DNA of 64,000 bases. Origin: Eubacteriales bacterium. Lineage in GTDB: Bacteria > Bacillota > Clostridia > Oscillospirales > CAG-382. Positions 1 through 64,000 of the stretch are shown here, piece by piece (within the stretch, counting starts at the first letter, position 1; the number at the start of each line of letters is the position of its first letter). The notes beneath the pieces were generated by a model, which saw only the letters and a list, made by a program, of their open reading frames with translations, did not search any database and had not been told where the DNA came from. The stretch covers positions 57,378 through 121,377 of the forward strand of contig JAZKZH010000007.1 of assembly GCA_045612545.1 (NCBI GenBank), written 5' to 3'. Position numbers and translations under genes: made by a program.

Positions 1-402
1 GACATCGGCAGGCTGACCAAGAAGAAGAATCTGAACATCATCACCTTCCGCCCCATGGAAAAAGGGCTTTCCGGCGGAGTTTCCGCCTTGGGCACCGGCT
101 CTGCGCTGGTGAGCAGCTTTGCTTTGATGAGCATTCCCTTGCTGTTGGGGGCGATTCCCTTCAAGGCATTTTTGTTCATCGGGATTCTGGCCTTCTTGGG
201 CACCCTGGTGGATTCCGTGGCGGGAGCGTTGTTCCAATCCTTGTATCGGTGTGACGCCTGCGGCAATCAGGTGGAAAACGCCATCCACTGCGGTTCTCCC
301 GCAACCCTGATCAAGGGCTTCCGCATGATCGACAACGTAGCAGTGAACTACATCGCCGGGTTCGTGACCTGCGCGATGGGCGTCATTTTGATTTTTGTTT
401 AA
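1..402 (+). CDS. DUF92/TMEM19-like integral membrane protein, C-terminal part (5' end outside window)
   Basis: Frame 1 is open from base 1 (DIGRLTKKKNLNIITFRP precedes the listed Met at 55). The product is hydrophobic with Gly/Ala/Leu-rich TM segments and lies directly upstream of uppS. The family call is from recollection only. Confidence 0.55.
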   Translation, partial: DIGRLTKKKNLNIITFRPMEKGLSGGVSALGTGSALVSSFALMSIPLLLGAIPFKAFLFIGILAFLGTLVDSVAGALFQSLYRCDACGNQVENAIHCGSPATLIKGFRMIDNVAVNYIAGFVTCAMGVILIFV

Positions 403-414
403 GGAGACTTTCCA

Positions 415-1104
415 ATGACCCAACCCATTTCCTGCCCCAAAAACATCGGAATCATTATGGACGGAAACGGCAGATGGGCAGAGGAACGCTCCCTGCCCCG
501 CAAGGAAGGTCACACCAAGGGAATTGTCAACATGATCACCCTTGCCTCCCACGCCTTCTCCATGGGTGTGGAAAATTTTGTCTGCTACAGCTTGTCCACC
601 GAGAACTTACAACGGGAAAAGGATGAGCTGGATCATATCCTCAGCTTGGTGCTGAAGTATTTCGACGCCTTTGTGGAGACCTGCAAAAAGCATAGGATCG
701 CCGCAAGATTCCCCGGGAATCTTTCCCTTTTGCCCCCGGAGATCAGAGCCTCCCTTGCCCGCACGGAGGAGATCCTCTCGGAGTTTGCTCACGAAGGCAG
801 AACCATTCACATCGCCATTGCATACGGCAGCCGCGCCGAGATCGTGGAAGCGGTGAACAAAGCCGTGGCCGAGGGAACTCCCGTAACGGAGGAAAGCCTT
901 CTGAATGCCCTTTCCCTGCCCTTAGATCTGGATCTGGTGATCCGCACCGGCGGCGAACAGCGGCTTTCCAACTTCTTTTTGTACCAAGCTTCCTATGCGG
1001 AGTTGTATTTCTCCGACAAATATTTCCCGGATTTCTCCCCGGAGGATCTGCAGGAAGCCGTTTCCTGGTTCTCCGCCCGCAAGAGAAGATACGGCCTGCT
1101 GTGA
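415..1104 (+). CDS. uppS: undecaprenyl diphosphate synthase (isoprenyl transferase)
   Basis: 229 aa. It carries GIIMDGNGRWA near the N-terminus and RTGGEQRLSNFFLYQASYAELYF near the C-terminus, both hallmark cis-prenyltransferase blocks. AAGGAG lies 8 nt upstream of the ATG. Confidence 0.93.
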   Translation: MTQPISCPKNIGIIMDGNGRWAEERSLPRKEGHTKGIVNMITLASHAFSMGVENFVCYSLSTENLQREKDELDHILSLVLKYFDAFVETCKKHRIAARFPGNLSLLPPEIRASLARTEEILSEFAHEGRTIHIAIAYGSRAEIVEAVNKAVAEGTPVTEESLLNALSLPLDLDLVIRTGGEQRLSNFFLYQASYAELYFSDKYFPDFSPEDLQEAVSWFSARKRRYGLL

Positions 1105-1149
1105 AAAATCGCGAGCTTTTATCATAGACAGCAACAAGGAGGTGCTTCC

Positions 1150-1464
1150 ATGGGTTGCTTATTCAGGCTGATCCTGTTTCCCTTCGAATTGATCTTCGAT
1201 GCCATTTTAGAAGGTTGGTTTGCCTTGATGCAATGGATCGTTCCCGAAGAACGTCTGGGATTTTTCTCCCGTTGGGGATTGAAGATCCTTGTAGGAGTTT
1301 TCTCCATCGCCTTGCTTTTGGTATTCCTGTTCGGTGTTCTAGTCGCCGCATTTACCGAGGCAACCGTGACGGACCTTTGGCCGTATATTTTCATCCCTTT
1401 GGGAATCAGCGTACTGCAGATCGTTTTTGGAATTGCGGTTCGAATCAAATCTCGCAAGAAGTAA
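1150..1464 (+). CDS. small hydrophobic membrane protein, unknown function
   Basis: 104 aa with about 3 predicted TM stretches. RBS AAGGAGG is upstream and the terminator at 1486-1520 follows. Confidence 0.6.
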   Translation: MGCLFRLILFPFELIFDAILEGWFALMQWIVPEERLGFFSRWGLKILVGVFSIALLLVFLFGVLVAAFTEATVTDLWPYIFIPLGISVLQIVFGIAVRIKSRKK

Positions 1465-1485
1465 AGCCAAGCACTAAAAATTACG

Positions 1486-1520
1486 CGAAAAAGCCGAGGC
1501 AACCCTCGGCTTTCTTTTTG
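1486..1520. terminator. bidirectional intrinsic terminator between convergent genes
   Basis: Stem AAGCCGAGG / CCTCGGCTT with loop CAAC, an A-run upstream and TCTTTTT downstream. Confidence 0.65.
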
Positions 1521-1521
1521 T

Positions 1522-2073
1522 TCAAATCTCTGCCACCACGCGGCAGGGCAGGCCGGTAACGCCGGTAAGTGCCATGGGGTAGATACGGACGGTAAAAGTC
1601 TCCTTCCCCGCAAGCATGTTCAGCTTCACCAGATTTTCCACCACGAACACGCCTCTGTCGGCGCATTTTTGGTCTGCGGGAATATGCTCGGGAGTTCTGC
1701 GGATGCCGCCGAAATCCAGCCCGATGACGGAGATCTGCTTTTCCAGCAACGCTTCTATCAGCTCATAGGACAACACGGGACTCCCGGAGAAATACCCTTT
1801 TGCACCGTAGATGACCCTCTCTCCGTAGCCGGAATAAAATCCCACGAACATTCCGGATTCCACTGCGGAAAGATCCACGTCCTCCATACCGATCTCCTCC
1901 CCTGCGGCGGAAACGTCAAACACCACGCCTTTTCTGCAAGTGTATTCCAAAGGAAAATCCTTGTCCATCGCGTCGAAGTGCGTGCCAATATGCCCTTCCA
2001 AGGCGGGATCCTTCAATTTCTTAGCCTCCTGCCACATGGCGAGCGTGATAGGAAGGGTGAGATCCAACAGCAT
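1522..2073 (-). CDS. cyclase family protein (kynurenine formamidase-like)
   Basis: HIGTHFDA matches the HxGTHxDxP cyclase/arylformamidase metal motif. I prefer the start at 2073 (MLLDL...) because GGAGG lies 8 nt upstream; the ORF-track start at 2094 lacks an RBS. Confidence 0.75.
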   Translation of the reverse strand: MLLDLTLPITLAMWQEAKKLKDPALEGHIGTHFDAMDKDFPLEYTCRKGVVFDVSAAGEEIGMEDVDLSAVESGMFVGFYSGYGERVIYGAKGYFSGSPVLSYELIEALLEKQISVIGLDFGGIRRTPEHIPADQKCADRGVFVVENLVKLNMLAGKETFTVRIYPMALTGVTGLPCRVVAEI

Positions 2074-2144
2074 AAAAAATACCTCCGCAGTCATTTTTCA
2101 CAGTATAGCATATACGCCTGCAAATGTAAACGAAAAAAGAAAAA

Positions 2145-2173
2145 TTGACAGATGGATTTTTTTGTGTTATACT
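2145..2173 (+). promoter_or_regulatory. sigma-A type promoter (TTGACA-17-TATACT)
   Basis: TTGACA at 2145-2150, a 17-nt spacer containing TGt, and TATACT at 2168-2173. It lies upstream of the 2207 gene. Confidence 0.5.
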
Positions 2174-2206
2174 GCCATCACAGCAAGAAAAAGGAGCCGG
2201 CAAAAC

Positions 2207-2503
2207 ATGAAAAGCTACGCAGGACAACGATTCACCGCAAACTTCCTTCGAGGAAAAGAAGGCTATGGCGGAATTATGGCATTTTACGACGACCGTATGG
2301 AATTCGAGGCGTTTTTTGAGGATCAGCTCCCGGACAAGCAGGTGATCTATTATCGGGATATTGCCTCCGTGAAGACCTCCTTCACCTGCGGCATCATCCC
2401 CAACGGACTGACGGTGGAGGATGTGGACGGCAACGTATTCCCCTACGCCATTTGGCACCGCAAAAAGATTGCGATTTTCTTGCGTGAAAAAGCAGGCATC
2501 TGA
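2207..2503 (+). CDS. hypothetical small protein (98 aa)
   Basis: This is the internal Met of ORF 1940-2503, preceded by AAAAGGAG and the promoter at 2145. The upstream part of that ORF overlaps the cyclase gene and the intergenic region. Confidence 0.55.
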   Translation: MKSYAGQRFTANFLRGKEGYGGIMAFYDDRMEFEAFFEDQLPDKQVIYYRDIASVKTSFTCGIIPNGLTVEDVDGNVFPYAIWHRKKIAIFLREKAGI

Positions 2504-2885
2504 ACCCCTCCGCCTTGCGCTTCTCAGCGGAACGTGCCTGCTGCTTTTGTTTGTTTTTGATTACGTCTGTCCTTTCCGCCATCTGCTGGGGATCTCCTGC
2601 GTAGGGTGCGGTATGACCAGAAGCTGGATTTCCCTCTTACAGGGAAATTTTGAGCAGGCGTTTGCCTATCATCCCCTGTTCTGGATGGTTCCCGTGGCGG
2701 CCGTATTGTTTTGGTTCCGAAAACGTCCCCTTTGCAAAACTCTGCTTTGGGTATGCGTGGGGGTATCCTTTGCCGTGTATCTTCTTCGTCTCTTCCTCCC
2801 GGGTGATACAGTGGTCACCTTCGCCCCGGAAAGCGGCGCGATTTACCAAGGGATGAAAAATCTTTGGAAGCTGCTTTTTGAATAA
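2421..2885 (+). CDS. DUF2752-like membrane protein
   Basis: CPFRHLLGISCVGCGMTRS is followed by TM helices, matching the DUF2752 Cys motif as I recall it. The true start is probably the GTG at 2484, because the ATG at 2421 overlaps the previous gene by 83 nt. Confidence 0.65.
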   Translation: MWTATYSPTPFGTAKRLRFSCVKKQASEPLRLALLSGTCLLLLFVFDYVCPFRHLLGISCVGCGMTRSWISLLQGNFEQAFAYHPLFWMVPVAAVLFWFRKRPLCKTLLWVCVGVSFAVYLLRLFLPGDTVVTFAPESGAIYQGMKNLWKLLFE

Positions 2886-3003
2886 ACTATGAAAGAATTT
2901 CAATCTTTTTGTTGAAATTCTTTGTTTTTTAGAGCGAAATTCGTTGACAATCGTTTGATTGTGTGGTACAATAGCAAAAACAAAACATAAAGGAGATTTC
3001 CCT

Positions 3004-3408
3004 ATGGCACCCATGAAAACCAACAGAAGCTTTGCGGCTTATCTGATCCTCACCTTCTTGACCTGCGGCATCTACGGCCTTTGGTTTATGCACTGCATGG
3101 CAAGAGACACCAACATCATCTGCTTTGACGACGGCAAGCACACCCAAAACGTATTCGTTTGCATTCTGCTGACCCTCTGCACCTGCGGTATCTACCAGCT
3201 TTTCTGGTGGGCAGGCATTGCCGACCGTACCAAGAATGCGGCTCACAGAATGGGCTACCACGCTCCCAACGAGCCTTCCTCCGTTATGGGCTGGATGATC
3301 GGCGGTCTGTTCATCTCCTTCCTGACCTGGGTAGGTATGTACAAGACCATCGAAAACCTGAACTTCGCTTCCAGAGCATATAACAACCTGCCCAATCGTC
3401 CTCTGTAA
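3004..3408 (+). CDS. DUF4234-like small membrane protein
   Basis: Two TCGIYGLWF / TCGIYQLFWW repeats are typical of DUF4234. The start at MAPMKT is preceded by AAAGGAG; promoter TTGACA-17-TACAAT and a terminator hairpin (2895-2930) lie upstream. Confidence 0.75.
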   Translation: MAPMKTNRSFAAYLILTFLTCGIYGLWFMHCMARDTNIICFDDGKHTQNVFVCILLTLCTCGIYQLFWWAGIADRTKNAAHRMGYHAPNEPSSVMGWMIGGLFISFLTWVGMYKTIENLNFASRAYNNLPNRPL

Positions 3409-3500
3409 AGAAACCGTTTTTCCTTTCGTGAGGCATTGAAATTCTCCGCAGAATGTGTTACAATGGGTACACCCAAACACATTCCTGCGGAGATTTTTTT

Positions 3501-4310
3501 ATGAAGCCTATTTTTTGCACCGATACTACCCACGATAAGCACAGCACCTCCATTCACGGAGAAGAGTTTGTTTTCTCCACCGTATCCGAAACCACCAAAA
3601 AGGAGATCAACGCCTCGGTGAACAAGGCCGCAGAGTCCTTGAAAAAAGCGGAGCTGCCCACCTTTCTCCAAGCGCTTCGTTTTGCGGGACTTTGCGCTGC
3701 CGTGGTCTCCCTGATTTCCATGTTTGACGGAGAGCAGCTCCGGATCGCCTATTTGTTGCTTTGCATCGCAAGCGTAGGCGCTTACATTGGAATTTCCTTT
3801 TACGAAAACAAACGGAAAAAGGCGTTTTTGCAAAGCGAATCCGCTGACGTGCTGGCAGCCGCCATGGAAGAAGCCACCCGCCGCGTAGATGCAGAATTGG
3901 AGATTCCTCCCACCGCAGTGGCCGCAGACGTGATCTGCTTCCGCTACAAGGAAAAGGACGGCAAGCGGGAGGTCGTCAAGGCTATGCAGGGCGCGCAGTA
4001 TCTCAACGTGGAGATCTGCCTTTACAAAAACGATACCCATTTGTTTATTGCGGACATGGAGCGTGTGTTCGCCTTCCCCTTGCAGGGTATGAAGGGCATC
4101 ACCGCCGTGCGCGAACCCATCACCCTGTTCCAATGGAACAAGCCCTGTCCTCCCTCCGAGTACGGCTTGACCCATACCAACCGCGGGATCCCCACCGAGG
4201 TTCACTATATTTTGGAATTTACCGCCGGAAACGAGGACTACGGCATTTACTTCCCCTGCTACGAGCTGGAGGCTATCAAAAAACTCACCGGACTTTCCGA
4301 AACCGTTTGA
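3501..4310 (+). CDS. hypothetical membrane protein, paralog A of a tandem pair
   Basis: Starts MKPIFCTD, has two central TM helices, and ends with the block YILEF..GNEDYGIYFPCYELEAIKKLTGL shared with the next gene. Confidence 0.65.
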   Translation: MKPIFCTDTTHDKHSTSIHGEEFVFSTVSETTKKEINASVNKAAESLKKAELPTFLQALRFAGLCAAVVSLISMFDGEQLRIAYLLLCIASVGAYIGISFYENKRKKAFLQSESADVLAAAMEEATRRVDAELEIPPTAVAADVICFRYKEKDGKREVVKAMQGAQYLNVEICLYKNDTHLFIADMERVFAFPLQGMKGITAVREPITLFQWNKPCPPSEYGLTHTNRGIPTEVHYILEFTAGNEDYGIYFPCYELEAIKKLTGLSETV

Positions 4311-4329
4311 ATTTCATCGGGAGGATTGT

Positions 4330-8030
<3,701 letters not shown>

Positions 8031-8046
8031 AGCGCAAACGCAAAAA

Positions 8047-8081
8047 ACAGACGCAGGCGAAATCCTGCGTCTGTACTTTTT
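8047..8081. terminator. bidirectional intrinsic terminator
   Basis: Stem ACAGACGCAGG / CCTGCGTCTGT with a 6-nt loop, flanked by an A-run and a T-run. It lies between the convergent lacZ and esterase genes. Confidence 0.7.
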
Positions 8082-8089
8082 GAGGAAGC

Positions 8090-9055
8090 TTATTTCTTCT
8101 TTTTCAGAACCGCTGCGCCCAACACCGCAACCACTGCGATCGCCACTGCAGCAACAACAATGATCCAGCCCATGGAGGACTCCTCATCCTCGGGCAGAGA
8201 GGTTTCTACGGAAGTGATCGGTTCGGTTACGGATTCCTCCGCGGAAGTGATCGGTTCGGTTACGGATTCCTCCACGGGGTAACGGGTGGAAAGCTTGTAG
8301 GACAACAGCTCCTGCAGCATACCGGGGTGAGCAAAAGCGGTGTTCCAAATGCCGTGGCCCTGACCTGCATACTCCACGTACTGCACCAATTCACCGCCTG
8401 CGTCCCGAATGGCCTGCACCACGTCCCGGGAGCCGGAAACGGGAACGGTGGGATCCGCATCTCCGTGGAACACGAAGAGGGGGGTGTCCTTCAAGGCCTC
8501 TGCCTGAGAAAGGTCACCGCCGCCGCAAACCAAAATACCTGCGGCAAAATAATCGTTGTGGCGCATCATCAAATCCCACGCGCCGAAGCCGCCCATGGAA
8601 AGACCGGAAGCGTAGATACGGTCGGAATCCACGTTGAATTCCTCCTGCAGGGTGTCAAGAAGCTCCACAACTGCCTTCAGCTCGTTGGATTCGGGAACTT
8701 TGGCAATGGAATACGCGCCTTTGGTCCAAGGAGTATCCACCCACTGGTTGCCCACAGGACACTGGGGGGCTACGATGATACACTCCGGCAGAGTGTCCGC
8801 CAGATACTGCACGCAGTGGTACAGCTGCAGCTCGTTATCGCTGCCACGCTCCCCTGCACCATGCAGGAACACCAGCACGGGATAGGACTTATTCTCATCG
8901 TAATTTTCGGGCAATACCAAACGGTAGGGCAAAACGGTGTTTCCGTTTTCAAAAACACGCTTTTCGGTTTTGTATACGTCCACCTTCGCAGACACGGAAA
9001 GGGCGCAAAGGGAAAGCAGCACAACCGCCAAAAGCAAAGAAATCAACTTTTTCAT
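8090..9055 (-). CDS. secreted alpha/beta-hydrolase esterase with C-terminal TM anchor
   Basis: Signal peptide MKKLISLLLAVVLLSLCALSVSA. Nucleophile elbow GLSMGG, with HGDADPTV and GQGHGIW completing a Ser/Asp/His triad. An acidic linker is followed by a hydrophobic tail ending KKKK. Confidence 0.8.
   Translation of the reverse strand: MKKLISLLLAVVLLSLCALSVSAKVDVYKTEKRVFENGNTVLPYRLVLPENYDENKSYPVLVFLHGAGERGSDNELQLYHCVQYLADTLPECIIVAPQCPVGNQWVDTPWTKGAYSIAKVPESNELKAVVELLDTLQEEFNVDSDRIYASGLSMGGFGAWDLMMRHNDYFAAGILVCGGGDLSQAEALKDTPLFVFHGDADPTVPVSGSRDVVQAIRDAGGELVQYVEYAGQGHGIWNTAFAHPGMLQELLSYKLSTRYPVEESVTEPITSAEESVTEPITSVETSLPEDEESSMGWIIVVAAVAIAVVAVLGAAVLKKKK
8210..8275. repeat. 33-bp tandem duplication (2 copies, 1 mismatch) inside the esterase linker
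   Basis: GGAAGTGATCGGTTCGGTTACGGATTCCTCCGC at 8210-8242 is repeated at 8243-8275. It encodes EESVTEPITS twice on the minus strand. Confidence 0.9.
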
Positions 9056-9156
9056 GGCAAAAACTCCTTGTTTTCCTTTTCTTTTTCATAGCATACCACA
9101 TTTTTTTGTATTTTGCAAGATGGCAGAAAAATTCTTCAAAAAAATCAAAAAAAGAC

Positions 9157-9185
9157 TTGACAAGCGCATCCTTTTGTGCTATACT
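9157..9185 (+). promoter_or_regulatory. sigma-A type promoter for the tRNA-Thr/tRNA-Tyr pair
   Basis: TTGACA at 9157-9162, a 17-nt spacer ending TGc, and TATACT at 9180-9185. Confidence 0.55.
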
Positions 9186-9213
9186 TGCTCTTGCCGCTGA
9201 TGAAGCGAGACTT

Positions 9214-9288
9214 GCTGGTGTGGCTCAATGGCAGAGCAGCTGATTTGTAATCAGCAGGTTGGGGGTTCGACTCCCTTCACCAGCTCCA
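9214..9288 (+). tRNA. tRNA-Thr (anticodon UGU)
   Basis: Manual cloverleaf. Acceptor GCTGGTG/CACCAGC; D arm GCTCAATGGCAGAGC; anticodon stem GCTGA/TCAGC with loop TTTGTAA; T arm GGGGGTTCGACTCCC; encoded CCA. Confidence 0.9.
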
Positions 9289-9294
9289 GAATAT

Positions 9295-9379
9295 GGGAGA
9301 ATTCCCGAGTGGCCAAAGGGGACAGACTGTAAATCTGCTGGCATCGCCTTCGGTGGTTCGAATCCACCTTCTCCCACCA
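9295..9379 (+). tRNA. tRNA-Tyr (anticodon GUA), class II with long variable arm
   Basis: Acceptor GGGAGAA/TTCTCCC; anticodon loop CTGTAAA; long variable arm TGGCATCGCCTTCGGTGG region; T arm GGTTCGAATCC; encoded CCA. Confidence 0.9.
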
Positions 9380-9388
9380 AAAACAAAA

Positions 9389-9417
9389 ACGACTCGAAAG
9401 AGTCGTCTTTTGTTTTT
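9389..9417 (+). terminator. intrinsic terminator after the tRNA pair
   Basis: Stem ACGACTC / GAGTCGT with a GAAA loop, followed by CTTTTGTTTTT. Confidence 0.75.
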
Positions 9418-9599
9418 ATCCAAGCCGAAGGCTTGGCATATCATCACCCCACGAAGTGTAGTGCATATCTCATCACGCGGATAGCGTGTATTTCCTCGCA
9501 GTTTTAACCTAATTTGGAACAGTATCCCCTTTTCCCTTGACACCGCTCTCTACCGTATGCTATAATGATCCATCCTTATCCTATAAAAGGAGTGCGGTT

Positions 9600-11474
9600 A
9601 TGAATAAGATCCTTATCCTTTCCCATACCAAAAACGATTTGGTCACCACCATTTTAAGCACCTGCAAGGATGCCTATTGGAGTGCGCCCCAAGAGATCCA
9701 AATTACCGAAGTAGTGCAGTACGACGCGCTGTGCCTGCTGGCAGGCGACGGGGACAAGCCTTACATCCTTCCTGCGGCGTTGCGGGAAGCGGTGGAATCC
9801 ATGCGGGAGGCGGGCAAGCCCGTTTTCTGCGAATTCGTGGCTTCCATCGGCCCGGTGTACTCCGCTTCTCCCACTCCCACCTCCCATCACCGTATGATCT
9901 ATTCCGATCAATACGTCCCGGTGAAGGGGCTGACCAAGGGAGACGTGCTGGACGGACACGGAAACGAGGTGATTCCCTATTACTTCGTGCCGGAAACCGC
10001 CCTGCCCATTCTGACCTATCACGATTATATCTGCGCCCACGATCATTTCGACATGGAGGACGACACCTTCCACAGGGGCAAGCTTGCCCTTTGGAAACTG
10101 GATGGCAACACGCTGGTCTCCTCTGTCCGTCTGTGCAACTTCAATATCGCCCGCCTTGCGCCACGGGATTTCTGGGAGAAGGTACTGACCTATATCCTCT
10201 CCTTCTTGGCGGGAGAGGAGGTTGCTCCCCGCTTCTCGAAGGCTGTTTGCAGCCACGGGGTGGAAACCGATGCCGACAATACGGTAAAACGGGGCTTAGC
10301 TTGGATCAAAGACAGCCAAATCCTCCTTGACCGAGGCAAAAACGGCGTGTTGGAGGGCTTCTCTCACCTCATCATGGCAAAAGACGGCAAGCAATTGGTT
10401 GCCGATACCGTAAGAGCCGACTGCACCGGAGAGGTGGGCGGGGCGTTCCTGCTGGATTACCTCTGCACCGGAAGCAAGGAAAGTCTGGAGATCTTCAAGA
10501 ACACCGCTTCCTTCTGCTTTGACCAAATGCAGGTGAAAAGCGGACTTCACAAGGGAATGCTCCGCTGGACGGAAATGGCGTGGCAGGTGTGCTATCAGGA
10601 CGACGTTGCCAGAGCCATCCTCCCCACCATTTTGTACGAAAACTTCGGGGAGGGCGGTGAATATTTCGAGAACGCGGTGGAGGCGCTGGAATATCTGGTG
10701 AAAACCACGGGAACGGACGGTTTGCGTCCCTTCCGCACCGACTGTCCCCAGCTCACCGAGGAAGGGATGGAAGCGTTACGAACGGGAAAAGACGGCATTC
10801 CCTGCGCCCATTACAACGCATGGTACCACGCCGCGCTGTTGCTTGCCGCAAGGGCAGGCGCTCCCGCGCACTTCGCCGAGGTTGCGGAAAAGGGATTGTC
10901 CTCTATCATGGCGCTTTACCCCGAAACCCAGAGAGAAACCAGCGAGACGGAGGAGCTTTGCCGTTTGGTGTTCCCCTTGGCGGCGCTGTATGAATACACC
11001 CGCAAGGAAGAGCATTACCGCTGGCTTTTGCAGGTGGTATCCGACTTGGAAAAGGTACAGCACCCCTCCGGAGGCTATGCGGAGTGGGACACCGGCTACA
11101 AAGCCACCTGCGCCCGCAACCACACCGGGGAATGTGCTTTGCTTGCCAACAACGGCGACCCGGTAGCAGACCTTTTGTATTCCAACAACTGGTTGCCCTT
11201 GGGTTTTGCTTACGCCTATCTTGCTACGGGAGAGGATATTTTCCGCCGGAAATGGCAGGAGATCTGCACCTTCTTGAGCCGATGCCAGATCCATAGCGAC
11301 GACCCCAAGCTGGACGGCGGATGGACCCGCGCCATGGACATGAACCGTTTGGAGGCCTACGGTGTTCCCCACGACGTGGGTTGGGCGCCCTGCTGTATAG
11401 AAAGCGGCTGGACGGTGGGCGAGATCCTCATGGGAATTCAGTTTATGAAGGTAGCAGAGAAAGTCCGTTCCTAA
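9600..11474 (+). CDS. hypothetical cytoplasmic protein (624 aa), possibly alpha/alpha-toroid glycoside-hydrolase-like
   Basis: The start at MNKILIL is preceded by AAAAGGAG. There is no signal peptide. The coding frame is long and clean with normal composition. The function guess is weak. Confidence 0.7.
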   Translation: MNKILILSHTKNDLVTTILSTCKDAYWSAPQEIQITEVVQYDALCLLAGDGDKPYILPAALREAVESMREAGKPVFCEFVASIGPVYSASPTPTSHHRMIYSDQYVPVKGLTKGDVLDGHGNEVIPYYFVPETALPILTYHDYICAHDHFDMEDDTFHRGKLALWKLDGNTLVSSVRLCNFNIARLAPRDFWEKVLTYILSFLAGEEVAPRFSKAVCSHGVETDADNTVKRGLAWIKDSQILLDRGKNGVLEGFSHLIMAKDGKQLVADTVRADCTGEVGGAFLLDYLCTGSKESLEIFKNTASFCFDQMQVKSGLHKGMLRWTEMAWQVCYQDDVARAILPTILYENFGEGGEYFENAVEALEYLVKTTGTDGLRPFRTDCPQLTEEGMEALRTGKDGIPCAHYNAWYHAALLLAARAGAPAHFAEVAEKGLSSIMALYPETQRETSETEELCRLVFPLAALYEYTRKEEHYRWLLQVVSDLEKVQHPSGGYAEWDTGYKATCARNHTGECALLANNGDPVADLLYSNNWLPLGFAYAYLATGEDIFRRKWQEICTFLSRCQIHSDDPKLDGGWTRAMDMNRLEAYGVPHDVGWAPCCIESGWTVGEILMGIQFMKVAEKVRS

Positions 11475-11514
11475 GCATGCTGCAAAAAAGGGGCTAAGTC
11501 ATTCAGATGCAAAG

Positions 11515-11572
11515 AGCCGTGATTTGGTTCTCATCGGCGTATAAACATACGTCAGAGAGCCAAATCACGGCT
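11515..11572. terminator. long nested hairpin between convergent genes (putative bidirectional terminator)
   Basis: AGCCGTGATTTGGTTCTC pairs with GAGAGCCAAATCACGGCT (17 of 18). The inner stem is CGTAT/ATACG, and AAAAAA follows. Confidence 0.5.
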
Positions 11573-11658
11573 AAAAAACGCTCAAAATTGGCAAAACTTT
11601 ATGCCTTGTTTGATCTTGCGTTTTTGTTCTGCGCTGAATGAATCAGCCGCTTTCCTGT

Positions 11659-12747
11659 TTACTTCTTACAAAGCTCGTCCTTCAGCTGAGCGCAATCTGC
11701 GGAGTCTGTTTTGCCGTCTCCGTTCAGGTCGCCGCGGGCGGCTTTCTCCTCGGTAAGGATCTGCTCCCCTGCCGCATGGCGGGCAAGCACCATATAATCT
11801 ACAGGATCGGTTCTTCCGTCCCCGTTCACGTCCCCGTGGAAGTAAGGCAGCTCGGGCAGCTCATCAGTATATCGGGTGATCAAGGAAGCAACCTCTTCCC
11901 CGGTGCGTGCTTCGTCGTCCCCGTAAATAGCGGCAAGCTGTGTGCGATAGTTGGTTCTGTCCACGATCACAAGGCCGTGGTCGATGCCGGAGGTACACTT
12001 GGCATTGCGCGCGTTATCCACATTCAAAACAGCCTTGATGAAAGCATTGTACTCCGCATAATTATCGCTGACACGTCCCACGATAAAGCACCCCGCGGAG
12101 CTGTAGGAGGTGGGGGTGATGCCGTCGGTAGGCGCATTGCGGAACTGACTGCGGGCATGAATGTTGATGGCAGAGGAGGTAGAGGTATAGCTATCCGTCC
12201 GGGTACAACGTACTGCGGCGGCCTTACCGGAATTATCCTCCAAATGCAAAGCGGCGTAGCCACCCCCATGGTTGATGGAAATGATGTTGTATACGCCGTC
12301 TCTTACGGTGGGCACGGGTGTTCCTTCGTTGGTATCGGGATTACGGGGGTTATCCGGCAGAGTGGAACAGTTTTCCGATTCAAACACAACCACAGGCTTG
12401 CCGTCCACCTCCTGCACCACAGCGCAATAAGCGCCCAAGCGGTATTTGGTGTAGTCACCGTAAGTAGCATCCGTCACCAGATCGCTGCAGCCCTCGAAGA
12501 AAAAGACAATGCTATCCCCGTTTTTTAGATTTCTTGCCACACGATAATTGTTGGTTTCGGAAAGGATGTGGAATTTCATCATCCGATTCACGTAGGAGAT
12601 CTTTGCAGGATCGGAAAGGATGGTACAACGCACCCCGTTCAAATCCGCCTCGGTGTAATAAGTGGTTTCTGCCGCCGCTGTCCCCATGGGGATCGCGGTA
12701 AACAACAGACTTGCGGTGAGAAAAATATGAAGCCATTTCTTTTTCAT
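11659..12747 (-). CDS. secreted dockerin-containing protein with unknown catalytic module
   Basis: Signal peptide ending GTAAAE. The C-terminus has two Ca-binding dockerin repeats, GDVNGDGRTDPVDY and GDLNGDGKTDSADC. Upstream RBS AAAGGAGTG and promoter TTGACA-17-TATACT (12774-12802, minus strand). Confidence 0.85.
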   Translation of the reverse strand: MKKKWLHIFLTASLLFTAIPMGTAAAETTYYTEADLNGVRCTILSDPAKISYVNRMMKFHILSETNNYRVARNLKNGDSIVFFFEGCSDLVTDATYGDYTKYRLGAYCAVVQEVDGKPVVVFESENCSTLPDNPRNPDTNEGTPVPTVRDGVYNIISINHGGGYAALHLEDNSGKAAAVRCTRTDSYTSTSSAINIHARSQFRNAPTDGITPTSYSSAGCFIVGRVSDNYAEYNAFIKAVLNVDNARNAKCTSGIDHGLVIVDRTNYRTQLAAIYGDDEARTGEEVASLITRYTDELPELPYFHGDVNGDGRTDPVDYMVLARHAAGEQILTEEKAARGDLNGDGKTDSADCAQLKDELCKK

Positions 12748-12865
12748 GTAAATACACTCCTTTCCTTTTTTACAGTATACCTCTTGCGCGAAAAAATGTC
12801 AAGAAAAGAAAAAGTTTTTTTACAGAATCCCTTGTGAAAACGAAAAATTGCAGTACAATAACTAA

Positions 12866-13013
12866 AATCGAGTAGAAGGAGTATGACGCTTGCAGGAAAA
12901 GCCGTTTTTCGGCTACCGAAGGAATAACACTCTCAGGTTCTGCATTTTCGCAGATGAAGACTGTAAGCTGACGTCACCCCTCCCCAACACACCGCTGTCG
13001 GGGAGGTTCTTTT
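12866..13013 (+). ncRNA. candidate orphan small RNA (about 150 nt), unclassified
   Basis: Possible promoter TTGTGA (12832)-16-TACAAT (12854). Internal hairpins AGCCG/CGGCT and CTGC/GCAG. Terminator stem CCTCCCC/GGGGAGG (12979-13006) followed by TTCTTTT. No plausible ORF. The next gene has its own strong promoter after this terminator. Confidence 0.25.
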
Positions 13014-13038
13014 GCGATGGCGGCATCCAAAAAAAGTC

Positions 13039-13088
13039 TTGACACCCATTCTTCCTTTTGATACAATAAGGTGACCTGTCACGTCACC
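13039..13088 (+). promoter_or_regulatory. sigma-A promoter plus downstream inverted repeat (possible operator)
   Basis: TTGACA at 13039-13044, a 17-nt spacer ending TGa, and TACAAT at 13062-13067. This is followed immediately by GGTGAC-N7-GTCACC at 13070-13088, just before the RBS of the 13103 gene. Confidence 0.5.
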
Positions 13089-13102
13089 AAGGAGGGCTTT
13101 TT

Positions 13103-14164
13103 ATGAACCTGAATCAAATGCGTCGCCAATCTTTGCAAAACCACTTGACGGTGCTTTATTCCCAAGCGCGGAGCAATCTGCTTTTGATGCTGGGGCTTAC
13201 CGTGTTCAATCTGGTTCTTTTGTTCTCGGGGGCGGGATTTATGCTTCTGTTCTCCGCCACCATGCCTTATTTCGCCGTGATCTTCGGGGTTTTCGAAGAA
13301 ACGGGGACGCTTCTGATCCCCTGCTTCCTTTTTGCGGCGGGACTTTTGATAGGCTATTTCCTTTGCTGGCTTTTCAGCAAAAAGAACTACCGCTGGATAT
13401 TAGCCGCCCTGGTGATGTTTGCCTTAGATACGGTATGCTTGGTGGTGTATTACGTTTGGGCAAGAGATTTTACGGGAGTATGGGATGCGTTGATCCACGC
13501 GTGGGTGCTGTACCACCTGATCAACGGCGTCCGCGCAGGCAGAAAACTGGAGCAGCTTCCTCCGGAGGAGCTTTCCTACGGAAACGATTTCCGCTTGGAG
13601 GACGATCTCGGTGCGGGGAACGAAGCCGTGTCACTTGTACCCAAGGCCAAGGGTAGCCGCAGTACCGATTGGAAGTTTGATTTCACCACCCTTCCCCATT
13701 GGAAGACGCGGCTGGAAATCCCCTATCTTTACGATCTGTTCCTGCCCTTTGAAAAGGCGGAGCTGTTGTTCTGCGTACACTCCGTGACAGAGGTCACCAT
13801 GATGAATTACAGAGGCTTCTTTACTATTTTGGAAAACAAGGAGTCTCCTCGGGTGGTGTTCACCTCCCGCAAAGGGATCTTTGGCCCCAATCTGTATGCA
13901 GACGATCAAGAAAAGCACCTTTGCTTTGAAGCGTATTGCGAGGGGAAGGGCTCCGTTATGCTGCTGTACAGCATCGACCGCAAGGCCTTTGCTATTTTGA
14001 AGCGAAATTCCGGAAACCTGGCGGGAGCCTGCTTCTCCAAGGACGGCAAGACGGTCATCCTGGTGGAGCAAAACCGCCCGCCTTTGCAGTTTGCCATGGA
14101 CGCTCTTCTGTGGCTGCCCGTGGAACGGCTGGAAAAAGTTCTTGAAGAAAACTCGAAAATTTAA
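13103..14164 (+). CDS. hypothetical membrane protein (4-5 N-terminal TM helices plus soluble C-terminal domain)
   Basis: 353 aa. RBS AAGGAGGG is upstream, and the N-terminal half is hydrophobic. Confidence 0.7.
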   Translation: MNLNQMRRQSLQNHLTVLYSQARSNLLLMLGLTVFNLVLLFSGAGFMLLFSATMPYFAVIFGVFEETGTLLIPCFLFAAGLLIGYFLCWLFSKKNYRWILAALVMFALDTVCLVVYYVWARDFTGVWDALIHAWVLYHLINGVRAGRKLEQLPPEELSYGNDFRLEDDLGAGNEAVSLVPKAKGSRSTDWKFDFTTLPHWKTRLEIPYLYDLFLPFEKAELLFCVHSVTEVTMMNYRGFFTILENKESPRVVFTSRKGIFGPNLYADDQEKHLCFEAYCEGKGSVMLLYSIDRKAFAILKRNSGNLAGACFSKDGKTVILVEQNRPPLQFAMDALLWLPVERLEKVLEENSKI

Positions 14165-14244
14165 GTTTTTCCAAAAAATGTGAAACCATCGGCATTTTTT
14201 CACGAGTATATAAGTAGAGAGAACCACAAAAGGAGGTACCCCCT

Positions 14245-14766
14245 ATGCACGGAAAGAAAAAGTGCAAGATCTTAAAAGAGATCAGAAAGCAGATCGCAAA
14301 GGACAACGATATCACCTATATCACCACGGAATGCAAACACCAAGGCAACTGCAAGGGCACCTGTCCCAAGTGTGAAGCGGAGGTGCGCTATCTGGAAGCG
14401 GAGCTGGAAAAGCGCCGCATGGCAGGCAAGCAGGTGGTTGTTGCGGGCATTGCCGCCACCATGCTGCTCACCGCCTCCTGCACACCCGAACCCCAAGATA
14501 TATCCTCTGCCTCTTCCCAAGCGGAAAGCGCGGAAAGCGTTTATAGCGAGACGGTGGACGGCTTGATGGAGCCGCCATCGGAAGAAGTGACAGCTACCAT
14601 GGGAGAGCTCGCACCGGAAAGCAGCGAGGAAGAATTCTGGGAGGGGGAGGTCCCCGAGGAAAGCAGCGAAGAAGAGCTTGTTCCGGGCGGCGTTCCCGGG
14701 CCGGAGGAAAGCAGCGACGAGGTAGAGCTGGGGGGAGATCCCCTGCCTTGGCCGGAGGAAAACTGA
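14245..14766 (+). CDS. Cys4-motif, single-pass membrane protein with acidic Ser/Glu/Pro-rich tail
   Basis: N-terminal CKHQGNCKGTCPKC (CX6CX3CX2C), one TM helix (VVVAGIAATMLLTA), then a low-complexity acidic tail. RBS AAAAGGAGG. Confidence 0.7.
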   Translation: MHGKKKCKILKEIRKQIAKDNDITYITTECKHQGNCKGTCPKCEAEVRYLEAELEKRRMAGKQVVVAGIAATMLLTASCTPEPQDISSASSQAESAESVYSETVDGLMEPPSEEVTATMGELAPESSEEEFWEGEVPEESSEEELVPGGVPGPEESSDEVELGGDPLPWPEEN

Positions 14767-14767
14767 C

Positions 14768-15394
14768 GTGGCCGTTACCGCCCCCGTCATCACCTATTCC
14801 CGCCTGCGGATGACCACCGACGGGGAAGGAGTCACCACTCTGGTGATCTTCCATGATTGCCCGTTGCGGTGTAAGTATTGCTTGAACCCCTATTCCTTTG
14901 CCACTGACACCAAGCGGGAGGAGCTGACCCCCGAGCAGCTTTATGACAAAGTGAAGATCGACGACCTGTACTTCGTGGCCACGGGAGGCGGTGTCACCTT
15001 CGGCGGCGGAGAACCGCTGTTGCGGGCGAACTTTTTGAAGGAATTCCGCGCCCTTTGTGGGGACAGATGGCATCTCTGCGCCGAGACCTCCTTGAACGTC
15101 CCATGGGAGGCGGTGCTGACCGCGGCGAACTGTATGGATATGTTCTACGTGGATTGCAAGGATACCAACCCTGCCATCTACCGAGCCTACACGGGGAAGG
15201 ACAATGGGGAAATGCTGGAGAATCTACGCACCCTGATCTCCCTTGTGGGGGCAGAACGGGTGATGGTGCGGGTCCCTTTGATCCCCGGCTACAACACGGA
15301 ATCAGATCGAGAAAAATCCCGCGCCCTGCTGGAATCCATGGGCGTGACGCAGTTTGACTTTTTTACCTACAAAACGGAAAGGAGAACCCTATGA
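14768..15394 (+). CDS. radical SAM protein, glycyl-radical-enzyme-activase / NrdG-like
   Basis: GTG start 1 nt after the upstream stop. DGEGVTTLVIFHDCPLRCKYCLNP (CX3CX2C) and GGGVTFGGGEPLL are present. It is 208 aa with no C-terminal SPASM-type Cys cluster. Confidence 0.85.
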   Translation: MAVTAPVITYSRLRMTTDGEGVTTLVIFHDCPLRCKYCLNPYSFATDTKREELTPEQLYDKVKIDDLYFVATGGGVTFGGGEPLLRANFLKEFRALCGDRWHLCAETSLNVPWEAVLTAANCMDMFYVDCKDTNPAIYRAYTGKDNGEMLENLRTLISLVGAERVMVRVPLIPGYNTESDREKSRALLESMGVTQFDFFTYKTERRTL

Positions 15395-16716
15395 AACGGA
15401 TTTTTGCTTATCTTTTGACAGTATCCATCCTTTTGCTCTCCCTTGCGGGATGCCAAGCCACCCCGCCTAAGGAAGAAGGTTCTTCCTTGCCTGCCGAAAG
15501 CACAAGCTCTACGGATGATGCCGAAGACACGAGCTCTGTGGGAGATACCACCTCCTGCCCCTCGGAAACCATCAGCTCCACCCATTGGAGCGAGGTGTAT
15601 TACGCTTCCGAAGAGGACATTGTCGCCCCGCTGGAGGGCTTTGTGTGGTCGGAAACCCTTTGGATGGATGAAGACGGAATTGAACACAGCGTGAGTGCAG
15701 ACGGAATGGGCATCTACAGATTTTTGCCCGCAGAGGACGAGTTGGCTACGGTAGCCATTCCCATTCTCTATTCCGAAAGCGGAAAGGTCACGCCCCTCCT
15801 CCCGAAAGACGCAGAGCTGATCAGCGTTGCCCTGCTGGAACAGCCCCGCAAAGGGTATGAACCCGTGCCTTCCTCTTGGGAAGAGATCGAGGCTCTGCCT
15901 CCCGGCAGATATCACGTGGTGACCTGGGTGAAATACACCTACGACGTGAATACCTGCGCCTGCTACGAGTATTTGTTTACCTTAGCCATCGGAGAGACTC
16001 CCGCAGAACGGGAAGAAAAGGTAACCCTCCAGCGGTATGCCCCCGACGGCTGGGGGATCTCCTCCAAAGAGATCGGGGACTACGCCGTGGCGACCCCGTT
16101 TTTGGAAGCTCTCCGCGCCCTGCAACCCACGGGAGAGGTTGAGCCTGCCTTGCCCCACGAGGAGATGGATTCCTACGATGAGATTCCCGCCGAACCCGGC
16201 ACGTTCTGGGTGGTAGCCGAGGGCAAGCTGTATCGGGTAAGCAGAGATTACGACAGCGTTTGCCTTGTAGACACCCGTTACGGCGAAGGACAGATCTTGA
16301 AAATGACGGACGCCTTTGCCTCCCTGCTGTTTAATGCATGGTATTACGCCCCGAAGGACGTTTGGAAAGGCTCTTACAAGCAAGGCGACGAAAAGATAGA
16401 GCTGACAAACGTATTCTCCGCCCCCTCTACGGTACGTATCACCGTGAAGGAGATCCGCATCGGAGAATCGGGGGATCGCTACAACAGAATCGACGGCATC
16501 ACCGTGGAATTGGTCTCCGCAGCGGATCAAACGGTGGAGCTCTCCTTGCGCAGTCAGCAAAGCGAAGACAATCTGGGCAGCGATGACTATAAAGCGGTGG
16601 AGCTAAAGGCAGGTGTCCCCGTTACGGTGGAAATGTCCTTCTACGGCTTCCCCTACGGATATTGGGTAACCCTTTGGACGGACAATACCCGTGTAGAGAT
16701 ACAGATCGATCCGTAA
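15391..16716 (+). CDS. lipoprotein, unknown function (441 aa)
   Basis: ATGA overlap with the radical SAM stop codon. Signal peptide with lipobox LSLAGC. Confidence 0.75.
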   Translation: MKRIFAYLLTVSILLLSLAGCQATPPKEEGSSLPAESTSSTDDAEDTSSVGDTTSCPSETISSTHWSEVYYASEEDIVAPLEGFVWSETLWMDEDGIEHSVSADGMGIYRFLPAEDELATVAIPILYSESGKVTPLLPKDAELISVALLEQPRKGYEPVPSSWEEIEALPPGRYHVVTWVKYTYDVNTCACYEYLFTLAIGETPAEREEKVTLQRYAPDGWGISSKEIGDYAVATPFLEALRALQPTGEVEPALPHEEMDSYDEIPAEPGTFWVVAEGKLYRVSRDYDSVCLVDTRYGEGQILKMTDAFASLLFNAWYYAPKDVWKGSYKQGDEKIELTNVFSAPSTVRITVKEIRIGESGDRYNRIDGITVELVSAADQTVELSLRSQQSEDNLGSDDYKAVELKAGVPVTVEMSFYGFPYGYWVTLWTDNTRVEIQIDP

Positions 16717-16723
16717 AAGCAAG

Positions 16724-16755
16724 AAAGAAGCGGTTTTTGCCGCTTCTTTTTTTCG
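16724..16755 (+). terminator. intrinsic terminator
   Basis: AAGAAGCGG / CCGCTTCTT stem followed by a T-run. The same hairpin sequence recurs at 17408-17436. Confidence 0.7.
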
Positions 16756-16769
16756 TAAATGCAGAACCG

Positions 16770-16798
16770 TTGACAGCCTTGCCCTTTTATGGTATACT
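16770..16798 (+). promoter_or_regulatory. sigma-A promoter (TTGACA-17-TATACT, TGg extended -10)
   Basis: TTGACA at 16770-16775 and TATACT at 16793-16798. Confidence 0.55.
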
Positions 16799-16818
16799 CA
16801 AAGCAAGAGGTGATCTGT

Positions 16819-17403
16819 ATGAAAACAGTTTTACGCAAGATCGGGGAGTTCTTTTCCCTTCTTTTGGCCTTGCCCCTGATTTTACTTTTTTTGCTGTTCA
16901 TTTTATGCAAAGCTCCCGTAGAATATATCCGCTACCGCCGTTCCATATACCGTAAGGAAACGGGAGAAAAAGCCCATTGGTGGCCGTATAACGATTACAT
17001 CCGTATCTACGACACGGTAAGGGCCAACGACCTCCCTCTGACATTTCTGAGGAACACAGCGGCTGACATCACCGGACACGGCTATTGGATCACAGGAAAC
17101 GCCGCCATTACCCCGGATTGTGGGCTGGCGTACGACGGAGACAAAGGGGAGTGGACGGCAGAGGAAGAGGACGATGAAGGCAATCCCGTTGACTGCGAGA
17201 TCGTAGCCTGCCATCTGGAAGCCTGCCACGCCCTGCCGGGAGGAGAGCATTGCAATTTTGTGTACCTTTTGGTGGATAAAGCCGATGTTCCCGAAAGCGC
17301 TGTGTTATCCTTTGATACCTACCGTATTGTTCCCTATAGCCCCAAAGATCCCCTGCCCGCCTTGGAGGAGATCTTAAAGGCGGAGAAGATCAGCCGTTCA
17401 TAA
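16819..17403 (+). CDS. hypothetical N-terminally anchored protein, paralog 1
   Basis: The start MKTVLRK is preceded by AGAGGTGA. It has one N-terminal TM helix and a shared YRRS.Y motif. Its last ~43 codons are nearly identical at DNA level to those of the 17983 gene. Confidence 0.7.
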   Translation: MKTVLRKIGEFFSLLLALPLILLFLLFILCKAPVEYIRYRRSIYRKETGEKAHWWPYNDYIRIYDTVRANDLPLTFLRNTAADITGHGYWITGNAAITPDCGLAYDGDKGEWTAEEEDDEGNPVDCEIVACHLEACHALPGGEHCNFVYLLVDKADVPESAVLSFDTYRIVPYSPKDPLPALEEILKAEKISRS

Positions 17404-17407
17404 CCAC

Positions 17408-17436
17408 AAGAAGCGGTTTTTGCCGCTTCTTTTTTG
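17408..17436 (+). terminator. intrinsic terminator (duplicate of the 16724 hairpin)
   Basis: AAGAAGCGG TTTTTG CCGCTTCTT followed by TTTT. Confidence 0.7.
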
Positions 17437-17517
17437 GGGTTATGCTTTTTGAACGACGAGCTTAACATCCCGGCCCGGCAAAACGGCAAGTTGGTTTTAG
17501 AACCGCAACGGCTACAT

Positions 17518-17918
17518 GTCATCCTGAGGGAGCCGCGAATGCGGCGAGTCGAAGTTTTGCTTTTTGAAATTGCCCGTTGTCTTTGGATACATAGTTTCTT
17601 TTGCAGCAATTTCTAAAAAGCAAAACCGTAAGGGATCTCCTACGAGTCTGATCTACCCCTACAAAGGCAAACTTACATTTTTTGTGATAAAACAGTTCTT
17701 TAGCTTTGGAAAGGTACATCAGACTCTCAGTAGATCCCGCCTGCGGCGGGTTTGCTTCGTTCGCTACGCTCACCTACGCAAAACTTCGACGTGCGCGGAG
17801 ATGACTGCAATACGTAGCCACAGGGAATACAATCCGCGCGTGCTCAGGATGACCAAGTCGGCGAAACAAAACTACGCATAAGACAAAAGCCCTGCGCCGA
17901 CTTGGGATGAGGTTCCTC
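17518..17918. repeat. composite non-coding repeat island with nested inverted repeats
   Basis: The unit GTCATCCTGAG...GTCGAAGTTTTGC at 17518-17560 recurs inverted at 17778-17853. An inner inverted repeat is GAGTCTGAT (17644) / ATCAGACTC (17718). The 38-nt unit at 17689-17726 matches 51885 and 52231 in reverse. A solo MITE-like end GGGATGAGGTTCCT sits at about 17905-17918. Confidence 0.7.
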
Positions 17919-17947
17919 TTGACAGGAACATCCCTCTTTGCTATACT
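17919..17947 (+). promoter_or_regulatory. sigma-A promoter (TTGACA-17-TATACT) for the 5-gene operon
   Basis: TTGACA at 17919-17924 and TATACT at 17942-17947. Confidence 0.55.
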
Positions 17948-17982
17948 GGACACACAACCACCCCGTAAGAAAGGAGACTCCC

Positions 17983-18573
17983 ATGAAAAACGCATTGCGC
18001 TCTGTGCGGGACGTGATCCTGTTGGTTTTGCTCTTGCCCTTGCTCTTGCTGGTTTTCGCCTGTTACCTTCTCACCTTCCCCATCACGTTTTTCCGCTACC
18101 GCCGTTCCCCGTATTACAAGGACACGGGAGAGAAGTGCAAGCTGTGGGGACTTACCGATTACGTCCGCTTGTATAACGTCATCAAGAAAAACGGCCTTCC
18201 CATGACCTACCTGCGGGCAAAGGAAGTCCCTCTCACGGGTTACGGCTATTGGATCTTGGGCAACGCCGCCGTGACCTTCGGCTACGAGCCGGAATACGAC
18301 GAGCAAACGGAAGCCTGGCTGTCCAAACAAGAGGATGAGGAGGGAGAACCCTCTGCACCTCGCCCTTTATGGGAAGCTTATCTGGAGGAGTGCAATTCCC
18401 TCCCCGGGGGAGAAGGGTGCGGCTTTGTGTACCTTTTGGTGGATAAAGCCGATGTTCCCGAAAGCGCTGTGTTATCCTTTGATACCTACCGCATTGTTCC
18501 CTATAGCCCCAAAGATCCCCTGCCCGCCTTGGAGGAGATCTTAAAGGCGGAAAATATCCCCTCGGAGGTATAA
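17983..18573 (+). CDS. hypothetical N-terminally anchored protein, paralog 2
   Basis: The start MKNALRS is preceded by AAAGGAGA. The architecture matches the 16819 gene, and bases 18424-18551 match 17257-17384 at 127 of 128 positions. Confidence 0.7.
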   Translation: MKNALRSVRDVILLVLLLPLLLLVFACYLLTFPITFFRYRRSPYYKDTGEKCKLWGLTDYVRLYNVIKKNGLPMTYLRAKEVPLTGYGYWILGNAAVTFGYEPEYDEQTEAWLSKQEDEEGEPSAPRPLWEAYLEECNSLPGGEGCGFVYLLVDKADVPESAVLSFDTYRIVPYSPKDPLPALEEILKAENIPSEV

Positions 18574-18575
18574 CA

Positions 18576-19196
18576 ATGGCAAAAGACCTTTATAAATACG
18601 ATGACCCGGAAGACGAACGGTTGCTTCTCACCCCGGAGATGATCTTCTCCCACCAAAAGAAGAAGGCAGTAGAAGACCTGCTGATGTCCTTGGGGGCGTT
18701 GGTATTTTTCGTTCTCTTCTGGATCGCCGACATCGTGGCCATCTCCGAAGTCCTTGGCGCAGAGGAAGCCACCTTCTCTCCTTTGCTCGCCATCGCTCCC
18801 ATCCTGGCCGGCGGCTTGTTTACCAGCTGTTTCTGCATCCATCAATGGATCCAAACCGCGTCTTCCGTCTCCTGCGCCTGGGGCAGAAGGTACCGCATGG
18901 ATGTGGACACCCTGGAACGGGTCTCCGAGGGAGAATACGAAAAGCTCCCCTTCTTCTCCTTCAAGCGTTTTTGGGGACGGGGAAGAGGGAACTTGGCATA
19001 CAGAGAACGGCAAACCACCGTCACTGCCTACTACTTTGCAAAGAACGGCAGAGCCATCTCCCGCCATATCACTACCCACGACGGGGATTTTGACGGCGAC
19101 ACCTTCTATTTGATCATCCGCGAGAAGGACGGTGTGATCATCGGGGCTTACAACACCAAGAAATACCGTTTGGAGACGGAAAATGGAACAACGTAA
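18576..19196 (+). CDS. hypothetical membrane protein (2 TM helices plus soluble domain)
   Basis: 206 aa. RBS GGAGG precedes it, and it starts 2 nt after the previous stop codon. Confidence 0.65.
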   Translation: MAKDLYKYDDPEDERLLLTPEMIFSHQKKKAVEDLLMSLGALVFFVLFWIADIVAISEVLGAEEATFSPLLAIAPILAGGLFTSCFCIHQWIQTASSVSCAWGRRYRMDVDTLERVSEGEYEKLPFFSFKRFWGRGRGNLAYRERQTTVTAYYFAKNGRAISRHITTHDGDFDGDTFYLIIREKDGVIIGAYNTKKYRLETENGTT

Positions 19197-19752
19197 ATTT
19201 ATTGAATTTTTATCCTTGGCAGAAAAGCTGAAATGCAACACCCGCCATTCCTTCACCACCTCCGGCAGAAAGGAATCCGTGGCGGAGCATTCCTGGCGGC
19301 TGGCCTTGATGGCCATGCTGTGCGCCGATGAATACCCCCATTTGGACATGAACAAGGTGATCAAAATGTGCCTCATCCACGATCTGGGGGAGGCAGTGAC
19401 GGGGGACGTTCCCGCCTTTTACAAGACGGAAGCCCACCGCAGAACGGAGGACAAGGCGGTGGAGACCCTGCTGGCATCTCTCCCCTCTCCCCACAGGGAA
19501 GAATTCGCCGCCCTTTTTGCAGAAATGGAAGCAAGAGAAACGGAAGAAGCCAAGCTTTGGAAGGCGCTGGACAACATAGAGGCGGTAATTTCCCACAACG
19601 AGGCGGCTCTTTCCACCTGGATTCCCTTGGAATACACCGAGAATTTGGTGTACGGCGAGGCGAACTGCGCCTTCTCCCCTTGGACGGCGGCTCTGCGGGA
19701 GATGCTGAAGCAGGACTCCATAGAGAAGATGGAAAAGGAGAACCAACCGTGA
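19183..19752 (+). CDS. HD-domain phosphohydrolase (YfbR/HDDC2-like 5'-nucleotidase family)
   Basis: SVAEHSWR and IHDLGEAVTGD form the H...HD...D metal motif. It overlaps the upstream gene by 14 nt. Confidence 0.8.
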   Translation: MEQRKFIEFLSLAEKLKCNTRHSFTTSGRKESVAEHSWRLALMAMLCADEYPHLDMNKVIKMCLIHDLGEAVTGDVPAFYKTEAHRRTEDKAVETLLASLPSPHREEFAALFAEMEARETEEAKLWKALDNIEAVISHNEAALSTWIPLEYTENLVYGEANCAFSPWTAALREMLKQDSIEKMEKENQP

Positions 19753-20786
19753 GCAAAAGCTTCGTCTCCAACACCACCGCCGCAGGGGCGAACCAATTCT
19801 TTTTTGAAAGCGCCCCCGAGGAAAAGCACACCTGCCGTGTGTTTTATCGGGTCACCGTGGCGGGAACGCACCCCTATTCCTTGACCTTTACCAATGTTTT
19901 GGACAGCACCTATGCCGATGGCAGTGTGGGAAGAGCCAACATGGCATGCCTCCCTTGGCAGATCCAAAGCTTGAAAATAGCCCCCTGTAAGGGTATCACC
20001 GAAGAAGCCCTTCCCTTCGTCACCTTGGCGGAAGAGGTCACCGTCACGGCGGAAAAGCCTTACACCACTCCTGCGTTGGAGCTGACGGTGGAAAGCTACC
20101 TCTGTATTGAAATGACCTTTTCCGGCTCCATGCTCCCCTACCACGAGGAGACCCTGCTCCCCATTCTGAAAAAGACGGAAGCAGGCTGGCAACCCACCAA
20201 GAAAATGCCCCTGCCCTGGTTGGTGGGCATTCAGCGGGAGGTCAAGGGGAAAATAGGCTTTGTGGGGGATTCCATCACCCAGGGCATCGGCACCCCCGTG
20301 GATTCCTATACCCATTGGAACGCCCTCCTCACCGAGAAGCTGAAAGAAAACTACGCCTGCCACAATCTGGGCATCGGCTACGCCCGCGCCCACGATCTTG
20401 CCACCATGGGTGCGTGGATGGAAAAGGTGACGGAGCAGGACGTGATCTTTTTGTGCCTTGGGGCAAACGACATTCTGCAAGGCTATCCCGAACAGCAGAT
20501 CAAAAAAGATCTGGCAGATATTCTTGCCGCATTGAAAACCGCAGGGAAAACCGTCGTCCTCCAGGCCGTCCCGCCCTTTGAATACGGAGAAGAAAAGCTT
20601 GCCGTTTGGGAGCGGGTGAACCACTACGTGAAAGAAACCCTCGCTCCAAAAGCAGATCTGTACTTCGACCCCGCCACCGTGCTGACTTCCGACGGCAAAA
20701 CGCCCCTTTACGGCGGCCACCCGAGCGCAAATGGCTGTGCCTTGTGGGCGAAAGCGCTGTACCAAGCGGTGCGCCATTTATTTTAA
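19749..20786 (+). CDS. SGNH/GDSL-family hydrolase with N-terminal unknown domain
   Basis: GTGA start/stop overlap with the HD gene. Block I is FVGDSITQG, block III is GANDIL, and block V is GGHPSANG. Confidence 0.75.
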   Translation: MSKSFVSNTTAAGANQFFFESAPEEKHTCRVFYRVTVAGTHPYSLTFTNVLDSTYADGSVGRANMACLPWQIQSLKIAPCKGITEEALPFVTLAEEVTVTAEKPYTTPALELTVESYLCIEMTFSGSMLPYHEETLLPILKKTEAGWQPTKKMPLPWLVGIQREVKGKIGFVGDSITQGIGTPVDSYTHWNALLTEKLKENYACHNLGIGYARAHDLATMGAWMEKVTEQDVIFLCLGANDILQGYPEQQIKKDLADILAALKTAGKTVVLQAVPPFEYGEEKLAVWERVNHYVKETLAPKADLYFDPATVLTSDGKTPLYGGHPSANGCALWAKALYQAVRHLF

Positions 20787-20801
20787 GGAAAGGAGCACTT
20801 T

Positions 20802-21905
20802 ATGTTCCGCATCATTTTTGGATTGGTATTCCTTTTGGGGATCGCGGGGATCTTCTATTTAGGCAACCGCCTTTGCAAATATCCCCCTTTTCGGGGCAGA
20901 AAGCTGCCCATTCGGTTGCTTGCCTACCCGGTGCTTCCTTTGCTTTGCTATTTAGCCGTGAAGCTGTTGGGGATCTCCAACTTCAATATCATCGTATTAC
21001 TTCTGCACTTGGTGATCTTTTGGCTGTTTTGCGACCTTGGCTTTTGGTTGGCAGAAAAGATCAGAAAAAAGAAGCCCCGCCGTTACTACGCGGGGGTCAC
21101 CGCCATTCTGTTGACGGTGGTGTATTTGGGGCTTGGATGGTTTTTTGCCCACCACGTGTTCGTCACGGAATATGATCTCACCACGGAAAAAGACACCCCT
21201 CCCCTCACCATCGTGCAGATCACGGACGCCCACATCGGCGTCACCTTGGACGGGGAGTCCTTTGCCCGCGAGATGGAAAAAGTGCAATCCCAACACCCCG
21301 ATGTCGTGGTGATCACCGGAGATTTTGTGGACGATGATTCTTCAAAAGAGGATATGCTCGCCGCCTGCGAGGCCTTGGGGGAGCTAAAAACTCCCTACGG
21401 CGTGTTTTTCGTCTACGGCAACCACGACAAGGGCTACTTCCGCGACGGCACCTTCACGGGGGAAGAGCTGCGGGAGGCTTTGACGGCCAACGGCGTGAAG
21501 ATCTTGGAGGATGAAGCCGTACTGCTGGCCAACTCCACCCAAGGCAACGTGTGCTACCTGGTGGGCAGAAAGGACGCTTCCGTAAGAGACCGCCTCTCTA
21601 TGGAAGAGCTGATGGCGGATCTTGACCCATCCGTCTACACCGTGGTGTTGGATCACCAGCCCACGGATTTTGACGCCGAGGCGCAGGCAAAGGTTGACCT
21701 GGTGCTGTGCGGACATACCCACGGCGGACACCTCTTCCCCACGGGACTTGTGGGCGTGTGGTTCGGGGGCAACGACCTCTGCTACGGCAAAGAGGTGCGG
21801 GAAGGCTCCACCTTTATCGTGTCCTCCGGCATCTCCGGCTGGGCAATGCCCTTTAAGACCGGGTGTATCTCCGAGATCGTGACTGTTCGCGTGGCGGAGG
21901 GATAA
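20802..21905 (+). CDS. membrane-bound metallophosphoesterase (calcineurin-like)
   Basis: N-terminal TM helices are followed by QITDAHIG, ITGDFVDD, GNHD and CGHTHGG phosphoesterase motifs. Confidence 0.85.
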   Translation: MFRIIFGLVFLLGIAGIFYLGNRLCKYPPFRGRKLPIRLLAYPVLPLLCYLAVKLLGISNFNIIVLLLHLVIFWLFCDLGFWLAEKIRKKKPRRYYAGVTAILLTVVYLGLGWFFAHHVFVTEYDLTTEKDTPPLTIVQITDAHIGVTLDGESFAREMEKVQSQHPDVVVITGDFVDDDSSKEDMLAACEALGELKTPYGVFFVYGNHDKGYFRDGTFTGEELREALTANGVKILEDEAVLLANSTQGNVCYLVGRKDASVRDRLSMEELMADLDPSVYTVVLDHQPTDFDAEAQAKVDLVLCGHTHGGHLFPTGLVGVWFGGNDLCYGKEVREGSTFIVSSGISGWAMPFKTGCISEIVTVRVAEG

Positions 21906-22090
21906 AAAAGCGAATGATTTTTACCACCGTTGGCATTTCGACGAGGCAAAAAGCCTCCCCTTAGTATAGGGGAAGAAGGGATTGTCCCACAGGTAAAACT
22001 TGCTTCCCGCTCTTTCACAAAAAGTATCTTTCAGAACGGTCAACCCCCTCAGTCGCGGTGCAAGCACCTTGACAGCTCCCGCCTTCCAGG

Positions 22091-22182
22091 GGGAGCCTTT
22101 CTCCGGCATCTCCGGCTGGGCAATGCCCTTTAAGACCGGCTGTATCTCCGAGATCGCGGTGATTCGCGTAGCGGGAGAATAA
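22091..22182 (+). pseudogene. detached second copy of the metallophosphoesterase 3' end
   Basis: It has 39-nt and 16-nt perfect blocks shared with 21828-21883, followed by a diverged tail and its own TAA. It encodes SGISGWAMPFKTGCISEIAVIRVAGE. Confidence 0.75.
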
Positions 22183-22191
22183 AGATGGAAT

Positions 22192-22363
22192 GGGACGCCG
22201 TGGACGTCGTCCCCTACAAACCCGCACATAGCTTGGTGAACAAAGATATACGCAATAAGATGGGCAAAAAACGATTTCCTACCGTTTTTATTGCGAGAGG
22301 TAATTCCATGTTTTCCCTCCTTCCCGATTCGGGCTCGTAGGGGACGACGTCCTTCGGCGTCCC
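22192..22363. repeat. REP doublet 1 (two GTAG-headed palindromic units, heads facing inward)
   Basis: 22192-22224 reads GGGACGCCGTGGACGTCGTCCCCTACAAACCCG (reverse orientation). 22330-22363 reads CGGGCTCGTAGGGGACGACGTCCTTCGGCGTCCC. Confidence 0.75.
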
Positions 22364-22460
22364 GCTTGCGTTTTGCTGCGAAACGGCTTTACACTATCTT
22401 TGATGCGTGAACTTTGTTTCAGTACCGAGAAACACACCGGCACTCGCTAAGGGGAGTCTT

Positions 22461-22513
22461 TCTCCGGGTGTATCTCCGAGATCGTGGTGATTCGCGTGGC
22501 GGGAGAAAAATAA
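22461..22513 (+). pseudogene. detached third, shorter copy of the metallophosphoesterase 3' end
   Basis: TCTCCGGGTGTATCTCCGAGATCGTGGTGATTCGCGTGGCGGGAGAAAAATAA encodes GCISEIVVIRVAGEK. Confidence 0.7.
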
Positions 22514-22572
22514 ACGCTCATAAATACCACAGCTCCCCTTGCTTAGGGGAGCCTTTGTTTTCTTGCTTTGGC

Positions 22573-22734
22573 GGGGCGCCGTGGGCGTCGCCCCCTACAG
22601 ACCCGAAACAAGATCGCGTTGAAAGATGACCTCCCCCCTCCCGCGCCAACGGCTTTTCACCCAACGCATTGCGTGCGTCTTTGTTTGCGCCGCCCCGGTT
22701 GCGGTTTCGTAGGGGATGACGCCCTCGGCATCCC
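22573..22734. repeat. REP doublet 2
   Basis: 22573-22605 reads GGGGCGCCGTGGGCGTCGCCCCCTACAGACCCG (reverse orientation). 22701-22734 reads GCGGTTTCGTAGGGGATGACGCCCTCGGCATCCC. Confidence 0.75.
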
Positions 22735-22793
22735 GTCGCATCCCCAAAAACAAAAAGGCTAAGCTATCAAAGCTCAGCCTTTTTTCGTTGTGA

Positions 22794-24215
22794 TCAAGAA
22801 GCGTTGCCCCAGTAGAACTCCCACAGGGTCACAATTCCGGTTTCGGAATCATACAGGAAGCAATCGAAGGAACACCGCCACTCCTCCGTGGGCAAGCAGT
22901 TGTATTCTTCTGTATGCCAATTGTACAGCAGGATGTAATCATACCCGCCCTCAAAAGGCAGGATAGCTTTTACCTCCTCCGGCAGATCCGGAAGCCAGTT
23001 TGCTTCCTCCGTCAAGCCTGCCTCAAAGGCTCCTCTCTCATCGGCGGAAATCACCGCAATGCAGACAGCGGTAATTTCGTAGGAGTCGTCCTCCAAAATG
23101 GCCTCCTCATAGAAGGTGGTGGTCATAAAATCCGTTTCCGGCAAGATCACTCCTGCATACTCCGCCAAAGAAAACGTTACCTGAGCATATTCTTCGTCGG
23201 TGTAATCCAGGTCGAATTCTGTATTTGCGATGGAGAACAAAAGCAATCCGCAAAGGATTCCCACCACGATGTTTTTCGTGGCTTTTTTCTTCTTGCTCCG
23301 CAGATATATACCCACCGCAAGGGAAGCAAGGGGCAGGATCATCATCAAGTAATATACCCAATAATAATCAAACAAAAGGAACGCGTCCCCCCCGGCCAAA
23401 AGACCCACGCCCGCCGCCGCAATGACGCCCAAAAAAGGCGATAAGAGGCACAGATAAACCAAGCCGATGGAGATCCACCGCCAAAGTCCTTTGGTGACAG
23501 ACAGCTTATTCTTTGGCAAATTGCTCTTCAAAAGAAGCTCCAGGCGGGAATCCGGCTCTAACGCTCCCTTTTGGAACAGACTTACGGGGAACAGATACAG
23601 CGTGCTTCCGTGATACAGATGGTAGAAGAAGTTATCCACCGACACGGTATTGATCTGATCGTAGGGAATGCAATGAACGATGGGCGTTCCCTCGTCGCCG
23701 TTGGTGGCAAACACCAGCTCGCCGTCATACAAGGAGACTTCCACCGTCTTCCCGGGGAAGCTCTTCATGGCGTAATTGCGTTCCTTGCGGTTGTTCCACC
23801 ACAGAAATACCATGATTCCCGTTGCCGCCGTGCAAAGTCCTGCGTAAAACGCGGCCTCCACCCAAAAGCCGGCAACCGTCACCACCGCAAAAAGAACGAT
23901 CATCGATATAAAAACAGAACTCTGCCCTTTGTACATCTTCTTCAAGAGCTCTTCTTCGTAGGTAAAGGTATGCTTTTCCAACGCCTTCGGTTCTTTTTCC
24001 TCCAAAGCTTGGGGCTCCTCTTCCTTCCCCAAAAGCTCGTCCACGGAGATGCCGAAGATGTCCTTCAACAAAAGCAGGTTATCCACCGTGGGCAGGGTCT
24101 GATCCTTCTCCCAAAGGCTCACCGTCTGGCGGCTCACCAAAAGCCGTTGCCCAAGCTCCTCTTGGGAAAGCCCGTTTTTCTTACGGTGCTCTTGAATACG
24201 TTGACCAACCGTCAT
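22794..24215 (-). CDS. XRE-family HTH regulator fused to a multi-pass membrane / YcxB-like sensor region (paralog 1)
   Basis: The start at MTVGQRIQEHRKKNGLSQEELG is preceded by GGAGG 8 nt upstream. A classic Cro/C1 HTH is followed by TM helices and a YHLYHG..LYLFP..F block shared with the 24491 and 26038 genes. Confidence 0.8.
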   Translation of the reverse strand: MTVGQRIQEHRKKNGLSQEELGQRLLVSRQTVSLWEKDQTLPTVDNLLLLKDIFGISVDELLGKEEEPQALEEKEPKALEKHTFTYEEELLKKMYKGQSSVFISMIVLFAVVTVAGFWVEAAFYAGLCTAATGIMVFLWWNNRKERNYAMKSFPGKTVEVSLYDGELVFATNGDEGTPIVHCIPYDQINTVSVDNFFYHLYHGSTLYLFPVSLFQKGALEPDSRLELLLKSNLPKNKLSVTKGLWRWISIGLVYLCLLSPFLGVIAAAGVGLLAGGDAFLLFDYYWVYYLMMILPLASLAVGIYLRSKKKKATKNIVVGILCGLLLFSIANTEFDLDYTDEEYAQVTFSLAEYAGVILPETDFMTTTFYEEAILEDDSYEITAVCIAVISADERGAFEAGLTEEANWLPDLPEEVKAILPFEGGYDYILLYNWHTEEYNCLPTEEWRCSFDCFLYDSETGIVTLWEFYWGNAS

Positions 24216-24306
24216 GCTATCGCCTCCATTTCTTTGCACTCAGTATACACCAAACCCAAGAAAAAAGCAAGCACCAATGGCTTGCTTTTGTCAAGTTGCG
24301 CTTGCA
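24027..24306. repeat. about 280-bp direct repeat, copy 1 (HTH-coding 5' end plus promoter/terminator region)
   Basis: Near-identical to 25709-25988. There are a few substitutions in the coding part and one short variable patch in the 5' UTR. Confidence 0.85.
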
Positions 24307-24490
24307 TTTTGTTGTTACGACACAAAACAGCGCGGCATTTGTGGCATGGAAAGAATTTCGCTTGGCCACGTCTGTTCTCCCTTCCCGCCCATGGCCGTAA
24401 GGACTCATACGCCCCTTTGCGCGAGCAAACGTTTTTCCCATGGCGGGTCGTCGTACTGCAAAAACGCCGCCGGATCGGCGACGTTTTTCG

Positions 24491-25897
24491 TTATTCCCCC
24501 TCGTTCGCCGTATATTCGATGGCGTACTCATCCAGAACGCCTATACCCGCTTTATACGCCACCCGCAGGAATTGATACGTTCCGCTCTCTGCGGGAAGCT
24601 TGTTAAACTCCCCTGTGGTTATGTTGTAAATGGAAAGATAATCGAACTCCATGGTCCCCACGGAAATAGGGATCAGCTCGGCAGGAAGCTCCTTCATCCA
24701 AGCGGGATCATCTGCGATACCCAACTCAAAGTCTATACTTTCCTTCGTCTTAAATTGCGCGCGCCGGGTGGAAAAATGGGCAACCCCATCCACAAAGCCG
24801 CCGCCCTCGTAGGTTTGAACGATGGACAACACGGGAGGAAGCTCCACTCCAAGGTTTACGATCTCCTCCTCTGCCGTCTTTTGCAGCTTTTCATGCCACT
24901 CGATGGTGCCGGGCATATATACCCCAAACCGCAAAGCGACGGACAGCACGATCACGCCTACGATCAGGTTGTGCAGCCCCTTTTTGTTCTTGAAAAGCAG
25001 GAAGAGTCCCGCCGCAACACATCCCACGGGGATGGCCATCGCAGGGATCATAGTCCAGATAAGCGCGGCGCGGGGATCCTCTGCCATCAAAATGAAGTCA
25101 CTGGCAGGAATGAGCAAAAAATATTCCAAATACGCCAGCACGCAAAGGCTCAAGGAAATAACCCGGGGGAGCCCCTTCGCTTTTTTCCGCCTGCTTTGCT
25201 CCTCCTGTCTTTTCAACAAGACCTCCAAACGGGACTCGGGGTCGTATTCTCCTTTTTCAAGCAAGGCGTGGGGGATCAGATACTCCTTCCCTTGATGATA
25301 CATCATATAGTAGGTCAGATCTTTATGTACCTTTTCGATCTCGCCATAAGGAACACGGGCTTCCCACTGTATCTTCCCATCCCGCGAAAAGGTTGCCAGC
25401 AGTTCCCCTTCGTAAAGGAGCAGCTCCAAGCTGCCGCCCGGCAAGGAATGCAGATATCTTCTTCTGCGTCTCAAAACAAAAGCAAGATCAACGAACAGCG
25501 CACAGCTCACAAGGAGAACGAAGGAGCCGTAAAGGCGATCCAAGAAGGCGTAGCCGTCCCACAGAATGGAGATCCCCCAAAAAGCAAGAAGCGCACCCAG
25601 AATCACCCGAACCCAAATATACCGGTGAAACAGCTTGGCGAGAGGATCCCGTTCGTAAGGGATCTCCCATTTCTCCAACGGCGGGTTTTCTTCGCCCTTC
25701 TTCTCCACCCCCAAAAGCTCGTCCACGGAGATGCCGAAGATGTCCTTCAACAAAAGCAGGTTATCCACTGTGGGCAGGGTCTGATCCTTCTCCCAAAGGC
25801 TGATGGTCTGGCGGCTCACCAAAAGCCGTTGCCCAAGCTCCTCTTGGGAAAGCCCGTTTTTCTTACGGTGCTCTTGAATACGTTGACCAACCGTCAT
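24491..25897 (-). CDS. XRE-family HTH regulator fused to a multi-pass membrane / YcxB-like sensor region (paralog 2)
   Basis: The first ~70 aa are identical to the 22794 gene except for one V/I change. The downstream regions are diverged. A terminator hairpin at about 24457-24485 follows the stop codon. Confidence 0.8.
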   Translation of the reverse strand: MTVGQRIQEHRKKNGLSQEELGQRLLVSRQTISLWEKDQTLPTVDNLLLLKDIFGISVDELLGVEKKGEENPPLEKWEIPYERDPLAKLFHRYIWVRVILGALLAFWGISILWDGYAFLDRLYGSFVLLVSCALFVDLAFVLRRRRRYLHSLPGGSLELLLYEGELLATFSRDGKIQWEARVPYGEIEKVHKDLTYYMMYHQGKEYLIPHALLEKGEYDPESRLEVLLKRQEEQSRRKKAKGLPRVISLSLCVLAYLEYFLLIPASDFILMAEDPRAALIWTMIPAMAIPVGCVAAGLFLLFKNKKGLHNLIVGVIVLSVALRFGVYMPGTIEWHEKLQKTAEEEIVNLGVELPPVLSIVQTYEGGGFVDGVAHFSTRRAQFKTKESIDFELGIADDPAWMKELPAELIPISVGTMEFDYLSIYNITTGEFNKLPAESGTYQFLRVAYKAGIGVLDEYAIEYTANEGE

Positions 25898-25988
25898 GCT
25901 ATCGCCTCCATTTCTTTGCACTCAGTATACATCATCCCAAAGGAAAAAGCAAGCACCAATGGCTTGCTTTTGTCAAGTTATACTTGCA
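25709..25988. repeat. about 280-bp direct repeat, copy 2
   Basis: See 24027-24306. It includes the hairpin AAGCAAGC ACCAATG GCTTGCTT. Confidence 0.85.
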
Positions 25989-26037
25989 CTGTCAATTTAA
26001 TGCCCAAAGTCAACGCTAAGCGCCCAATAACGCAATG

Positions 26038-26556
26038 TCATCTCTTTGCGGAAGGCTTTCTTTTTCCCTTTGCGGCGTGTTGCTCCAAAAGAGTCTCCAG
26101 CCGTGACCGGGGATCGTTTTCTCCCTTTTGAAATGCGGTCAGCGGGATGAGATAGGTTTTCCCGCCGTAATACAGATGGTAATAGGAGCTGTCCTTCTTT
26201 ATCTTTTCCATCCCGTCAAGGGGGATGTGCCGTTCCCACTTAGGTATACCGCGGCAAACCGAGCGAAGAACCAGCCGATCCTCATACAAAGACGCCGTTA
26301 CCGTGGTATCCGGGTAATCCTTCAGCATTCGCTTCCGCAAAGAAATCAACCGCAAAAGGATACGCCCTGCGGAATACGCCGCCGACAGCAAAATGCCGCA
26401 CAAAACACCCGCAAAAAGAGTACCCACTGCCAAGCAGAGGGCGACAGCCGCCCCCAAAAGCGCCGCCAAGCAACCTGCAAGCAGACCCATCTGCCCGGCA
26501 AAATACCTCTGCAAAGGCGCTTTTTCATATGTGATGGTATGCACTTCCATCTCCAT
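26038..26556 (-). CDS. YcxB-like membrane protein (stand-alone paralog of the sensor core)
   Basis: I prefer the start at MEMEVH (AGGAGG 8 nt upstream) over the GTG at 26562. It has two TM helices followed by SYYHLYYGGKTYLIPLTAFQKGENDPRSRLETLL, homologous to both HTH fusion proteins. Confidence 0.7.
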   Translation of the reverse strand: MEMEVHTITYEKAPLQRYFAGQMGLLAGCLAALLGAAVALCLAVGTLFAGVLCGILLSAAYSAGRILLRLISLRKRMLKDYPDTTVTASLYEDRLVLRSVCRGIPKWERHIPLDGMEKIKKDSSYYHLYYGGKTYLIPLTAFQKGENDPRSRLETLLEQHAAKGKRKPSAKR

Positions 26557-26586
26557 GGTCACTGCCTCCTTTCCTCGGGGAGGAAA

Positions 26587-27963
26587 TCAAGCTTTTGCAT
26601 TCCGCATCATCCGCTTCTTCAGCACCAAGAAGCCGATCAGCAATGCGGCAAAGGTAAGCACCCAAGAGATGGGGTAGGAAACATAGAGCCATTCCAGCGT
26701 ATGGAATCGATCCACGCGGAAGATGGTGTAGATCCAGCCCAAGCGCAATCCGCAAACACCCAGCACCGTCACCGCCATGGGAACCAGAGAGGAGCCCATG
26801 CCACGCAGCATACCGGACATCACGTCCATGAGACCGCAAATAAAGTAGATCACGCAGACGAAGCTCATACGGGTCACGCCGTAGGCGATGGCCTCGGGAC
26901 TGCCGGTGATGTAAATAGAAAGCAGATTTTCCGCAAACAGATAACATCCGCCGCCCAAAACCAAGCCTACACACCCCACGGAAAGCAGGCAGACCCGCAG
27001 GATCTTGCCGTAATTTTCATATTTCCGCGCCCCGGTGTTTTGCCCCATAAAGTTCATGGCAGTCTGGTGGAAGGCGTTCATGGCCACGTAAACGAAGCCC
27101 TCGATATTCCCCGCCGCAGTATTCCCCGCCAAAGCGATCTTGCCAAAGCTGTTGATAGAGGATTGGATCATGACGTTGGAGATGGAGAACAAGGAGCCTT
27201 GAATCCCCGCAGGCAACCCAATACGGGCGATCTTCCATAGGTCATAGGGATAGATCTTCAGCTTCCGCCATTCCAAACGGCAGGCGTCCTCCCTGCGGGT
27301 GAGCTTGATCAGCACCAGCACGCAGGCCAGAAGCTGGGAGGAAATGGTGGCCAAAGCGACTCCCGCCACGCTCATGTGGAACACGATGACGAACAACAGA
27401 TTCAAAAGCACGTTCACCACTCCCGCCAAGGAGAGGTAGATCAAAGGGCTTTTGGTATCCCCCGCCGCGCGGAGGATGGAAGCGCCGAAGTTGTAAAGCA
27501 AGTTTGGAACCATGCCCGCGAAATAGATCCGCATATACAAGGCGGAAAGATCGATGATCTCATCGGGGGTGTCCATCCAGTCCAAAAAGGTGGGAGAAAA
27601 AGCGATCCCCACGAAGGTCAGGAATACGCCGCCAAACAGTGCCGCAGGAATGGCGGTATGCACCGTACGGTGGACGATGCCCTCATCCTTCGCCCCGATT
27701 CCCTGGGCAACCATAACCCCCGCGCCCACGGAAAGCCCCATGAACAGATTGACGATCAGGTTGATCAAAGCCCCGGTGGCACCTACGGCGCCCAAGGCCT
27801 CTTCCCCTGCGTACCGCCCTACCACCACCAAGTCGGCGGCGTTGAACAGCAACTGCAAAAGACCCGTCGCTATGATGGGCAGGGTATAGAGCAATATCTT
27901 CTTAAAAAACGGCCCGGTGCAAAGATCCATCGATCGGTTTTTTGTGGCAGATTGCGCTCCCAT
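26587..27963 (-). CDS. MATE family efflux transporter
   Basis: 458 aa with 12 TM-like segments. The N-terminus NRSMDLCTGPFFKKILLYTLPIIATGLLQLLFNAAD is typical of MATE/NorM transporters. Confidence 0.88.
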   Translation of the reverse strand: MGAQSATKNRSMDLCTGPFFKKILLYTLPIIATGLLQLLFNAADLVVVGRYAGEEALGAVGATGALINLIVNLFMGLSVGAGVMVAQGIGAKDEGIVHRTVHTAIPAALFGGVFLTFVGIAFSPTFLDWMDTPDEIIDLSALYMRIYFAGMVPNLLYNFGASILRAAGDTKSPLIYLSLAGVVNVLLNLLFVIVFHMSVAGVALATISSQLLACVLVLIKLTRREDACRLEWRKLKIYPYDLWKIARIGLPAGIQGSLFSISNVMIQSSINSFGKIALAGNTAAGNIEGFVYVAMNAFHQTAMNFMGQNTGARKYENYGKILRVCLLSVGCVGLVLGGGCYLFAENLLSIYITGSPEAIAYGVTRMSFVCVIYFICGLMDVMSGMLRGMGSSLVPMAVTVLGVCGLRLGWIYTIFRVDRFHTLEWLYVSYPISWVLTFAALLIGFLVLKKRMMRNAKA

Positions 27964-28149
27964 AAGGCATTTTCTCCATCAGAATTGATTCCGCTTTTAC
28001 TGTACTCCTTTTTGGAAGAAAATGCAACCCCGTTTGATGAAAAATGCGTGTAGAATTGCAATTTCTTTTTGTACCAAAAATTGACGCCGAAAAACGGATG
28101 CATTTCTACCTGCGCATCCGAAAAATATAAAAAAATCCCGTTTTCCCTC

Positions 28150-28178
28150 TTGAAAAATAACAAAAGGAGTGCTATAAT
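28150..28178 (+). promoter_or_regulatory. sigma-A promoter for the R-M operon (TTGAAA-17-TATAAT)
   Basis: TTGAAA at 28150-28155, a spacer ending TGc, and TATAAT at 28173-28178. Confidence 0.55.
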
Positions 28179-28218
28179 GTCCAATATCGACGAAATTTAG
28201 TTGCCTAAGGAGCCATCT

Positions 28219-30306
28219 ATGGAAACCCCTTTGTATACCTATCATCTTCCCCCGGAGCTGCAGCCCGTCTCCCGTGCCGTATGGTATTTGTTGGAGCATA
28301 AGCTCATCGCGGTGGAAGGAATCGAAGCACTCCCTTCTATGCCCGCGCCCTTCGAAGAGGAGCCGCCGCTGAAGAAAATTTATATAGGCAATCGCCGTTA
28401 TCTGGGCAACAAATACAAGCTGTTGGAGTTCATCTCCGGCGTGGTGGAGAAGGAATGCAAGGATATCAACACCGTGGTGGATATTTTTGCCGGCACCGGC
28501 GCGGTAGCCTCCGCCTTCACCCACAAGAAGCTGATCACCAACGATTTTCTGTATTCCAACTATCTCTGCAACTTGGCTTGGTTCGGGGCGGAGCATTTTG
28601 ACGAGGTCAAGGTGGAAAGCCTGCTTCGCTACTACAACGCCGTGATTCCCACAGAGGAAAACTATATGTCCCGCACCTTTGGGGACACCTTCTTTTCCCA
28701 TGCCGATTGTCTTAAGATCGGCTTTGTGAGAGAGCATATCGAAGCCCTTCGCAAGGAAAACAAGCTCAACGGCAGGGAACGGGCGATCCTCATCTCCTCC
28801 CTGCTGTACGCCATGGATAAAATCGCCAACACCTGCGGTCATTACGACGCTTTTATTCAAAACGGAAAATTCGAAAAGCATTTGGAGCTTTGTCTCCCCG
28901 CTGTCAGCAACCAAAACAACCCCAACAACCAATGCTTCTGCAAGGATTCCAACCTGCTGGCGGAAAACATCCGCGGAGATTTGATCTATATCGACCCGCC
29001 CTACAACTCCCGCCAATACTGCGACGCCTACCATCTTTTGGAAAACGTGGCAAGATGGGAGCAACCCGCCGTGGCAGGGGTGGCGCGGAAGATGGACAGA
29101 TCCCACCTGAAAAGCGATTACTGCACGGTAAACGCCGCGAGGGCTTTTGAGGATCTGGTGGAAAAGCTTCAAGCCAAGTACATCCTGCTTTCCTATAATA
29201 ATATGGCCTCCAAGGGCAACCAACGCTCCAACGCCAAGATCAGTGACGAGGACATTATGCGCATTCTCTCCCGCAAGGGCAAGGTGACGGTGTTCTCCGA
29301 AAGTTACAAGGCCTTTTCTGCAGGAAAATCCGACATCAAGGACAACGAAGAGCGTCTGTTCCTTTGCGAATGCTACGGCAACAGCTACAAGGAGCCGGTG
29401 CAATCCCCCTTGAACTACATGGGGGGCAAGTTCAAACTGCTGCCCCAGATCCTGCCCCACTTCCCCACCGACATCACCCTGTTCGTGGATCTTTTCTGCG
29501 GCGGCGCCAACGTGGGGATCAACGTGCCCTGCAACAAGGTGATCTTCAACGATAACAACGACCTGCTGCGCCGTATGTTCACCCGCTTCCAGGCAATGGA
29601 AAAGCAGGACACCTTTGAGATGATCGGCAGTATCATCGAGGCTTACCGTCTTTCCGACTCCGAAACCCACGGCTACGAATTTTACGGCTGTCACAGCGGA
29701 GACGGCTTGGCCAAATACAACACCGAGGGCTATCTCCGTCTGCGTAGGGATTACAACCAAAAATGCTTTGGGGATTACGATCCCTATATCATGCTGTACG
29801 TTCTCATCGTCTACGCCTTCAATAACCAGATCCGCTTTAACAAGAAGGGCGAGTTCAACCTCCCTGTGGGCAAGCGGGATTTCAACAAGAAAATGCGGGA
29901 GAAGCTTTCCGTGTTCATCGACCGCCTGAAAAGCGGGGACTATCAGTTCGAGAGCCTGGATTTCCGCAAGCTGCCCAACGAGACTTGGGACGAAAAGACC
30001 TTCGTCTACGCAGACCCGCCCTACCTCATCGCAAACGCCACCTACAACGAGCAGGACGGCTGGAACGAAGCTCTGGAGCGTGACCTCCACGCCTATCTGG
30101 ACGGCCTCCACGAAAGAGGCATCCGCTTTGCCCTCTCCAACGTGCTGCAAACCAAGGGCAAGCAGAACAAGATCCTCTTGGAATGGCTGGGCAGAAACAT
30201 GGACAAATACCGCGTGATCTATTTAGACCACAGCTATTCCAACTCCAATTACCAGATCAAGAACAGAACCTTCAAAACCGATGAGGTTTTGATTGTGAAT
30301 TATTAA
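28219..30306 (+). CDS. fused double N6-adenine DNA methyltransferase (two Dam-like D12-class modules), Type IIS-type
   Basis: AAGGAG lies 6 nt before the ATG at 28219. Module 1 has DIFAGTGAV and IYIDPPYNSRQY. Module 2 has NYMGGKFKLLPQI, DLFCGGANVG and VYADPPYLIANATY. This is the same two-module layout I recall for M.FokI and other Type IIS methylases. Confidence 0.88.
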   Translation: METPLYTYHLPPELQPVSRAVWYLLEHKLIAVEGIEALPSMPAPFEEEPPLKKIYIGNRRYLGNKYKLLEFISGVVEKECKDINTVVDIFAGTGAVASAFTHKKLITNDFLYSNYLCNLAWFGAEHFDEVKVESLLRYYNAVIPTEENYMSRTFGDTFFSHADCLKIGFVREHIEALRKENKLNGRERAILISSLLYAMDKIANTCGHYDAFIQNGKFEKHLELCLPAVSNQNNPNNQCFCKDSNLLAENIRGDLIYIDPPYNSRQYCDAYHLLENVARWEQPAVAGVARKMDRSHLKSDYCTVNAARAFEDLVEKLQAKYILLSYNNMASKGNQRSNAKISDEDIMRILSRKGKVTVFSESYKAFSAGKSDIKDNEERLFLCECYGNSYKEPVQSPLNYMGGKFKLLPQILPHFPTDITLFVDLFCGGANVGINVPCNKVIFNDNNDLLRRMFTRFQAMEKQDTFEMIGSIIEAYRLSDSETHGYEFYGCHSGDGLAKYNTEGYLRLRRDYNQKCFGDYDPYIMLYVLIVYAFNNQIRFNKKGEFNLPVGKRDFNKKMREKLSVFIDRLKSGDYQFESLDFRKLPNETWDEKTFVYADPPYLIANATYNEQDGWNEALERDLHAYLDGLHERGIRFALSNVLQTKGKQNKILLEWLGRNMDKYRVIYLDHSYSNSNYQIKNRTFKTDEVLIVNY

Positions 30307-30318
30307 AAGGAGTTTTTC

Positions 30319-32286
30319 ATGCCGGCATACAAAAGCTTTTGTTGGGCGTTGGGCACTACCAGCTTCCGCATGGTGGAGTTCAATCGCAAGATCGAGCAAC
30401 AGTTAGGCCTCCTCCAAGAGTTTTGGGCAGAACCACAGCACGCCGAACAGTCTTGGAGCTCCAATTCCCCTTTGCAAACGGAGTATTATAACCATCTTAA
30501 AGCCCGGGGATTTATCGAAGACCGTAACGCACCCCGCAAGGATAAGGACGCCCGGGAAAAGACATCCGGCTTAGTCGACCTGGGGCTGATCAACGACGAA
30601 CGTCGGCTCACAGCGGCAGGAGAAGCCTTACTCCAAATGGCAAACGAGGGGAATTTCCACGGGGACAATCTCCTCCAGATCCCCGCAGACAGCTTCCTCT
30701 ATTTCAAGCAATTGCTAAAGGTCTCCTACGATTTTGACGGAGAAGCGGTACGCCCCTATTTGGTGTTGGCCTACCTTCTCTCGCAATTGGGAGAACTGAG
30801 CAAAGAAGAGTTCACCTATTTACTGCCCCTTGCAACCAACCCCGAAAGAACCGAGCTGGTTCTTCGCTATATCCGGGAGATCCGCGCTTGCCGGGCAACC
30901 ATGGACGAAGCCATCCTTTCCGCACTGCTGCAAATGGAAAACTACAGAGAAGCACAGCATCTTTTCCTGACGGCAGAAGAAGTGAACGACGCCTTGATGC
31001 AAGAGATCGGCATGAACCGCAAAAGCCGTGTTTACGATCGCCCCTATACGGTGCTGTATCACAGCTTGTTGACCTTTGCCCAAGCTCCCGACCGTGAAGC
31101 CGCAACAACACTTCTGAAAGCGGTAAACGGGATCAGCGGAAACGCCAAATCTTTTTGGAAGCCCTATCTGTTCAACACCCCTTTGACCTCCGTTATCCGT
31201 CGCGAGGGCGTCGCAGCAGTCAACGACGTCGACCTATTCCACACGCAAAGCGAAAGGGAGTTCCGCACAATCTTTTTCCGCCTGTTGCACCTGTTCAAAG
31301 CCAAAAGCCTGCTTTCCGATTACTTCGACCTGAACAGGCGCTACTTCAAAACCACGGATACACTTCTGTTCCGGGACGGGCAGGTGCAGTTTGACGTGAT
31401 CCCCCGTTGCTTTTTTGCCGTTATCGGGGAGGATCTGCCCGCAGTGGCCTTCACAAGGGACCCCGCTCCCGAAGCAGACGGAACACTGTCCGAGATCAAC
31501 CCCTTGTTTGACGTTTCCGCCCCTCAGCTTTTCGCCAAAGCGGAAGAACTGTACGGCACTCACGTAGAGGATCTGCCTGGTATGCGAGCGTTGGTGCAAC
31601 ACGATCGATACCTCCGTTTCCATCAAATGATCGATACAAGATTTTCGGACGAACAGTTGGTGCGCCTCATGGATCTGTTTGAACGAAGAGAAGACGGAGA
31701 GGTCCGTGAATTGGTGACCAACAACGCCGACCTTCCCACCATTTTTGAATACGTAGTTGCCATTGCATGGTACAAGATCTCCGGCAGGCACGGCGATGTT
31801 CTCAGCTATATGAACTTATCTCTAGATGCAGACCTGTTACCCATCTCCCACGCAGGAGGCGGCCGCGAGGACATCACCTATCATTACCAAGCCACGGAGG
31901 ACTACCCTGCCCACACCCTCCTCATTGAGGTCACCCTGGCAAACGGCACGGCACAGCGCCGTATGGAAATGGAACCCGTTTCCCGTCATTTGGGAGAATA
32001 TCTCCTTGCCCACACGGAGGAAACGTATTGTGTATTCATCACGCCGTTTCTCCATTGCAACGTGACGTCGGACTTCCGTGGCAGAAAACAAACGCCTTAT
32101 TACACCTCCGACGGAACGCGGGGTATTGACGGCATGAAAATCATCCCCTGCCAAACGGCTGAGATCAAGCGGATCCTCCAAAGAGGTATTTCCTACGGAC
32201 AGCTGTATCAGCTCTTCGAGACCGCATATCACTCCCAAGTCCCTCCCAACCTGTGGTACAACAACGAAATTGCAAACGCTCTGTAA
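30319..32286 (+). CDS. AlwI/PleI/MlyI/N.BstNBI-family Type IIS restriction endonuclease
   Basis: 655 aa. The N-terminal WALGTTSFR and the C-terminal ISHAGGGREDI...LLIEVTL...EMEPVSRH closely parallel the THAAGNQPDMEI...LGEVTT...ESEPVTRH core I recall from N.BstNBI. RBS AAAAGGAG. The gap from the methyltransferase is 12 nt. Confidence 0.8.
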   Translation: MPAYKSFCWALGTTSFRMVEFNRKIEQQLGLLQEFWAEPQHAEQSWSSNSPLQTEYYNHLKARGFIEDRNAPRKDKDAREKTSGLVDLGLINDERRLTAAGEALLQMANEGNFHGDNLLQIPADSFLYFKQLLKVSYDFDGEAVRPYLVLAYLLSQLGELSKEEFTYLLPLATNPERTELVLRYIREIRACRATMDEAILSALLQMENYREAQHLFLTAEEVNDALMQEIGMNRKSRVYDRPYTVLYHSLLTFAQAPDREAATTLLKAVNGISGNAKSFWKPYLFNTPLTSVIRREGVAAVNDVDLFHTQSEREFRTIFFRLLHLFKAKSLLSDYFDLNRRYFKTTDTLLFRDGQVQFDVIPRCFFAVIGEDLPAVAFTRDPAPEADGTLSEINPLFDVSAPQLFAKAEELYGTHVEDLPGMRALVQHDRYLRFHQMIDTRFSDEQLVRLMDLFERREDGEVRELVTNNADLPTIFEYVVAIAWYKISGRHGDVLSYMNLSLDADLLPISHAGGGREDITYHYQATEDYPAHTLLIEVTLANGTAQRRMEMEPVSRHLGEYLLAHTEETYCVFITPFLHCNVTSDFRGRKQTPYYTSDGTRGIDGMKIIPCQTAEIKRILQRGISYGQLYQLFETAYHSQVPPNLWYNNEIANAL

Positions 32287-32342
32287 AAACATCCAACACC
32301 CCACTGCCCCCCGAATTGTTTTGACTTTTTTCCGTTTTGCTA

Positions 32343-32371
32343 TTGACATTCGAAAGAAAGTCGTGTATAAT
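32343..32371 (+). promoter_or_regulatory. sigma-A promoter for tRNA-Val (TTGACA-17-TATAAT)
   Basis: TTGACA at 32343-32348 and TATAAT at 32366-32371, 12 nt before the tRNA 5' end. Confidence 0.6.
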
Positions 32372-32382
32372 ACCCTACGTTC

Positions 32383-32459
32383 GTGGGTGTAGCTCAGTTG
32401 GTTAGAGCACTTGCTTGACATGCAAGGGGTCGTTGGTTCAAGTCCATTCATCCACACCA
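32383..32459 (+). tRNA. tRNA-Val (anticodon GAC)
   Basis: Acceptor GTGGGTG/CATCCAC (one G-U pair); D arm GCTCAGTTGGTTAGAGC; anticodon stem CTTGC/GCAAG with loop TTGACAT; T loop TTCAAGT; encoded CCA. There is one T-stem mismatch. Confidence 0.85.
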
Positions 32460-32493
32460 AAAAAACCGTGAAGATGATCTTCACGGTTTTTTG
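32459..32493. terminator. bidirectional intrinsic terminator
   Basis: An A-run, then stem CCGTGAAGA / TCTTCACGG with a 3-nt loop, then a T-run. It serves tRNA-Val and the convergent 32497 gene. Confidence 0.75.
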
Positions 32494-32496
32494 TTG

Positions 32497-35400
32497 TTAT
32501 TTTACGTGAATGGTGATCTTGCATTCCTCGGACCAGGACAGGTACTCGTTATAGACGAAGGTGAAGGTCACCTCTCCTGTGAAGTCCTTTTCGGGGAAAT
32601 AGTAGAAGCTTCCGTCGTCGCAGAAGGCCACCGTTCCGTGCTCGGGAAGGGCGGAGATCTTAAATTCCCGCAAGACCCGACCGTCGAGCCCAAGTTCACC
32701 CTTAAAGATCTTGTTCTTTTCGGCTTCGAAGGTGTGGGGCTCCAACGTATCGGGAACGTTTTTCAGATCCCCTTTGATGTAATGATAGGTGACGTCATAA
32801 ACAGACCGCGCCATGTAGGAGGCAGATCTTGCCGCCTCACCGAAGATGCCCATGCCCTGGTAATACATATTGACGGTATCGGTCATATAGCCCGTCTCTG
32901 CGCCCAAGGTGATGTACTCCATGTACTTCTTATAGAACAGCCGATCGCTCAGGCAGGCGGAATCGATCTCCATTTCCACGCCCATGCCGTAGAGCTTGGT
33001 AAACTTCTCGTTGTTGATCAAATTGGCATAGGGAGTCGCACTCTTGAACACGTAGTTGGGCTGCATACACGCGATGTCGAAGCCGTAGGACTCCCACGCG
33101 CTGAAGCCGGAGGCACAGTGGTAAGGGATCCAGAAGAAATCTCTGTCAATGGCGTGGAGATAATCCGAGATCTCGTTCAAAAGAACCTTGATGTCGTCGG
33201 TGTTCTGCTCGATGGATTCGTGCCACCAATAGTAGCCCACCAGACGGATATTTTGGTAGTTCTTGACCGCAAACCGCGCCTCGACCTCCTCTACGTACAG
33301 CCGAATGGCCTTCATGCGGTTCTCATAGACGGTAAAATCCTCGGAAATGCCGTCGCCGTCCACGTCGCCGAAGTCCTTCATGTCGCCGCCGGGATAGTAA
33401 ATGGTCATGGTCACGTTGTAACGGAAATCCTCGTCCAGACCGAGGGTCTCCTTCACCAGCCCTGCCGCCGCCTCCAAGGCATCCAAATTCACGCCGTCGC
33501 GGAACAGATCCTCGATGCACCAATCCCAGTCACTCTTGGTGGAGTTCCCAAAGGCAGAGCCGCCGCTGGGCATGGTTCCCGTGGTATACAGGAACAGGAA
33601 GCTATCGAACATGGTATCCGTGATGACCTGTTCCTTGTTCAAGTATGCCACGTAGGGCAGGAGGTCTGCCACCGTGTAGGCGTTATGATCCTTGGAATGG
33701 TACAAAAGACAGAGATGCTCCGCACCGCCCAGCAGATCCTCCGAGGGCTCCTTGCGCTTGTTGGCGGTGGATTCCTCGTAGACGGAGGGATAGGAGGTGG
33801 GAGAAGCGGTGTTTTTATCGCTTCGTCTGCCGAACACCTGAATTTCGTCCACGCCCGCCCAAACGGCGGTGGGGAAGGACAACGCTACGTAGCGAGCCTT
33901 GAGGGAAGTCTCCAAGGTCAGTTCCCCGCGGCTGATATTTTTTAGCTCGGAGGCAGAGATGGGGATCGTCCCCACGCGATGCCAATGAACGCCGTCCTCC
34001 GAAAGGATCACGCCCACGCTGGGAGGCGCGTATACCGCCCAATCCTCTACGGCGCAGAAGCTGACGGTCAGCTTTTCCACCGCAGAAAGATGCTCCAGGT
34101 CGAAAATGATCCTACGCTGGTCGCCTTGGCAGAATTTGAAGAATTTGCCGTTGTGAATGTTGTACTCCTGGGAGAAAACGCCGTCCGTCATCACCAAGGA
34201 GGTAACGGGGGTGTTGTTGGCGTAGTTTTCCTTGGAGACCGCGCCCACCATATCGATCTGGCAGGGCTTCCCTGCCACAAGGTTCACGTATTCCTCCGAG
34301 GGGGACTCCCAAGGAGTGCCCTCGGCCTCGATCTCTACCGGAGGGTAAACCCCGTCCGCCACCTCTTCTCTGTGGGAATACACCGAGATCTCACCCAGGA
34401 AATGCAACGCATCCTCCACGGTGTGGAGGGTGATCTCCAGATAGCGGACGCTGAAGGTCTTACCCCCCGAGAAGATAAAGCTCTTGTACCCCTCTTCATG
34501 CCGAGGTGCGCTGTAAATTCTTCCCAAATCGGTTTTCTTCCCCTTCTCATCCACTGCCGCAAAATCAAAGGCCACGGGATGGTAGATCCCCATGCTCTTT
34601 TTTGCCAGAGATACGATTTCGATGGAAGAGATATCGCCTGCGTGTTCCCCCAGATCCAGCTTGACGGTAACGTCATTGCCCCCTTCAAAGCCTACCCAAC
34701 AACCATGCTCCAAAAGGGTCTGAAAAGTTCCGTTGGTCAGCAGCTTCCCATCCGTGTCGGGATATTTGGCGCTGACGGCACCGTCAATGGTGTAGCTCGC
34801 GCCCTTGGAAATGCAAACCTTTGGCAGATCGGTATTGATAACGCCCTCTCCCTTGATGGGAGTGACCGTTCCCAATTGTCGGTATGCCTCTTCCACGGCC
34901 TCTTCGTACTGCACCGCCTCCTCCATCTCGGTAAAGGCGACAGCGGTCAATTCCTCTAAGAAGATCCAGGCGGCATTCCCGGTCACCGTAAAGCGGATAT
35001 AGCGGGCGGAGATCTCTTCCTTAAGCTTCAGCTCTGCATAGCTGAGGGAGTTCATCAGGCTTTCGTTGACGGAGGTCAGCTGCCCAAGCTCCGTCCACGC
35101 GGAGTTATCGGAGGAGCAAGCCACGGTGAAGCCAAGAGAAGAGCTGATCCCCGCGGTGTTTGCCAGATAGTAGCTGGCGGAAAAGGTATGGATCCCGCTT
35201 TGAAGCTTCTTCAGGTCAATAACGATCTCCAGCTTTCTCGTAGCGAAGCCCACCAGCTCGGAATTGCTGTAGGAATGTACCTCCCCGGAGGTTCCGTTGG
35301 TCAGCTCGGCATGATAAGCATCGGAATACTGCTCCGCCGCCTCCACGCTGACGGTATAGGACTTGCCCAAAGAGACGGCATAGTCCCCCATCACGGGAAC

Positions 35401-35577
35401 GTACTCCTCGGAGGTCTCGGAGGATTCCTCGGCGGAACTCTCGTCGGGCCGGTCGGGAAGGCTTTCCGTGCTTGGAACGCTTTCCCCGCCTTGGGGTCCG
35501 GAAGGGGCGCACCCTGCCGCCAAAAGAGCGGTCATCAGCAATAGCATTGCCACCAGCAAAGAAACGGTTCTTTTCAT
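32497..35577 (-). CDS. large surface lipoprotein (1026 aa) with discoidin/CBM-like repeats and a DUF4855-like C-terminal half (function uncertain)
   Basis: Lipobox LLAAGC, followed by an acidic Ser/Glu linker. The segment YIRFTV..AWIFLEEL resembles F5/8-type-C modules. The WWHE...FFWIPY region recalls DUF4855. RBS GGGAGG. Confidence 0.8.
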   Translation of the reverse strand: MKRTVSLLVAMLLLMTALLAAGCAPSGPQGGESVPSTESLPDRPDESSAEESSETSEEYVPVMGDYAVSLGKSYTVSVEAAEQYSDAYHAELTNGTSGEVHSYSNSELVGFATRKLEIVIDLKKLQSGIHTFSASYYLANTAGISSSLGFTVACSSDNSAWTELGQLTSVNESLMNSLSYAELKLKEEISARYIRFTVTGNAAWIFLEELTAVAFTEMEEAVQYEEAVEEAYRQLGTVTPIKGEGVINTDLPKVCISKGASYTIDGAVSAKYPDTDGKLLTNGTFQTLLEHGCWVGFEGGNDVTVKLDLGEHAGDISSIEIVSLAKKSMGIYHPVAFDFAAVDEKGKKTDLGRIYSAPRHEEGYKSFIFSGGKTFSVRYLEITLHTVEDALHFLGEISVYSHREEVADGVYPPVEIEAEGTPWESPSEEYVNLVAGKPCQIDMVGAVSKENYANNTPVTSLVMTDGVFSQEYNIHNGKFFKFCQGDQRRIIFDLEHLSAVEKLTVSFCAVEDWAVYAPPSVGVILSEDGVHWHRVGTIPISASELKNISRGELTLETSLKARYVALSFPTAVWAGVDEIQVFGRRSDKNTASPTSYPSVYEESTANKRKEPSEDLLGGAEHLCLLYHSKDHNAYTVADLLPYVAYLNKEQVITDTMFDSFLFLYTTGTMPSGGSAFGNSTKSDWDWCIEDLFRDGVNLDALEAAAGLVKETLGLDEDFRYNVTMTIYYPGGDMKDFGDVDGDGISEDFTVYENRMKAIRLYVEEVEARFAVKNYQNIRLVGYYWWHESIEQNTDDIKVLLNEISDYLHAIDRDFFWIPYHCASGFSAWESYGFDIACMQPNYVFKSATPYANLINNEKFTKLYGMGVEMEIDSACLSDRLFYKKYMEYITLGAETGYMTDTVNMYYQGMGIFGEAARSASYMARSVYDVTYHYIKGDLKNVPDTLEPHTFEAEKNKIFKGELGLDGRVLREFKISALPEHGTVAFCDDGSFYYFPEKDFTGEVTFTFVYNEYLSWSEECKITIHVK

Positions 35578-35808
35578 ACTCTTCCTCCCAATGAATCAAA
35601 CTAACTTAATATGATACCACTATTATACCACGATATATTTTTTTGTCAAATAAGAATTCTGCGAACCGGAACACAATTTTAAAATAAATCCCCTCGTTCC
35701 AGGCTCTTGGCCTGAAAAATGCAAGAGACGTCAAACAAAACTGCTTCAATTCAACAAGCAACAAAAAGAACTCCGTGCACAGCGAAAAGCGCCGCTGATG
35801 GGACGTGC

Positions 35809-35848
35809 CTCGCAAGGTGTCGACGCTTCACACCCTTTCATCCACACC
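35809..35848 (+). other. degenerate copy of the 3' half of tRNA-Val (att-like remnant)
   Basis: It is identical at 30 of 40 positions to 32419-32458, and the last 12 nt TTCATCCACACC are perfect. Like the real tRNA, it is followed by a terminator hairpin (35852-35897). Confidence 0.55.
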
Positions 35849-35851
35849 GGA

Positions 35852-35897
35852 AAAGTCTTGAGATCGTTCTGTTTTCAAGACTTTTTGTTTTTTTTCT
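35852..35897 (+). terminator. intrinsic terminator-like hairpin
   Basis: Stem AAAGTCTTGA / TCAAGACTTT with a 13-nt loop, followed by TTGTTTTTTTTT. Confidence 0.55.
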
Positions 35898-35961
35898 TGA
35901 CAGGAACGCCGTTCTATGGTAAACTACGTAAAAAGATCCCCCCCTTTTTCGGAGGCTAATT

Positions 35962-37158
35962 ATGAAAAAGATATTGTTCACGTTTCTTTTGCTTTTGTGC
36001 TTTGCTTTGATCTGCGGCTGCGCTGACAGCGCACTCAATGAATCTTCCGCGGAAGGCTCCAAGGAAGGAGAAAGCTCCCTGCCCATCTTGATCAGCCGGG
36101 CGGAAAGCTCCGCCCCCGAGGAAATCTCCCTGCCTATAGAAGACCCTTCCACGGAGGAATCCGACCCGGAGGAGATCTCCCTGCCCGAGGACGAAAGTCC
36201 CGCAGAAAGCAGTGAAGAAGTTTCCGAAGAAGTCTCCGAAGAAAGCGAGGAAGAGCCTGTGTACGACATCGGCGACGCAGAATTTATCCCCAGCGGCTAC
36301 CTGCTTTACAACGGCGCGGCATACCACCAAGTCCGTTATAACGCTTCCTCCGCCCAGAAATATGCGGATATGTACGCCACTTATGTAAAAACCTTCCCCG
36401 GAGTGGGAGTCCACGTGATCAATATGCCCGCCTCGGCGATCAGCATCACCAACCCTGCGGTGCGGGACCTGACCACAGACCAGCGAGAGGTGCTGGATCA
36501 AATGGAATCCCACATTTACGGAGGCGTGAACTTTATCAATTTGGGAGAAACCTTTGAAGCCCACCGCGGGGAGTATCTCTTCTTCAAGAGCGATTTCCAC
36601 TGGACACAGCTCGGCGCTTACTACGCCTATCAAGAGTTTGCAAAGTCCGTAGGGCTGACTCCTACGCCCCTTTCCGCGTTCGAGACGGAGGTCACCACCG
36701 AGACCTTCATCGGCCTTACCAACAGCGTCGCCCACGATGATCGCATCAACTCCTTCTTTGACACCATCCACGTATATTGGCCCCGCAAGGAGCACACCAT
36801 GGCGGTATATCTGAAAGATATGAGCCTGTACCGCACTTATAAGAACTGTATTCAGACCTCTATCAAGACCTATTCCTGCTATCTCACCGGTGACCAGGCT
36901 TACAGCGTGATCAACGTTCCCGAAAACGATCAGGACAAGGTGGTGCTGGTGATCAAGGAATCCTCCGCCAACGCTTTCGTGCCCTTCTTGACGGAGCATT
37001 ACGGCAACATCATCGTTATCGACCCCCGCCATATTATGCTGGACGTAAACAAGATCGTAAAAGAAAACGGCGTAGACGACATCATCTTCTTTGCCACCGC
37101 CTCTACCTGCAGCAAAGAGGGATATTACAATTACTACAAGCAGCTGATCGGAAAATAA
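35962..37158 (+). CDS. DHHW-family (AlgX/AlgJ-like) lipoprotein
   Basis: Lipobox LICGC, then an acidic linker. FKSDFHWTQLGAYYAY corresponds to the DHHW / DxHW motif region. Promoter TTGACA-17-TAAACT and RBS GGAGG are upstream. Confidence 0.7.
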   Translation: MKKILFTFLLLLCFALICGCADSALNESSAEGSKEGESSLPILISRAESSAPEEISLPIEDPSTEESDPEEISLPEDESPAESSEEVSEEVSEESEEEPVYDIGDAEFIPSGYLLYNGAAYHQVRYNASSAQKYADMYATYVKTFPGVGVHVINMPASAISITNPAVRDLTTDQREVLDQMESHIYGGVNFINLGETFEAHRGEYLFFKSDFHWTQLGAYYAYQEFAKSVGLTPTPLSAFETEVTTETFIGLTNSVAHDDRINSFFDTIHVYWPRKEHTMAVYLKDMSLYRTYKNCIQTSIKTYSCYLTGDQAYSVINVPENDQDKVVLVIKESSANAFVPFLTEHYGNIIVIDPRHIMLDVNKIVKENGVDDIIFFATASTCSKEGYYNYYKQLIGK

Positions 37159-37177
37159 TCCTTTAGGAGGAATTCTT

Positions 37178-38758
37178 TTGGCTAAAAAATGCATCTATTG
37201 CGGCATGGTCTTAACAGATGATCCGGAGGTTTGTCCCATCTGCGGCACGCCGGTGGGCGCAAAGGCCAAAGATCTTTCCCCTGCTTTTGCGGAGCTGAAC
37301 GGCGAAAAACGGCTTAAACTGCTATGGACGCTGATCATTTGCGGATTTTTGATTCTGGTTGCGGGAGTTTTTCTGTGGAGCAAGCTATCCGCCTCGGAGG
37401 AGACAACCGTCTCCCCGGAGGAAAAATATGCCGATCATTTGTTTTTGGACACCCGCGGCGTGGGGGTTTGCAAAAAGCTGATCGGTAAGGTGGAGCTGTT
37501 CTTCGTGTTTGTGGACGACCCGCAAAGCGACTGGACTCCCGAGGAGAAGACCTCCGCCACAGAGCAGTTGAACGCCGAAATTGCCGCCTTGGAAAAGGAA
37601 GCGCTGAATTTCGGGGTGACCTTGGAGATCCATCCCTATTATACAAGCTTAAAGCTGGCATCCTCCGCCGACCACGGGGAGATCCACGTTTGGGAGCATC
37701 TGTATGCCCGACAAAATGGGTACGATTCCCTTGCTATCATGCAACGGGATCGGGCGCTTTCTTCCTCCCCCTCCTCTGCACCGGTGGTGTTCCTGTTCAA
37801 CTACACCGGAAGATCCTACGCTTACTCGGATACTCGACCCGACCAGCCGGAGGTAGCGGTGCTGTTTGAGATGGAGGCGTTCCGTCATGAATTGTTCCAT
37901 TTATATGGCGCAAAGGATTTCTACTACCACCAACTGACGGAAAGCTCCGCAAAGAAGTATCTTCCCGGCAGTATTATGAATGACGGAAACGGTATCGACG
38001 ATCTCACCGCCTACACCATCGGCTGGATGGAAACCCTGACGGAAAACGCCGCCGCATTCTTGGAGGCCACCGCCAAGATCACCTACGAAGATCTGATCCT
38101 GGCCCAAACAGGCGACCAATTCACCGGAGTGGGTTCCTTTGAGTACGGTGACGGCAGTCTATACGTGGGAGATCTGGTCTTCGGCGTGCCTCACGGGGAG
38201 GGAAAGGTTACGTCTCCCGACGGCTCGGTATACGAGGGCAGTATGGAAGGCGGCTATCCCCACGGAGAAGGCAAGTTCACCGATGTCACCAACGGTTATT
38301 GCTACGAGGGCGAATTCAACTACGGCGCACTCCACGGAGAAGGTACTCTGACCTACGACGACGGCACGGTATATATCGGAAGCTTCAAAGACAGCTCCTT
38401 CCACGGCTACGGGGAATACACCAATACGTTGGAGGGCTTTCACTACAAAGGATACTTCTCGGAAGGCTTATTCCACGGGGAAGGCACCTTGACCTACAAC
38501 AACGGAGATCAATACGTTGGCGAATTCCGGGACGGAAAGCCCCATGGGCAGGGTACTTACACCTACGCAGACGGTGGAAAATACGAGGGCGGGTTCATAA
38601 ACGGCAAGTTCGACGGCCAAGGGACCTACACCTACGCAGACGGAAGTATCTACACAGGCCAGTTCAAAAACGGAAAATTCGACGGAAAAGGTACGATCAC
38701 CCATCCCGACGGCACCGTGGAAAGCGGCACTTGGTCAGAGGGCGAATTTGTAGGATAA
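37178..38758 (+). CDS. zinc-ribbon / TM / HExxH-domain protein with C-terminal MORN repeats
   Basis: TTG start preceded by TAGGAGG. N-terminal CIYCG..CPICG, one TM helix, FRHELFHLYG (HExxH), then about 8 repeats of Y.G....G..HG.G (MORN). Confidence 0.8.
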   Translation: MAKKCIYCGMVLTDDPEVCPICGTPVGAKAKDLSPAFAELNGEKRLKLLWTLIICGFLILVAGVFLWSKLSASEETTVSPEEKYADHLFLDTRGVGVCKKLIGKVELFFVFVDDPQSDWTPEEKTSATEQLNAEIAALEKEALNFGVTLEIHPYYTSLKLASSADHGEIHVWEHLYARQNGYDSLAIMQRDRALSSSPSSAPVVFLFNYTGRSYAYSDTRPDQPEVAVLFEMEAFRHELFHLYGAKDFYYHQLTESSAKKYLPGSIMNDGNGIDDLTAYTIGWMETLTENAAAFLEATAKITYEDLILAQTGDQFTGVGSFEYGDGSLYVGDLVFGVPHGEGKVTSPDGSVYEGSMEGGYPHGEGKFTDVTNGYCYEGEFNYGALHGEGTLTYDDGTVYIGSFKDSSFHGYGEYTNTLEGFHYKGYFSEGLFHGEGTLTYNNGDQYVGEFRDGKPHGQGTYTYADGGKYEGGFINGKFDGQGTYTYADGSIYTGQFKNGKFDGKGTITHPDGTVESGTWSEGEFVG

Positions 38759-38815
38759 AAAAGGATAAAAGGACTCCCGGTGGTTAAACCATCGGGAGTT
38801 TTGCTTTTGTTTCGT

Positions 38816-39763
38816 TCAATCCACGCGGTTGCGTTTTTCTCCTGCGGAGAAGGCGCGGATATTTTCCGCCACCTCGATAAGAAGTCTGGCGCGGGCTTCC
38901 TCTGCCGCCCAGCCGATGTGGGGAGTGACGAGACAATTCTTGGCGGTACGGTAGGGGCACTCAAGGGACATAGGCTCTGCCTCCAGCACGTCGATGCCCG
39001 CCCCTGCAATCACACCGCTGTTCAATGCGTCTGCCAAAGCCTGCTCCTCCACCACGGCACCGCGGGAGGTGTTCACAAGGAAGGCAGTGGGCTTCATCAT
39101 GGCCAGCTCTTCCCTGCCGATGAGCCCCTTGGTCTGCTCGGTCAAAGGACAATGGAGGGTGAGGAAATCACAGCGGCGAAGCACCTCCTCAAGGGAAGCA
39201 AATTCCGCCACGCCGTCCTCCTTCGGGGTGCGGGTATGCACCAACAGCTTCATGCCGAAGGCGTGGCCGATCTGCGCCACCTTTTTGCCGATTCCGCCGT
39301 AGCCCACGATCCCCAGAGTCTTCCCCGCCAGCTCATGAATGGGCCAGGAAAGGTAGGTATAGCGGGTGGAGGCGCACCAGACCCCGTCACGGACGGAGGC
39401 TTGGTATTTGTTCAAGGAGACGGCAAACTGCAAGAAGAATCCAAACACCAGCTGTGCCACCGCATCCGTGGAATATCCCGGCACGTTGCAAACCGCCACG
39501 CCCCGCTCCCTTGCGGTGACCAGATCGATGTTGTTGTACCCCGTAGCAAGGAGACAGATGCACTTCAGCTTGGGGCAGGCATCGAAAAACGCCTTGTCCA
39601 CCACGGTTTTATTGAGGATCAATACCTCCGCGTCCTTTGCGGCGGCACGCATTTCCGATTTGTCGTAGGATTCGCAGTATACCACCTCACCCAAGGCGTT
39701 AAAGGGGGTGAGATCCATATCTCCCACCGTCACGGTGGTGCGTTCTAAAAATACGATGTTCAT
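38816..39763 (-). CDS. D-isomer-specific 2-hydroxyacid dehydrogenase (glycerate/hydroxypyruvate reductase-like)
   Basis: NAD-binding motif GIVGYGGIGKKVA. Catalytic region NTSRGAVV..AGIDVLEAEP..TPHIGW (Arg/Glu/His triad context). Confidence 0.88.
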   Translation of the reverse strand: MNIVFLERTTVTVGDMDLTPFNALGEVVYCESYDKSEMRAAAKDAEVLILNKTVVDKAFFDACPKLKCICLLATGYNNIDLVTARERGVAVCNVPGYSTDAVAQLVFGFFLQFAVSLNKYQASVRDGVWCASTRYTYLSWPIHELAGKTLGIVGYGGIGKKVAQIGHAFGMKLLVHTRTPKEDGVAEFASLEEVLRRCDFLTLHCPLTEQTKGLIGREELAMMKPTAFLVNTSRGAVVEEQALADALNSGVIAGAGIDVLEAEPMSLECPYRTAKNCLVTPHIGWAAEEARARLLIEVAENIRAFSAGEKRNRVD

Positions 39764-39821
39764 AAATCAATCCAATCCCCGAAAACGACAGTTTTCGGCA
39801 AAATAAGTTTCTTTGGAGATT

Positions 39822-39859
39822 GTTAAGAACCTTTCTTTTTCGAAAGAAAGGTTCTTAAC
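39822..39859. repeat. perfect 17-bp-stem hairpin with TTCG loop (U-tract-less terminator or processing site)
   Basis: GTTAAGAACCTTTCTTT TTCG AAAGAAAGGTTCTTAAC. It begins 3 nt after the symporter stop codon and lies upstream of the dehydrogenase gene. Confidence 0.8.
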
Positions 39860-39862
39860 ATA

Positions 39863-41437
39863 TTATTCGCCTAAAGACTTTTTAGCGCTGGAAACCACCT
39901 TTTCATCGTAGCAGGAGAACATTTCCTCCACGCCGGTGGGGCAGGACTTGCGGGTCAGCAGGCTCACCAAGGGAACCAAAACCAAGCCCAACAGCATAGC
40001 GAACACACCGGAATGCAAGGAGGTCTTGAACAGGAATCCATCCAACAGCTCCACACCGAAGGAGAAGCCGGTCAAGGACTTTACAAGCTGTACCAAGCTG
40101 ATAACCACACCGCAGACAAAGCTGACGTAAACGGAGGCGCGGGTAACCTTCTTGTGGAACAAGCCGTACAGGAAGGGCGCCAGGAAAGCGCCTGCCAATG
40201 CACCCCAGGAAACGCCCATGAGCTGCGCGATGAACACCACCTTGGATTTTGCCTGCACGATGGCGATCACGGCAGAGATCAGGATGAACAGCGCGATCAT
40301 CACACGCATCACGTTCATCTTGCCCTTTTCCGTCATCTTGCCCTTCATGGCGGGATTGATCAGATCCAGCGTAATGGTGGAGCCGCTGGTCAGCACCAAG
40401 GAAGACAGGGTGGACATGGAAGCGGAAAGCACCAGAACCAAAACCACAGCGATGAGAAGGTCGGGCATTCCCTCCAGCATGGCGGGAATGATGGCGTCGA
40501 AGCCTTTTTCCGCTACCGCCTCGGGAGTGAGGAACAGTCGACCAAAGCCGCCAATGAAGTAACAGCCCCCTGCCACCACGATGGCAAAGGCGGTGGAGAT
40601 AATAGTTCCCTTTCGCACGGCGGCCTCGTCACGGATGGCGTAGAATTTACCCACCATCTGAGGCAAGCCCCAAGTGCCGAGAGAGGTCAGCAGTACCACC
40701 ACCAGCAGGAACAAGGGATCCGGCCCTAAGAAGGAAGCGAATCCGCCAAGGAAGCTTTCCCCTGCGGGAGTCACAGCTTCCTTTTCCGCCAGAGCGATCA
40801 AGGAGCCGGTCAAACCGCCGTTTTGGGAAAGCACCGCCGCGATCACCGCCACGATACCGCCCAGCATGATGAGACCTTGAATAAAATCGTTCACCGCGGT
40901 GGCAACGTAGCCGCCGATGATGACGTAAATACCGGTGAGAATGGCCATCACGATCACACAGACCGCATAGTCCACACCGGGGAAGGCCATCTCAAAGAGA
41001 CGGGAAAGTCCGTTGAACAAGGATGCGGTGTAGGGGATCAGGAACACGAACACGATCACGGAGGCAAAGAGCTTTAAGCCCTTGCTTTGATATCGAAGCT
41101 CAAAAAAGTCCGGCATGGTGCGGGAATCCAGCTTTTGGGTCATCAAGCGGGTACGTCTGCCCAAAATCACCCAAGCCATCAAGGAGCCGATGAAGGCGTT
41201 GCCCAAGCCGATCCAAGTGGAGGCCACGCCGAAATTCCAGCCGAACTGCCCTGCGTAACCCACGAAGATCACCGCGGAAAAGTAGCTGGTACCGAAGGCG
41301 AAGGCTGTCAGCCACGGGCCAACCGCACGTCCGCCCAAAACAAAGCCGTTGACATCCGTAGCCTTAGCGCGGCAGTAAATGCCCACCCCAACGGTCACGG
41401 CAAAAAAGATCACCAGCAAAGCAATTTTCAAGATCAT
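39863..41437 (-). CDS. sodium:solute symporter family transporter
   Basis: About 13 TM segments. GFVLGGRAVGPWLTAFAFGTSYFSA is typical of SSF (PanF/PutP-like) transporters. I prefer the start at MILKIAL (GGAG 8 nt upstream) over the ATG at 41470. Confidence 0.85.
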   Translation of the reverse strand: MILKIALLVIFFAVTVGVGIYCRAKATDVNGFVLGGRAVGPWLTAFAFGTSYFSAVIFVGYAGQFGWNFGVASTWIGLGNAFIGSLMAWVILGRRTRLMTQKLDSRTMPDFFELRYQSKGLKLFASVIVFVFLIPYTASLFNGLSRLFEMAFPGVDYAVCVIVMAILTGIYVIIGGYVATAVNDFIQGLIMLGGIVAVIAAVLSQNGGLTGSLIALAEKEAVTPAGESFLGGFASFLGPDPLFLLVVVLLTSLGTWGLPQMVGKFYAIRDEAAVRKGTIISTAFAIVVAGGCYFIGGFGRLFLTPEAVAEKGFDAIIPAMLEGMPDLLIAVVLVLVLSASMSTLSSLVLTSGSTITLDLINPAMKGKMTEKGKMNVMRVMIALFILISAVIAIVQAKSKVVFIAQLMGVSWGALAGAFLAPFLYGLFHKKVTRASVYVSFVCGVVISLVQLVKSLTGFSFGVELLDGFLFKTSLHSGVFAMLLGLVLVPLVSLLTRKSCPTGVEEMFSCYDEKVVSSAKKSLGE

Positions 41438-41477
41438 AAAATTTCTCCAAAAAAAGAAAGGTTGAAACATTTGCGAA

Positions 41478-41996
41478 TCATTCGGGTTTTCCGTAAATCT
41501 CGCGGAAATACCATCGAGCCGGGTTATAAACCATATAATGCTCCACGGCCTCTCTGTCGTGAAAATTGCGGATCACATGGTCATATGCTCCCCGCTGGAA
41601 AACGGCTCTGCCGATCGCTTTGTTACACTGCCTTTTAAACATGGACACAAAGCAAGCGATCACTTCTGAAGCGGGTTCTTTCCTCTCCTGCCAGTCATCT
41701 TCAAGAACGGTTGCAATAAGATGAATGTGGTTTGGCATGATCACATAACGTTCCACACGCAGGTTTTTAGAGCGATTCGTCATCAAAAGATATTTCTCCG
41801 CGATTTTGCCGTAGTCCGACAAAACCACACGAACATAAGCTCCATCCCCATTATAAGGATAATCTCCCTCCGTCCCGGGTTCAATGCGAGAGAGAATGCA
41901 AGCTTTGTCCTTCACACAAATCGTCAGAAAATACGAGCCACCGTTGCTGTAACTATAACCTGCTAAACGGGTGTTTTTCCTTTTGGGAAGAGACAT
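41478..41996 (-). CDS. REP-associated tyrosine transposase (RAYT; IS200/IS605 TnpA-like Y1 HUH enzyme)
   Basis: 172 aa. The HUH motif is MPNHIHLI, and the C-terminal QRGAYDHVIRN....YMVYNPARW carries the catalytic Tyr helix. RBS AAGGAG. A REP doublet lies immediately upstream. Confidence 0.8.
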   Translation of the reverse strand: MSLPKRKNTRLAGYSYSNGGSYFLTICVKDKACILSRIEPGTEGDYPYNGDGAYVRVVLSDYGKIAEKYLLMTNRSKNLRVERYVIMPNHIHLIATVLEDDWQERKEPASEVIACFVSMFKRQCNKAIGRAVFQRGAYDHVIRNFHDREAVEHYMVYNPARWYFREIYGKPE

Positions 41997-42022
41997 GGCA
42001 AACTCCTTCGTTCAAGCAATTT

Positions 42023-42194
42023 GCGGAGCGTCTTACGGAGGTAACCCTCCTAAAGCCGCTCCCTACGGTCACAAACCCTGTTAGAGAGAAAAATATTCCG
42101 CTCATTTCATCGCAATAAGCGGCATTTTTTGCAAATGCTTCAAAAAATGTAGGGGGCGGCTTAAAACGCCGTTTCCGGCGGATAGACGCCCCGC
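42023..42194. repeat. REP doublet 3, directly upstream of the RAYT gene
   Basis: 42023-42078 ends ...GCCGCTCCCTACGGTCACAAACCC (reverse orientation). 42149-42194 reads GTAGGGGGCGGCTTAAAACGCCGTTTCCGGCGGATAGACGCCCCGC. The GTAG heads face inward as in doublets 1 and 2. Confidence 0.7.
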
Positions 42195-42210
42195 ATATCT
42201 TATACCGTAA

Positions 42211-42642
42211 TTACAGCTTCTGAATATCGGATTCCTGCACCAATTTGAATCCGGCGGCAACAAGAGCTTGTCCTGCAGCGACGTCATCTTTCACACGAAG
42301 AACCACGTAAGCGTGCTTCTCGGTGCGGGTCAAAAAGGCGTACAGATATTCAATATTGATCTTTGCCTCGTCCAACACGTTGAGGGCCTGGGCCAATCTG
42401 CCGGGGGCGTCGGAGATCTTCACCGCAATAACGGGGGTTATATTGACAATGTGTCCACCCTCCCGCAAAACGGCAAGAGCATGGTCTACGTCCTTCACTA
42501 TCAACCGCAACACGCCGAATTCCTGCGTATCCGCCATGGAAAGAGCACGAAGATCCACGTCATGGGCCGCAAGCTCTCGGGTAATCTCTGCCATTGCGCC
42601 CTGTCTGTTTTCTACAAAAACGGTTAACTGTCTGATAAGCAT
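42211..42642 (-). CDS. ACT domain-containing protein
   Basis: 143 aa with two ACT-like beta-alpha-beta-beta-alpha-beta units (LTVFVENRQGAMAEIT.., ISDAPGRLAQAL..). This is the typical partner gene downstream of paaK in iorAB clusters. Confidence 0.75.
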   Translation of the reverse strand: MLIRQLTVFVENRQGAMAEITRELAAHDVDLRALSMADTQEFGVLRLIVKDVDHALAVLREGGHIVNITPVIAVKISDAPGRLAQALNVLDEAKINIEYLYAFLTRTEKHAYVVLRVKDDVAAGQALVAAGFKLVQESDIQKL

Positions 42643-42657
42643 ACCTTTCTTCCTCCT

Positions 42658-43968
42658 TTAATGTAACTTACGTTTATCGATGACACGAACGGCCTTGCCC
42701 TCACTGCGGGCAATGGCCTTGGGGTTCACCAAATGCACCTTGGGCTTCACACCCACCATGGTCTTGATGGCTTCCGCCAAAGCGTTCTCTCTGGCAGAGA
42801 ACTTGCCAACGGTATCCTCAAACTGCTCTGCGGTGAGCTCCACGAACACGTCCAGGGTGTCGGAGTTGTTCACACGGTCTACCTCGATGTAGTAGTTTGG
42901 AGGATAGCCCTCCTTGAGCAGAACAGCCTCGATCTGGCTGGGGAACACGTTGACACCGCGGATGATCATCATATCGTCGCTTCTGCCCATGGGCTTGGAC
43001 ATCTTCACGTGGGTTCTGCCGCAGGAGCACTTCTTGCGGGACAGCACGCAGATATCCTTGGTACGGTAACGGAGCAAGGGGAAGGCCTCTTTGTCCAAGG
43101 CGGTGAACACCAATTCACCCTTGCTACCCTCGGGAAGCACCTCGCCGGTGTCGGGATCGATGATCTCCGCCAGAAAGTGATCCTCGTTGATATGCATACC
43201 CGTCTGCTCTTCACATTCAAAAGCAACGCCGGGGCCGGAGGTCTCGGTGAGACCGTAAATATCGTAGGCCTTGATGCCCAGAGAAGCCTCGATATCCCGA
43301 CGCATCTCCTCCGTCCAGGGCTCGGCACCGAAGATGCCCGCCTTCAGACGGTTGTCCTCGGGCTTGTAGCCCGCTTCCTTCAGGGATTCCCCCAGGTAAG
43401 CGGCATAGGAAGGAGTACAGCAAAGGATGGTGGCGTTCAGATCCATCATAAACTGGATCTGGCGCTCGGTATTGCCGGAGGACATGGGCAGGGTGAGACA
43501 GCCCACCTTATGGGAGCCGCCGTGCAACCCAGAGCCGCCGGTAAACAGACCGTAGCCGTAGCAAACCTGGCAGACGTCCTCCTTGCTGCCGCCAACGGCA
43601 ACGATGGCTCTTGCACAGCAATCCTCCCACAGATCCACATCCTTCTGGGTATAGAAGGCAACCACACGCTTGCCGGTGGTGCCGGAGGTGGAATGGATAC
43701 GCACGCACTCGGAAAGAGGCATCCCCAAAAGTCCGTAGGGGTACGCATCGCGAAGATCCGTCTTGGAAAGGAAGGGAAGCTTGGAGATATCCTCCAACTC
43801 CTTGATGTCGTCGGGGGTCACGCCCTGTTCTTCCATCTTTGCACGGTAATAGGGCACGTTTTCATATACGTGTCGAACCTGCTTCAGCAGCTTCTCCTTC
43901 TGCAATGCCCGAAGCTGCTCCAGAGGCATTGTTTCGATCTCTTCTTGATAATAACGCTTTGCTTCCAT
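42658..43968 (-). CDS. paaK: phenylacetate-CoA ligase family protein
   Basis: SSGTTGKRVV is the AMP-binding P-loop. The PaaK-type N-terminus is LQKEKLLKQVRHVYENVPYYR. The start at MEAKRYY is preceded by AGGAGA. Confidence 0.88.
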   Translation of the reverse strand: MEAKRYYQEEIETMPLEQLRALQKEKLLKQVRHVYENVPYYRAKMEEQGVTPDDIKELEDISKLPFLSKTDLRDAYPYGLLGMPLSECVRIHSTSGTTGKRVVAFYTQKDVDLWEDCCARAIVAVGGSKEDVCQVCYGYGLFTGGSGLHGGSHKVGCLTLPMSSGNTERQIQFMMDLNATILCCTPSYAAYLGESLKEAGYKPEDNRLKAGIFGAEPWTEEMRRDIEASLGIKAYDIYGLTETSGPGVAFECEEQTGMHINEDHFLAEIIDPDTGEVLPEGSKGELVFTALDKEAFPLLRYRTKDICVLSRKKCSCGRTHVKMSKPMGRSDDMMIIRGVNVFPSQIEAVLLKEGYPPNYYIEVDRVNNSDTLDVFVELTAEQFEDTVGKFSARENALAEAIKTMVGVKPKVHLVNPKAIARSEGKAVRVIDKRKLH

Positions 43969-43972
43969 GATC

Positions 43973-44545
43973 TTATTCTCCTCTGCCCAATGCAAAGGCC
44001 TTTTTGTTCATTTCTACGAATTTGGGGGCAACGGTGCTTTCAATGGCGGCGTACCACTTCTCTGCGGGGATGGGCAGCAGCTTGGACAGCACACCCATCA
44101 GCACGATGTTCACCGCCTTGGCACTGCCCGCCTCCTTGGCAAGGGACAGAGCATCCACCGCCGTAACCTTCACGCCCTTGGCAGTCAGCTCCTCCAGAAC
44201 GGATTCGGGATAAACCGCCGCGCCGGTGATGACCGGCATGGGGTCGATCTGCTGGGTATTGGTGATCACGGTGCCGCCTTCCTTCAGGCAAGCGGTATAG
44301 CGCGCCGCCTCGATCTTCTCAAAGGAGATGATAAAATCCGCTTCTCCCTCTCCGATCACCGGGGAATATACCTTTTCGCCGTAGCGCACGTAGGTGACAA
44401 CACTGCCGCCGCGCTGGCTCATACCGTGAACCTCGGATACCTTTACGTCGTATCCCTCTTCGGTGAGCAATCTGCCCAACAGCTTGGAGGCCAGCAGGCT
44501 TCCCTGCCCGCCCACACCTACGATCATAAGACTAGTTGTGTTCAT
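43973..44545 (-). CDS. iorB: indolepyruvate ferredoxin oxidoreductase, beta subunit
   Basis: 190 aa. IVGVGGQGSLLASKLLG...VHGMSQRGGSV is typical of the IorB / 2-oxoacid oxidoreductase gamma-like subunit. Confidence 0.88.
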   Translation of the reverse strand: MNTTSLMIVGVGGQGSLLASKLLGRLLTEEGYDVKVSEVHGMSQRGGSVVTYVRYGEKVYSPVIGEGEADFIISFEKIEAARYTACLKEGGTVITNTQQIDPMPVITGAAVYPESVLEELTAKGVKVTAVDALSLAKEAGSAKAVNIVLMGVLSKLLPIPAEKWYAAIESTVAPKFVEMNKKAFALGRGE

Positions 44546-44638
44546 ATATATTTTTTCCTTTCGTAGCCCGCCAAGGCGGGCGGTTGCTATGGCTTTTGCG
44601 GTGAAGCCTCAAAAGCCGGGTCTGAAAACGATCTGTTT

Positions 44639-46384
44639 TCAGACGTCGCCTCCTTCCAAAGCGTCAAAGGCACAGAGCTGCTTGCAAACGCCGCAGCCTA
44701 CGCAAAGGGTGGCGTCTACCACTGCCTTACCGTTTTTGAAGCTGATGGCGGGGCAACCCATGGTCATACAGCGGCGGCAGGAGCGGCATTTATCGTTGTT
44801 CACCGTCAAGGCGGGCTTCGCCTTCACGGATTTCAGCAATACGCAGGGTCTGCGGGAGATGATCACAGAGGGCTCGTTTGCCGCAAGCTCCTCCTTCAGC
44901 GCCGTATCGCAGGCCTTCAGGTCATAGGGGTCAACCACACGGACACGGTTAATACCCACGGAACGGCAAAGGGCTTCCAGATCCACCTTCAAGGCAGGAT
45001 CTCCCTTGATGTTGAAGCCGGTGGTGGGGTTCTGTTGGTGACCGGTCATACCGGTGATGGAGTTATCCAGAATGATCACGGTGGAGTTGGAGCCGTTGTA
45101 GGCTACGTTGATCAACCCTGTGACACCGGAATGCATAAAGGTGGAGTCGCCGATGACAGCCACGGTCTTTCCCTCGGAAGCCCCCTCCAGCACACGGTTG
45201 AAGCCGTGAACGCCGGAAACGGAAGCACCCATGCAAAGGGTGGTATCCACCGCGCAAAGGGGAGCAACCGCACCCAGAGTGTAACAACCGATATCACCCA
45301 AAACGGTGACCTTGTTCTTGGCAAGGGTGTAATACATTCCTCTGTGAGGACAGCCCGCGCACATCATGGGAGGACGGGGCGGGATCACGCTGTCTGCGGT
45401 GACACCGGGGGTCACTGCCTTGCCGAAGGCGGCGGCGATGGTGTTCTGAGAAAATTCCCCGATAATGGAGAACTTCTCCTTGCCGATGACGGGAATGCCC
45501 ATGGCCTTCACCGTCGTCTCGATAACGGGGTCAAGCTCCTCGATAACGTAGAGGGTCTCCACCTTGGAAGCAAATTCTGCGATCAGCTTCTTGGGCAGAG
45601 GATGGGGCATCCCGATCTTCAATACGGCAACGGAGTCGCCCAGGGCTTCTCTTACGTACTGATAGCAGGTGCCGGAGGTGATGATGCCCACCTTGCCGTC
45701 GCCGGTGTATTCCGCGCGGTTGAAGGGGCAGGTCTCGGCGTATTCTGCCAAGGCCTCCATGCGTGCTTCCACAACGGGATGGCGCTTCTTGGCGTTGCCG
45801 GGCATCATAACATATTTTTCCGCCTGCTTCACGTAGGGCTTCTTTTCTCTCTGTACTCTCTCCCCCACCTCGGTGATGGACTGGGAGTGAGCGATACGGG
45901 TGCACATTCTAAACAGCACGGGGGTATCGAACTGCTCGGAAAGCGCAAAGGCCGCCTTGGCAAACTGCAAAGATTCTTCGGAATCCGCAGGCTCCAGCAT
46001 GGGGAGCTTGGCGGCAATGGCGTAATGACGGCTATCCTGCTCATTCTGAGAGGAGTGCATAGCGGGGTCGTCTGCCACGCAGATCACCAAACCGCCGCCT
46101 ACACCGGTGTAGGACAGGGTGAACAGCGGGTCTGCCGCCACGTTCAGACCCACGTGCTTCATACAGCACACGGCTCTGCCCCCTGCAAGGGAAGCACCGA
46201 AGGCAACCTCCAAGGCAACCTTCTCGTTGGGCGCCCATTCGCTCTTTACTTCGCTGTCATCGTATTTTGCAAGAAATTCCGTAATTTCCGTGGAGGGAGT
46301 GCCGGGATAGCTGGAGACCAGATCCGCGCCCCCCTCATAAAGACCTCTGGCAACCGCTTCGTTGCCGATGAGAAGTTTTTTCAT
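44639..46384 (-). CDS. iorA: indolepyruvate ferredoxin oxidoreductase, alpha subunit
   Basis: The start at MKKLLIGNEAVARG is preceded by AAGGAGA. It contains the TPP-binding GDSTFMHSG motif and C-terminal ferredoxin-type clusters CRSCRRC...CP and CVGCGVC. The upstream 62 codons of the ORF-track call are rejected. Confidence 0.9.
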   Translation of the reverse strand: MKKLLIGNEAVARGLYEGGADLVSSYPGTPSTEITEFLAKYDDSEVKSEWAPNEKVALEVAFGASLAGGRAVCCMKHVGLNVAADPLFTLSYTGVGGGLVICVADDPAMHSSQNEQDSRHYAIAAKLPMLEPADSEESLQFAKAAFALSEQFDTPVLFRMCTRIAHSQSITEVGERVQREKKPYVKQAEKYVMMPGNAKKRHPVVEARMEALAEYAETCPFNRAEYTGDGKVGIITSGTCYQYVREALGDSVAVLKIGMPHPLPKKLIAEFASKVETLYVIEELDPVIETTVKAMGIPVIGKEKFSIIGEFSQNTIAAAFGKAVTPGVTADSVIPPRPPMMCAGCPHRGMYYTLAKNKVTVLGDIGCYTLGAVAPLCAVDTTLCMGASVSGVHGFNRVLEGASEGKTVAVIGDSTFMHSGVTGLINVAYNGSNSTVIILDNSITGMTGHQQNPTTGFNIKGDPALKVDLEALCRSVGINRVRVVDPYDLKACDTALKEELAANEPSVIISRRPCVLLKSVKAKPALTVNNDKCRSCRRCMTMGCPAISFKNGKAVVDATLCVGCGVCKQLCAFDALEGGDV

Positions 46385-46401
46385 ACCGTATATTTTTCTC
46401 C

Positions 46402-48036
46402 TTATATCATCTGCTCTGCAACAAGACCCTCTGCGCCGTACTTTTTGCGCAACGCGGGCTTTTCGATCTTGCCGGTGGCGTTGCGAGGAACGGAAGCAAA
46501 AATGATCTTGCGGGGACGCTTGTAACGGGGCATACCCTTGCAGAATTCTTCGATCTCCGCCTCGGTGCATTCCACACCCGGCAAAAGCTCCACGATGGCC
46601 GCGGCGATCTCGCCCAAACGGGGATCGGGAAGGCCTATCACCGCCACGTCCTTGATCTTGGGGAAGGCGGCCAAGTAATCTTCGATCTGCACCGGGTACA
46701 GGTTTTCACCGCCGGTGATGATCACGTCCTTCTTACGGTCTACCAGATAGATAAAACCGTCCTCGTCCTGCATGGCCATATCTCCGGTGAACAGCCAGCC
46801 ATCCTTGATGGTGTCTGCGGTAGCCTTTTCGTCACGGTAGTAGCAGACCATCACGCCGGGGCCCTTGAGACACAGCTCGCCAACGTCGCCCTGCTGCACT
46901 TCCTTGCCGTCGGGAGTGGCGATCTTCACCTCCCAGCCGTAGCCGGGCACGCCGATAGCGCCCACCTTGTGGATGTTCTCCACGCCCAAGTGAACTGCGC
47001 CGGGGCCAATGGATTCGGAAAGGCCGTAGTTGGTATCGTAATCGTGATCCGGGAAGTATTCCTTCCACCGACGGATCAGGCTTTGGGGAACGGGCTGCGC
47101 ACCGATGTGCATAACCCGCCACTGGGAAAGATCAAAACCCTCTTTTTTCAATTCGCCGCTGTCCAAGGCCGCCAGAATGTCCTGCGCCCACGGCACCAAC
47201 AACCAGACGATGGTGCATTTCTCGCCGCTGACCGCATCCAACACGAACTTGGGCTTGGTGCCCTTCAGGATCACCGCCTTGGAGCCGGAAAGGAAGGAGC
47301 CAAACCAATGCATTTTTGCGCCGGTGTGGTACAAGGGCGGAATGCAAAGGAACACGTCGTCCTTAGTCTGGCTATGGTGCTTCTGCTCCACAATGCAGGC
47401 GTGCATAAGACTGCGGTGCTTGTGAAGAATGGCCTTGGGGAAGCCGGTGGTTCCCGAAGAGAAGTAAATAGCGGCATCGTCCTCCTCCGTCAGCCCGATA
47501 TCGCAGAAGCTGCTGGCACAGTTTTGCGCCAAGTCGTTGTAATCGTCCGCAAAGGTGGGACAGTTTGCGCCGCAGTAGATCAGCAATCTCCCCACGGAGA
47601 CCTCCTCTGCAATCTCCTCCATACGGCCGATGAATTCGGGGCCGAACACCAATGCATCCACTTCCGCCAGATCCAAGCAATACTTGATCTCGTCGGAGGA
47701 GTAACGGAAGTTCAAGGGCACTGCCAAAGCACCCGTCTTAAGAATGCCGAAGTAGATGGGAAGCCACTCCAAGCAGTTCATCATCAAAATGGCCACCTTG
47801 TCCCCCTTCTGGATCCCGCGGGACACCAAAGCGTTGGCAAAGCGGTTGGCTTTTTCCTCAAAAACGCCCCAGGTGATCTCCCTGCGGTAACAGCGGGGCT
47901 TGTGGGTAGGCTCTACCAAATCGTACTCACGCCATGTGAGTCTGCGATTTTCCTGCTGCTCGGGGTTTAACTCCACCAAAGCAACGTCCCCCGTATATAA
48001 TTTTGCGTTTTTCGCAAGCACGTCAACGATTGTCAT
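46402..48036 (-). CDS. AMP-dependent acyl-CoA synthetase/ligase
   Basis: YFSSGTTGFPKA is the AMP-binding motif I; YGLSES and TGDMAMQDEDGFIYLVDRKKD are also present. The start at MTIVDVL follows the promoter at 48082-48110. Confidence 0.88.
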   Translation of the reverse strand: MTIVDVLAKNAKLYTGDVALVELNPEQQENRRLTWREYDLVEPTHKPRCYRREITWGVFEEKANRFANALVSRGIQKGDKVAILMMNCLEWLPIYFGILKTGALAVPLNFRYSSDEIKYCLDLAEVDALVFGPEFIGRMEEIAEEVSVGRLLIYCGANCPTFADDYNDLAQNCASSFCDIGLTEEDDAAIYFSSGTTGFPKAILHKHRSLMHACIVEQKHHSQTKDDVFLCIPPLYHTGAKMHWFGSFLSGSKAVILKGTKPKFVLDAVSGEKCTIVWLLVPWAQDILAALDSGELKKEGFDLSQWRVMHIGAQPVPQSLIRRWKEYFPDHDYDTNYGLSESIGPGAVHLGVENIHKVGAIGVPGYGWEVKIATPDGKEVQQGDVGELCLKGPGVMVCYYRDEKATADTIKDGWLFTGDMAMQDEDGFIYLVDRKKDVIITGGENLYPVQIEDYLAAFPKIKDVAVIGLPDPRLGEIAAAIVELLPGVECTEAEIEEFCKGMPRYKRPRKIIFASVPRNATGKIEKPALRKKYGAEGLVAEQMI

Positions 48037-48081
48037 GAAAACCTCAAAATCAGTAAAAAGTTTTTGCTCGATAATGCAAAG

Positions 48082-48110
48082 ATTATACCACAAACCCCGG
48101 CTCTTGTCAA
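48082..48110 (-). promoter_or_regulatory. sigma-A promoter of the acyl-CoA synthetase-iorAB-paaK-ACT operon
   Basis: On the minus strand, TTGACA (48110-48105) is followed by a 17-nt spacer ending TGg and TATAAT (48087-48082). Confidence 0.6.
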
Positions 48111-48128
48111 TAGGTTTTTGCAATTCTC

Positions 48129-48158
48129 TTGACATCCAAGCGCAAAATGTGGTATACT
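48129..48158 (+). promoter_or_regulatory. sigma-A promoter of the ABC exporter gene
   Basis: TTGACA at 48129-48134, an 18-nt spacer ending TGg, and TATACT at 48153-48158. It is back-to-back with the minus-strand promoter. Confidence 0.55.
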
Positions 48159-48201
48159 TCTGGGGTAGAAATCCTTTGCAAGGAAGAAGGTGTTCCCTCA
48201 C

Positions 48202-50511
48202 ATGGAACAACAGAAGAAAAAAGAAGCGGCCAAGCCCACGTTTATGGGGAAGATCCCCCAAGCGGTATGGGCGTATTTTGCCGTTCACGGCGTAAAGCGA
48301 GAGGAAGTCCTGTTGGCCATGAGCAGTGATCTTTCCGCCGAGGGAACGTATTTGGACGCCTATATCCTACTGACGAAGGATACTCTTTTCGTGGCGGAGG
48401 GCGGTTTGACCTTCTCCAGAGACACAAATTCCCGCCGCCGCGTGGAGCTTTACGATGCTCCCGCCCCCAAAAGCTACGCCCTTTCCCGCATAACGGAGCC
48501 GAAGGCGGAGATCATGCTTTCCACCGGGCGGGCAGTTTGCAAATTAGAGGGTGAGGATTACCCGTTATTCGGCTTTTCCTCCACCTACAAGCACGATGCC
48601 ACGGTGCTATGCCGTGCCATTGAGGAAATGCAGGAGCAGGGCTTTATCTCCAATCGTCTTTTGCAGGAGGAAGGCGAGGATTGCAAAATCTGCTCCAAAT
48701 GCGGCAGACGGTTCCCCGACAAGGGCAGACGGTATTGTCCCGCCTGCTTGGAGACCGCAGGACTTGCCTTGCGGTTGGGGAAGATGTTCTTAAAATACAA
48801 GTGGTTTATGCTGATGATCTTTGCCACTCTGGGGTTGAGCGCAGCCCTGGGGCTGATCATGCCCTATATCAGCAACAGCGTTCTGTATGCCGACGTGCTG
48901 ACGAAAGGGGGCAAGCTGTTCGGCAAGATCGGCGCATTGGTGCTGGTGCTGGCGGCGGTGCGATTGCTTTCCTTGGTGGTGAATCTGATCACCGGCGTGG
49001 TCAATGCCAAGGTGGCAGCGGAGGTTACCTGCGATTTGAAGAAGGATATTTTCTCCTCCTTGGGCAGGCTTTCCCTCTCCTTCTTCACCAACCGACAGAC
49101 CGGCTCCTTGATGACCCAGATCAACTCCGACTCCACCACCATTTATTGGTTCTTCTGCGATGGATTCCCCGCTCTTTGTTCCCAAGTGATCCAGCTTTCC
49201 GTTCTGCTGGTGGTAATGTTCACCCTGAACGTGGAGCTGACGTTGTATACCTTCATCACCATTCCCCTGTTTTTTGTCAGCTTCCGGGTCATCGGACGGT
49301 TGTTTGAAAAGCTGTACGCAAGGTCATGGTCTCGCCGTGCTTCCTATAACTCCTTGATCTCCGACGTGATCAACGGCATCCGCGTGGTAAAGGCCTTCTC
49401 CCGCGAGGAGGCGGAAAAGCAACGCTTTGCCGCGCGAAGCCAAGGGGCGGCGGATGCGGACAGAGAGCTGGAATACACCTCCTCCCGCATTTATCCCTTC
49501 CTGCAGTTCGCCCTGAAGATCGGCGCCTACGTGGTGTGGATCATCGGCGGTATGCGAGTCATGGGCGGCGAAATGGAATTTGCCACCTTGATGACCTTTG
49601 CGGCGTATTTCTCCTTGGTGTACGCCCCCATTGAAATGCTTTCCGACATCACCAACTGGTGGAGCGACTGTCTCAACGCCTTGAAGCGTTTGTTCGATAT
49701 CAAGGACGCCAAGGTAGAGGTTGTGGAAGCGAAAAATCCCAAAACTCCCGAGATCAAGGGAGATCTCGCCTTTGAAAACGTTTCCTTCTCTTACGTGGAA
49801 AACCGCAAGGTGATCAAAAACGTGTCCTTCCACGTTCCCGCAGGGAAAACTCTGGGCATCGTAGGCCAGACCGGCGCGGGAAAATCCACCCTTGCCAACC
49901 TGATCACCCGTCTTTACGACCCCGACGAGGGCAAAGTCACCATCGACGGCATTGACGTAAAGGAGCTTTCCTTTGCTTGTCTGCGGGAAAGCATTGCCAT
50001 CGTTTCCCAGGAGACCTATCTGTTTAACGGCACTATTCTGGAAAACATCCGCTACGCCAAGCCGGACGCCACCTACGGGGAGGTTCTGGCGGCGGCCAAG
50101 GCGGCTCACGCCCACGATTTTATCATCAAATTCCCCGATGGGTACAACACCCGTATCGGGCTGGGAGGGAGACAGCTTTCCGGCGGTGAACGCCAGCGTG
50201 TCTCCATCGCCAGAGCACTACTGAAGGATCCCAAGATCTTAATTTTGGACGAGGCCACCTCCGCCATGGATACCCAAACGGAGAGGGACATTCAAAACGC
50301 TCTCACCGTGCTTTCCCGTTCCCGCACCACGGTGATGATCGCCCACCGCCTTTCCACATTGCGAGATGCGGACTTCCTCATTGCCATCGAGGACGGCAAG
50401 CTGATGGAATCCGGCACCGCCGCAGAGCTGATGGAAAAGAAGGGTGTGTATTACAAGCTCTATACTCTCCAGGCGGAAGCGTTGAAAAACGTGGGCATTC
50501 CGCAGGAATGA
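48202..50511 (+). CDS. ABC exporter (fused permease and ATPase) with about 185-aa N-terminal cytoplasmic extension
   Basis: Walker A GQTGAGKST, signature LSGGERQR and Walker B ILILDEATS, plus 6 TM helices. The N-terminal extension ends in a CKICSKCG...CPAC zinc ribbon. I prefer the ATG at 48202 over the GTG at 48190. Confidence 0.88.
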   Translation: MEQQKKKEAAKPTFMGKIPQAVWAYFAVHGVKREEVLLAMSSDLSAEGTYLDAYILLTKDTLFVAEGGLTFSRDTNSRRRVELYDAPAPKSYALSRITEPKAEIMLSTGRAVCKLEGEDYPLFGFSSTYKHDATVLCRAIEEMQEQGFISNRLLQEEGEDCKICSKCGRRFPDKGRRYCPACLETAGLALRLGKMFLKYKWFMLMIFATLGLSAALGLIMPYISNSVLYADVLTKGGKLFGKIGALVLVLAAVRLLSLVVNLITGVVNAKVAAEVTCDLKKDIFSSLGRLSLSFFTNRQTGSLMTQINSDSTTIYWFFCDGFPALCSQVIQLSVLLVVMFTLNVELTLYTFITIPLFFVSFRVIGRLFEKLYARSWSRRASYNSLISDVINGIRVVKAFSREEAEKQRFAARSQGAADADRELEYTSSRIYPFLQFALKIGAYVVWIIGGMRVMGGEMEFATLMTFAAYFSLVYAPIEMLSDITNWWSDCLNALKRLFDIKDAKVEVVEAKNPKTPEIKGDLAFENVSFSYVENRKVIKNVSFHVPAGKTLGIVGQTGAGKSTLANLITRLYDPDEGKVTIDGIDVKELSFACLRESIAIVSQETYLFNGTILENIRYAKPDATYGEVLAAAKAAHAHDFIIKFPDGYNTRIGLGGRQLSGGERQRVSIARALLKDPKILILDEATSAMDTQTERDIQNALTVLSRSRTTVMIAHRLSTLRDADFLIAIEDGKLMESGTAAELMEKKGVYYKLYTLQAEALKNVGIPQE

Positions 50512-50526
50512 GATATTTTCCGCAAA

Positions 50527-50562
50527 ACAAAGAGCCGATGGTTTTCGGCTCTTTGTTCTTTG
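50527..50562 (+). terminator. intrinsic terminator
   Basis: Stem ACAAAGAGCCG / CGGCTCTTTGT with an 8-nt loop, followed by TCTTT. Confidence 0.7.
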
Positions 50563-50723
50563 CAATCGGAAACATCCACCGAAAAGCGTAAAACTCCACC
50601 CACGGTGGTGCCGCCTGCAAAAACGCGGTTATTGACCCGCGCCGGAAATCGTGATACAATCATACTCGTGACAGGGCCCGTCGCATGAAGTAGATCACGA
50701 CCGTTTACAGAAAGGAGTACGTT

Positions 50724-51839
50724 ATGGATTTATTGATTGGAGAAAAGATCAAAAAATACCGCAAAGAAAAAGAAATGACCCAAGAATCCTTGGCGCAAGC
50801 CATAGGCGTTTCCCCGCAGTCCGTTTCCAAATGGGAATGCGGAGACGGCTACCCGGACATTACCCTTCTCCCCACGATTGCCAATTTCTTCGAAATAACC
50901 GTTGATGAGCTCATCGGCAACGACGAGATCAGCGCCAAGGACGACGTGGAAAAGAACTATTTCGGCGTCATACGGAGTCTTCCTCCTGCCGAGCAATTGG
51001 AATTGGCAATGAAATACCACAAAAAATATCCCCGCCATTGGCACATCGCAACCTCTCTTATGCATTGCATCGTCCGCAACTGCCGGGACAACATCGGCGA
51101 ATACAAAAAGCTTCTCAATGATGTATGCGAGAGACTTTTGAAGGACTGCGCGGACAGCGCCATGCGCAGAAGCGCTGTAAAAGCCATGTGCATGGTCTGT
51201 GACGAAGAAGAGATCGAGGAATGGCTGAATCGGGATACATCCTATTGGTACGAAACCAGGCATGAAATTTATGAGAAACGATACAAGCTGTCCGGGGAAG
51301 AAGAAAAATACTGGATGATGCGATATGCGGGAAACGTCGTTAGGACCTCCGCCATGCTCGGAAGATTGAGCGAGCATAAAAGCTATATCGGAAAACCGGA
51401 AGATTCCGTGGCCTGGAACACTATGTATCTCAGCATCCTTGACGGCATCACGCAAAACACGGTCCCCGACGGCTGGATCTCCGAATATACCCTGCACTAC
51501 ACCCGCTTGTCGGCGGCGTATTTCGGTTTGGGCGACAAGGAGAACGGCTATGCCTATTTGGAAAAAGCCCTGGCGCTGCACAAAAAGTGGCAGGAGCTCC
51601 CGGAAAAAGCCCTGCTTGACTTAGGAAATCCCCTGTTCTTTGGCGAAACGAAGCGCGTTAAAGGCCATTTGCATATCCAACTGCCCAACGGCAAGTTGCT
51701 TTATCTGCTGGGAGGAGTATACGGAGTAAGCCTTATAAGCATACTGGAAGCGGAAAGCGGCTGGGAATGGTTCGACGGTTTCCGAAACGAACCCCGTTGG
51801 AAGGAGATCCTTTCCGCCGCAAAGGATCCCACCGTTTGA
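50724..51839 (+). CDS. XRE-family HTH transcriptional regulator with helical-repeat C-terminal domain
   Basis: The N-terminal IKKYRKEKEMTQESLAQAIGVSPQSVSKWE is a Cro/C1 HTH. RBS AAAGGAG. Promoter TTGACC-17-TACAAT is at about 50633-50661. Confidence 0.82.
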   Translation: MDLLIGEKIKKYRKEKEMTQESLAQAIGVSPQSVSKWECGDGYPDITLLPTIANFFEITVDELIGNDEISAKDDVEKNYFGVIRSLPPAEQLELAMKYHKKYPRHWHIATSLMHCIVRNCRDNIGEYKKLLNDVCERLLKDCADSAMRRSAVKAMCMVCDEEEIEEWLNRDTSYWYETRHEIYEKRYKLSGEEEKYWMMRYAGNVVRTSAMLGRLSEHKSYIGKPEDSVAWNTMYLSILDGITQNTVPDGWISEYTLHYTRLSAAYFGLGDKENGYAYLEKALALHKKWQELPEKALLDLGNPLFFGETKRVKGHLHIQLPNGKLLYLLGGVYGVSLISILEAESGWEWFDGFRNEPRWKEILSAAKDPTV

Positions 51840-51879
51840 TAAGAAAACCGAAGCCTGCTTTAGCGGGCTGAGGGGTATA

Positions 51880-52270
51880 GCACAAGTCTGATGTATCTTT
51901 CCGTAACGAAAGAACTGTTTTGTTAGTAACGGAATGGAAATGCTGTATCGAAAGGGATGGCTATACCCTTTTGACATCGTCGGGGTCGGAGTACCATTCC
52001 TCTAAATAAGTACTGTTCTCCCTGCCTGCCAACCCGCAGGGTTGGTATGCTCAGAGGTGACAACCCAATCCATGCTGTCACCCTGAGCGGAAAAGGCGTG
52101 GTATGCAAAAGCGTCTTGCTCTGCAAAACGAAAAGCCTTTGGAGTCGAAGTTTTGCGGAAGTAGTCGTCGCAACGCGACGAAGGATGGAGCAAAACCAAG
52201 GGATGCCTGCATCCCGCAGGGGTATAAGACGAGTCTGATGTATCTTTCCGTAACGAAAGAACTGTTTTTG
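51880..52270. repeat. pair of ~43-51 nt direct repeats bracketing a 0.3 kb non-coding segment (dispersed repeat family shared with 17.5-17.9 kb)
   Basis: 51880-51922 AGGGGTATAGCACAAGTCTGATGTATCTTTCCGTAACGAAAGAACTGTTTTG matches 52219-52270 AGGGGTATAAGACGAGTCTGATGTATCTTTCCGTAACGAAAGAACTGTTTTTG. The unit GTCACCCTGAG...GTCGAAGTTTTGC at 52077-52156 matches 17518-17560. Confidence 0.8.
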
Positions 52271-52387
52271 AAGCGACCCGGAACCGAAGGCAACGGTTTT
52301 TGGCGCGGCAAGGATGGTTTCGCCGTTGCAAGGCCTTCTCTCAAAACCAAAAGCCGCCACGGTTGTGACGGCTTTTCTTCATGCTAT

Positions 52388-53419
52388 TTACAGCGCGAAA
52401 AAGGTCTTTCCGGAGGGAAGGGTAACGGTTTTGCTGCCCTGCAAGTCGGAAATCACGAAGCCTTCCTCCGCTTCGGGGCGGAGTGTGGGCAGGGGCTTAC
52501 GGCACAGCACCTCCAAAATATCGCAGGCAACAGCGGATGCGGTAGGCAAAGAGCCTGCGCCTTGACCGTAGAATACCGTCTCGCCCACAGCCTGACCGGT
52601 AACGGAAACGGCGTTGAACACGGCACTGACAGCAGAAAGAAGACTTTGAGCAGGCACCAAGTGGGGCGCTACCAAAATACGCACCTTGCCGTCGATCAGC
52701 TCTGCAGAGCCCAACAGCTTGATGGTGTAGCCCAGTTCACGAGCTTCCTGGATATCCCTGTCGGTAACGGAGGTAATGCCCTCCAGGTGGGGAATTGCGG
52801 TGTAAGGAATGTACTTGCCGAAGGCGAGACCTGCCAGAATACAGATCTTACGGGCGGTGTCGTAGCCCTCCACGTCTGCGGTGGGATCCTGCTCTGCATA
52901 TCCCAGCGCCTGGGCTTCCTTCAAGGCCGCCTCCATGGTGCATCCCGTCTCTCCCATGCGGGTGAGGATGTAGTTGGTGGTCCCGTTGAGGATGCCGCTG
53001 ATCTTGACGATCTTATCCGCGTTAAAGCAATCTCGCAAAGGACGGATGATGGGAATACCGCCGCCCACGCTGGCCTCGTAGAGATAAGAAACGCCCTGCG
53101 CGTAAGCGATCTCCTCCAGCTCCTTGCCGTGAGCGTCCACCACCGCCTTATTGGAGGTGACCACGCTCTTGCCCGCAAGCAAGGCCGCCTTGCTGAACTT
53201 ATAGGCGATGTCGACGCCACCCATGGTCTCCACAACCACCTCTACGGCGGGATCTGCAAGGATCATATCCAGATCGGTGGTAACACGATCCTCCAGCGGA
53301 TGACCGGGGAATTTGCGCAGGTCAAGGATGTATTTGATATCTACCTCGGAATTGTGGCGAAGCACCTCGTAAACGCCGCCGCCAACCACGCCGAAGCCAA
53401 GAATTGCAATAGATCTCAT
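52388..53419 (-). CDS. hom: homoserine dehydrogenase
   Basis: NAD-binding motif ILGFGVVGGGV, plus SNKAVVA, EASVGGGIPII and GILNGTTNYILT blocks. The ATG at 53419 follows promoter TTGACA-17-TATAAT on the minus strand. Confidence 0.9.
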   Translation of the reverse strand: MRSIAILGFGVVGGGVYEVLRHNSEVDIKYILDLRKFPGHPLEDRVTTDLDMILADPAVEVVVETMGGVDIAYKFSKAALLAGKSVVTSNKAVVDAHGKELEEIAYAQGVSYLYEASVGGGIPIIRPLRDCFNADKIVKISGILNGTTNYILTRMGETGCTMEAALKEAQALGYAEQDPTADVEGYDTARKICILAGLAFGKYIPYTAIPHLEGITSVTDRDIQEARELGYTIKLLGSAELIDGKVRILVAPHLVPAQSLLSAVSAVFNAVSVTGQAVGETVFYGQGAGSLPTASAVACDILEVLCRKPLPTLRPEAEEGFVISDLQGSKTVTLPSGKTFFAL

Positions 53420-53545
53420 AAACAAAAACGCCTTTCTGTCTCAAAGGTATTGTCTTATTATATGCGGTTTTTTTCTTTTTGTCAAGGGGAAATATTTACG
53501 CAAAGCTTTTTCCGTCCATACTCTGTTTAAAAAAGGAGCGAGGAT

Positions 53546-54949
53546 ATGAAATTAACCTACCAAGAAACCGTTGACAAGCTGAAAAACCAGTTCAAGGATT
53601 GCGCCGATTTCCAGCTTGGCGAGATCACGGCGGGAGAAAACCGCTTTGTGTTGGCCTATTTTCGGGGGCTTTGCGACCGCACGGCGGTTTCGGATTCCCT
53701 CTTGCGCCCCATGCTGGAGTGCTTGCGGCAGAACGACTTCCAAGGGAATTTCGGCGAGGTGATCCGAAACGGAAGCATGACGACCCCCAAGGATTACGGA
53801 GAGATCTCCGCAGGAATTTTGCGAGGAGACGCTTTTTTGGGGGTAGAGAATAAAAACGGCGTGTTTTTCTGCATGGCGCCGGTGTACGCCGGGGTGTCCC
53901 GCGCCGTGGATCAGCCCGACACGGACGTGACCATGCGGGGCCCTCGGTTGGGCTTTGTGGAGGACACGGACAAAAGCATGGTGCTGCTGCGGCAGTATCT
54001 CCGCACCGGCGACTTGAAATTTACCTCCCTGTATCTGGGATCGGTCACCCACACCCGCATCACCATCGCCTATCTGGAAAGCCGCGCCGATATGGGTTTC
54101 GTGGAGGAGCTGAAAAACCGCATTTCCGCCCTGGAGGCCTCCACGGTGATGGATTCGGGGTATTTGGAATTGCTTTTGCAGGGAAAAAAGAACACCATTT
54201 TCCCCTTGATGGGAAGCACGGAAAAGGTGGACAAGGCCGCCGCCAAGCTGTTGGCGGGGAGGGTGGCTTTGTTGGTAGACGGCTCCCCCTTCGTATTGAC
54301 GGCACCTTACGTATTTACGGAGAGCCTGCAATCCCCGGAGGATTATCTCCGCACCCCCTATTACGCCACCGCCATTCGCTGTTTGCGGTTGCTTGCCTTG
54401 GTGGCTTCCGTCTTGTTACCCGCCTTGTTCGTGGCGGTAGGAGAATTTCACCCGGAGCTTTTGCCGAAAGCCCTGGCAGAAACCCTGGCTTCCTCCCGAG
54501 AGGGGTTGCCCTTTTCCCTGTTTTGGGAATGCTTTCTGTCTCTCGTGGTTTTTGAGCTGGTGCGAGAGGTGGGAGTGCGAATGCCCCGCACCGTGGGAGA
54601 CGCGGTGGGCTTGGTGGCCTCCATCATTTTGGGGGATGCGGCGGTGCAAGCGGGGCTTGCCTCCACGCTGGTGATCATGGCAGTAGCCCTCTCTGCGGTG
54701 TGCGCCTTTATCGTGCCCGCCATGATGTACGCCACGGTGCTTTTGCGGTTTTCCTTTTTGTTTTTGGGCGGATTCTTCGGATTGCCGGGGATGTGCGTGG
54801 GGCTTGGCGTTTTGCTATTCTCCCTTTCTTGCTTGGAAAGCTTCGGTGTGCCGTATCTGTCGCCCTTATCCCCTTTCAAGCCCAAGGGGCTGGAGGATAT
54901 GCTACTGACGATTCCAAAGAAAACGCTGGGAAGAAGGGAGGATCTGTAA
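53546..54949 (+). CDS. GerA-family spore germination protein (A-subunit / SpoVAF-like)
   Basis: 467 aa, with a soluble N-terminal domain and a C-terminal 5-TM region laid out as in GerAA/SpoVAF. RBS AAAAAGGAG. Confidence 0.75.
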   Translation: MKLTYQETVDKLKNQFKDCADFQLGEITAGENRFVLAYFRGLCDRTAVSDSLLRPMLECLRQNDFQGNFGEVIRNGSMTTPKDYGEISAGILRGDAFLGVENKNGVFFCMAPVYAGVSRAVDQPDTDVTMRGPRLGFVEDTDKSMVLLRQYLRTGDLKFTSLYLGSVTHTRITIAYLESRADMGFVEELKNRISALEASTVMDSGYLELLLQGKKNTIFPLMGSTEKVDKAAAKLLAGRVALLVDGSPFVLTAPYVFTESLQSPEDYLRTPYYATAIRCLRLLALVASVLLPALFVAVGEFHPELLPKALAETLASSREGLPFSLFWECFLSLVVFELVREVGVRMPRTVGDAVGLVASIILGDAAVQAGLASTLVIMAVALSAVCAFIVPAMMYATVLLRFSFLFLGGFFGLPGMCVGLGVLLFSLSCLESFGVPYLSPLSPFKPKGLEDMLLTIPKKTLGRREDL

Positions 54950-54950
54950 A

Positions 54951-55595
54951 ATGGCTTTTTTTGCCCCCTTTGCGGTAACCTTTGCCACCCTGCTTGTCAC
55001 GGAAGATCTCCTCTCCCGCCTTGTGGGAGGGATGATCTGCCTTCTGTTTTGCTTTCTCGGAAGATTCCGCGGCGGCAGACCCTCCCCGTGGCTTGCTCCG
55101 CTGTTTTTGATTTCCTGCTTGTTTCGGCTGTATCCGCTGTGGAGCTTTTACGGAGAGACTTTGGGGGAAATGCGGGGCGGAATTTTGTTTTTCCTTACCT
55201 TGGCGGCGGTATTTTTCATGGTAGCAAGGCAGAAGGATCCCGTTTTGGCATTATCCCGCAGCAGCGTTCCCTTTGCGCTTACAGCCATAGGATTCGGACT
55301 TTGGGCAGCGGCAAAAGGGATCCCGTGGGGAATCGTTGCTCCCCCATATACCTCCCTGCTCATGATCTTGCTTTGCGCATTGTCGGGAATGCTGATCCTC
55401 CCCACAGAGGGAAGCCTTCTGCTGACCTACGCCGGAGTGGGGGCGGGGATCCTCCTTGGATCGTTTCCCTACGGGTGGGAGCAGGGGCTGTTTTTGGGGT
55501 TTCTTTCCCCTATGGTGGCGGCGACGGAGCTGGGCATTGTTTGCGGAAAAAAAGCATATACTTTACAAAAAAGAAAAAAGCCCCGAAAGGAATGA
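54951..55595 (+). CDS. hypothetical polytopic membrane protein
   Basis: Starts 1 nt after the germination-protein stop codon. It has about 6 hydrophobic segments and a Lys-rich tail. Confidence 0.6.
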   Translation: MAFFAPFAVTFATLLVTEDLLSRLVGGMICLLFCFLGRFRGGRPSPWLAPLFLISCLFRLYPLWSFYGETLGEMRGGILFFLTLAAVFFMVARQKDPVLALSRSSVPFALTAIGFGLWAAAKGIPWGIVAPPYTSLLMILLCALSGMLILPTEGSLLLTYAGVGAGILLGSFPYGWEQGLFLGFLSPMVAATELGIVCGKKAYTLQKRKKPRKE

Positions 55596-55978
55596 CCCCC
55601 ATGACCTTACAGCAGGAAACGCTGCGGGAGACCTTGCAGGACGAAAACGGGCAGGTCACGGTGATCGTGAATCTGTCCTTCCCCGCCCTTCACAAAAAGA
55701 AAGACAAATCCGCCCTTTGCAAGCCCTTCTGCGATTTTTACCGCAAGGCAGCAGAGGGCTTCCGCGCCTTTGCGGGGTCAGAGCTTCACCGCAAGGCACA
55801 ATCCAACCCGCCGGGAACTCCGCCCTGCGGAGCGGTTTTGCGGTATCGGCACAAGGAGACGGAGGACGCCTTTGTCATCACACTCTCCGGCTCTGTGTTC
55901 GACGGCTTTACCGCCCACCCCATTCGGGAAGACGTGCGTGTGTGGGAGAAGAAAACGGGGCTGTTGAGAGGATTTTAG
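55592..55978 (+). CDS. hypothetical protein (128 aa)
   Basis: ATGA overlap with the upstream stop codon. This is the in-frame tail of ORF 55049-55978; the N-terminal two-thirds of that ORF overlaps the membrane-protein gene and is rejected. Confidence 0.55.
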   Translation: MTPMTLQQETLRETLQDENGQVTVIVNLSFPALHKKKDKSALCKPFCDFYRKAAEGFRAFAGSELHRKAQSNPPGTPPCGAVLRYRHKETEDAFVITLSGSVFDGFTAHPIREDVRVWEKKTGLLRGF

Positions 55979-56228
55979 GAACCTCATCCACGCGCTTGCG
56001 CCTTCCCCCATTCCCCAAAAGGGAAGGTGAAGCTCGCTACGCTCGCGGTAAAATAGATTCGTACAGTCTCTCGCCATAGCTTTGGCTACAAACGATTGAA
56101 AGCATTTGCCCGCACACCGCAGGTGTGCTCTTGCCTTCCCCACATTGTGGGGAAGGGGGACCGGCGCGGGGAGATCAAAGCAAAAAAACAGTTCTCGCTA
56201 TTCCCCCGCGATGGTGGATGAGGTTCCT
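55977..56228. mobile_element. MITE-like non-autonomous element, copy 1 (252 bp, perfect 15-bp TIRs)
   Basis: Left TIR AGGAACCTCATCCAC at 55977-55991 and right TIR GTGGATGAGGTTCCT at 56214-56228. The internal blocks CGCGCTTGCGCCTTCCCCCATTCCCCA and GAACGATTGAAAG..TTTGCCCGCACACCGCAGGTGTGCT are shared with copy 2. There is no ORF. Confidence 0.75.
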
Positions 56229-56263
56229 ACTGATGAAAAACAGCCGTCGGCGCGGTCGCCCGC

Positions 56264-56291
56264 AAAAAACTCCCGCTTTTGCAAGCGGGAG
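56264..56291 (-). terminator. intrinsic terminator (minus strand)
   Basis: Stem CTCCCGCTT / AAGCGGGAG with a 4-nt loop. On the minus strand it is followed by TTTTTT. Confidence 0.7.
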
Positions 56292-56299
56292 CACGATTC

Positions 56300-56701
56300 T
56301 TATACGCAAACAGTCTTTCGCAGTTTTCTGAACAGCGCGACCAAAAGATCCAACCCGATCAGACAGGCGTAAAACACAAAAACGAACAGCAGGGCCCAAT
56401 ACAGCATGGCGGAGGTCCGAATCGTATCCAAAAGGGCGGCCATCCCCCACAACGCCCCGCTGAAAACCAAATGGGCGCAGGCGGTGACAAGGTCGGACAC
56501 CCACGGAGCCCCTTCCCGGGGTTTCATCCAAAAGAAGGCAGGGGCGCCTACCGCCAAAACGGCAAGCAAAAGCACCAAGGACGCAACGTCGCCGATCGCC
56601 TTCCCGTGATAGAGAAGAATCAATACAGCAACCGCGGCATGAACCGCCAGGGGATGCACTGCGGGAAGCAACCATTTTTGAAAGCTTTTGGTCTTTTTCA
56701 T
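56300..56701 (-). CDS. hypothetical membrane protein (133 aa, 4 TM helices)
   Basis: RBS AAAGGAGA is 8 nt upstream, the product is strongly hydrophobic, and a terminator follows. The overlapping 197-aa ORF in another frame is rejected. Confidence 0.6.
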   Translation of the reverse strand: MKKTKSFQKWLLPAVHPLAVHAAVAVLILLYHGKAIGDVASLVLLLAVLAVGAPAFFWMKPREGAPWVSDLVTACAHLVFSGALWGMAALLDTIRTSAMLYWALLFVFVFYACLIGLDLLVALFRKLRKTVCV

Positions 56702-56845
56702 TCTCGTCGTCTCCTTTCCTCGGCTTCATGATACCAAAAAAAGGCAGGAAAGTCAACCTTGTTCCCAAAAAACTTTACAAACGGTTTGCACCAAAGCAAA
56801 AAGATCCTCCTCCCGGTTGGGGGAGGAGGACGGAATGCGATTGAA

Positions 56846-57472
56846 TTAGTCCTTCTGGGGAGCGATGACGATCTTACGGTCTGCGCCCTCGCCTACGGAG
56901 TAGGTGGTAACGCCCTCGATCTTCTGGCATTCTGCGTGAACGATACGACGCTCGTAAGCAGACATGGGATCCAGTGCAAAAGCACGGTGGTACTTCAGCA
57001 CCTTCTCCGCCATACGGCGAGCCATACCGCAAAGGGTATCTGCACGCTTTGCGCGGTAGCCCTGTGCATCCACGGAAACACGGTAGTAGCCGGGTCTGCC
57101 AAGGTTTGCAGAAAGGGTTGCCAGATACTGAACGGAGTCCAGCACGTCCCCTCTTCTGCCGATCAAGGCACCCAAGCCCTGACCAACCACGTTCAAGGAA
57201 ACCTCCTCATCCGTCTCGGAAACCACCTCAACGGAAGCGTTCAGTCTCATATTTTCAATCAACTTCTCCAAGAATTCCACGGCACGGATGGCGGGAGTTT
57301 CGGGGATGAATACGCGCACCTTTGCCTCAGTGGCGCCGATGCCGAACAAGCCCTTCTTGCCCTCCTCCAGTACCTCATGCTGAACCTGATCGGGGGTGCG
57401 ACCCAGCTCAGCCGCGCCGTTTTCCAGCGCGATGGCAACCGTCTTACCGGTTGCAATTACTTCTCTTATCAT
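56846..57472 (-). CDS. jag: Jag/KhpB RNA-binding protein (Jag-N, KH and R3H domains)
   Basis: LIGRRGDVLDSVQYL is the KH GxxG region, and the C-terminal ERRIVHAE is the R3H region. It lies directly downstream of yidC, as is usual. Confidence 0.88.
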   Translation of the reverse strand: MIREVIATGKTVAIALENGAAELGRTPDQVQHEVLEEGKKGLFGIGATEAKVRVFIPETPAIRAVEFLEKLIENMRLNASVEVVSETDEEVSLNVVGQGLGALIGRRGDVLDSVQYLATLSANLGRPGYYRVSVDAQGYRAKRADTLCGMARRMAEKVLKYHRAFALDPMSAYERRIVHAECQKIEGVTTYSVGEGADRKIVIAPQKD

Positions 57473-57489
57473 AAATAAACCTTCTTAAC

Positions 57490-58902
57490 TTATTCGTCGT
57501 CTTCCGCAGAGAGCATCTCAATGGAAGTGGGCTTGCGATAAGGCAGATCCGCCTTCTTTTCCGAGGGCTTGGGACGTGCAGTCTCAACATGAGATGCCGC
57601 AGTACCGCTGCTGACCTCGAGATCTGCGTAGCTGTCGTCGTCCTCGTCTACCTCAATGGTAATAACCTTCTTCTTTTTGCCCTTGCTCTTAGCTACAAGC
57701 TCCTTAGCCGCCGCCTCCAGCTCCTCTTGGGTAAAGCGGGGGATGGGGTAGAACTTGTTCATCAGGGGCATCTTCACCATGTTCAGCAGAGTACGCCATA
57801 CCCAGTAGCAACCGATTGCCGCCGGCACCATCAAAGAAAATACGGTGGAGATCAGAGGCATACCCACGGTCATAAACAAACCGGGCTTGGCGGGCTGGCC
57901 GTCCATACCCGTCTGGGCAGGCTGGGTCTTCATGGTGATCTTGTGGCTCAGGAAAGAGGTCAGGAATACCAGAATGGGGATGAGAAGCAACGCCCAGTCG
58001 TGCCAGGTGTCGTTTTCGTCGAAATCAAAGGAGGGCTGGTTCAAAAGATTGATGCCAAACAGAGTAAAGTCGGGCATCATATCGGTGAAGTAAGCCTTCT
58101 CCCCGTTTTCATCCTCCACGTAGAGGAGATAGGGGTTCTCGTAGCTTGCGGGCAATGCGCCTGCTTCCTTCAGGGTGGCTACGTACTCCTCGCCGAAATT
58201 GGCAAAGACGGCGGCCACTGCGGTCTCACGGTAGCCTGCGCTGCCGTTCGACTTAATGGCGTACTTGTCAAAACCGTTTTCCAGCTTCAAGCTCTCTTTG
58301 TTTTCCGCTTCGGGATCCTTGTACTGCAACTCGGCGCCCAGCTTCACCTGCTCCTTCCAAAGAAGAGCGTCGGCCTCCTTAGCGGCGGCGTTGTCCTTCA
58401 CCAGATTCTCACGAATGTGATCCAGATAGTCAAAGGAATACTGGGTGACGATGGAAGCAAAGTCCTTGCCCTCGTAATCGGAATGCTCTTCCGTTACAAC
58501 CGTCTGAATCTCCGTTACCGCTTGATCGGTAAAATTGGAGGAATAGGTGATAGGCTCACGGACGATGGCAAATACAATGAAGATGACGGGGAGCATGATC
58601 AAAAGAGGCAGACAGCCGGAAAGAGGACTTACCCCCTCCTGCTGGTGCATTTCGTTCAGCTCAAGCTGCATCTTCTGCTGAGTAGCACGGTCGTTACGAC
58701 CTGCATACTTCTTGCGGATGGCGTATTCCTTGGGGCGAACTCTCGCCATAGCGATCTGGGATTTCTGCTGCTTAATGGCCAAGGGAAGCAGAATGATCTC
58801 GAAAGCCAAAGCAAAGAAGAACAAGCCGAAGAAATAGGAATTCTGCGAGATCCACACGCAGGCCTTCATAACGTAACTAAAGGGAACGTAAATGAAATCC
58901 AT
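57490..58902 (-). CDS. yidC: YidC/Oxa1-family membrane insertase with large internal insertion and acidic tail
   Basis: Conserved blocks LLPLAIKQQKS, MQLELNEMHQQEGVSPLSGCLPLLIMLP and PAAIGCYWV. It is 470 aa, against about 260 aa for typical Firmicute SpoIIIJ/YqjG. Confidence 0.85.
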   Translation of the reverse strand: MDFIYVPFSYVMKACVWISQNSYFFGLFFFALAFEIILLPLAIKQQKSQIAMARVRPKEYAIRKKYAGRNDRATQQKMQLELNEMHQQEGVSPLSGCLPLLIMLPVIFIVFAIVREPITYSSNFTDQAVTEIQTVVTEEHSDYEGKDFASIVTQYSFDYLDHIRENLVKDNAAAKEADALLWKEQVKLGAELQYKDPEAENKESLKLENGFDKYAIKSNGSAGYRETAVAAVFANFGEEYVATLKEAGALPASYENPYLLYVEDENGEKAYFTDMMPDFTLFGINLLNQPSFDFDENDTWHDWALLLIPILVFLTSFLSHKITMKTQPAQTGMDGQPAKPGLFMTVGMPLISTVFSLMVPAAIGCYWVWRTLLNMVKMPLMNKFYPIPRFTQEELEAAAKELVAKSKGKKKKVITIEVDEDDDSYADLEVSSGTAASHVETARPKPSEKKADLPYRKPTSIEMLSAEDDE

Positions 58903-58911
58903 AACTTGTTT

Positions 58912-59163
58912 TCAAACCTTTCGATTGTTCGGGGGAATCTTTTTTCTCCGACGCTCGGGAACGGGATCAAACCCGCTTCCCCCCCAGGGATTACAACGTA
59001 AAAGTCTCTTGACAGCCAAAAAAATGCCGACGAACACCCCACGCTTTTCGATTGCCTCGATAGCATATTGGGAACACGTCGGCATATAACGACAGCAAGA
59101 CGGTAATGCCGGAGAAATATGCTTTTGGTAGAACCGTATCAACGCAATGCAGATACGCTTCAT
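58912..59163 (-). CDS. yidD: membrane protein insertion efficiency factor YidD
   Basis: [11 protein letters not shown]...[19 protein letters not shown] is the YidD signature. Confidence 0.9.
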
Positions 59164-59531
59164 AACGAATCCTCAAGAAGGGTTGCCTTGCCCAATAAAT
59201 CTCCCATCTCGTCGCGGATCACGGTAAACTCCGCAGTACAAGCGGGCTGCTTTGCAACAATAACGATCAAATATCCATTCTTAAGATTCGGCAAGTGGTA
59301 GCGGTATGCTTCCCGCAGGAGACGCTTGACCCGGTTGCGCACCACGGCCTTCCCCCGCTTTTTGGAAACAGTAAGTCCGAGCAAGGTACGGTCCTTCTCA
59401 CGGCTTTTCAGGACGTAAAGCACCATTGTGGAAGAAGCCACACTCTTCCCCTTGCGGTAAGCACGGGAAAACAAGTGATTCTTCTTCAACGGGTGGAGCT
59501 TATACTTCCGTCTTTCCATAAGTTTCATCAA
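59160..59531 (-). CDS. rnpA: ribonuclease P protein component
   Basis: A basic ~120-aa protein. [28 protein letters not shown] is the RNR motif region. It has a 4-nt overlap with yidD and lies directly downstream of rpmH. The exact Met (59531, 59528 or 59519) is uncertain. Confidence 0.88.
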
Positions 59532-59559
59532 ACCGCCTTGCTCGGTAAATCATAGCAGA

Positions 59560-59694
59560 TTAATAAGTGAGCTTATATCTGCCCTTAGCGCGTCTTCTCT
59601 TGAGAACGTTTCTTCCGTCAGCTGTAGCCATTCTCTTGCGGAAACCGTGCTCCATCATTCTGTGTCTCTTCTTGGGCTGGTAAGTACGCTTCAT
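59560..59694 (-). CDS. rpmH: 50S ribosomal protein L34
   Basis: Not in the ORF track (44 aa). My minus-strand translation from the ATG at 59694 gives [44 protein letters not shown] followed by TAA at 59562-59560. Confidence 0.92.
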
Positions 59695-60019
59695 ATTTCT
59701 TTACACCTCCGTGTCGGTTTTTTATGCCTCGTCTTACCGTGAAGACGGGTTGGCAATTTTGGGATAGGAAAAAAGGCATATTCGCACATCGTAGTATGCC
59801 AATCATTATTATTATCATATTTTCTCCCTTTTGTCAAGCGTTTTTTCAAAAAAAGAAGGGATTCTCCCCGGTTTCTCCGCCTCTGGCAGGGGAAATTCAC
59901 ACAAAAGTCGCAAATCCTTCTTGACATTTCACGGAAAACAAGCTATCATAGATAATAGGATATCTCTGTCTATAAGGGGTACTCTTGCCAAAATCAAAAT
60001 CCTTTCCGGGAGGATATCT

Positions 60020-61312
60020 ATGGAAAAATTATATATCAAAGGCGGAAAGCCCCTGCAGGGCGTGATCGAAACGGGAGGCATGAAGAATGCCGCTGACCCC
60101 ATCTTTTTTGCCACTCTTTTGGTGGGAGACGTGTGCGTGATCGAGAACGTTCCCGATGCGGCGGATATCCGCCACGCCTCCGAGATCCTCACCGAGCTGG
60201 GTGCCGTGATCGCTTACATGGGAGATCATACTTATCAGATCGATACCCGTTACGTAAACCGTTCCAGCATCCCCAACGCATTGGCAGCCAAGCTTCGTTC
60301 CTCTTACTATCTGTTGGGAGCAGGCCTTGGCAGATTCGGCGTGGTAGAGACGGGTTATCCCGGCGGCTGTGACTTCGGCTCCCGCCCTATTGACCAGCAC
60401 GTGAAGGGCTTCCGCGCCCTGGGCGCCTCCGTGGAGGAGGACGGAACGGAGTGCCGTATCCGTTGTCGTGCAGAAGAGGGCTTGAAGGGCAATTCCGTAT
60501 ATCTGGACGTTCCCTCCGTGGGTGCTACCATCAACATCATGCTGGCCGCTTGCAAAGCGGAGGGCACTACCGTTATCGACAACGCCGCAAGAGAGCCTCA
60601 CATTGTTGACGTGGCTTCCTTCTTAAACAGCTGCGGCGCAAACATCATGGGCGCAGGTACCCCCACCATCAAGATCGTTGGCGTGAAGGAGCTGTTCGGC
60701 AGCCGTTACGCCGTAGTGCCGGATATGATCGAAGCCGGCACCTACATCATGGCGGCCGCGGCCACCAAGGGTGAGGTCACCGTTACCGGCGTGATCCCCC
60801 GCCATTTGGAATCCTTGACCGCAAAGCTTTTGGAAATGGGCGTGAACATTGAGGAGGGAGACGACTCCATCACCGTCCATGCACCCACACCGGATGCACC
60901 TCCCATGCAGGCCGTCCGTGTGAAGACAGCCTTCTATCCCGGCTTCCCCACGGATATGCACCCCCAGATCGCCGCCCTGCTTTGTCTTGCAGGGGGAGAA
61001 AGCAGATTGACGGAATCCGTTTGGGCCAACCGTTTCCAATACGTTCCCGAGCTGCAGCGTATGGGTGCAAAGCTTTCCGTTTCCGGCAGTGACTTGATCA
61101 TCACCGGTGTTCCCCGGCTCAACGCCGCCAACGTCCGTGCCGTTGACCTGCGAGCAGGAGCAGCCATGGTGATCGCCGCCCTGGCAACAGAGGGTACCAC
61201 CATCGTGGACGATATCCATCATATCCTGAGAGGATACGAGAGAATCGTGGAAAAGCTCAACGCCGTAGGCGCAGACGTGCGCTTGGTGAAGCTGCCCGAT
61301 CCCATTACTTAA
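60020..61312 (+). CDS. murA: UDP-N-acetylglucosamine 1-carboxyvinyltransferase
   Basis: The start MEKLYIKGGKPLQG is preceded by GGGAGG. The active-site loop is YPGGCDFGSRPIDQH (catalytic Cys), and FPTDMHPQ is present. Promoter TTGACA-17-TATCAT is at about 59922-59950. Confidence 0.9.
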   Translation: MEKLYIKGGKPLQGVIETGGMKNAADPIFFATLLVGDVCVIENVPDAADIRHASEILTELGAVIAYMGDHTYQIDTRYVNRSSIPNALAAKLRSSYYLLGAGLGRFGVVETGYPGGCDFGSRPIDQHVKGFRALGASVEEDGTECRIRCRAEEGLKGNSVYLDVPSVGATINIMLAACKAEGTTVIDNAAREPHIVDVASFLNSCGANIMGAGTPTIKIVGVKELFGSRYAVVPDMIEAGTYIMAAAATKGEVTVTGVIPRHLESLTAKLLEMGVNIEEGDDSITVHAPTPDAPPMQAVRVKTAFYPGFPTDMHPQIAALLCLAGGESRLTESVWANRFQYVPELQRMGAKLSVSGSDLIITGVPRLNAANVRAVDLRAGAAMVIAALATEGTTIVDDIHHILRGYERIVEKLNAVGADVRLVKLPDPIT

Positions 61313-61339
61313 CCAAGTAAATCTACTATTTGGAGTTTT

Positions 61340-63127
61340 ATGAAGAAGAAAAACAACATCGAAGAAATTATTGAACGCAAAAAAGCAAAAAAAGAAAAGA
61401 ACGCGGCCAAAAGCGGGGAGCATTTGGTGGAAAAAATCGCCCCCAAGCCCCAGAAGGCCGAAAAAAAGAAGCCGAACACCGTGAAGATCATCCCCTTGGG
61501 CGGGGTGGACGGTATTGGCATGAACATGACTGCCTTTGAATACGGCGAGGATATCCTCATTGTGGATTGCGGCATCGCCTTCCCCGGGGAGGATATGCCC
61601 GGCGTTGACGTTGTGATCCCGGATTTCACCTATCTGGTGAAAAACGCCGATAAGGTAAAAGGTCTGGTATTGACCCACGGTCACGAGGATCACATCGGCG
61701 CAGTGCCTTATTTATTAAAGAAGCTTCCCTGCGAGGTTTACGGCACCCGCTTGACTCTGGAGATTCTGGACGGCAAGCTGCAGGAGCATAACATCCGCAC
61801 CGAGGATCTTTTTGAGATCCGTGCGGGAGAAATGATCACCATCGGGGAGTTTGACGTGGAGTTTATCCACGTGAACCACTCCATGCCCGATGCGGTTGCG
61901 CTTTGCATCACCACCCCCTGCGGACGGATCGTCCACACCGGGGACTTTAAGATCGACTTTACCCCCATCGGAACCACCCCAATCGATCTGGCGCGGTTTG
62001 CCGAGCTGGGCAGAAAAGGAGTCAAGGTGCTGATGTGCGATTCCACCAATGCGGAACGCCCCGGATACACCCCCTCGGAAAGCACGTTGAACGCTTCCTT
62101 TGAACGTATTCTCCATGACGATACCCGCCGTGTGGTGATCGCTACCTTCTCCTCCAACGTATACCGCGTTCAGCAGATTCTGGACGCCTGCGCCAAGGCG
62201 GACCGCAAGGTGGCTCTCACCGGCAGAAGCCTGCAGAACGTGGTGCGCGCCGCCCGTCATTTGGGATATATCAACATCCCCGAGGGGCTGATGATCGATA
62301 TTTCCGAGTGCAAGTACTTCCCTCCGGAAAAGCTTGCCATCATCACCACCGGCAGTCAGGGCGAGCCTATGAGCGCTCTCTACCGCATGGCCTTCGGGGC
62401 ACATCCCATGGTGGCCTTGTCCTCCACGGATCTGGTGGTGCTTTCCGCCTCCTGCATTCCCGGCAACGAAAAGCTGGTGACCAAGATCATCAACGAGCTT
62501 TACAAGCTGGGGGTAGAGGTGATCACCGACCGTACCGATGACGTACACGTTTCCGGCCACGCCTGCAGAGAGGAGCTGAAGGTGCTTCACAGCTTGGTGA
62601 AGGCGGACAGCTTTGTTCCGCTCCACGGAGAATACAAGCATTTGGTGGCCCACGCCAATCTGGCCAAGTCTCTTGGTACCAAGCCCCAGAACATCCTGCT
62701 TCCCGAGGCGGGGCGGATCATTGAAATGGATCGCCGCGGCATCCATTGGGGCGACACCGTGGAGTGCGGCAGAGTGATGATCGACGGCGCAGGCGGCGCA
62801 GGATTGGAAACCGCCGTCCTCCGCGATCGTATCAATCTGGCAGAATCCGGAATTCTGTTTATTTCCGCAGGCGTTACCTCCGAAGGGGAGCTTGCCATCC
62901 TGCCGGAGATCGTCTCCCGCGGGTTTGTCTACGTGAAGGAGAACGAGGAGCTTTTGCAGTATCTGGAGGATATGGCAAAGAAGTTCCTGCAGAAATCTCT
63001 GGACAGAGGTCTTACCGATCCTGCCGCCTTGGGCGCACGGCTGAAGGACGATATGTCCAACACCGTCTACCAAAAAACCAAGCGCAAGCCCGTGATCGTC
63101 ACCTTGATCACCGAAGTGAATATGTAA
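61340..63127 (+). CDS. rnj: ribonuclease J with Lys-rich N-terminal extension
   Basis: The metallo-beta-lactamase motif is LTHGHEDHIGAVPYL, followed by beta-CASP and C-terminal domains. About 45 aa of basic low-complexity sequence precede the conserved VKIIPLGG. Confidence 0.9.
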   Translation: MKKKNNIEEIIERKKAKKEKNAAKSGEHLVEKIAPKPQKAEKKKPNTVKIIPLGGVDGIGMNMTAFEYGEDILIVDCGIAFPGEDMPGVDVVIPDFTYLVKNADKVKGLVLTHGHEDHIGAVPYLLKKLPCEVYGTRLTLEILDGKLQEHNIRTEDLFEIRAGEMITIGEFDVEFIHVNHSMPDAVALCITTPCGRIVHTGDFKIDFTPIGTTPIDLARFAELGRKGVKVLMCDSTNAERPGYTPSESTLNASFERILHDDTRRVVIATFSSNVYRVQQILDACAKADRKVALTGRSLQNVVRAARHLGYINIPEGLMIDISECKYFPPEKLAIITTGSQGEPMSALYRMAFGAHPMVALSSTDLVVLSASCIPGNEKLVTKIINELYKLGVEVITDRTDDVHVSGHACREELKVLHSLVKADSFVPLHGEYKHLVAHANLAKSLGTKPQNILLPEAGRIIEMDRRGIHWGDTVECGRVMIDGAGGAGLETAVLRDRINLAESGILFISAGVTSEGELAILPEIVSRGFVYVKENEELLQYLEDMAKKFLQKSLDRGLTDPAALGARLKDDMSNTVYQKTKRKPVIVTLITEVNM

Positions 63128-63288
63128 GGATACGAGATAAGGGGACTTTCTTTCGGAAAAGAAAGTCCCCTTTGACCCCCAAAGAAACCGTATTGCCGAA
63201 AACTGCCGTTTTCGTGAGAGAGGGAAGGAATGGATGCAGGCAAAAGATGCACCTCAGTTCCAAAAACGGGCAAGCTGTTTTTGGCAAG

Positions 63289-63521
63289 AGGAACCTCATC
63301 CACGCGCTTGCGCCTTCCCCCATTCCCCAGAGGGGAAGGCAAGAAACTCCCTCCGGGAGTTGAGAATTGTCGTATGCCCCTGCGGGGCGGAATAGGATCT
63401 GCTGATTCTCCCGCATGACCGATATCAGCGAACGATTGAAAGACTTTGCCCGCACACCGCAGGTGTGCTGACCTTCCCCTCTGGGGAAGGAGGACCGCCT
63501 TCGGCGGTGGATGAGGTTCCT
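63289..63521. mobile_element. MITE-like non-autonomous element, copy 2 (233 bp, perfect 15-bp TIRs)
   Basis: AGGAACCTCATCCAC at 63289-63303 and GTGGATGAGGTTCCT at 63507-63521. Both subterminal blocks are shared with copy 1, while the centre differs. Confidence 0.75.
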
Positions 63522-63530
63522 TTTTTACAC

Positions 63531-63557
63531 AAAAAAACCGCCCGCAGGCGGTTTTTC
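63531..63557. terminator. bidirectional intrinsic terminator
   Basis: AAAAAAA, then stem ACCGCC / GGCGGT with loop CGCA, then TTTTT. Confidence 0.7.
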
Positions 63558-63566
63558 TTCATTATA

Positions 63567-64000
63567 TCACACCGTTTCCGCGTACCGCACGGCGGCCATG
63601 GCATCCTTGCCGTAGGCGTCTGCGCCGATATTTTTTGCAAAGTCCTCGGTCAGCACCGCGCCGCCCACCACGATCTTACACCAAGGTGCCTTCTCCCGCA
63701 GGAGCTTTACCGTCTCCTCCATGGCGGGGACGGTGGTGGTCATCAAGGCGGAAAGCCCTGCCAAGGGGGCGTGATTCTCCAAAACCGCCTGCAAAACCGT
63801 CTCAGGAGGCACGTCCTTCCCAAGGTCGATAACGATATATCCGTAATTTTCCAACAAAAGCCCCACGATGTTCTTACCGATGTCGTGGATATCCCCCTGC
63901 ACCGTAGCCAGCACGAAGGGTCCCTTCCCGCCGGAGCCGGGGGGGAGCTTCTCCTTGATCTTACCGAAGGCCGCCTTTGCCGCCTCGGCGGACATGAGCA
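63567..64000 (-). CDS. cobalamin-binding domain protein, C-terminal part (MetH-like or corrinoid protein; 5' end outside window)
   Basis: TVQGDIHDIGKNIV is the DxHxxG B12-binding motif, followed by SALMTTT and VGGA blocks. The reading frame runs off the window edge. Confidence 0.8.
   Translation of the reverse strand, partial: LMSAEAAKAAFGKIKEKLPPGSGGKGPFVLATVQGDIHDIGKNIVGLLLENYGYIVIDLGKDVPPETVLQAVLENHAPLAGLSALMTTTVPAMEETVKLLREKAPWCKIVVGGAVLTEDFAKNIGADAYGKDAMAAVRYAETV

Follow-up and report, generated by a model that had tools for sequence, protein, structure and literature searches.

Gene organization of the locus

The window, which is the whole 64-kb stretch of DNA that was analysed, contained three plus-strand ORFs in a row at 14245-14766 (173 aa), 14768-15394 (208 aa) and 15391-16716 (441 aa). 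The 208-aa gene, encoding a radical SAM enzyme, used a GTG start codon 1 nt past the preceding stop (TGA-c-GTG, 14764-14770), and its own stop overlapped the start of the 441-aa lipoprotein gene in an ATGA at 15391-15394. The same-strand order, the 1-nt gap and the ATGA overlap given in a preliminary description of this DNA were thus all borne out by the ORF coordinates and the sequence. The start codon of each of the three genes was preceded by GGAGG. A hairpin at 16724-16749 was listed on the minus strand but has a palindromic stem, reads GAAGCGGTTTTTGCCGCTTCTTTTTTT on the plus strand and is likely the end of the transcription unit. The features of the locus are as follows.

14230..14236, plus strand: ribosome-binding site AAGGAGG of the tagged-protein gene, read from the sequence, 8 nt 5' of the ATG at 14245
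14245..14766, plus strand: 173-aa client pre-lipoprotein with five-Cys tag, lipoprotein signal peptide and acidic Pro/Glu/Ser tail
14245..14418, plus strand: N-terminal five-Cys domain, residues 1-58 (C7, C30, C36, C40, C43), predicted to be cytoplasmic
14419..14481, plus strand: signal-peptide n- and h-regions MAGKQVVVAGIAATMLLTAS and lipobox Cys79, a pattern read from the sequence
14554..14742, plus strand: part of the tail in which five sites centred on glycine recur at a spacing of about 14 residues, proposed modification sites
14768..15394, plus strand: 208-aa single-cluster PflA-like radical SAM enzyme (PF04055 and PF13353), GTG start
14819..14830, plus strand: DGEG loop (D18-G21), equivalent by alignment to the Asp16 loop of PflA, a substrate-glycine anchor
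14858..14881, plus strand: CX3CX2C cluster motif (C31, C35, C38) followed by Asn40, read from the sequence
15391..16716, plus strand: 441-aa lipoprotein with LAGC lipobox at residues 18-21, in the same operon and outside the conserved cassette
16724..16749, no strand assigned: GC-rich hairpin with a T run behind it, 8 nt past the lipoprotein stop

Radical SAM enzyme

The Pfam search of the 208-aa enzyme returned Radical_SAM and Fer4_12 only. Both motif strings quoted in the preliminary description, DGEGVTTLVIFHDCPLRCKYCLNP and GGGVTFGGGEPLL, were found in the protein. Across 80 loci, the cluster residues C31, C35 and C38, N40, and D18, G19 and G21 of the loop were 100% conserved. No SPASM or twitch domain was matched by Pfam and the protein stops at residue 208, which agrees with the earlier statement that neither cluster is present. 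The extra cysteines C104, C122 and C130 were not conserved in Bacteroides, and the positions of C97 and C104 are also Cys in the single-cluster PflA. A sequence search of the PDB gave PflA (3C8F) as best match with an E value of 1e-19, and the AF2 model of the enzyme (pLDDT 80.7) had the PflA peptide complex 3CB8 as its top Foldseek match (E 2e-12, TMq 0.75) with approximately 26% identity in the structural alignment. The CX3CX2C motif, the Radical_SAM and Fer4_12 pair and a PflA-like partial barrel are GRE-activase traits (GRE, glycyl-radical enzyme) and all are present.

The classification with HMMs proposed in the preliminary description showed that the enzyme is no ordinary NrdG or PflA, as all curated cut-offs were missed. 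The best NCBIfam match was TIGR02494 (PFLE_PFLC) with 132.8 bits against a cut-off of 174.35, followed by TIGR02493 (PflA) with 96.8 against 231.75, while specific activase equivalogs scored 54-108 bits against cut-offs of 250-500. The NrdG models TIGR02491 (29.8 against 126.1), TIGR02495 (41.7 against 131.15) and TIGR02826 (18.6 against 151.7) scored lower still. The former label of a PflA/NrdG-type enzyme is kept only as PflA-like by sequence and predicted fold, and does not extend to any activase or NrdG family of NCBIfam.

In the HMMER alignment to 3C8F, D18 and N40 aligned with Asp16 and Asn38 of PflA, which are the anchors of the substrate glycine (PMC9326890). PFL-AE takes short Gly peptides and a swap to L-Ala (S-Ala) abolishes the interaction (PMC9326890), a preference in line with an invariant Gly that has a hydrophobic residue at position -2, the arrangement also seen in RVxG. 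The enzyme loop reads D-G-x-G-V-T, and where PflA has its loop Arg, Thr was found in 99% of the 80 sequences. Since GRE activases carry a DGxGxR loop with a conserved Arg (Arg21 in PflA), substrate binding may differ from that of PflA. Arg12 and Arg14 were invariant in the enzyme family and lie in the region equivalent to the peptide-binding residues 10-20 of PflA; they could pair with the acidic residue beside the motif Gly described below.

An activase usually has its cognate GRE encoded beside it. The absence of a GRE from the 64 kb, as first described, was upheld. A regex scan of ORF segments of at least 200 aa produced two matches, both in out-of-frame ORFs, and no PFL-like or Gly_radical domain was found by Pfam in the ten largest ORFs of the window, which matched GH2, methyltransferase, AlwI-type endonuclease, DUF4855, TPP enzyme, AMP-binding enzyme, ABC transporter, solute symporter and RNase J. 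Furthermore, inspection of the top 25 shared gene families of the 80 loci (±6 kb) showed none that resembled a GRE.

Client protein and its five-Cys domain

The 173-aa protein had no match in Pfam or NCBIfam. Its N-terminal cysteines, previously given as a CX6CX3CX2C knot, are in fact spaced C30-x5-C36-x3-C40-x2-C43, with a fifth conserved Cys at position 7. The domain showed 63-98% identity across Clostridia and Bacteroidales, and in 123 representatives clustered at 50% identity, 16 of 62 columns were invariant and about 13 more were nearly so. Between the B. xylanisolvens and the window proteins, identity was 70% for the N-domain and 55% for the enzyme. A search with the tag domain found 2662 representatives at E ≤1e-3. 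Of the 150 matches listed, about 140 had the domain start at residue 1-4, and the rest were offset. The AF2 model of the tag comprised helix 3-20, helix 24-28, a low-confidence Cys loop and a helix from residue 41. No PDB relative of the tag was found (best E 0.5), nor was any model or paper on the cassette or tag found in Pfam, NCBIfam and the literature. We propose that the radical SAM enzyme docks on the five-Cys domain or uses it as a leader. However, the conservation of this domain goes well past that of typical RiPP leaders, and its five invariant Cys suggest more than docking: the domain may bind a metal or Fe-S cluster, or be the substrate itself.

Downstream of this domain, an n-region (KRRMAGK) and an h-region (QVVVAGIAATMLLTAS) are followed by Cys79. 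This is the pattern of a lipoprotein signal peptide and makes the 173-aa protein a predicted lipoprotein precursor; the reading as a stable single-pass membrane protein is given up, as the supposed TM helix corresponds by pattern to the hydrophobic core of the signal peptide. The knot is still predicted to be cytoplasmic but not lastingly so. Because it lies N-terminal to a cleavable signal peptide, its removal from the mature product is predicted and the N-domain would be a cytoplasmic tag. A lipobox-like ending was present in 81 of 99 locus-derived members, 118 of 120 short members and at least 111 of 148 representatives (about 80%; pattern match), and such clients would be processed by signal-peptide cleavage and lipidation. 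Other clients have an AxA|Q site in place of the lipobox. Some Bacteroides clients, e.g., a TonB_C protein of B. xylanisolvens, have neither, and may retain the tag permanently as a domain in the cytoplasm.

The exported parts of the clients were highly diverse, with clients of up to 514 aa, and can be folded. A TonB_C domain was found in 14 of 123 representatives and in several Bacteroidales clients and was absent from the window protein; the "TonB" label is one of several cargo domains and not the family.

Glycine motif in the client tails

The tail of the window client contained the sites VDGLM (104-108), TMGEL (118-122), WEGEV (132-136), VPGGV (146-150) and LGGDP (162-166). The motif scored across clients was [LVIM]xG[DE][IVLM], i.e., Φ-x-G-[D/E]-Φ, which among the window sites only WEGEV approaches, with W instead of L/V/I/M at -2. 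In 114 non-redundant tails, the motif was observed 127 times where 8.7 occurrences were expected (z 38); after clustering of representatives at 50% identity, the observed number was 163 and the expected one 12.2 (z 46). Because the sequences are related, the single counts are not independent, a bias which the clustering lessens. The motif density was 9.8 per 1000 aa in clients against 0.50 in the other long ORFs of the same loci, an approximately 20-fold enrichment. The strict motif was missing in about 7-25% of clients. Client variants without the hydrophobic segment retained it (IVGDI, LLGEI, VFGDV and FFGEA), which links the motif to the cytoplasmic machinery and not to the envelope. From this pattern, the motif glycine is probably the site of modification, and modification probably takes place before export.

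Distribution and co-occurrence

Of 78 assessable loci, taken from different species of Clostridia, Selenomonadaceae and Bacteroidales (two phyla), 77 had the five-Cys domain gene next to the enzyme gene. The exception was locus L061 (B. cellulosilyticus), where the enzyme had no adjacent tag gene. The tag gene was upstream of the enzyme gene in Firmicutes and downstream in Bacteroidales, with gaps mostly of -4 to +25 nt, and up to five tandem client paralogues were present per enzyme. Reverse look-ups from N-domain proteins found the enzyme adjacent in 7 of 7 cases, among unrelated flanking genes. All-against-all clustering of the neighbouring ORFs showed no real third conserved gene; just one further cluster was widely shared (61 loci), and it was rejected as it consisted of minus-strand ORFs which overlapped the client genes where checked. 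The conserved unit is a self-contained cassette of two genes, the radical SAM enzyme and its tagged client, and not of three.

At least 557 enzyme matches were confirmed, i.e., several hundred species-level genomes, and one Bacteroides enzyme sequence was on at least 1000 contigs. Hosts included Bacteroides that are abundant in the human gut (B. xylanisolvens/ovatus, B. faecis and B. nordii), together with Muribaculaceae, Prevotellaceae and many Clostridia of rumen and gut. In databases, the enzyme is named "radical SAM protein" or "pyruvate formate lyase activating enzyme" and the clients "hypothetical" or "energy transducer TonB".

Proposed mechanism and alternative explanations

Our leading reading, to which we give about an even chance, is that the two-gene cassette carries out a leader-guided radical modification of glycine sites in the client before export. 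Its components would be an approximately 205-aa PflA-like enzyme with a single [4Fe-4S] cluster and one to five client pre-proteins, each built of a near-invariant five-Cys domain of about 60 residues, then a signal peptide, in most cases with a lipobox, and finally an exported part that varies; the window client would be the 173-aa protein. The N-terminal domain, on the cytoplasmic side, would dock the enzyme or act as leader. Before or during export, the 5'-deoxyadenosyl radical would take the C-alpha hydrogen from the glycine of Φ-x-G-[D/E]-Φ motifs, which are repeated in a disordered stretch directly past the signal peptide. Sec export would be followed by Lgt/Lsp or signal peptidase I, with the tag cut away together with the signal peptide, and the product would be a modified client that is lipid-anchored or secreted. 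Against this reading, no stable fate is obvious for a glycyl radical formed on a disordered peptide, and the enzyme has no auxiliary oxidising cluster. The earlier idea of a radical-SAM-dependent envelope modification module fits the evidence in outline, and the enzyme does have a conserved non-GRE partner in two phyla, but the three-gene form is given up.

A more far-reaching version, which we consider less likely than not, is that these are a new class of ribosomal, radical-SAM-modified surface lipopeptides and proteins of gut anaerobes, with a GRE-activase descendant re-purposed from the formation of a stable protein radical to the alteration of backbone glycines in Φ-x-G-[D/E]-Φ motifs, and a folded five-Cys leader that binds a metal or Fe-S cluster. 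As expected of RiPP-type systems, precursor gene(s) beside the enzyme, a conserved leader and a variable core with a recurring motif were found. With the leader fused before a Sec/lipoprotein signal peptide, the general signal peptidases would serve as leader protease. Possible outcomes would be oxidative backbone cleavage or amidation, or cross-linking, and a cluster borne by the substrate might supply the missing electron acceptor.

It is also possible, though rather unlikely, that the enzyme modifies the five-Cys domain itself, e.g., by a thioether or other Cys cross-link or by a radical at the invariant Gly38 or Gly34, so that the modified tag with its signal-peptide fragment would act as a signal or regulator at the cytoplasmic face and the exported part would be secondary. 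The extreme conservation of the tag, exceeding that of the enzyme across phyla, and the diversity of the exported parts agree with this, and the Cys36-x3-Cys40-x2-Cys43 spacing and the invariant G38-T-C-P suggest chemistry or metal binding over simple recognition. However, such a role leaves the 20-fold tail enrichment of the motif and its persistence in non-exported variants unexplained, and gives no account of up to five paralogues with different exported domains per enzyme. In addition, PflA-type active sites accommodate a backbone Gly presented on an extended loop (PMC9326890), whereas the tag glycines are inside a predicted metal knot.

Less probable again is that the five-Cys domain is an Fe-S or Zn accessory for electron supply, an auxiliary cluster or a membrane tether, and that the substrate is a small molecule or an unlinked protein. 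The five invariant Cys include a CX3CX2C spacing, and since the enzyme lacks the PflC-type ferredoxin-like insert and the last approximately 40 residues of PflA, a partner could complete it; the sub-threshold PDB matches of the tag, none of them significant, were RnfB and YjgC (Fe-S) and the LysW zinc knuckle. Nevertheless, a donor or tether need not precede the signal peptides of many exported proteins, with several paralogues per locus, its removal by signal peptidase would not be predicted, and neighbour clustering showed no other conserved gene for a substrate or pathway.

An envelope module in which the enzyme, the Cys protein and the 441-aa lipoprotein act together is improbable. The ATGA overlap between enzyme and lipoprotein genes, the one shared terminator hairpin and the prediction of both flanking proteins as lipoproteins (the LAGC lipobox of the 441-aa protein was present as first reported) are in its favour. 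However, tblastn against the 80 loci found a homologue of the 441-aa lipoprotein in L001 only, where the enzyme is 98% identical, and none in L002 (enzyme 89% identical) or the other 78 loci. The three-gene arrangement proposed in the preliminary description hence fails as a conserved module, and of the co-occurrence it asked about, only the enzyme and Cys-protein pair is general. The lipoprotein also has no tag, a single motif-like site (PTGEV) and no match in Pfam or NCBIfam. As it recurs in one near-identical relative alone, it is taken as a lineage-specific co-transcribed passenger, and from its distribution among the loci an obligatory role is unlikely.

Finally, an ordinary GRE activase (PflA, NrdG or other) with its cognate enzyme encoded elsewhere and an incidental Cys-protein neighbour, the NrdG form of which was the dull alternative put forward before, is very improbable: the nearest characterised relatives are GRE activases, some source annotations read "pyruvate formate lyase activating enzyme" and L061 has no adjoining tag gene, but all scores fell under the curated equivalog cut-offs (those for NrdG included), no GRE-like family was among the most shared families of the 80 loci or in the window, the tag adjoined the enzyme in nearly all loci of two phyla and in every reverse look-up among otherwise unrelated neighbours, and Bacteroides species have separate pflA and nrdG genes.

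Significance

The cassette is an annotation gap, being unannotated though widespread in gut Clostridia and Bacteroides. Should the mechanism of leader-guided glycine modification hold, the GRE-activase scaffold would acquire peptide or protein modification as a new function in place of enzyme activation, the recently described RiPP-lipoprotein hybrids would gain a radical SAM branch, major gut commensals would have a defined set of surface molecules with such a modification and misleading database names would be corrected. With two genes per system, present in cultured and genetically tractable Bacteroides, the proposal is testable.

Comparison with known systems

The enzyme resembles PflA in its single cluster, CX3CX2C and GGE motifs, partial TIM barrel and the Asp16/Asn38 anchors kept as D18/N40, and the proposed target is, as for PFL-AE, a backbone Gly whose -2 position is hydrophobic. 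It differs in the loss of the last approximately 40 PflA residues, in Thr for the loop Arg, in its own invariant Arg12/Arg14 and in its partner, which is a tagged exported protein and not a GRE.

Similar to what is proposed for the cassette, the anaerobic sulfatase-maturing enzymes (anSMEs, e.g., Bacteroides ChuR) are radical SAM enzymes of the cytoplasm whose target is a short linear motif, reached while the export-bound protein is still unfolded. They carry SPASM auxiliary clusters, convert Cys/Ser to formylglycine in C/S-x-P-x-R and have substrates that are not known to bear a dedicated N-terminal tag, whereas the enzyme here has no SPASM domain (Pfam). In radical SAM RiPP maturases (sactisynthases; epimerases YydG, EpeE and PoyD), the precursor genes also adjoin the radical SAM enzyme, with a conserved N-terminal region and a variable C-terminal region with repeated target sites, and a study of EpeE reportedly gives a precedent for C-alpha hydrogen abstraction on peptides. 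Most leader-dependent maturases of this kind use RRE/PqqD domains and/or SPASM or twitch clusters, none of which was detectable in the enzyme here, and the leader here is a 60-residue five-Cys domain fused to a Sec/lipoprotein signal peptide. Extended signal peptides (autotransporter ESPR, YSIRK / KxYKxGKxW and Tat leaders) similarly place a conserved N-terminal extension before a normal signal peptide; these extensions are short and free of Cys, and no genetic link to a radical SAM enzyme is known for them.

A precedent is given by the DAG-RiPPs, RiPP-lipoprotein hybrids made by ChrH-type MNIO enzymes, with cytoplasmic modification followed by the lipoprotein pathway (PMC13056109); the words "radical" and "rSAM" are absent from the main text of that paper. 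They differ from the cassette in the use of a tri-iron MNIO instead of a radical SAM enzyme, in a C-terminal CPACGMG target instead of the internal Φ-x-G-[D/E]-Φ, and in precursors without a structured domain ahead of the signal peptide (PMC13056109); no CPACGMG motif was found in the window client. Nevertheless, the two systems share the two-gene logic of a precursor and one cytoplasmic modifying enzyme, a signal peptide of lipoprotein or SPase I type on the precursor, the proposed order of modification first and export and lipidation afterwards, a common occurrence in Bacteroidota and substrates that range from peptides to proteins of more than 30 kDa (PMC13056109).

Organisation of the locus in the window

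The 208-aa PflA-like radical SAM protein (the enzyme) was encoded between the genes of a 173-aa protein (the client) and a 441-aa lipoprotein, and the features of the operon were located as follows.

14245-14766, + strand, client gene (ORF, 173 aa)
14768-15394, + strand, radical SAM enzyme gene (ORF, 208 aa, GTG start)
15391-16716, + strand, lipoprotein gene (ORF, 441 aa)
16724-16749, GC-rich hairpin followed by a T run, 3' of the 441-aa lipoprotein gene
16770-16798, strong promoter-like site (11/12), serving the gene downstream of the operon

The client and enzyme genes were joined by TGA-c-GTG and the enzyme and lipoprotein genes by ATGA, with GGAGG upstream of all three starts. The three + strand genes with a 1-nt gap and an ATGA overlap, as given in the preliminary description, were borne out by the ORFs and the sequence, and the motifs quoted there for the 208-aa protein were present. 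The claim that no glycyl-radical enzyme (GRE) is encoded in the 64 kb also held, as a GRE motif scan of all long window ORFs produced two matches only, both in out-of-frame ORFs, and a Pfam search of the ten largest ORFs showed unrelated families and no GRE. Two details of the 173-aa protein had to be corrected. The cysteine knot described with a CX6 spacing was found to be C30-x5-C36-x3-C40-x2-C43 with a fifth conserved Cys at position 7, and the segment described as a TM helix was directly followed by Cys79 in the lipobox-like context LTAS-C.

Directly 3' of the operon, two paralogous genes on the + strand (16789-17403 and 17938-18573) encode proteins of 204 and 211 aa with 56% identity over 192 residues and an N-terminal hydrophobic segment in each; the 204-aa protein had no Pfam or NCBIfam match. 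A 701-aa D12-class N6-adenine methyltransferase-domain protein followed by a 655-aa AlwI-type restriction endonuclease was identified at 28201-32286 (+), likely a restriction-modification pair. The secreted 362-aa protein at 11659-12747 (-) carries a C-terminal type I dockerin domain (PF00404, E 2e-12), which suggests a cellulosome-type organism.

Classification and predicted structure of the enzyme

Pfam assigned the enzyme to Radical_SAM (PF04055) and Fer4_12 (PF13353) only. Among the NCBIfam models it was nearest to GRE activases yet fell under every curated cut-off, with 132.8 bits against 174 for TIGR02494, 96.8 against 232 for PflA (TIGR02493) and 19-42 against 126-152 for the NrdG models. 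The HMM classification proposed in the preliminary description thus showed that the enzyme is no bona fide NrdG or PflA. The best solved relative of the family profile was E. coli PflA (E 1e-19). The AF2 model of the enzyme (pLDDT 80.7) had the PflA-peptide complex 3CB8 as its top structural match (E 2e-12, TMq 0.75), followed by QueE with a match five orders of magnitude weaker.

Compared with PflA, the enzyme ends approximately 40 residues earlier, and it does not have the ferredoxin-like insert of PflC-type activases. An auxiliary cluster formed by the extra Cys of the Firmicute enzymes (C97, C104, C122 and C130) was rejected because C104, C122 and C130 were not kept in Bacteroides while C97 and C104 are Cys in PflA too. 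No auxiliary cluster was therefore assigned to the enzyme and no second enzyme was found in the cassette; judged from its sequence, the protein is a predicted single-cluster radical SAM enzyme.

PflA binds its substrate Gly734 through hydrogen bonds from Asp16 and Asn38 (PMC9326890). The aligned residues of the enzyme, D18 and N40, were invariant in 80 homologues. The family differs from PflA in having invariant Arg12 and Arg14 just ahead of the DGxG loop and, within the loop, a Thr in place of the PflA Arg. PflA also accepts short Gly peptides, and an L-Ala substitution abolishes the interaction (PMC9326890).

A known defence or phage function was unsupported, as the PADLOC, PHROGs, NCBIfam and Pfam matches of the enzyme were weak and generic to radical SAM proteins (viperin, QueE-like, NrdG). 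The client, the 441-aa lipoprotein and an upstream 353-aa membrane protein had no match in Pfam, NCBIfam, PADLOC or PHROGs.

Distribution of the cassette

A scan of one genome per species produced at least 557 confirmed enzyme homologues, and the best 80 loci were analysed. These came from Oscillospiraceae, Faecousia, Acutalibacteraceae, Lachnospiraceae and Selenomonadaceae, from Bacteroides (B. xylanisolvens, B. faecis, B. nordii and B. cellulosilyticus) and from Muribaculaceae, Prevotellaceae, Paludibacteraceae and Barnesiella. The nearest relatives of both enzyme and client were in ruminant-gut Clostridia MAGs.

A tblastn search with the window proteins as queries showed that 77 of the 80 loci contain a match to client residues 1-62, with identities of 63-98%. 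Two of the three negative loci were cut off on the relevant side, leaving L061 (Bacteroides cellulosilyticus DSM 14838) as the sole assessable locus with an enzyme but no tag gene within 6 kb; either its client lies elsewhere in the genome or the system is decaying. By the same search, the 441-aa lipoprotein was matched in one locus only (L001, enzyme 98% identical) and the 353-aa membrane protein in L001 and one other locus (L002). The three-gene arrangement expected from the preliminary description was therefore not conserved across genomes, whereas the enzyme and tag genes were, and the lipoprotein is a putative lineage-specific passenger.

The tagged genes were found directly 5' of the enzyme gene in Firmicutes and directly 3' in Bacteroidales, with gaps typically of -4 to +25 nt, and as many as five paralogues stood in tandem at a locus. 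When all ORFs of the loci were clustered all against all, no real third conserved neighbour emerged. One further widely shared cluster (61 loci) consisted of minus-strand ORFs that overlapped client coding regions where checked, and was judged spurious. In the reverse look-up, a radical SAM gene of approximately 205 aa adjoined the tag gene or lay one paralogue away in all seven contigs of tag proteins, with otherwise unrelated flanks (EamA, TMEM164, MgtC, DnaB_2, Peptidase_C15 and others). Since the tag is conserved beside the enzyme without any other real conserved neighbour, the cassette was defined as two genes, and the enzyme and the tagged proteins very probably form a functional pair.

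In Bacteroides xylanisolvens XB1A (L049, NC_021017.1:795124-807720), the enzyme (5992-6609) and a TonB_C client (6614-7621) lie between a 1056-aa gene resembling a UvrD/AddA-type helicase and a 959-aa gene resembling a PD-(D/E)XK-type nuclease, an arrangement that would point to an AddAB-like pair interrupted by the cassette.

Among 2.9 million viral contigs only one distant homologue was found (L090, IMG/VR contig of 133.6 kb, 3312-4609; enzyme 42% identical), and phage association is weak. The 202-aa protein 5' of this enzyme has an internal Cys domain (approximately residues 110-150), no signal peptide and the end ...NMIMGGLE, and the 474-aa product of the following gene may be a clamp-loader-like ATPase, as guessed from its sequence.

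The N-terminal tag domain

The tag, a five-Cys domain of approximately 60 residues at the client N-terminus, had the consensus M-x-G-K-x-K-C-K-I-L-K-E-I-R-x-Q-I-A-x-x-N-D-I-x-Y-V-T-S-E-C-K-x-Q-G-D-C-x-G-T-C-P-K-C-E-A-E-V-R-Y-L-E-x-E-L-E-K-R-R. In 123 cluster representatives (50% identity), 16 columns were invariant and 13 nearly invariant; four of the five Cys were invariant and C36 was kept in at least 90%. An exhaustive phmmer search over 1.84 billion representatives matched the tag in 2662 proteins at E≤1e-3, of which 1676 reached E≤1e-10. Among 150 matches listed, in proteins of 71-514 aa, the tag started within the first four residues in approximately 140 and was offset in the others. Between the window and B. 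xylanisolvens the tag showed 70% identity and the enzyme 55%, so that the tag was the better conserved between phyla.

No relative of the tag was found in Pfam, NCBIfam or the PDB, where a profile search with the tag alone gave a best E of 0.5. The AF2 model of the client (pLDDT 58) showed a helix at 3-20, a short helix at 24-28, a low-confidence Cys loop (<50) and a long helix from 41 into the hydrophobic segment. The last three Cys of the tag (residues 36-43, C-K-G-T-C-P-K-C, window 14350-14373) are spaced CX3CX2C, as in the radical SAM cluster motif of the partner enzyme; the shared spacing may be accidental or may hint at Fe-S binding by the tag. In four metagenomic representatives (P0288, P0351, P0363 and P0336) the tag was joined directly, without a signal peptide, to cytoplasmic-enzyme fragments (DUF1846_C, Fe-ADH C-terminal and flavodoxin-like), and these are probably assembly or gene-call chimeras.

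Signal peptides and exported regions

The tag was followed by a basic n-region (KRxxxGK) and 15-18 hydrophobic residues, a textbook signal peptide. Next came a small-small-Cys lipobox, counted in three samples of the family at 81/99, 118/120 and at least 111/148. One Bacteroidales subgroup instead had A-x-A and then Gln-Gln; signal-peptidase-I substrates in Bacteroidota typically carry Gln at +1. In a few members only a hydrophobic anchor was present, and a divergent subgroup had no hydrophobic segment. The tag thus stands as a cytoplasmic extension ahead of a predicted cleavable signal peptide, and the mature product is predicted to lack it.

The exported parts of most Firmicutes members, including the window protein, were acidic Pro/Glu/Thr-rich tails of 40-70 residues. 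TonB_C domains were found in 14 of the 123 representatives, which accounts for the NCBI name 'energy transducer TonB', and CarboxypepD_reg-like domains in 6; many exported parts had no known domain. Bacteroidales client tails (for example L074 at 6708-7574, L075 and L080) appeared rich in D-S/T-[AILVMT] triplets (PDSTE, NDSIP, PDSLE), which resemble the Bacteroides O-glycosylation sequon and would fit periplasmic or surface exposure.

A glycine-centred motif in the client tails

The disordered stretch behind the signal peptide contained repeated copies of Φ-x-G-[D/E]-Φ, such as LEGDV, VDGEM, LMGDP and LDGDI, with Pro and acidic residues often coming next. The pattern [LVIM]xG[DE][IVLM] occurred 127 times against 8.7 expected from shuffles in 114 non-redundant tails (z 38), and 163 times against 12.2 in an independent set of representatives (z 46). 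Per 1000 aa it was found 9.8 times overall and 12.4 times within the first 80 residues, as against 0.50 times in the other long ORFs of the client loci. At least one copy was present in 75-93% of the clients, depending on sample and motif strictness, and half of the short clients had their final copy no more than 16 residues from the C-terminus.

The window client has five glycine-centred sites spaced approximately 14 residues apart (VDGLM, TMGEL, WEGEV, VPGGV and LGGDP), beneath which no DNA tandem repeat was found. Only WEGEV nears the scored pattern, with Trp at -2 where L/V/I/M is required. Divergent non-exported clients, namely a Prevotellaceae type (approximately 100-113 aa) and the type on the viral-classified contig, keep such sites (IVGDI, LLGEI, VFGDV, FFGEA, IMGGLE), which ties the motif to the cytoplasmic tag-enzyme system and not to envelope function.

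Proposed mechanism and alternative explanations

The nearest relatives of the enzyme take the C-alpha hydrogen from a backbone Gly whose -2 neighbour is hydrophobic (RVxG in GREs). A leader-guided modification is proposed on the basis of these Gly-attacking relatives, the retention of both Gly anchors, the obligatory and strictly N-terminal tag that every neighbouring client carries, the approximately 20-fold enrichment of the Gly motif and the signal peptides, which would take the tag off. In this model the tag would be a docking site for the enzyme, whose truncated barrel it may complete, the motif glycines would be attacked in the cytoplasm, and the Sec and lipoprotein pathway would export the client and remove the tag together with the signal peptide. 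The radical could be oxidised to an imine with subsequent backbone cleavage, could form a cross-link, or could regain hydrogen with a stereochemical change at a neighbouring residue. The chances of this model as a whole are put at even, and the motif Gly is tentatively assigned as the modification site, at somewhat under even chances.

The extreme conservation and Cys pattern of the tag would also fit the tag itself being the substrate or functional product, but this would account neither for the tail motif nor for the many kinds of cargo and is considered unlikely. Still less likely is a tag that serves as a cofactor-bearing accessory or tether while the enzyme acts on something else, which is hard to square with a tag fused to many different signal peptides and predicted to be removed. 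A module of enzyme, Cys protein and 441-aa lipoprotein, as suggested in the preliminary description, is very improbable given that the lipoprotein is not conserved. Its other suggestion, an ordinary activase with a distant GRE, is close to untenable: the enzyme scores under the cut-offs, its conserved partner in the two phyla is not a GRE, and no GRE was found nearby.

Comparison with known systems

No description of the cassette was found in the full-text literature, including by the literal string GTCPKCEAE; coverage is thin for subscription journals and an earlier description is possible. Neither a paper on RiPP mining in Bacteroidales nor one on TonB in B. thetaiotaomicron mentions the cassette, the tag has no model in either curated library (Pfam, NCBIfam), and the source annotations are generic. 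In the leader-guided model, three elements appear unprecedented: an activase-type enzyme in such a role, a folded five-Cys domain before a signal peptide as the recognition element, and Φ-x-G-[D/E]-Φ as the target motif. The cassette touches two known kinds of system, the radical-SAM-modified ribosomal products and the RiPP-lipoprotein hybrids. For a modification made in the cytoplasm before lipoprotein processing, the DAG-RiPPs provide a recent experimental precedent; they are made by MNIO enzymes (PMC13056109), whereas the cassette has a radical SAM enzyme.

Follow-up and report, generated by a model that had tools for sequence, protein, structure and literature searches.

The three copies of the 3' end of a metallophosphoesterase (MPE) gene found in this DNA are probably long direct repeats that bracket two tandem, non-autonomous inserts, which, judging from sequence comparison, belong to a poorly described element family bounded by inverted two-hairpin modules. 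In the window, i.e., the whole 64-kb stretch of DNA that was analysed, the layout at the locus is gene, DR1, E1, DR2, E2, DR3 and terminator; the repeats DR1 to DR3 bracket the two non-coding inserts E1 and E2.

20802..21905, plus strand: MPE gene, the target gene, 367 aa (ORF; Pfam PF00149, E = 2e-14)
21824..21906, plus strand: DR1, functional MPE gene end, last 26 codons and stop at 21903-21905
21907..22100, plus strand: E1, MITE-like insert, 194 bp, non-coding (terminal inverted repeat alignment)
21907-21949: E1 leader 'a'
21950-21990: left two-hairpin module of E1, without hairpin 2
22044-22100: right module of E1, complete, inverted, ending in GGGGGAGCCTTT; a middle segment precedes it
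22101..22183, plus strand: DR2, detached copy 1 of the MPE gene end, own stop at 22180-22182
22184..22461, plus strand: E2, degraded insert, 278 bp, non-coding, holding REP doublet 1
22192..22363, no strand: REP doublet 1, REPIN-like; inverted arms 22202-22224 and 22330-22352, 91% complementary
22462..22513, plus strand: DR3, detached copy 2; CTCCGG, 33-nt deletion, tail, stop at 22511-22513
22532..22563, plus strand: terminator-like hairpin GCTCCCCTTGCTTAGGGGAGC, then CTTTGTTTTC (terminator scan)
22573..22735, no strand: REP doublet 2, related to doublet 1 (direct repeats 88% and 77%; inverted repeat)
22752..22784, no strand: terminator-like hairpin common to the convergent HTH-membrane gene (repeat search, terminator scan)
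22794-24239, minus strand: HTH-membrane gene, convergent to the MPE gene

The three copies are genuine and form long direct repeats of the last ~83 nt of the gene. Within the window, a 39-nt core occurs exactly twice (21824-21862 and 22101-22139) and the 16-nt block TGTATCTCCGAGATCG exactly three times (at 21864, 22141 and 22469); none of 100 shuffles contained any match to the core, and none of 100 contained three matches to the block. The repeat search returned the 83-nt pair 21824-21906/22101-22183 at 88% identity and a 47-nt family of three copies at 79-91% identity. Sequence inspection, repeat search and shuffles all support the earlier note in its claim of three copies, with small corrections to its coordinates. 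The first detached copy, which had been placed at 22091-22182, exists but is really 83 nt long and begins at 22101, positions 22091-22100 (GGGGAGCCTT plus T) being the end of the hairpin element and not gene sequence; the second, placed at 22461-22513, exists as well but begins at 22462 with CTCCGG, and the next 33 nt are missing. Each detached copy does end in its own stop codon, as had been stated, and the frame is kept in each. The core of DR2 equals that of DR1 apart from position 40 (C for G), the tails of DR2 and DR3 are 91% identical, and the deletion in DR3 falls between CCGG repeats. DR2 and DR3 also have a common upstream junction, GGGGAG[C/T]CTTT followed by CTCCGG, which is absent from the earlier note.

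The insert E1 is found at the same site, with the identical right junction of GGGGGAGCCTTT followed by CTCCGG, in the related lineages L082, L004 and L106, the left side of which may be chimeric in L106; these comparisons draw mostly on metagenome assemblies, where repeats can be mis-joined. In L082 (about 90% nucleotide identity to the window), the gene end is followed by a 207-bp element, a second gene end and the element again, and in L004 (about 76% identity), a 1.06-kb insert carrying a DUF559 gene lies between 84-nt repeats. E1 shares 85.5% identity with the element of L082 and 77-89% with that of L004, and it corresponds to the L004 insert minus the segment between the latter's two 144-nt repeated module pairs. 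The triple arrangement is not shared by all relatives: in L054, L005 and L006, a single gene end is present, with the stop codon, about 10 nt and a terminator, and no insert between them. L106 and L006 match at 98.6% identity over 929 nt downstream, yet the site is occupied in L106 and unoccupied in L006, a presence/absence polymorphism. One ancestral event followed by recombination explains the same right junction in four lineages as well as repeated site-specific insertion does.

The modules that bound this family consist of AAAGGCTCCC-loop-GGGAGC, TGTC, a variable hairpin 2 and GACTGAGGGATTGT. In an alignment of 56 distinct copies, hairpin 2 exhibited compensatory changes at five of its six pairs, a score that none of 500 shuffles attained, and the two-hairpin module is thus a real conserved structure. 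E1 folded as a whole single strand was not exceptional (z = -1.25), which rules out a strongly folded single strand and leaves support for the individual module hairpins only. The inverted ends measure 49 nt in L084 and 57 nt in L082; those of E1 are weaker because its left module lacks hairpin 2. The module motif GACTGAGGGGGTTG occurs within the window only in E1, and the two-hairpin motif occurs commonly both in gut Clostridia and in contigs of phages. A search of Rfam with this locus and six related loci gave nothing except a chance Thr-leader match (E = 0.13), a literature search on the hairpin sequence gave no match, and annotated phage records contained only four matches, all unannotated. 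Neither the window's protein nor the protein P0157 gave a record on exact look-up.

E2 appears to be a degraded relative of E1, a family assignment based on an end of 17-29 nt and on weak similarity to the right half of E1 when aligned. Its remnants comprise a diverged middle segment and a right-module end (about 22394-22461) that terminates in GGGGAGTCTTT, and its right end has the same 17-nt junction as E1. The suggestion of the earlier note that miniature or decayed remnants of mobile elements were stacked at one hotspot is therefore borne out by E1 and E2, each bracketed by gene ends. The hairpin of E2 is 76% identical to the hairpin downstream of DR3 in the repeat search. The latter (22532..22563), which is of the same type as module hairpin 1 and also follows the gene in L002, is probably the resident MPE terminator.

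The gene ends themselves point to an allelic origin of the repeats. The DR1 tail (GAGGGATAAAAA) and the E1 leader are 98% identical to L004, whereas the gene is only about 76% identical between the same two lineages; the element is thus more conserved than its host gene. DR1 is mosaic: its core is resident, and its tail, the proximal one, runs on into the imported element DNA of E1. At the other end of the array, window positions 22464-22581 align at 86% to the native gene end and downstream region of L002 (7058-7175), an alignment indicating that DR3 occupies the ancestral 3' context of the MPE gene. In L082, L004, L119 and L121, 15 of the 16 codons that differ between proximal and distal copies are synonymous; differences of almost only this kind suggest that the detached copies were once functional gene ends of other alleles and that proximal and distal copies are alleles joined by recombination. 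The tail variants in the window (VTVRVAEG, AVIRVAGE and VVIRVAGEK) match natural C-terminal variants of MPE orthologues, whose identity is 93% and below. The crossover positions implied by the mosaics lie in the tail in the window and in the core in L082. The earlier proposal that the element supplies a replacement end and displaces the original thus agrees with the synonymous differences, the ancestral context of DR3 and the imported tail, but the integrase route by which it was meant to occur finds no support.

Full-size members of the family carry one gene, encoding a DUF559 (Vsr-like PD-(D/E)xK) endonuclease, and lack both integrase and transposase; in the 1.06-kb insert of L004, DUF559 is the only real ORF. 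The DUF559 proteins of L004, L084 and L119 match PF04480 (E = 1e-24), with 3HRL as the nearest structure. The window contains no DUF559 gene, both of its inserts being non-coding, and it may be that neither E1 nor E2 was ever mobile in this place. DUF559 elements also lie behind MgtC, with an 87-nt perfect repeat of that gene's end in two samples, and behind BipA/TypA, with 111-113-nt repeats of that gene's end in two lineages, and shorter flanking repeats are found in L191 (19 nt) and L121 (48 nt). Because the repeats behind unrelated genes come from those very genes, the repeat appears to begin as a local target duplication, not as a fixed att site. A fixed duplication 'ruler' of ~85-90 nt (84, 87 and 90 nt at three genes) was considered and dropped in view of the 19-, 48- and 113-nt repeats and of the DnaJ-deaminase locus, the commonest DUF559 locus examined, where no long repeat was found. 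Look-ups of P0222, P0243 and P0187 all led to this same DnaJ locus. DUF559 genes behave like repeats: of the more than 7,700 homologues identified, most lie on very short contigs.

Among the alternatives, a plain tandem duplication or triplication by slippage or unequal crossing-over, in which the copied segment would extend from CTCCGG as far as the terminator hairpin and later diverge and receive insertions, would produce the repeats with no mobile element, and we regard it as unlikely, albeit the strongest of the competing accounts. It would explain the head-to-tail units, each closing with a terminator-like hairpin and then CTTT, as well as the resemblance of L082 to a tandem array, and Lim et al. 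(PMC3457768) list tandem duplication and recombination as an alternative route. However, the same element and junction recur in lineages whose genes share only ~76-90% identity, the site is empty in other relatives, and the distal repeat in L004, L084 and L119 directly adjoins the flank of the unoccupied site, with no second element. The architecture is moreover tied to DUF559/module elements at three unrelated genes, and a perfect 39-nt core beside a 79% tail shows that divergence was not uniform.

Classical site-specific integration, in which integrase elements carrying the MPE 3' end in their attP entered twice and were then almost totally lost, was the mechanism favoured by the earlier note, and we now consider it improbable. 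In its favour, the window has directly repeated gene ends, perfect in the core and divergent in the tails, that bound an insert and leave the gene intact, as in integrative elements. The ancestral context around the distal copy and the stacking of units would be expected as well, as would the allelic differences, for the most part synonymous, between the copies of a relative. Nevertheless, none of the four occupied MPE loci has an integrase, the largest insert (1.06 kb) encoding only DUF559; no tyrosine or serine recombinase ORF is present in the inserts of the window (194 and 278 bp), L082 (207 bp) or L004 (1.06 kb), and inspection of the immediate neighbourhood revealed no transposase or integrase in or beside the insert. 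The repeats of the MgtC and BipA members derive from those two genes, which leaves no fixed att site, and the mosaic crossovers differ (tail in the window, core in L082), unlike the fixed crossover of a recombinase. A mobile element carrying the core, the other expectation of the integrase proposal, was not encountered: an exact 26-nt part of the core had no matches among the 2.9 million viral contigs of IMG/VR, exact-match scans being insensitive. In JGI metagenome scans of the same insensitive, exact-match kind, which used other probes than the core, neither the right-module/gene-end junction nor the element's left end had a match.

That the copies are silent cassettes for programmed variation of the C-terminus, whose tails are swapped by gene conversion or deletion between repeats, is a notion we give almost no credence. 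In its favour are the three in-frame tail variants with a stop codon each and the fact that orthologues vary more in the C-terminal tail than in any other part of the protein. Against it, the variants are conservative, recombination between direct repeats would delete irreversibly, DR3 lacks 33 nt, no recombinase lies nearby, and relatives have one copy or the same tail in both copies.

Several known element classes were compared and rejected. A diversity-generating retroelement does not fit, as the substitutions involve all bases and not only template adenines; no reverse-transcriptase ORF was found in 19-25 kb of the window. An IS200/IS605-type element would explain the hairpins but not the long duplications, and no TnpA was seen in any element. 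A MITE with a short target duplication of fixed length is incompatible with repeats of 19, 48, 83-87 and 111-113 nt and with a parent-size form that encodes a nuclease.

The reading that we prefer, long direct repeats around non-autonomous inserts, can be set in a history of four steps, pieced together from the comparisons rather than directly observed; the analysis came upon no excision junction, circle or transposition event. First, an element would insert just behind the stop codon and duplicate 19-113 nt of its target in the cases seen; the gene would remain whole, and a second, detached copy of its end would lie beyond the element. Second, the repeat-flanked unit would spread among related lineages through homologous recombination, with the gene body and repeat as homology, either by double crossover or by Campbell-type entry of an excised element-plus-repeat circle; by such spread, the two repeats would end up as different alleles. 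Third, units would stack via repeated acquisition or unequal crossing-over. Fourth, decay would set in: the DUF559 segment would be lost by recombination between repeated modules, DR3 would suffer its 33-nt deletion and a REP doublet would enter E2.

Of the phenomena already described, insertion with long target duplication (Nobusato et al. 2000, Gene 259:99; Furuta et al. 2010, PMC2853133; Lim et al. 2012, PMC3457768) comes closest; for restriction-enzyme genes, it is known together with subsequent amplification via the repeats (PMC2853133; PMC3457768). As in that phenomenon, the insert is short and has no transposase or integrase, the direct repeats far exceed the target duplications of transposons, and both repeats align to one copy in insert-free genomes; here, the repeats are longer than 30 bp (83 nt in the window and 84 nt in L004) and single-copy in relatives without the insert. 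Also alike are the frequent overlap of the repeats with a gene 3' end, the amplification via repeats and, in the relatives (the inserts of the window being non-coding), a cargo gene of the restriction-endonuclease fold. Unlike that phenomenon, the cargo here, in Clostridia of the gut and rumen, is a solitary DUF559 nuclease and not a restriction-modification system. Inverted two-hairpin modules give the elements defined ends, some derivatives are non-coding and MITE-like, units form stacked arrays, and the two repeats are often different alleles. Since 2000, the movement of restriction-enzyme genes by insertion with long target duplication has lacked an explanation. It is easier to study here, with defined structured ends, a single small nuclease gene and abundant non-coding derivatives, and the present elements therefore offer a compact system in which the mechanism of long duplication could be tested directly.

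Tandem accretion at a gene 3' end is also known from SCC elements at rlmH/orfX and from ICE and CIME at fda in Streptococcus thermophilus, and depends there on Ccr or tyrosine recombinases and on short, fixed att cores. In common with these systems, the stacked inserts are delimited by several direct copies of a gene 3' end, the gene itself is undamaged and some units have no recombinase of their own; in contrast to them, no recombinase was found here, the inserts are 0.2-1 kb in size, and the repeats of 83 nt have variable crossover points. MITEs and REP/REPIN-RAYT systems resemble the present family in their small, non-coding inverted pairs of hairpin-forming repeats and in a larger form with a single gene between inverted repeat copies, and the terminal inverted repeats and small size of a MITE are present here, more weakly in E1 of the window. 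The flanking repeats, however, are 19-113 nt rather than 2-10 nt, the gene encodes a PD-(D/E)xK nuclease rather than a DDE/HUH transposase, and no RAYT was noticed. Free-standing homing endonuclease genes, which include Vsr-like/EDxHD homing endonucleases, are similar in that a small nuclease gene immediately follows a conserved host gene, reads in the same direction and is polymorphic for presence or absence, and in that flanking host markers are seemingly co-transferred, giving allelic repeats; they differ in that homing normally proceeds without target duplication, and many of the copies here are non-coding.

We speculate, as a possibility to which we assign somewhat less than even weight, that the family represents an undescribed class of selfish elements in gut and rumen Clostridia and their phages, combining DUF559, modules, a long duplication, a portable homology arm and perhaps homing. 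Such an element may consist of DUF559 between inverted two-hairpin modules, with non-coding MITE-like derivatives; it may land behind a host stop codon with a long, variable duplication of the gene end, and may re-enter the same site elsewhere by host recombination, with no integrase and no damage to the gene. Unoccupied sites may be targets of the DUF559 nuclease, in the manner of a homing enzyme. A gene 3' end can gather 'fossil' alleles from other lineages, and short ORFs annotated across such junctions are artefacts.

The REP doublets of the locus are passengers and did not cause the gene-end repeats. Copies of the REP in doublet 1 occur elsewhere in L004 and L005, and the direct and inverted alignments of doublet 1 with doublet 2 give similar scores. 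On the right, the variable region reaches as far as the hairpin at 22752..22784, which is kept in L001 and L054. The window has two further pairs of direct repeats, 17213/18380 and 51871/52218, which are unrelated to those of the MPE gene end.

The metallophosphoesterase (MPE) gene at 20802-21905 on the forward strand encodes a membrane-anchored protein of uncultured rumen and gut Clostridia, and its end is present three times. An earlier note had described these copies, and our reading of the window sequence bears out its description of the region, although the starts of the two detached copies had to be corrected to CTCCGG, at 22101 and 22462; the ten bases preceding the first of them, which had been counted as gene copy, are hairpin and not gene. 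The repeats (DR1-DR3) and the two inserts between them (E1, E2) are laid out as follows.

21824-21906: DR1, functional end of the MPE gene
21907-22100: E1, a 43-nt leader, then a hairpin block with an inverted counterpart at the right end
22101-22183: DR2, detached copy starting CTCCGG
22184-22461: E2, its right end a diverged version of that of E1
22462-22513: DR3, detached copy starting CTCCGG
22532-22563: terminator-like hairpin of the same type, then a T-run, 3' of DR3

In the window, the 39-nt core occurs exactly twice (21824-21862 and 22101-22139) and the 16-nt block exactly three times (21864, 22141 and 22469), counts that no shuffle equalled. A repeat search of the window returned 21824-21906 and 22101-22183 as an 83-nt pair of 88% identity, together with a three-copy 47-nt family of 79-91% identity; DR3 lacks 33 nt, the missing stretch lying between two CCGG repeats. 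Directly upstream, both detached copies share the junction GGGGAG(C/T)CTTT/CTCCGG. In E1, the hairpin block after the leader reads AAAGCCTCCCC...GGGGAAG..AAGGGATTGTCC, and its inverted counterpart reads TCAACCCCCTCAGTC-hairpin-ACAGCTCCC...GGGGGAGCCTTT. The short right end of E2 suggests membership in the same element family, a placement based on little sequence; the remainder of E2 is a REP doublet (arms 22202-22224 and 22330-22352, 91% complementary). Beyond the DR3 hairpin lie a second REP doublet and a terminator shared with the convergent gene. A 60-aa ORF (22000-22182) crosses the E1/DR2 junction and ends in the copied gene tail. Such junction-spanning ORFs are called by gene callers (for example, protein P0146 in the related locus L082); they are artefacts, but serve as search handles for occupied sites.

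Both unoccupied and occupied sites were found among related loci, almost all of which are metagenome assemblies or metagenome-assembled genomes; exact-match scans that returned no matches have low sensitivity. Three loci have a single gene end with a terminator within ~10 nt and no insert, one 96-99% identical to the window at the gene end (L054) and two ~76% identical (L005 and L006), and one gene end is also present in L001 and L002. The native gene end of L002 aligns collinearly with DR3 plus the hairpin behind it (86% identity), which places the distal copy in its ancestral setting. The site is occupied in three further lineages (L082, L004 and L106), with the right junction exactly as in the window. 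L082 (~90% nucleotide identity to the window), located by searching with the spurious junction-spanning ORF, has a 207-bp element between two gene ends and, at the contig edge, the left end of the element once more. In L004 (~76% identity), a 1.06-kb insert lies between 84-nt repeats, and E1 of the window corresponds to this insert without the part that separates its two 144-nt repeated module pairs. The element is conserved far above its host gene (leader 98%, gene ~76%). In L106, the 929 nt downstream of the right junction match the unoccupied L006 at 98.6% identity, and by sequence comparison the two represent a presence/absence polymorphism at the species level; on its left side, L106 may be an assembly chimera joined at a repeat. 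In L003, a 1.8-kb array (7100-8930) 3' of the MPE gene comprises five or more units bounded by modules, with spacers of two recurring types between them; one unit carries a DUF559 gene, and at the far end is a 13-nt remnant (GTGTGACGGAGAA) resembling a displaced gene tail.

The proximal and distal copies were compared codon by codon at each locus.

Differing codons between proximal and distal copy
L082: 4 synonymous, 1 non-synonymous
L004: 2 synonymous, 0 non-synonymous
L119: 3 synonymous, 0 non-synonymous
L121: 6 synonymous, 0 non-synonymous
L084: 0 synonymous, 0 non-synonymous

Of the 16 differing codons (L082, L004, L119 and L121), 15 are synonymous, a pattern that would not arise if a non-coding copy had decayed neutrally; the copies are alleles that evolved as coding sequence before recombination joined them. 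The window copies differ in their last nine codons, where the protein varies most, and their tails are similar to the natural orthologue variants IAVIRVADQ, IVVIRVAGK and IVTVRVAGEK. DR1 carries G, the resident base, at position 40, and its tail runs on into the imported leader, whereas DR2 carries C at this position and a tail 91% identical to DR3; this mosaic fits an entry of E1 together with a repeat via a crossover within that repeat. The L082 copies, unlike those of the window, differ in the core, so the position of the crossover varies.

The sole real ORF of the L004 insert encodes a 122-aa DUF559 protein (PF04480, E = 1e-24), a Vsr-like endonuclease whose nearest solved relative is 3HRL ("endonuclease-like protein"); the same protein is encoded in the L003 array. 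More than 7,700 DUF559 homologues were found at E <= 1e-20, mainly on very short contigs and in large clusters, like repeated elements. L084 and L085 have a DUF559 gene (76% identity) within 49-nt inverted ends immediately behind the stop codon of a gene of the MgtC family, and 87 nt of the end of the MgtC-family gene form a perfect repeat on either side of it. Another DUF559 element lies behind a BipA/TypA gene (L119, L120 and L121), flanked by 111-113-nt repeats of 97% and 94% identity. Inserts associated with the two-hairpin module have 48-nt direct repeats in L121 (2252-2470, read by eye) and 19-nt direct repeats in L191 (2433-3151), and on a phage contig (L170, 3347-4013) a cassette carrying a small gene other than DUF559 ends in the module and has 57-nt and 34-nt flanking repeats; at the DnaJ locus, no long repeat was found. 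Duplication of a long and variable stretch of the local target thus recurs as a property of the DUF559/module element family.

The module, which bounds these elements, is a conserved ~50-nt motif in which AAAGGCTCCCTTGTGTAAAGGGAGC and TGTC are followed by a stem of variable sequence, capped by GNA or GNRA loops, and by GACTGAGGGATTGT. Exact matches to the hairpin GGCTCCCTTGTGTAAAGGGAGC were found at 68 IMG/VR loci, and almost all run on into TGTC, the second hairpin and the closing sequence; the motif is present in IMG/VR loci L122-L189 and also in L084, L089, L119 and L121. It is frequent in gut Clostridia and phage contigs, mostly as a single copy beside gene ends. The second hairpin differs in sequence among 56 distinct copies but keeps its pairing (94% of cells paired, compensatory changes in five of six pairs); this covariation is strong, the observed score being reached by none of 500 shuffles and slid controls scoring far lower. 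Most of its loops are GNA with a closing C-G pair, or GNRA-like. A GAGGGATTGT box stands just upstream of the start codon in DUF559 elements, at the position expected of a ribosome-binding site. The module matched no Rfam family, its hairpin sequence was not found in the literature searched, and the 64-kb window contains no further modules and no DUF559 gene elsewhere.

We consider it fairly probable that an element inserted with a long target duplication, and that the repeat-flanked unit then spread by homologous recombination, with units stacking and decaying afterwards; the events would have followed in this order, and the DUF559 nuclease might have played a role. This reading matches a process known from restriction-modification genes as "insertion with long target duplication"; those insertions, whose mechanism is unknown, have repeats of 46 to ~420 bp that often overlap gene 3' ends and through which amplification takes place (PMC2853133; PMC3457768). 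Plain tandem duplication is a possible explanation of the copy-number step only. The earlier note had proposed that an element integrating site-specifically into a gene 3' end supplies a replacement end; the replacement logic is supported in large part by the allelic copies, but the long repeats derive from the ends of various local genes and therefore do not represent an att site for one gene, and the integrase model is not supported.

Other repeats occur in the window. The tandem paralogous genes 16789-17403 (204 aa) and 17938-18573 (211 aa), ~530 bp apart with a repeat-rich, non-coding spacer, have a common 179-nt 3' part of 89% identity (17213-17391 and 18380-18558), which is probably due to gene conversion between paralogues and not to the gene-end phenomenon of the MPE locus. 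Within 18000-19180, identity to L002, L003 and L004 is 90-97% for the genes 17938-18573 and 18576-19196 and only 76-82% for their neighbours, a difference that points to recent exchange or to exceptionally strong conservation. The intergenic region 51840-52390 contains a 51-nt direct repeat of 94% identity (51871-51921 and 52218-52268) and other hairpin-rich repeats, of a family different from those at the MPE locus. On the minus strand, 22794-24239 and 24491-25921 are adjacent paralogous HTH (XRE-type) membrane proteins with near-identical N-terminal ~70 residues and diverged remainders.

Follow-up and report, generated by a model that had tools for sequence, protein, structure and literature searches.

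The window analysed here is a stretch of DNA of 64,000 nt (64 kb) with a G+C content of 53.6%, a composition for which the original description of the genome as "high-GC" holds in a relative sense only. It contains four canonical GTAG-headed units and two longer units of related architecture (hereafter referred to as long units), distributed over two sites with 19 kb between them. Doublets A and B, formed by the canonical units, occupy an 888-nt gap between two convergent genes, and doublet C, formed by the long units, lies next to a gene encoding a RAYT-type protein. The features are as follows:

21967 to 22011, plus strand: possible decayed long-type unit (TAGGGGAAG...CTTCCCG) in the intergenic region of doublets A and B (9.3 bits, E = 1.9)
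22192 to 22363, no strand: doublet A, 172-nt REPIN-like element, spacer between heads 119 nt (22218-22336)
22192 to 22224 (22192-22217 without leader), minus strand: REP unit 1, left arm of doublet A
22330 to 22363 (22337-22363 without leader), plus strand: REP unit 2, right arm of doublet A
22573 to 22734, no strand: doublet B, 162-nt REPIN-like element, spacer between heads 110 nt (22599-22708)
22573 to 22605 (22573-22598 without leader), minus strand: REP unit 3, left arm of doublet B
22701 to 22734 (22709-22734 without leader), plus strand: REP unit 4, right arm of doublet B
41478 to 41996, minus strand: gene for a RAYT-type Y1/HUH protein of 172 aa (HUH motif NHIH, tyrosine motif YMVYNP)
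42024 to 42193, no strand: doublet C, 170-nt head-to-head doublet between the ACT-domain and RAYT genes, of the same architecture and length class as A and B
42024 to 42066, minus strand: long-hairpin REP unit, arm of doublet C nearest the RAYT gene (fold -15.2 kcal/mol, z = -5.4)
42149 to 42193, plus strand: long-hairpin REP unit, distal arm of doublet C (fold -14.7 kcal/mol), conserved in relatives

The four GTAG-headed units of the original prediction were all present. With a covariance model trained on homologues from elsewhere and then run over the window, they scored 39-48 bits, and the next-best match in the window scored 12 bits. Unit 1, read on the minus strand, consists of the leader CGGGTTT, GTAG (22217-22214) and the hairpin GGGACG-A-CG-TCCA-CG-G-CGTCCC (22213-22192), with a score of 43.1 bits and a folding energy of -8.9 kcal/mol. 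In unit 2 (39.0 bits, -9.8 kcal/mol), the leader CGGGCTC is followed by GTAG (22337-22340) and a hairpin with a loop of 5 nt. Unit 3 (46.0 bits) has the stem GGGGCG/CGCCCC and the leader CGGGTCT, and unit 4 (47.8 bits) the stem GGGATG/CATCCC and the leader GCGGTTTC. The pattern GTAGGGGNNGACGNCC(N1-2)CGGCNNCCC fitted all four units in the window, and none of 100 shuffled sequences produced any match. The narrower motif first put forward, CGGGNNNGTAGGGG, was likewise over-represented, with exact matches in three units against 0.04 expected in the window; the remaining unit reads GCGGTTTCGTAGGGG, a difference of one base in spacing. No Rfam family was found for the units, either in the whole window at gathering thresholds or in positions 21800-22900 at E ≤ 1. 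A terminator scan flagged neighbouring segments (22532-22552, 22752-22784 and 21954-21975) and none of the units, which have no T-tail and are present in both orientations.

The unit folds on a 6-bp foot (GGGNNG/CNNCCC); a 1x1 A.G mismatch separates this foot from an upper stem of 2 bp (CG/CG), which is closed by a loop of 4-5 nt. The imperfect palindromes recognised at the outset, with stems GGGACG, GGGGCG and GGGATG, are compensatory variants of this one hairpin. The two free stem positions formed Watson-Crick pairs in 136 of 139 instances, with 10 pair types, paired cells amounted to 99%, and compensatory changes were found at both variable pairs. The covariation score was 0.277; shuffles gave 0.054 and slid structures no more than 0.061. 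GTAG directly adjoins the stem in each of the four units and in 139/139 homologues, a count in which GTAG is imposed by the search pattern; positions -2, -1 and +1 lie outside that pattern, so the conservation observed there (pyrimidines at -2/-1 and G at +1 in 129 of the 139 instances) is independent of it. Judged by this covariation, the hairpin is structurally conserved and under selection, with GTAG directly at its foot. GTAG-type REPs are defined by GT[AG]G located 0-2 nt 5' of the foot (Di Nocera 2013; Quentin 2018), and the units have this form. Their imperfect palindrome also has the G/C-rich foot with three G-C pairs of subclass 2.4, and the foot, at 6 bp, is one below the seven of the RNAMotif rule in PMC6006769.

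In doublets A and B, the hairpins lie at the outer ends and the GTAG heads point inwards, so that the two inward-facing pairs proposed originally correspond to head-to-head doublets of 172 and 162 nt. The spacer of 95-120 nt given for them had been counted from the CGGG leader; the heads themselves are 119 and 110 nt apart. For doublet A, a single long hairpin was predicted (-45.9 kcal/mol, z = -7.6); the corresponding structure of doublet B is weak (z = -2.45). The spacer of these 162-172-nt elements is partly self-complementary, the two leaders of a doublet show only partial complementarity, and the inverted ends of the element measure ~33-43 nt. The 3' end of the phosphoesterase gene is present in three copies at the locus, tandemly duplicated along with the doublets, and the intervals between these copies (194 and 280 nt) are made of REP-related segments. 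Because the intervals are short and REP-related, REP-associated tandem duplication is favoured over an interpretation of the copies as att-type repeats of an integrative element, which we disfavoured. Similar tandem repeats of ~303 nt were observed in L049 and L030. The segment at 21967-22011 could perhaps be a decayed REP unit of the long type; a homologous segment was observed in L121 (1570-1627).

Head-to-head doublets of 162-180 nt were found at no fewer than eight distinct loci, with unrelated flanks, in one related metagenome assembly. The homology between doublets spans the spacer and ends at the outer hairpin ends, with a mean identity of 70% for the elements versus 58% for the flanks, and no direct repeats indicative of target-site duplication were found at the junctions of eight elements. 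Each of the eight doublets carries one "tttcgggttc" leader and one "tgcgtattc" leader, and the spacer motifs CACGCAAT and TTGCGnGAG are common to doublets at unrelated loci. Doublet A is homologous from end to end with doublets elsewhere, with 72-73% identity to those of L136 and L144. These elements have the composition by which REPINs are recognised: two inverted REPs, a conserved short spacing and repetition as one unit.

The doublets were also polymorphic between related genomes. Doublet A was absent from the orthologous loci of L137, L121, L122 and L123. Doublet B had a counterpart of 95% identity in L137, an orthologous contig, and none in L121, L122 or L123. Of the orthologous intergenic regions, that of L122 measured 38 nt, that of L123 40 nt, and that of L121 (90% nucleotide identity) 296 nt without a canonical unit. 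The polymorphic locus is rearranged and offers no clear contrast between an empty and a filled site; absence at the orthologous sites supports the view that the doublets are a lineage-specific gain. More broadly, many gut Clostridia species (GTDB species genomes) carry the REP unit, with at least 120 stretches containing it, in head-to-head, tail-to-tail, direct and single arrangements, with a single unit in 41 of 101 loci. Given this heterogeneity, the doublet is not the universal unit of the REP family. In a rough ORF test, 45% of the units were located inside ORFs, versus 86% of random positions, and the value of 45% overstates intragenic placement, because the greedy ORF set includes spurious ORFs (e.g. 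21921-22229).

A RAYT gene accompanied by a third doublet had been reported at 41.5-42.2 kb, and both were confirmed (ORF 41478-41996, minus strand; units 42024-42066, minus strand, and 42149-42193, plus strand). NHIH corresponds to residues 89-92 of the protein and YMVYNP to residues 154-159; H90, H92, Y154 and N158 are invariant in 34 homologues. The window RAYT retains all family-invariant residues, with an intact Y-x3-NP, and combines the HUH motif with the catalytic tyrosine in Y-x3-NP by which RAYTs are recognised. Its best and only NCBIfam match was NF047646 (REP_Tyr_transpos), at 53.6 bits, below the cut-off of 80 bits; the proteins of REP-bearing relatives reached 72-74.5 bits (NCBIfam) and exceeded the Pfam Y1_Tnp threshold. 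For the window protein, no Pfam match, including Y1_Tnp, was obtained at E ≤ 1, and NCBIfam transpos_IS200 gave no match. A look-up of the exact protein sequence returned no record. The best PDB match was E. coli TnpA_REP (4ER8), with weak direct similarity (E = 0.0076), and the family profile matched 4ER8 at 1.5e-10 versus ~3e-3 for the TnpA of IS200/IS605. At the residues listed in PMC6006769 as contacting GTAG in E. coli, those aligned with Q95, H101 and R104 are kept, W94 is replaced by F and E100 by D. The gene order ACT-domain/RAYT/SSF-symporter is maintained in lineages with RAYT amino-acid identities of 99% and 84%, and no second RAYT copy was found within the window. To judge from these motifs, profiles and gene order, 41478-41996 encodes an intact RAYT-type Y1/HUH protein, closest to E. 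coli TnpA_REP, which is inherited syntenically and is single-copy, as counted within the 64-kb window.

The arm of doublet C at 42024-42066, located 28 nt upstream of the RAYT start codon, consists of GTAG, the foot GGAGCG/CGCTCC, an internal loop and GGAGG/CCTCC; the arm at 42149-42193 has GTAG, the foot GGGGCG/CGCCCC, an internal loop and CGCCG/CGGCG. The canonical covariance model gave them just 8.7 and 10.9 bits, respectively; in the second, the head, the foot and the +1 G match the model and 28 nt replace the upper part. Both units are near-invariant in the lineage with the 84% identical RAYT, and the spacer diverges. Doublet C is present on the 5' side of RAYT only, with none on the 3' side, a one-sidedness attributable to the symporter gene that abuts the 3' end. 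In L136, a RAYT paralogue (48.6% identity) is followed by a canonical unit, 7 nt after the stop codon, and preceded on the 5' side by a canonical doublet, the latter being the positional equivalent of doublet C. As judged by position, this bracketing of the paralogue by canonical units is a REPtron arrangement. The window RAYT is flanked by the divergent long-hairpin subtype and is one of two candidate enzymes for the 22-kb units, the other being an unseen paralogue.

On sequence characters, the system matches TnpA_REP subclass 2.4 (Quentin, Siguier, Chandler and Fichant 2018, PMC6006769), which corresponds to the Group 4 RAYTs (Bertels et al. 2017, PMC5581495). Common features are the HUH motif NH[IFV]H (here NHIH) and tyrosine motif Y-x3-NP, proteins of ~170-190 aa, canonical GT[AG]G REPs in which three consecutive G-C pairs make up the foot, tail-to-tail forms termed "double-foot" (here in L005, L057 and others), REPs in frame inside tnpA_REP (here in several other species), low REP abundance (probable here) and a patchy taxonomic distribution. 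In contrast, the clade of the window RAYT has lost the intragenic REP segments, the window RAYT has FQ for the expected WQ and YMVYNP for the expected YIxNNP, and the hosts are gut Clostridia, whereas PMC6006769 names Cyanobacteria, Bacteroidetes and "various phyla". The doublets resemble the REPINs of Pseudomonas fluorescens SBW25 and E. coli (Bertels and Rainey 2011, PMC3116915) in having two inverted REPs around a short spacer, in being a non-autonomous repeat at many loci (here in relatives) and in their link to a RAYT gene (single-copy and vertically inherited there; single-copy in the window and syntenic in relatives here), and in part in the ability of the whole element to form a long hairpin, which is pronounced in doublet A and weak in doublet B. 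They differ from them in that the RAYTs there belong to Groups 2 and 3, copies there number tens to hundreds per genome (here probably few), the heads here are separated by a long spacer (110-119 nt), the arms here carry different leaders (alpha and beta) and the REP core is common to many species rather than species- or genus-specific. Likewise, the E. coli REP/BIME system with TnpA_REP (4ER8) has an imperfect hairpin, interrupted by an internal mismatch and immediately preceded by GTAG, alternating orientations and clusters downstream of genes, and most of its GTAG-contacting residues are conserved here (Q, H and R; E to D), but it belongs to subclass 2.2 and its hairpin sequence is unrelated. 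With IS200/IS605, the system would share Y1/HUH single-strand chemistry and the recognition of subterminal hairpins, and it shares the lack of target duplication; the differences are Y-x3-NP instead of Y-x3-Q, a syntenic gene, single-copy in the window, with no tnpB, and inverted GTAG-tagged hairpins.

We consider it probable that the four units are GTAG-tagged REPs forming two REPIN-like elements tied to a RAYT-type enzyme. The REP/REPIN interpretation originally proposed is supported by the covariation of the hairpin, the repeated element, its polymorphism, the intact RAYT and the linkage in L136. The sequence and structure of the units, their covariation, their repetition at multiple loci, the presence/absence polymorphism and the physical association with RAYT genes were seen directly; cleavage, mobilisation and the choice of cognate RAYT are what we infer. 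By analogy with E. coli TnpA_REP, the RAYT-type Y1/HUH enzyme would most likely bind the hairpin folded in single-stranded DNA (at a replication fork, for instance), read GTAG at the hairpin foot, cut beside the structure and rejoin the strand. The doublet would thereby be copied or moved as a unit, without target-site duplication. Units inserted downstream of genes probably also seed local tandem duplications and act, in addition, as RNA or DNA structures at 3' ends.

It is improbable that the hairpins are instead host structural elements, such as mRNA 3'-end stabilisers, attenuators or protein-binding sites, spread by local duplication only and without involvement of RAYT. The position of the units between convergent genes and near terminator-like hairpins would suit such a role, as would the tandem duplication of a gene 3' end with the doublets, the ~303-nt repeats of L049 and L030, and the downstream-of-gene placement typical of REPs thought to be transcribed (PMC3733652). 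However, the units have no T-tail and occur in both orientations, local duplication cannot yield doublets at eight or more loci with unrelated flanks, and a GTAG outside the stem and an association with RAYT would be superfluous to a purely structural function. A structural role is compatible with the REP interpretation, as known REPs do both. A miniature IS200/IS605 derivative, that is, a palindrome-associated transposable element moved by TnpA_IS200 rather than by RAYT, would draw on the same Y1/HUH superfamily, would likewise lack target-site duplications and could be reconciled with the related proteins of other species that clear the Pfam Y1_Tnp threshold. We nevertheless regard this as very unlikely: the tyrosine motif is the class-2 Y-x3-NP and not the Y-x3-Q of TnpA_IS200 (PMC6006769, Table 1), the family profile favours TnpA_REP by about seven orders of magnitude in E-value, the gene is single-copy in the window, syntenic and without an adjacent tnpB, and the hairpins are inverted, with a 5' GTAG, rather than direct, as in IS200/IS605.

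Two further explanations are likewise very unlikely. The occurrence of the REP unit in frame in the RAYT genes of L053, L118, L119, L120 and L008 raises the question of whether the doublets are decayed fragments of such genes, but the intragenic pairs are tail-to-tail and the window doublets head-to-head, and the spacers have no RAYT similarity, sharing instead the motifs common to doublets at unrelated loci. An origin from RAYT pseudogenes was ruled out, as the tblastn matches (E > 6) are confined to the units, and we accord it next to no credence. The size of ~170 nt and the inverted ends of ~33-43 nt are also those of a conventional MITE, an element with terminal inverted repeats on which a DDE transposase acts in trans. 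This candidate was ruled out by the missing target-site duplications (0/8 loci), and it is hardly plausible given that each end is itself a folded, covarying hairpin adjoining GTAG, that other species commonly have single units or different arrangements, and that no matching DDE element was seen.

The intragenic units bear on the REP interpretation in another way. In L053, L118, L119 and L120, the RAYT gene contains two in-frame copies of the unit, translated as VG.D.LG.P and G.PR.S.PT, which flank the HUH motif; the RAYT gene of L008 has one exact in-frame unit and one weaker match. In the species examined, one unit precedes the HUH motif on the N-terminal side and the other follows it closely, and the pair is tail-to-tail, 133-142 nt apart, with the HUH coding sequence between. 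The window RAYT contains no intragenic REPs, with EPGTEGDYPYNGDG and EDDWQERKEPAS at the two positions, and departs in this from subclass 2.4. Placement inside genuine coding sequence had been named beforehand as an observation that would tell against the REP interpretation. Such placement does occur, in the RAYT genes of other species, but REPs in frame inside tnpA_REP, reported together with a foot of three G-C pairs, are a published hallmark of subclass 2.4 (PMC6006769), and the intragenic units therefore do not refute it. The hairpin features common across species are GTAG, the GGG foot, the A.G mismatch, the CG clamp and an NCCY loop. We suggest, speculatively and with the balance against it, that the hairpin might be near-unchanged across many gut Clostridia because it is hard-wired twice, inverted and in frame, flanking the HUH strand, so that enzyme and substrate would be one co-inherited or co-transferred module and the intragenic hairpins functional sites. 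They might then serve, for example, in autoregulation or in RAYT-catalysed excision of the catalytic core, rather than being tolerated insertions, and the relationship between REP and RAYT would be unlike the species-specific, strictly extragenic one of Proteobacteria.

Analyses of REP/REPIN-RAYT systems have dealt almost wholly with Proteobacteria; Cyanobacteria and Bacteroidetes have been covered by survey. The survey of GTAG-REPs (PMC3733652) makes no mention of Firmicutes, and we found no description of such a system from Clostridia in the literature searched. The features assembled here describe a well-organised REP/RAYT system, as read from the genomes of uncultured gut Clostridia (Oscillospirales-type MAGs), and extend this range. 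The units break assemblies, generate strain-level indels and seed tandem duplications that copy gene 3' ends; since they also insert in frame into proteins, they should be recognised by annotators of gut MAGs. The system offers a Gram-positive test case for asking if REPIN populations persist over the long term, by vertical inheritance, as the partners of a domesticated transposase. The search pattern and the covariance model recover members of the Clostridia REP system, and the REP core was also found in a cultured isolate, Pseudoflavonifractor capillosus An827 (L019), in which this system could be studied.

The REP units at 22 kb occupy an 888-nt gap (21906-22793) between two convergent genes, in a window with a G+C content of 53.6%:

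20802-21905, plus strand: metallophosphoesterase gene, left of the gap
22192-22217, minus strand: REP unit, matching GTAGGGGNNGACGNCC(N1-2)CGGCNNCCC
22337-22363, plus strand: REP unit, same pattern
22573-22598, minus strand: REP unit, same pattern
22709-22734, plus strand: REP unit, same pattern
22794-24239, minus strand: gene for an HTH (XRE-type) protein of 481 aa, right of the gap

The original prediction, of four units with a common GTAG head and palindrome forming two doublets with inward-pointing heads, was confirmed. Each of the four units fits the pattern, no match was obtained in 100 shuffles, and the units form two head-to-head pairs with 119 and 110 nt between the GTAG heads, the hairpins therefore lying at the outer ends of each pair. 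The shorter motif first proposed, CGGGNNNGTAGGGG, was over-represented, with three occurrences in the 64-kb window versus 0.04 expected. In each unit, GTAG is followed by a 6-bp foot (GGGNNG/CNNCCC), an A.G mismatch, CG/CG and a loop of 4-5 nt. No comparable site emerged in the rest of the window from a generic search for hairpins preceded by GTAG.

Comparative sequence evidence indicates that conservation of the REP unit and its structure extends far outside the window. The motif was found in at least 120 stretches of GTDB species genomes scanned with the unit pattern. Among the matches listed, the hosts were nearly all gut Clostridia MAGs (labeled Oscillospiraceae, Ruminococcaceae, Acutalibacteraceae, Eubacteriales or Monoglobus), with a single cultured isolate, Pseudoflavonifractor capillosus An827; the few matches in bins of Kiritimatiellaeota or Akkermansiaceae may reflect misbinning. 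The search pattern left several unit positions free, and conservation was read from these positions. In 139 instances from the matches listed, two free stem positions were Watson-Crick paired in 136, by ten types of pair; pyrimidines occupied positions -2 and -1, and G occupied position +1 in 129. A 52-sequence alignment gave a covariation score of 0.277; shuffles gave 0.054 and slid structures no more than 0.061. With a covariance model built from homologous units, the four window units scored 39-48 bits and the next window match 12 bits, and 190 units were identified in 100 loci among the matches listed. In these matches, neighboring units were arranged head-to-head, tail-to-tail or as direct arrays; a single unit was present at 41 of 101 loci. 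In a rough ORF test, 45% of units lay inside ORFs, versus 86% of random positions, the 45% figure overstating intragenic placement because the ORF set contains spurious ORFs. The most unusual feature of the system is that one REP core is conserved in so many species.

Metagenome contigs were also scanned, with the unit pattern plus the lineage-specific CGGG leader, yielding 13 contigs from one assembly (JAEIGA01). Head-to-head doublets of 162-180 nt were found at eight distinct loci: window doublets A (22192-22363) and B (22573-22734, equal to L137), L134, L135/L139, L136, L141, L144 and L049, the last from a sheep-gut MAG. At all eight, one arm has the leader tttcgggttc and the other tgcgtattc or tgcggtttc, the spacers share CACGCAAT and TTGCGnGAG, similarity ends at the outer hairpin edges, and no target-site duplication was detected at the junctions. 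Whole elements had a mean pairwise identity of 70%, flanks of 58% and spacers of 61%, with 54% for shuffled spacers. Doublet A folds into one long hairpin (-45.9 kcal/mol, z = -7.6); this fold is weak in doublet B (z = -2.45). These similarities argue that the doublet is the unit of repetition in this lineage. In other genomes, doublets in the tail-to-tail (“double-foot”) arrangement, with model matches about 91-93 nt apart, were found in L057 (6301-6451), L005, L037, L045, L083 and L104. The L057 element shows a central CCCCGGCAAA/TTTGCCGGGG hairpin; the remaining loci have the flank motif atccccggc in common. Each lineage therefore has its own doublet architecture.

A RAYT gene with a third doublet had been predicted at 41.5-42.2 kb, and both were recovered:

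41478-41996, minus strand: candidate RAYT ORF, 172 aa, with NHIH and YMVYNP motifs
42024-42066, minus strand: long unit of doublet C
42149-42193, plus strand: long unit of doublet C

The only NCBIfam match of the ORF was to REP-associated tyrosine transposase (53.6 bits, under the 80-bit cut-off), and Pfam gave no match at E ≤1. Against PDB, it matched E. coli TnpA_REP best (4ER8, E = 0.0076), in an alignment that brings the HUH and tyrosine motifs of the two proteins into register. The E. coli residues contacting GTAG, W94, Q95, E100, H101 and R104 (PMC6006769), correspond in this alignment to F133, Q134, D139, H140 and R143, respectively. H90, H92, Q134, D139, R143, Y154 and N158 are invariant in a 34-member family alignment, the profile of which matched 4ER8 at 1.5e-10 and IS200/IS605 TnpAs at about 3e-3. 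The gene is flanked by ACT-domain and SSF symporter genes in relatives (99% and 84% identity), resembling the single-copy, syntenic behavior described for RAYTs.

Doublet C (42024-42193, 170 nt, head-to-head) lies upstream of the RAYT gene, 28 nt from its start codon. The two units of the doublet retain GTAG, the G/C foot and the +1 G, with the upper part of the hairpin replaced by a longer internal loop and upper stem; between lineages they are almost invariant, whereas the 82-nt spacer diverges. Because the symporter gene directly adjoins its 3' end, the RAYT gene has no REP unit on that side. On metagenome contig L136, a same-clade paralogue (48.6% identity) carries a canonical unit 7 nt past its stop codon and, 5' of its start, a canonical doublet 73% identical to doublet A; this locus has the organization of a complete REPtron.

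TnpA_REP subclass 2.4 (Bertels Group 4) is characterized by the motifs NH[IFV]H (HUH), WQ (W motif) and YIxNNP (tyrosine), by scarce REPs of patchy taxonomic distribution, with a foot of three G-C pairs and “double-foot” forms, and by REPs inserted in frame within the gene (PMC6006769; PMC5581495). The double-foot REPs of L057 and several loci with similar flanks resemble these. Units within genuine coding sequence, which the original prediction had counted against itself, were indeed found in frame in the RAYT genes of other species, but such placement is a published hallmark of this subclass. In L053 (6242-6447), L118 (6540-6724), L119 (3272-3465) and L120 (1621-1814), the RAYT gene contains two tail-to-tail units, in frame 0 in every case: the forward copy precedes the HUH motif and encodes VG.D.LG.P, and the reverse copy comes just after the motif and encodes G.PR.S.PT. 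The L008 gene has one exact copy and one weaker match (3451-3650). Both segments are replaced in the window RAYT clade. The fixed pair of positions and fixed frame are striking, although in-frame insertion in subclass 2.4 is already known. In some RAYT homologues (P0166, P0167, P0169), the two insertion positions are occupied by VGAIHESP and RAIRESPL, and GTAGGGGGCGATTCACG-like units (GGGGCGATTCACGAATCGCCC) occur in intergenic DNA in L049 (7344-7370) and the upstream flank of L090; these may constitute a second REP type and a separate cognate REP/RAYT pair. Units in L018 (4048-4402) and L071 (2551-2585) lie within G+C-rich, internally repetitive, coding-like sequence and may be in-frame REP insertions in non-RAYT proteins.

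Other identities were considered for the units. Rfam contained no match to them, arguing against a known RNA family, and a terminator scan found them not to be terminator-like. A role as a host-serving 3'-end structure is compatible with the REP/RAYT reading, and the two do not exclude each other. A DDE-type MITE does not fit, because the target duplication is missing. Derivation from IS200/IS605 does not agree with the Y-x3-NP motif, the synteny and the inverted GTAG hairpins, nor does an origin as RAYT pseudogene fragments with unit orientation and spacer content. The REP/REPIN reading of the units is supported. On sequence grounds, so is assignment of the system, which belongs to an uncultured bacterium of the gut Clostridia, to the REP/REPIN-RAYT type published as subclass 2.4, with the RAYT as a candidate enzyme for the units. 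In the papers searched, no description of REP/RAYT systems in Clostridia was found, and a GTAG-REP survey (PMC3733652) does not mention Firmicutes.

The 22-kb locus is rearranged between relatives, rather than differing by one clean insertion. The intergenic region 3' of the phosphoesterase gene is 38 nt long in L122 (74% protein identity to the window), with a bidirectional terminator only, 40 nt in L123 (70% protein identity), and 296 nt in L121 (90% nucleotide identity), without a canonical unit or gene-end duplication. L137, which matches the window at about 95% nucleotide identity in the segment of doublet B, carries that doublet but neither doublet A nor the duplications. This pattern of presence and absence indicates that the REP cluster was gained recently and specifically in this lineage.

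The 3'-terminal 83 nt of the metallophosphoesterase gene (21824-21906) recur twice downstream. The second copy (22101-22183) is 88% identical, in frame, ends in TAA and is directly followed by a doublet; the third (22464-22510) aligns over 47 nt with 91% identity to the second, ends in TAA, has an internal deletion of about 30 nt and precedes a hairpin, with a doublet after it. Tandem repeats of a similar kind, about 303 nt long and including REP units, occur in L049 (6890-7350) and L030 (1026-1363). The gene-end repeats suggest a REP-associated tandem duplication. The HTH gene is itself an indel, present in L122 and missing from L121, L137 and L123, in which the terminator or intergenic region directly adjoins the MatE gene. 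A segment agcctccccttagta..ggggaag..gggattgtccca..cttcc.gctctttcacaaaaa is conserved between the window (21950-22030) and L121 (1540-1627); a weak covariance-model match within it (21967-22011) may be a decayed long-type REP. Window segment 22364-22450 resembles L121 1468-1530, and the two segments together suggest older, eroded REPIN material at this locus.

Elsewhere, a comparison of window 11462-11677 with 2196-3866 of the related contig L142 (75-78% identity) shows about 1.4 kb of extra DNA in L142, including a canonical REP unit (3621-3654). The glycine riboswitch aptamer (35.5 bits, barely over the gathering score) and three tRNA genes of the window (12883-12973; 9214-9376; 32383-32456) are ordinary and unrelated to the REPs.
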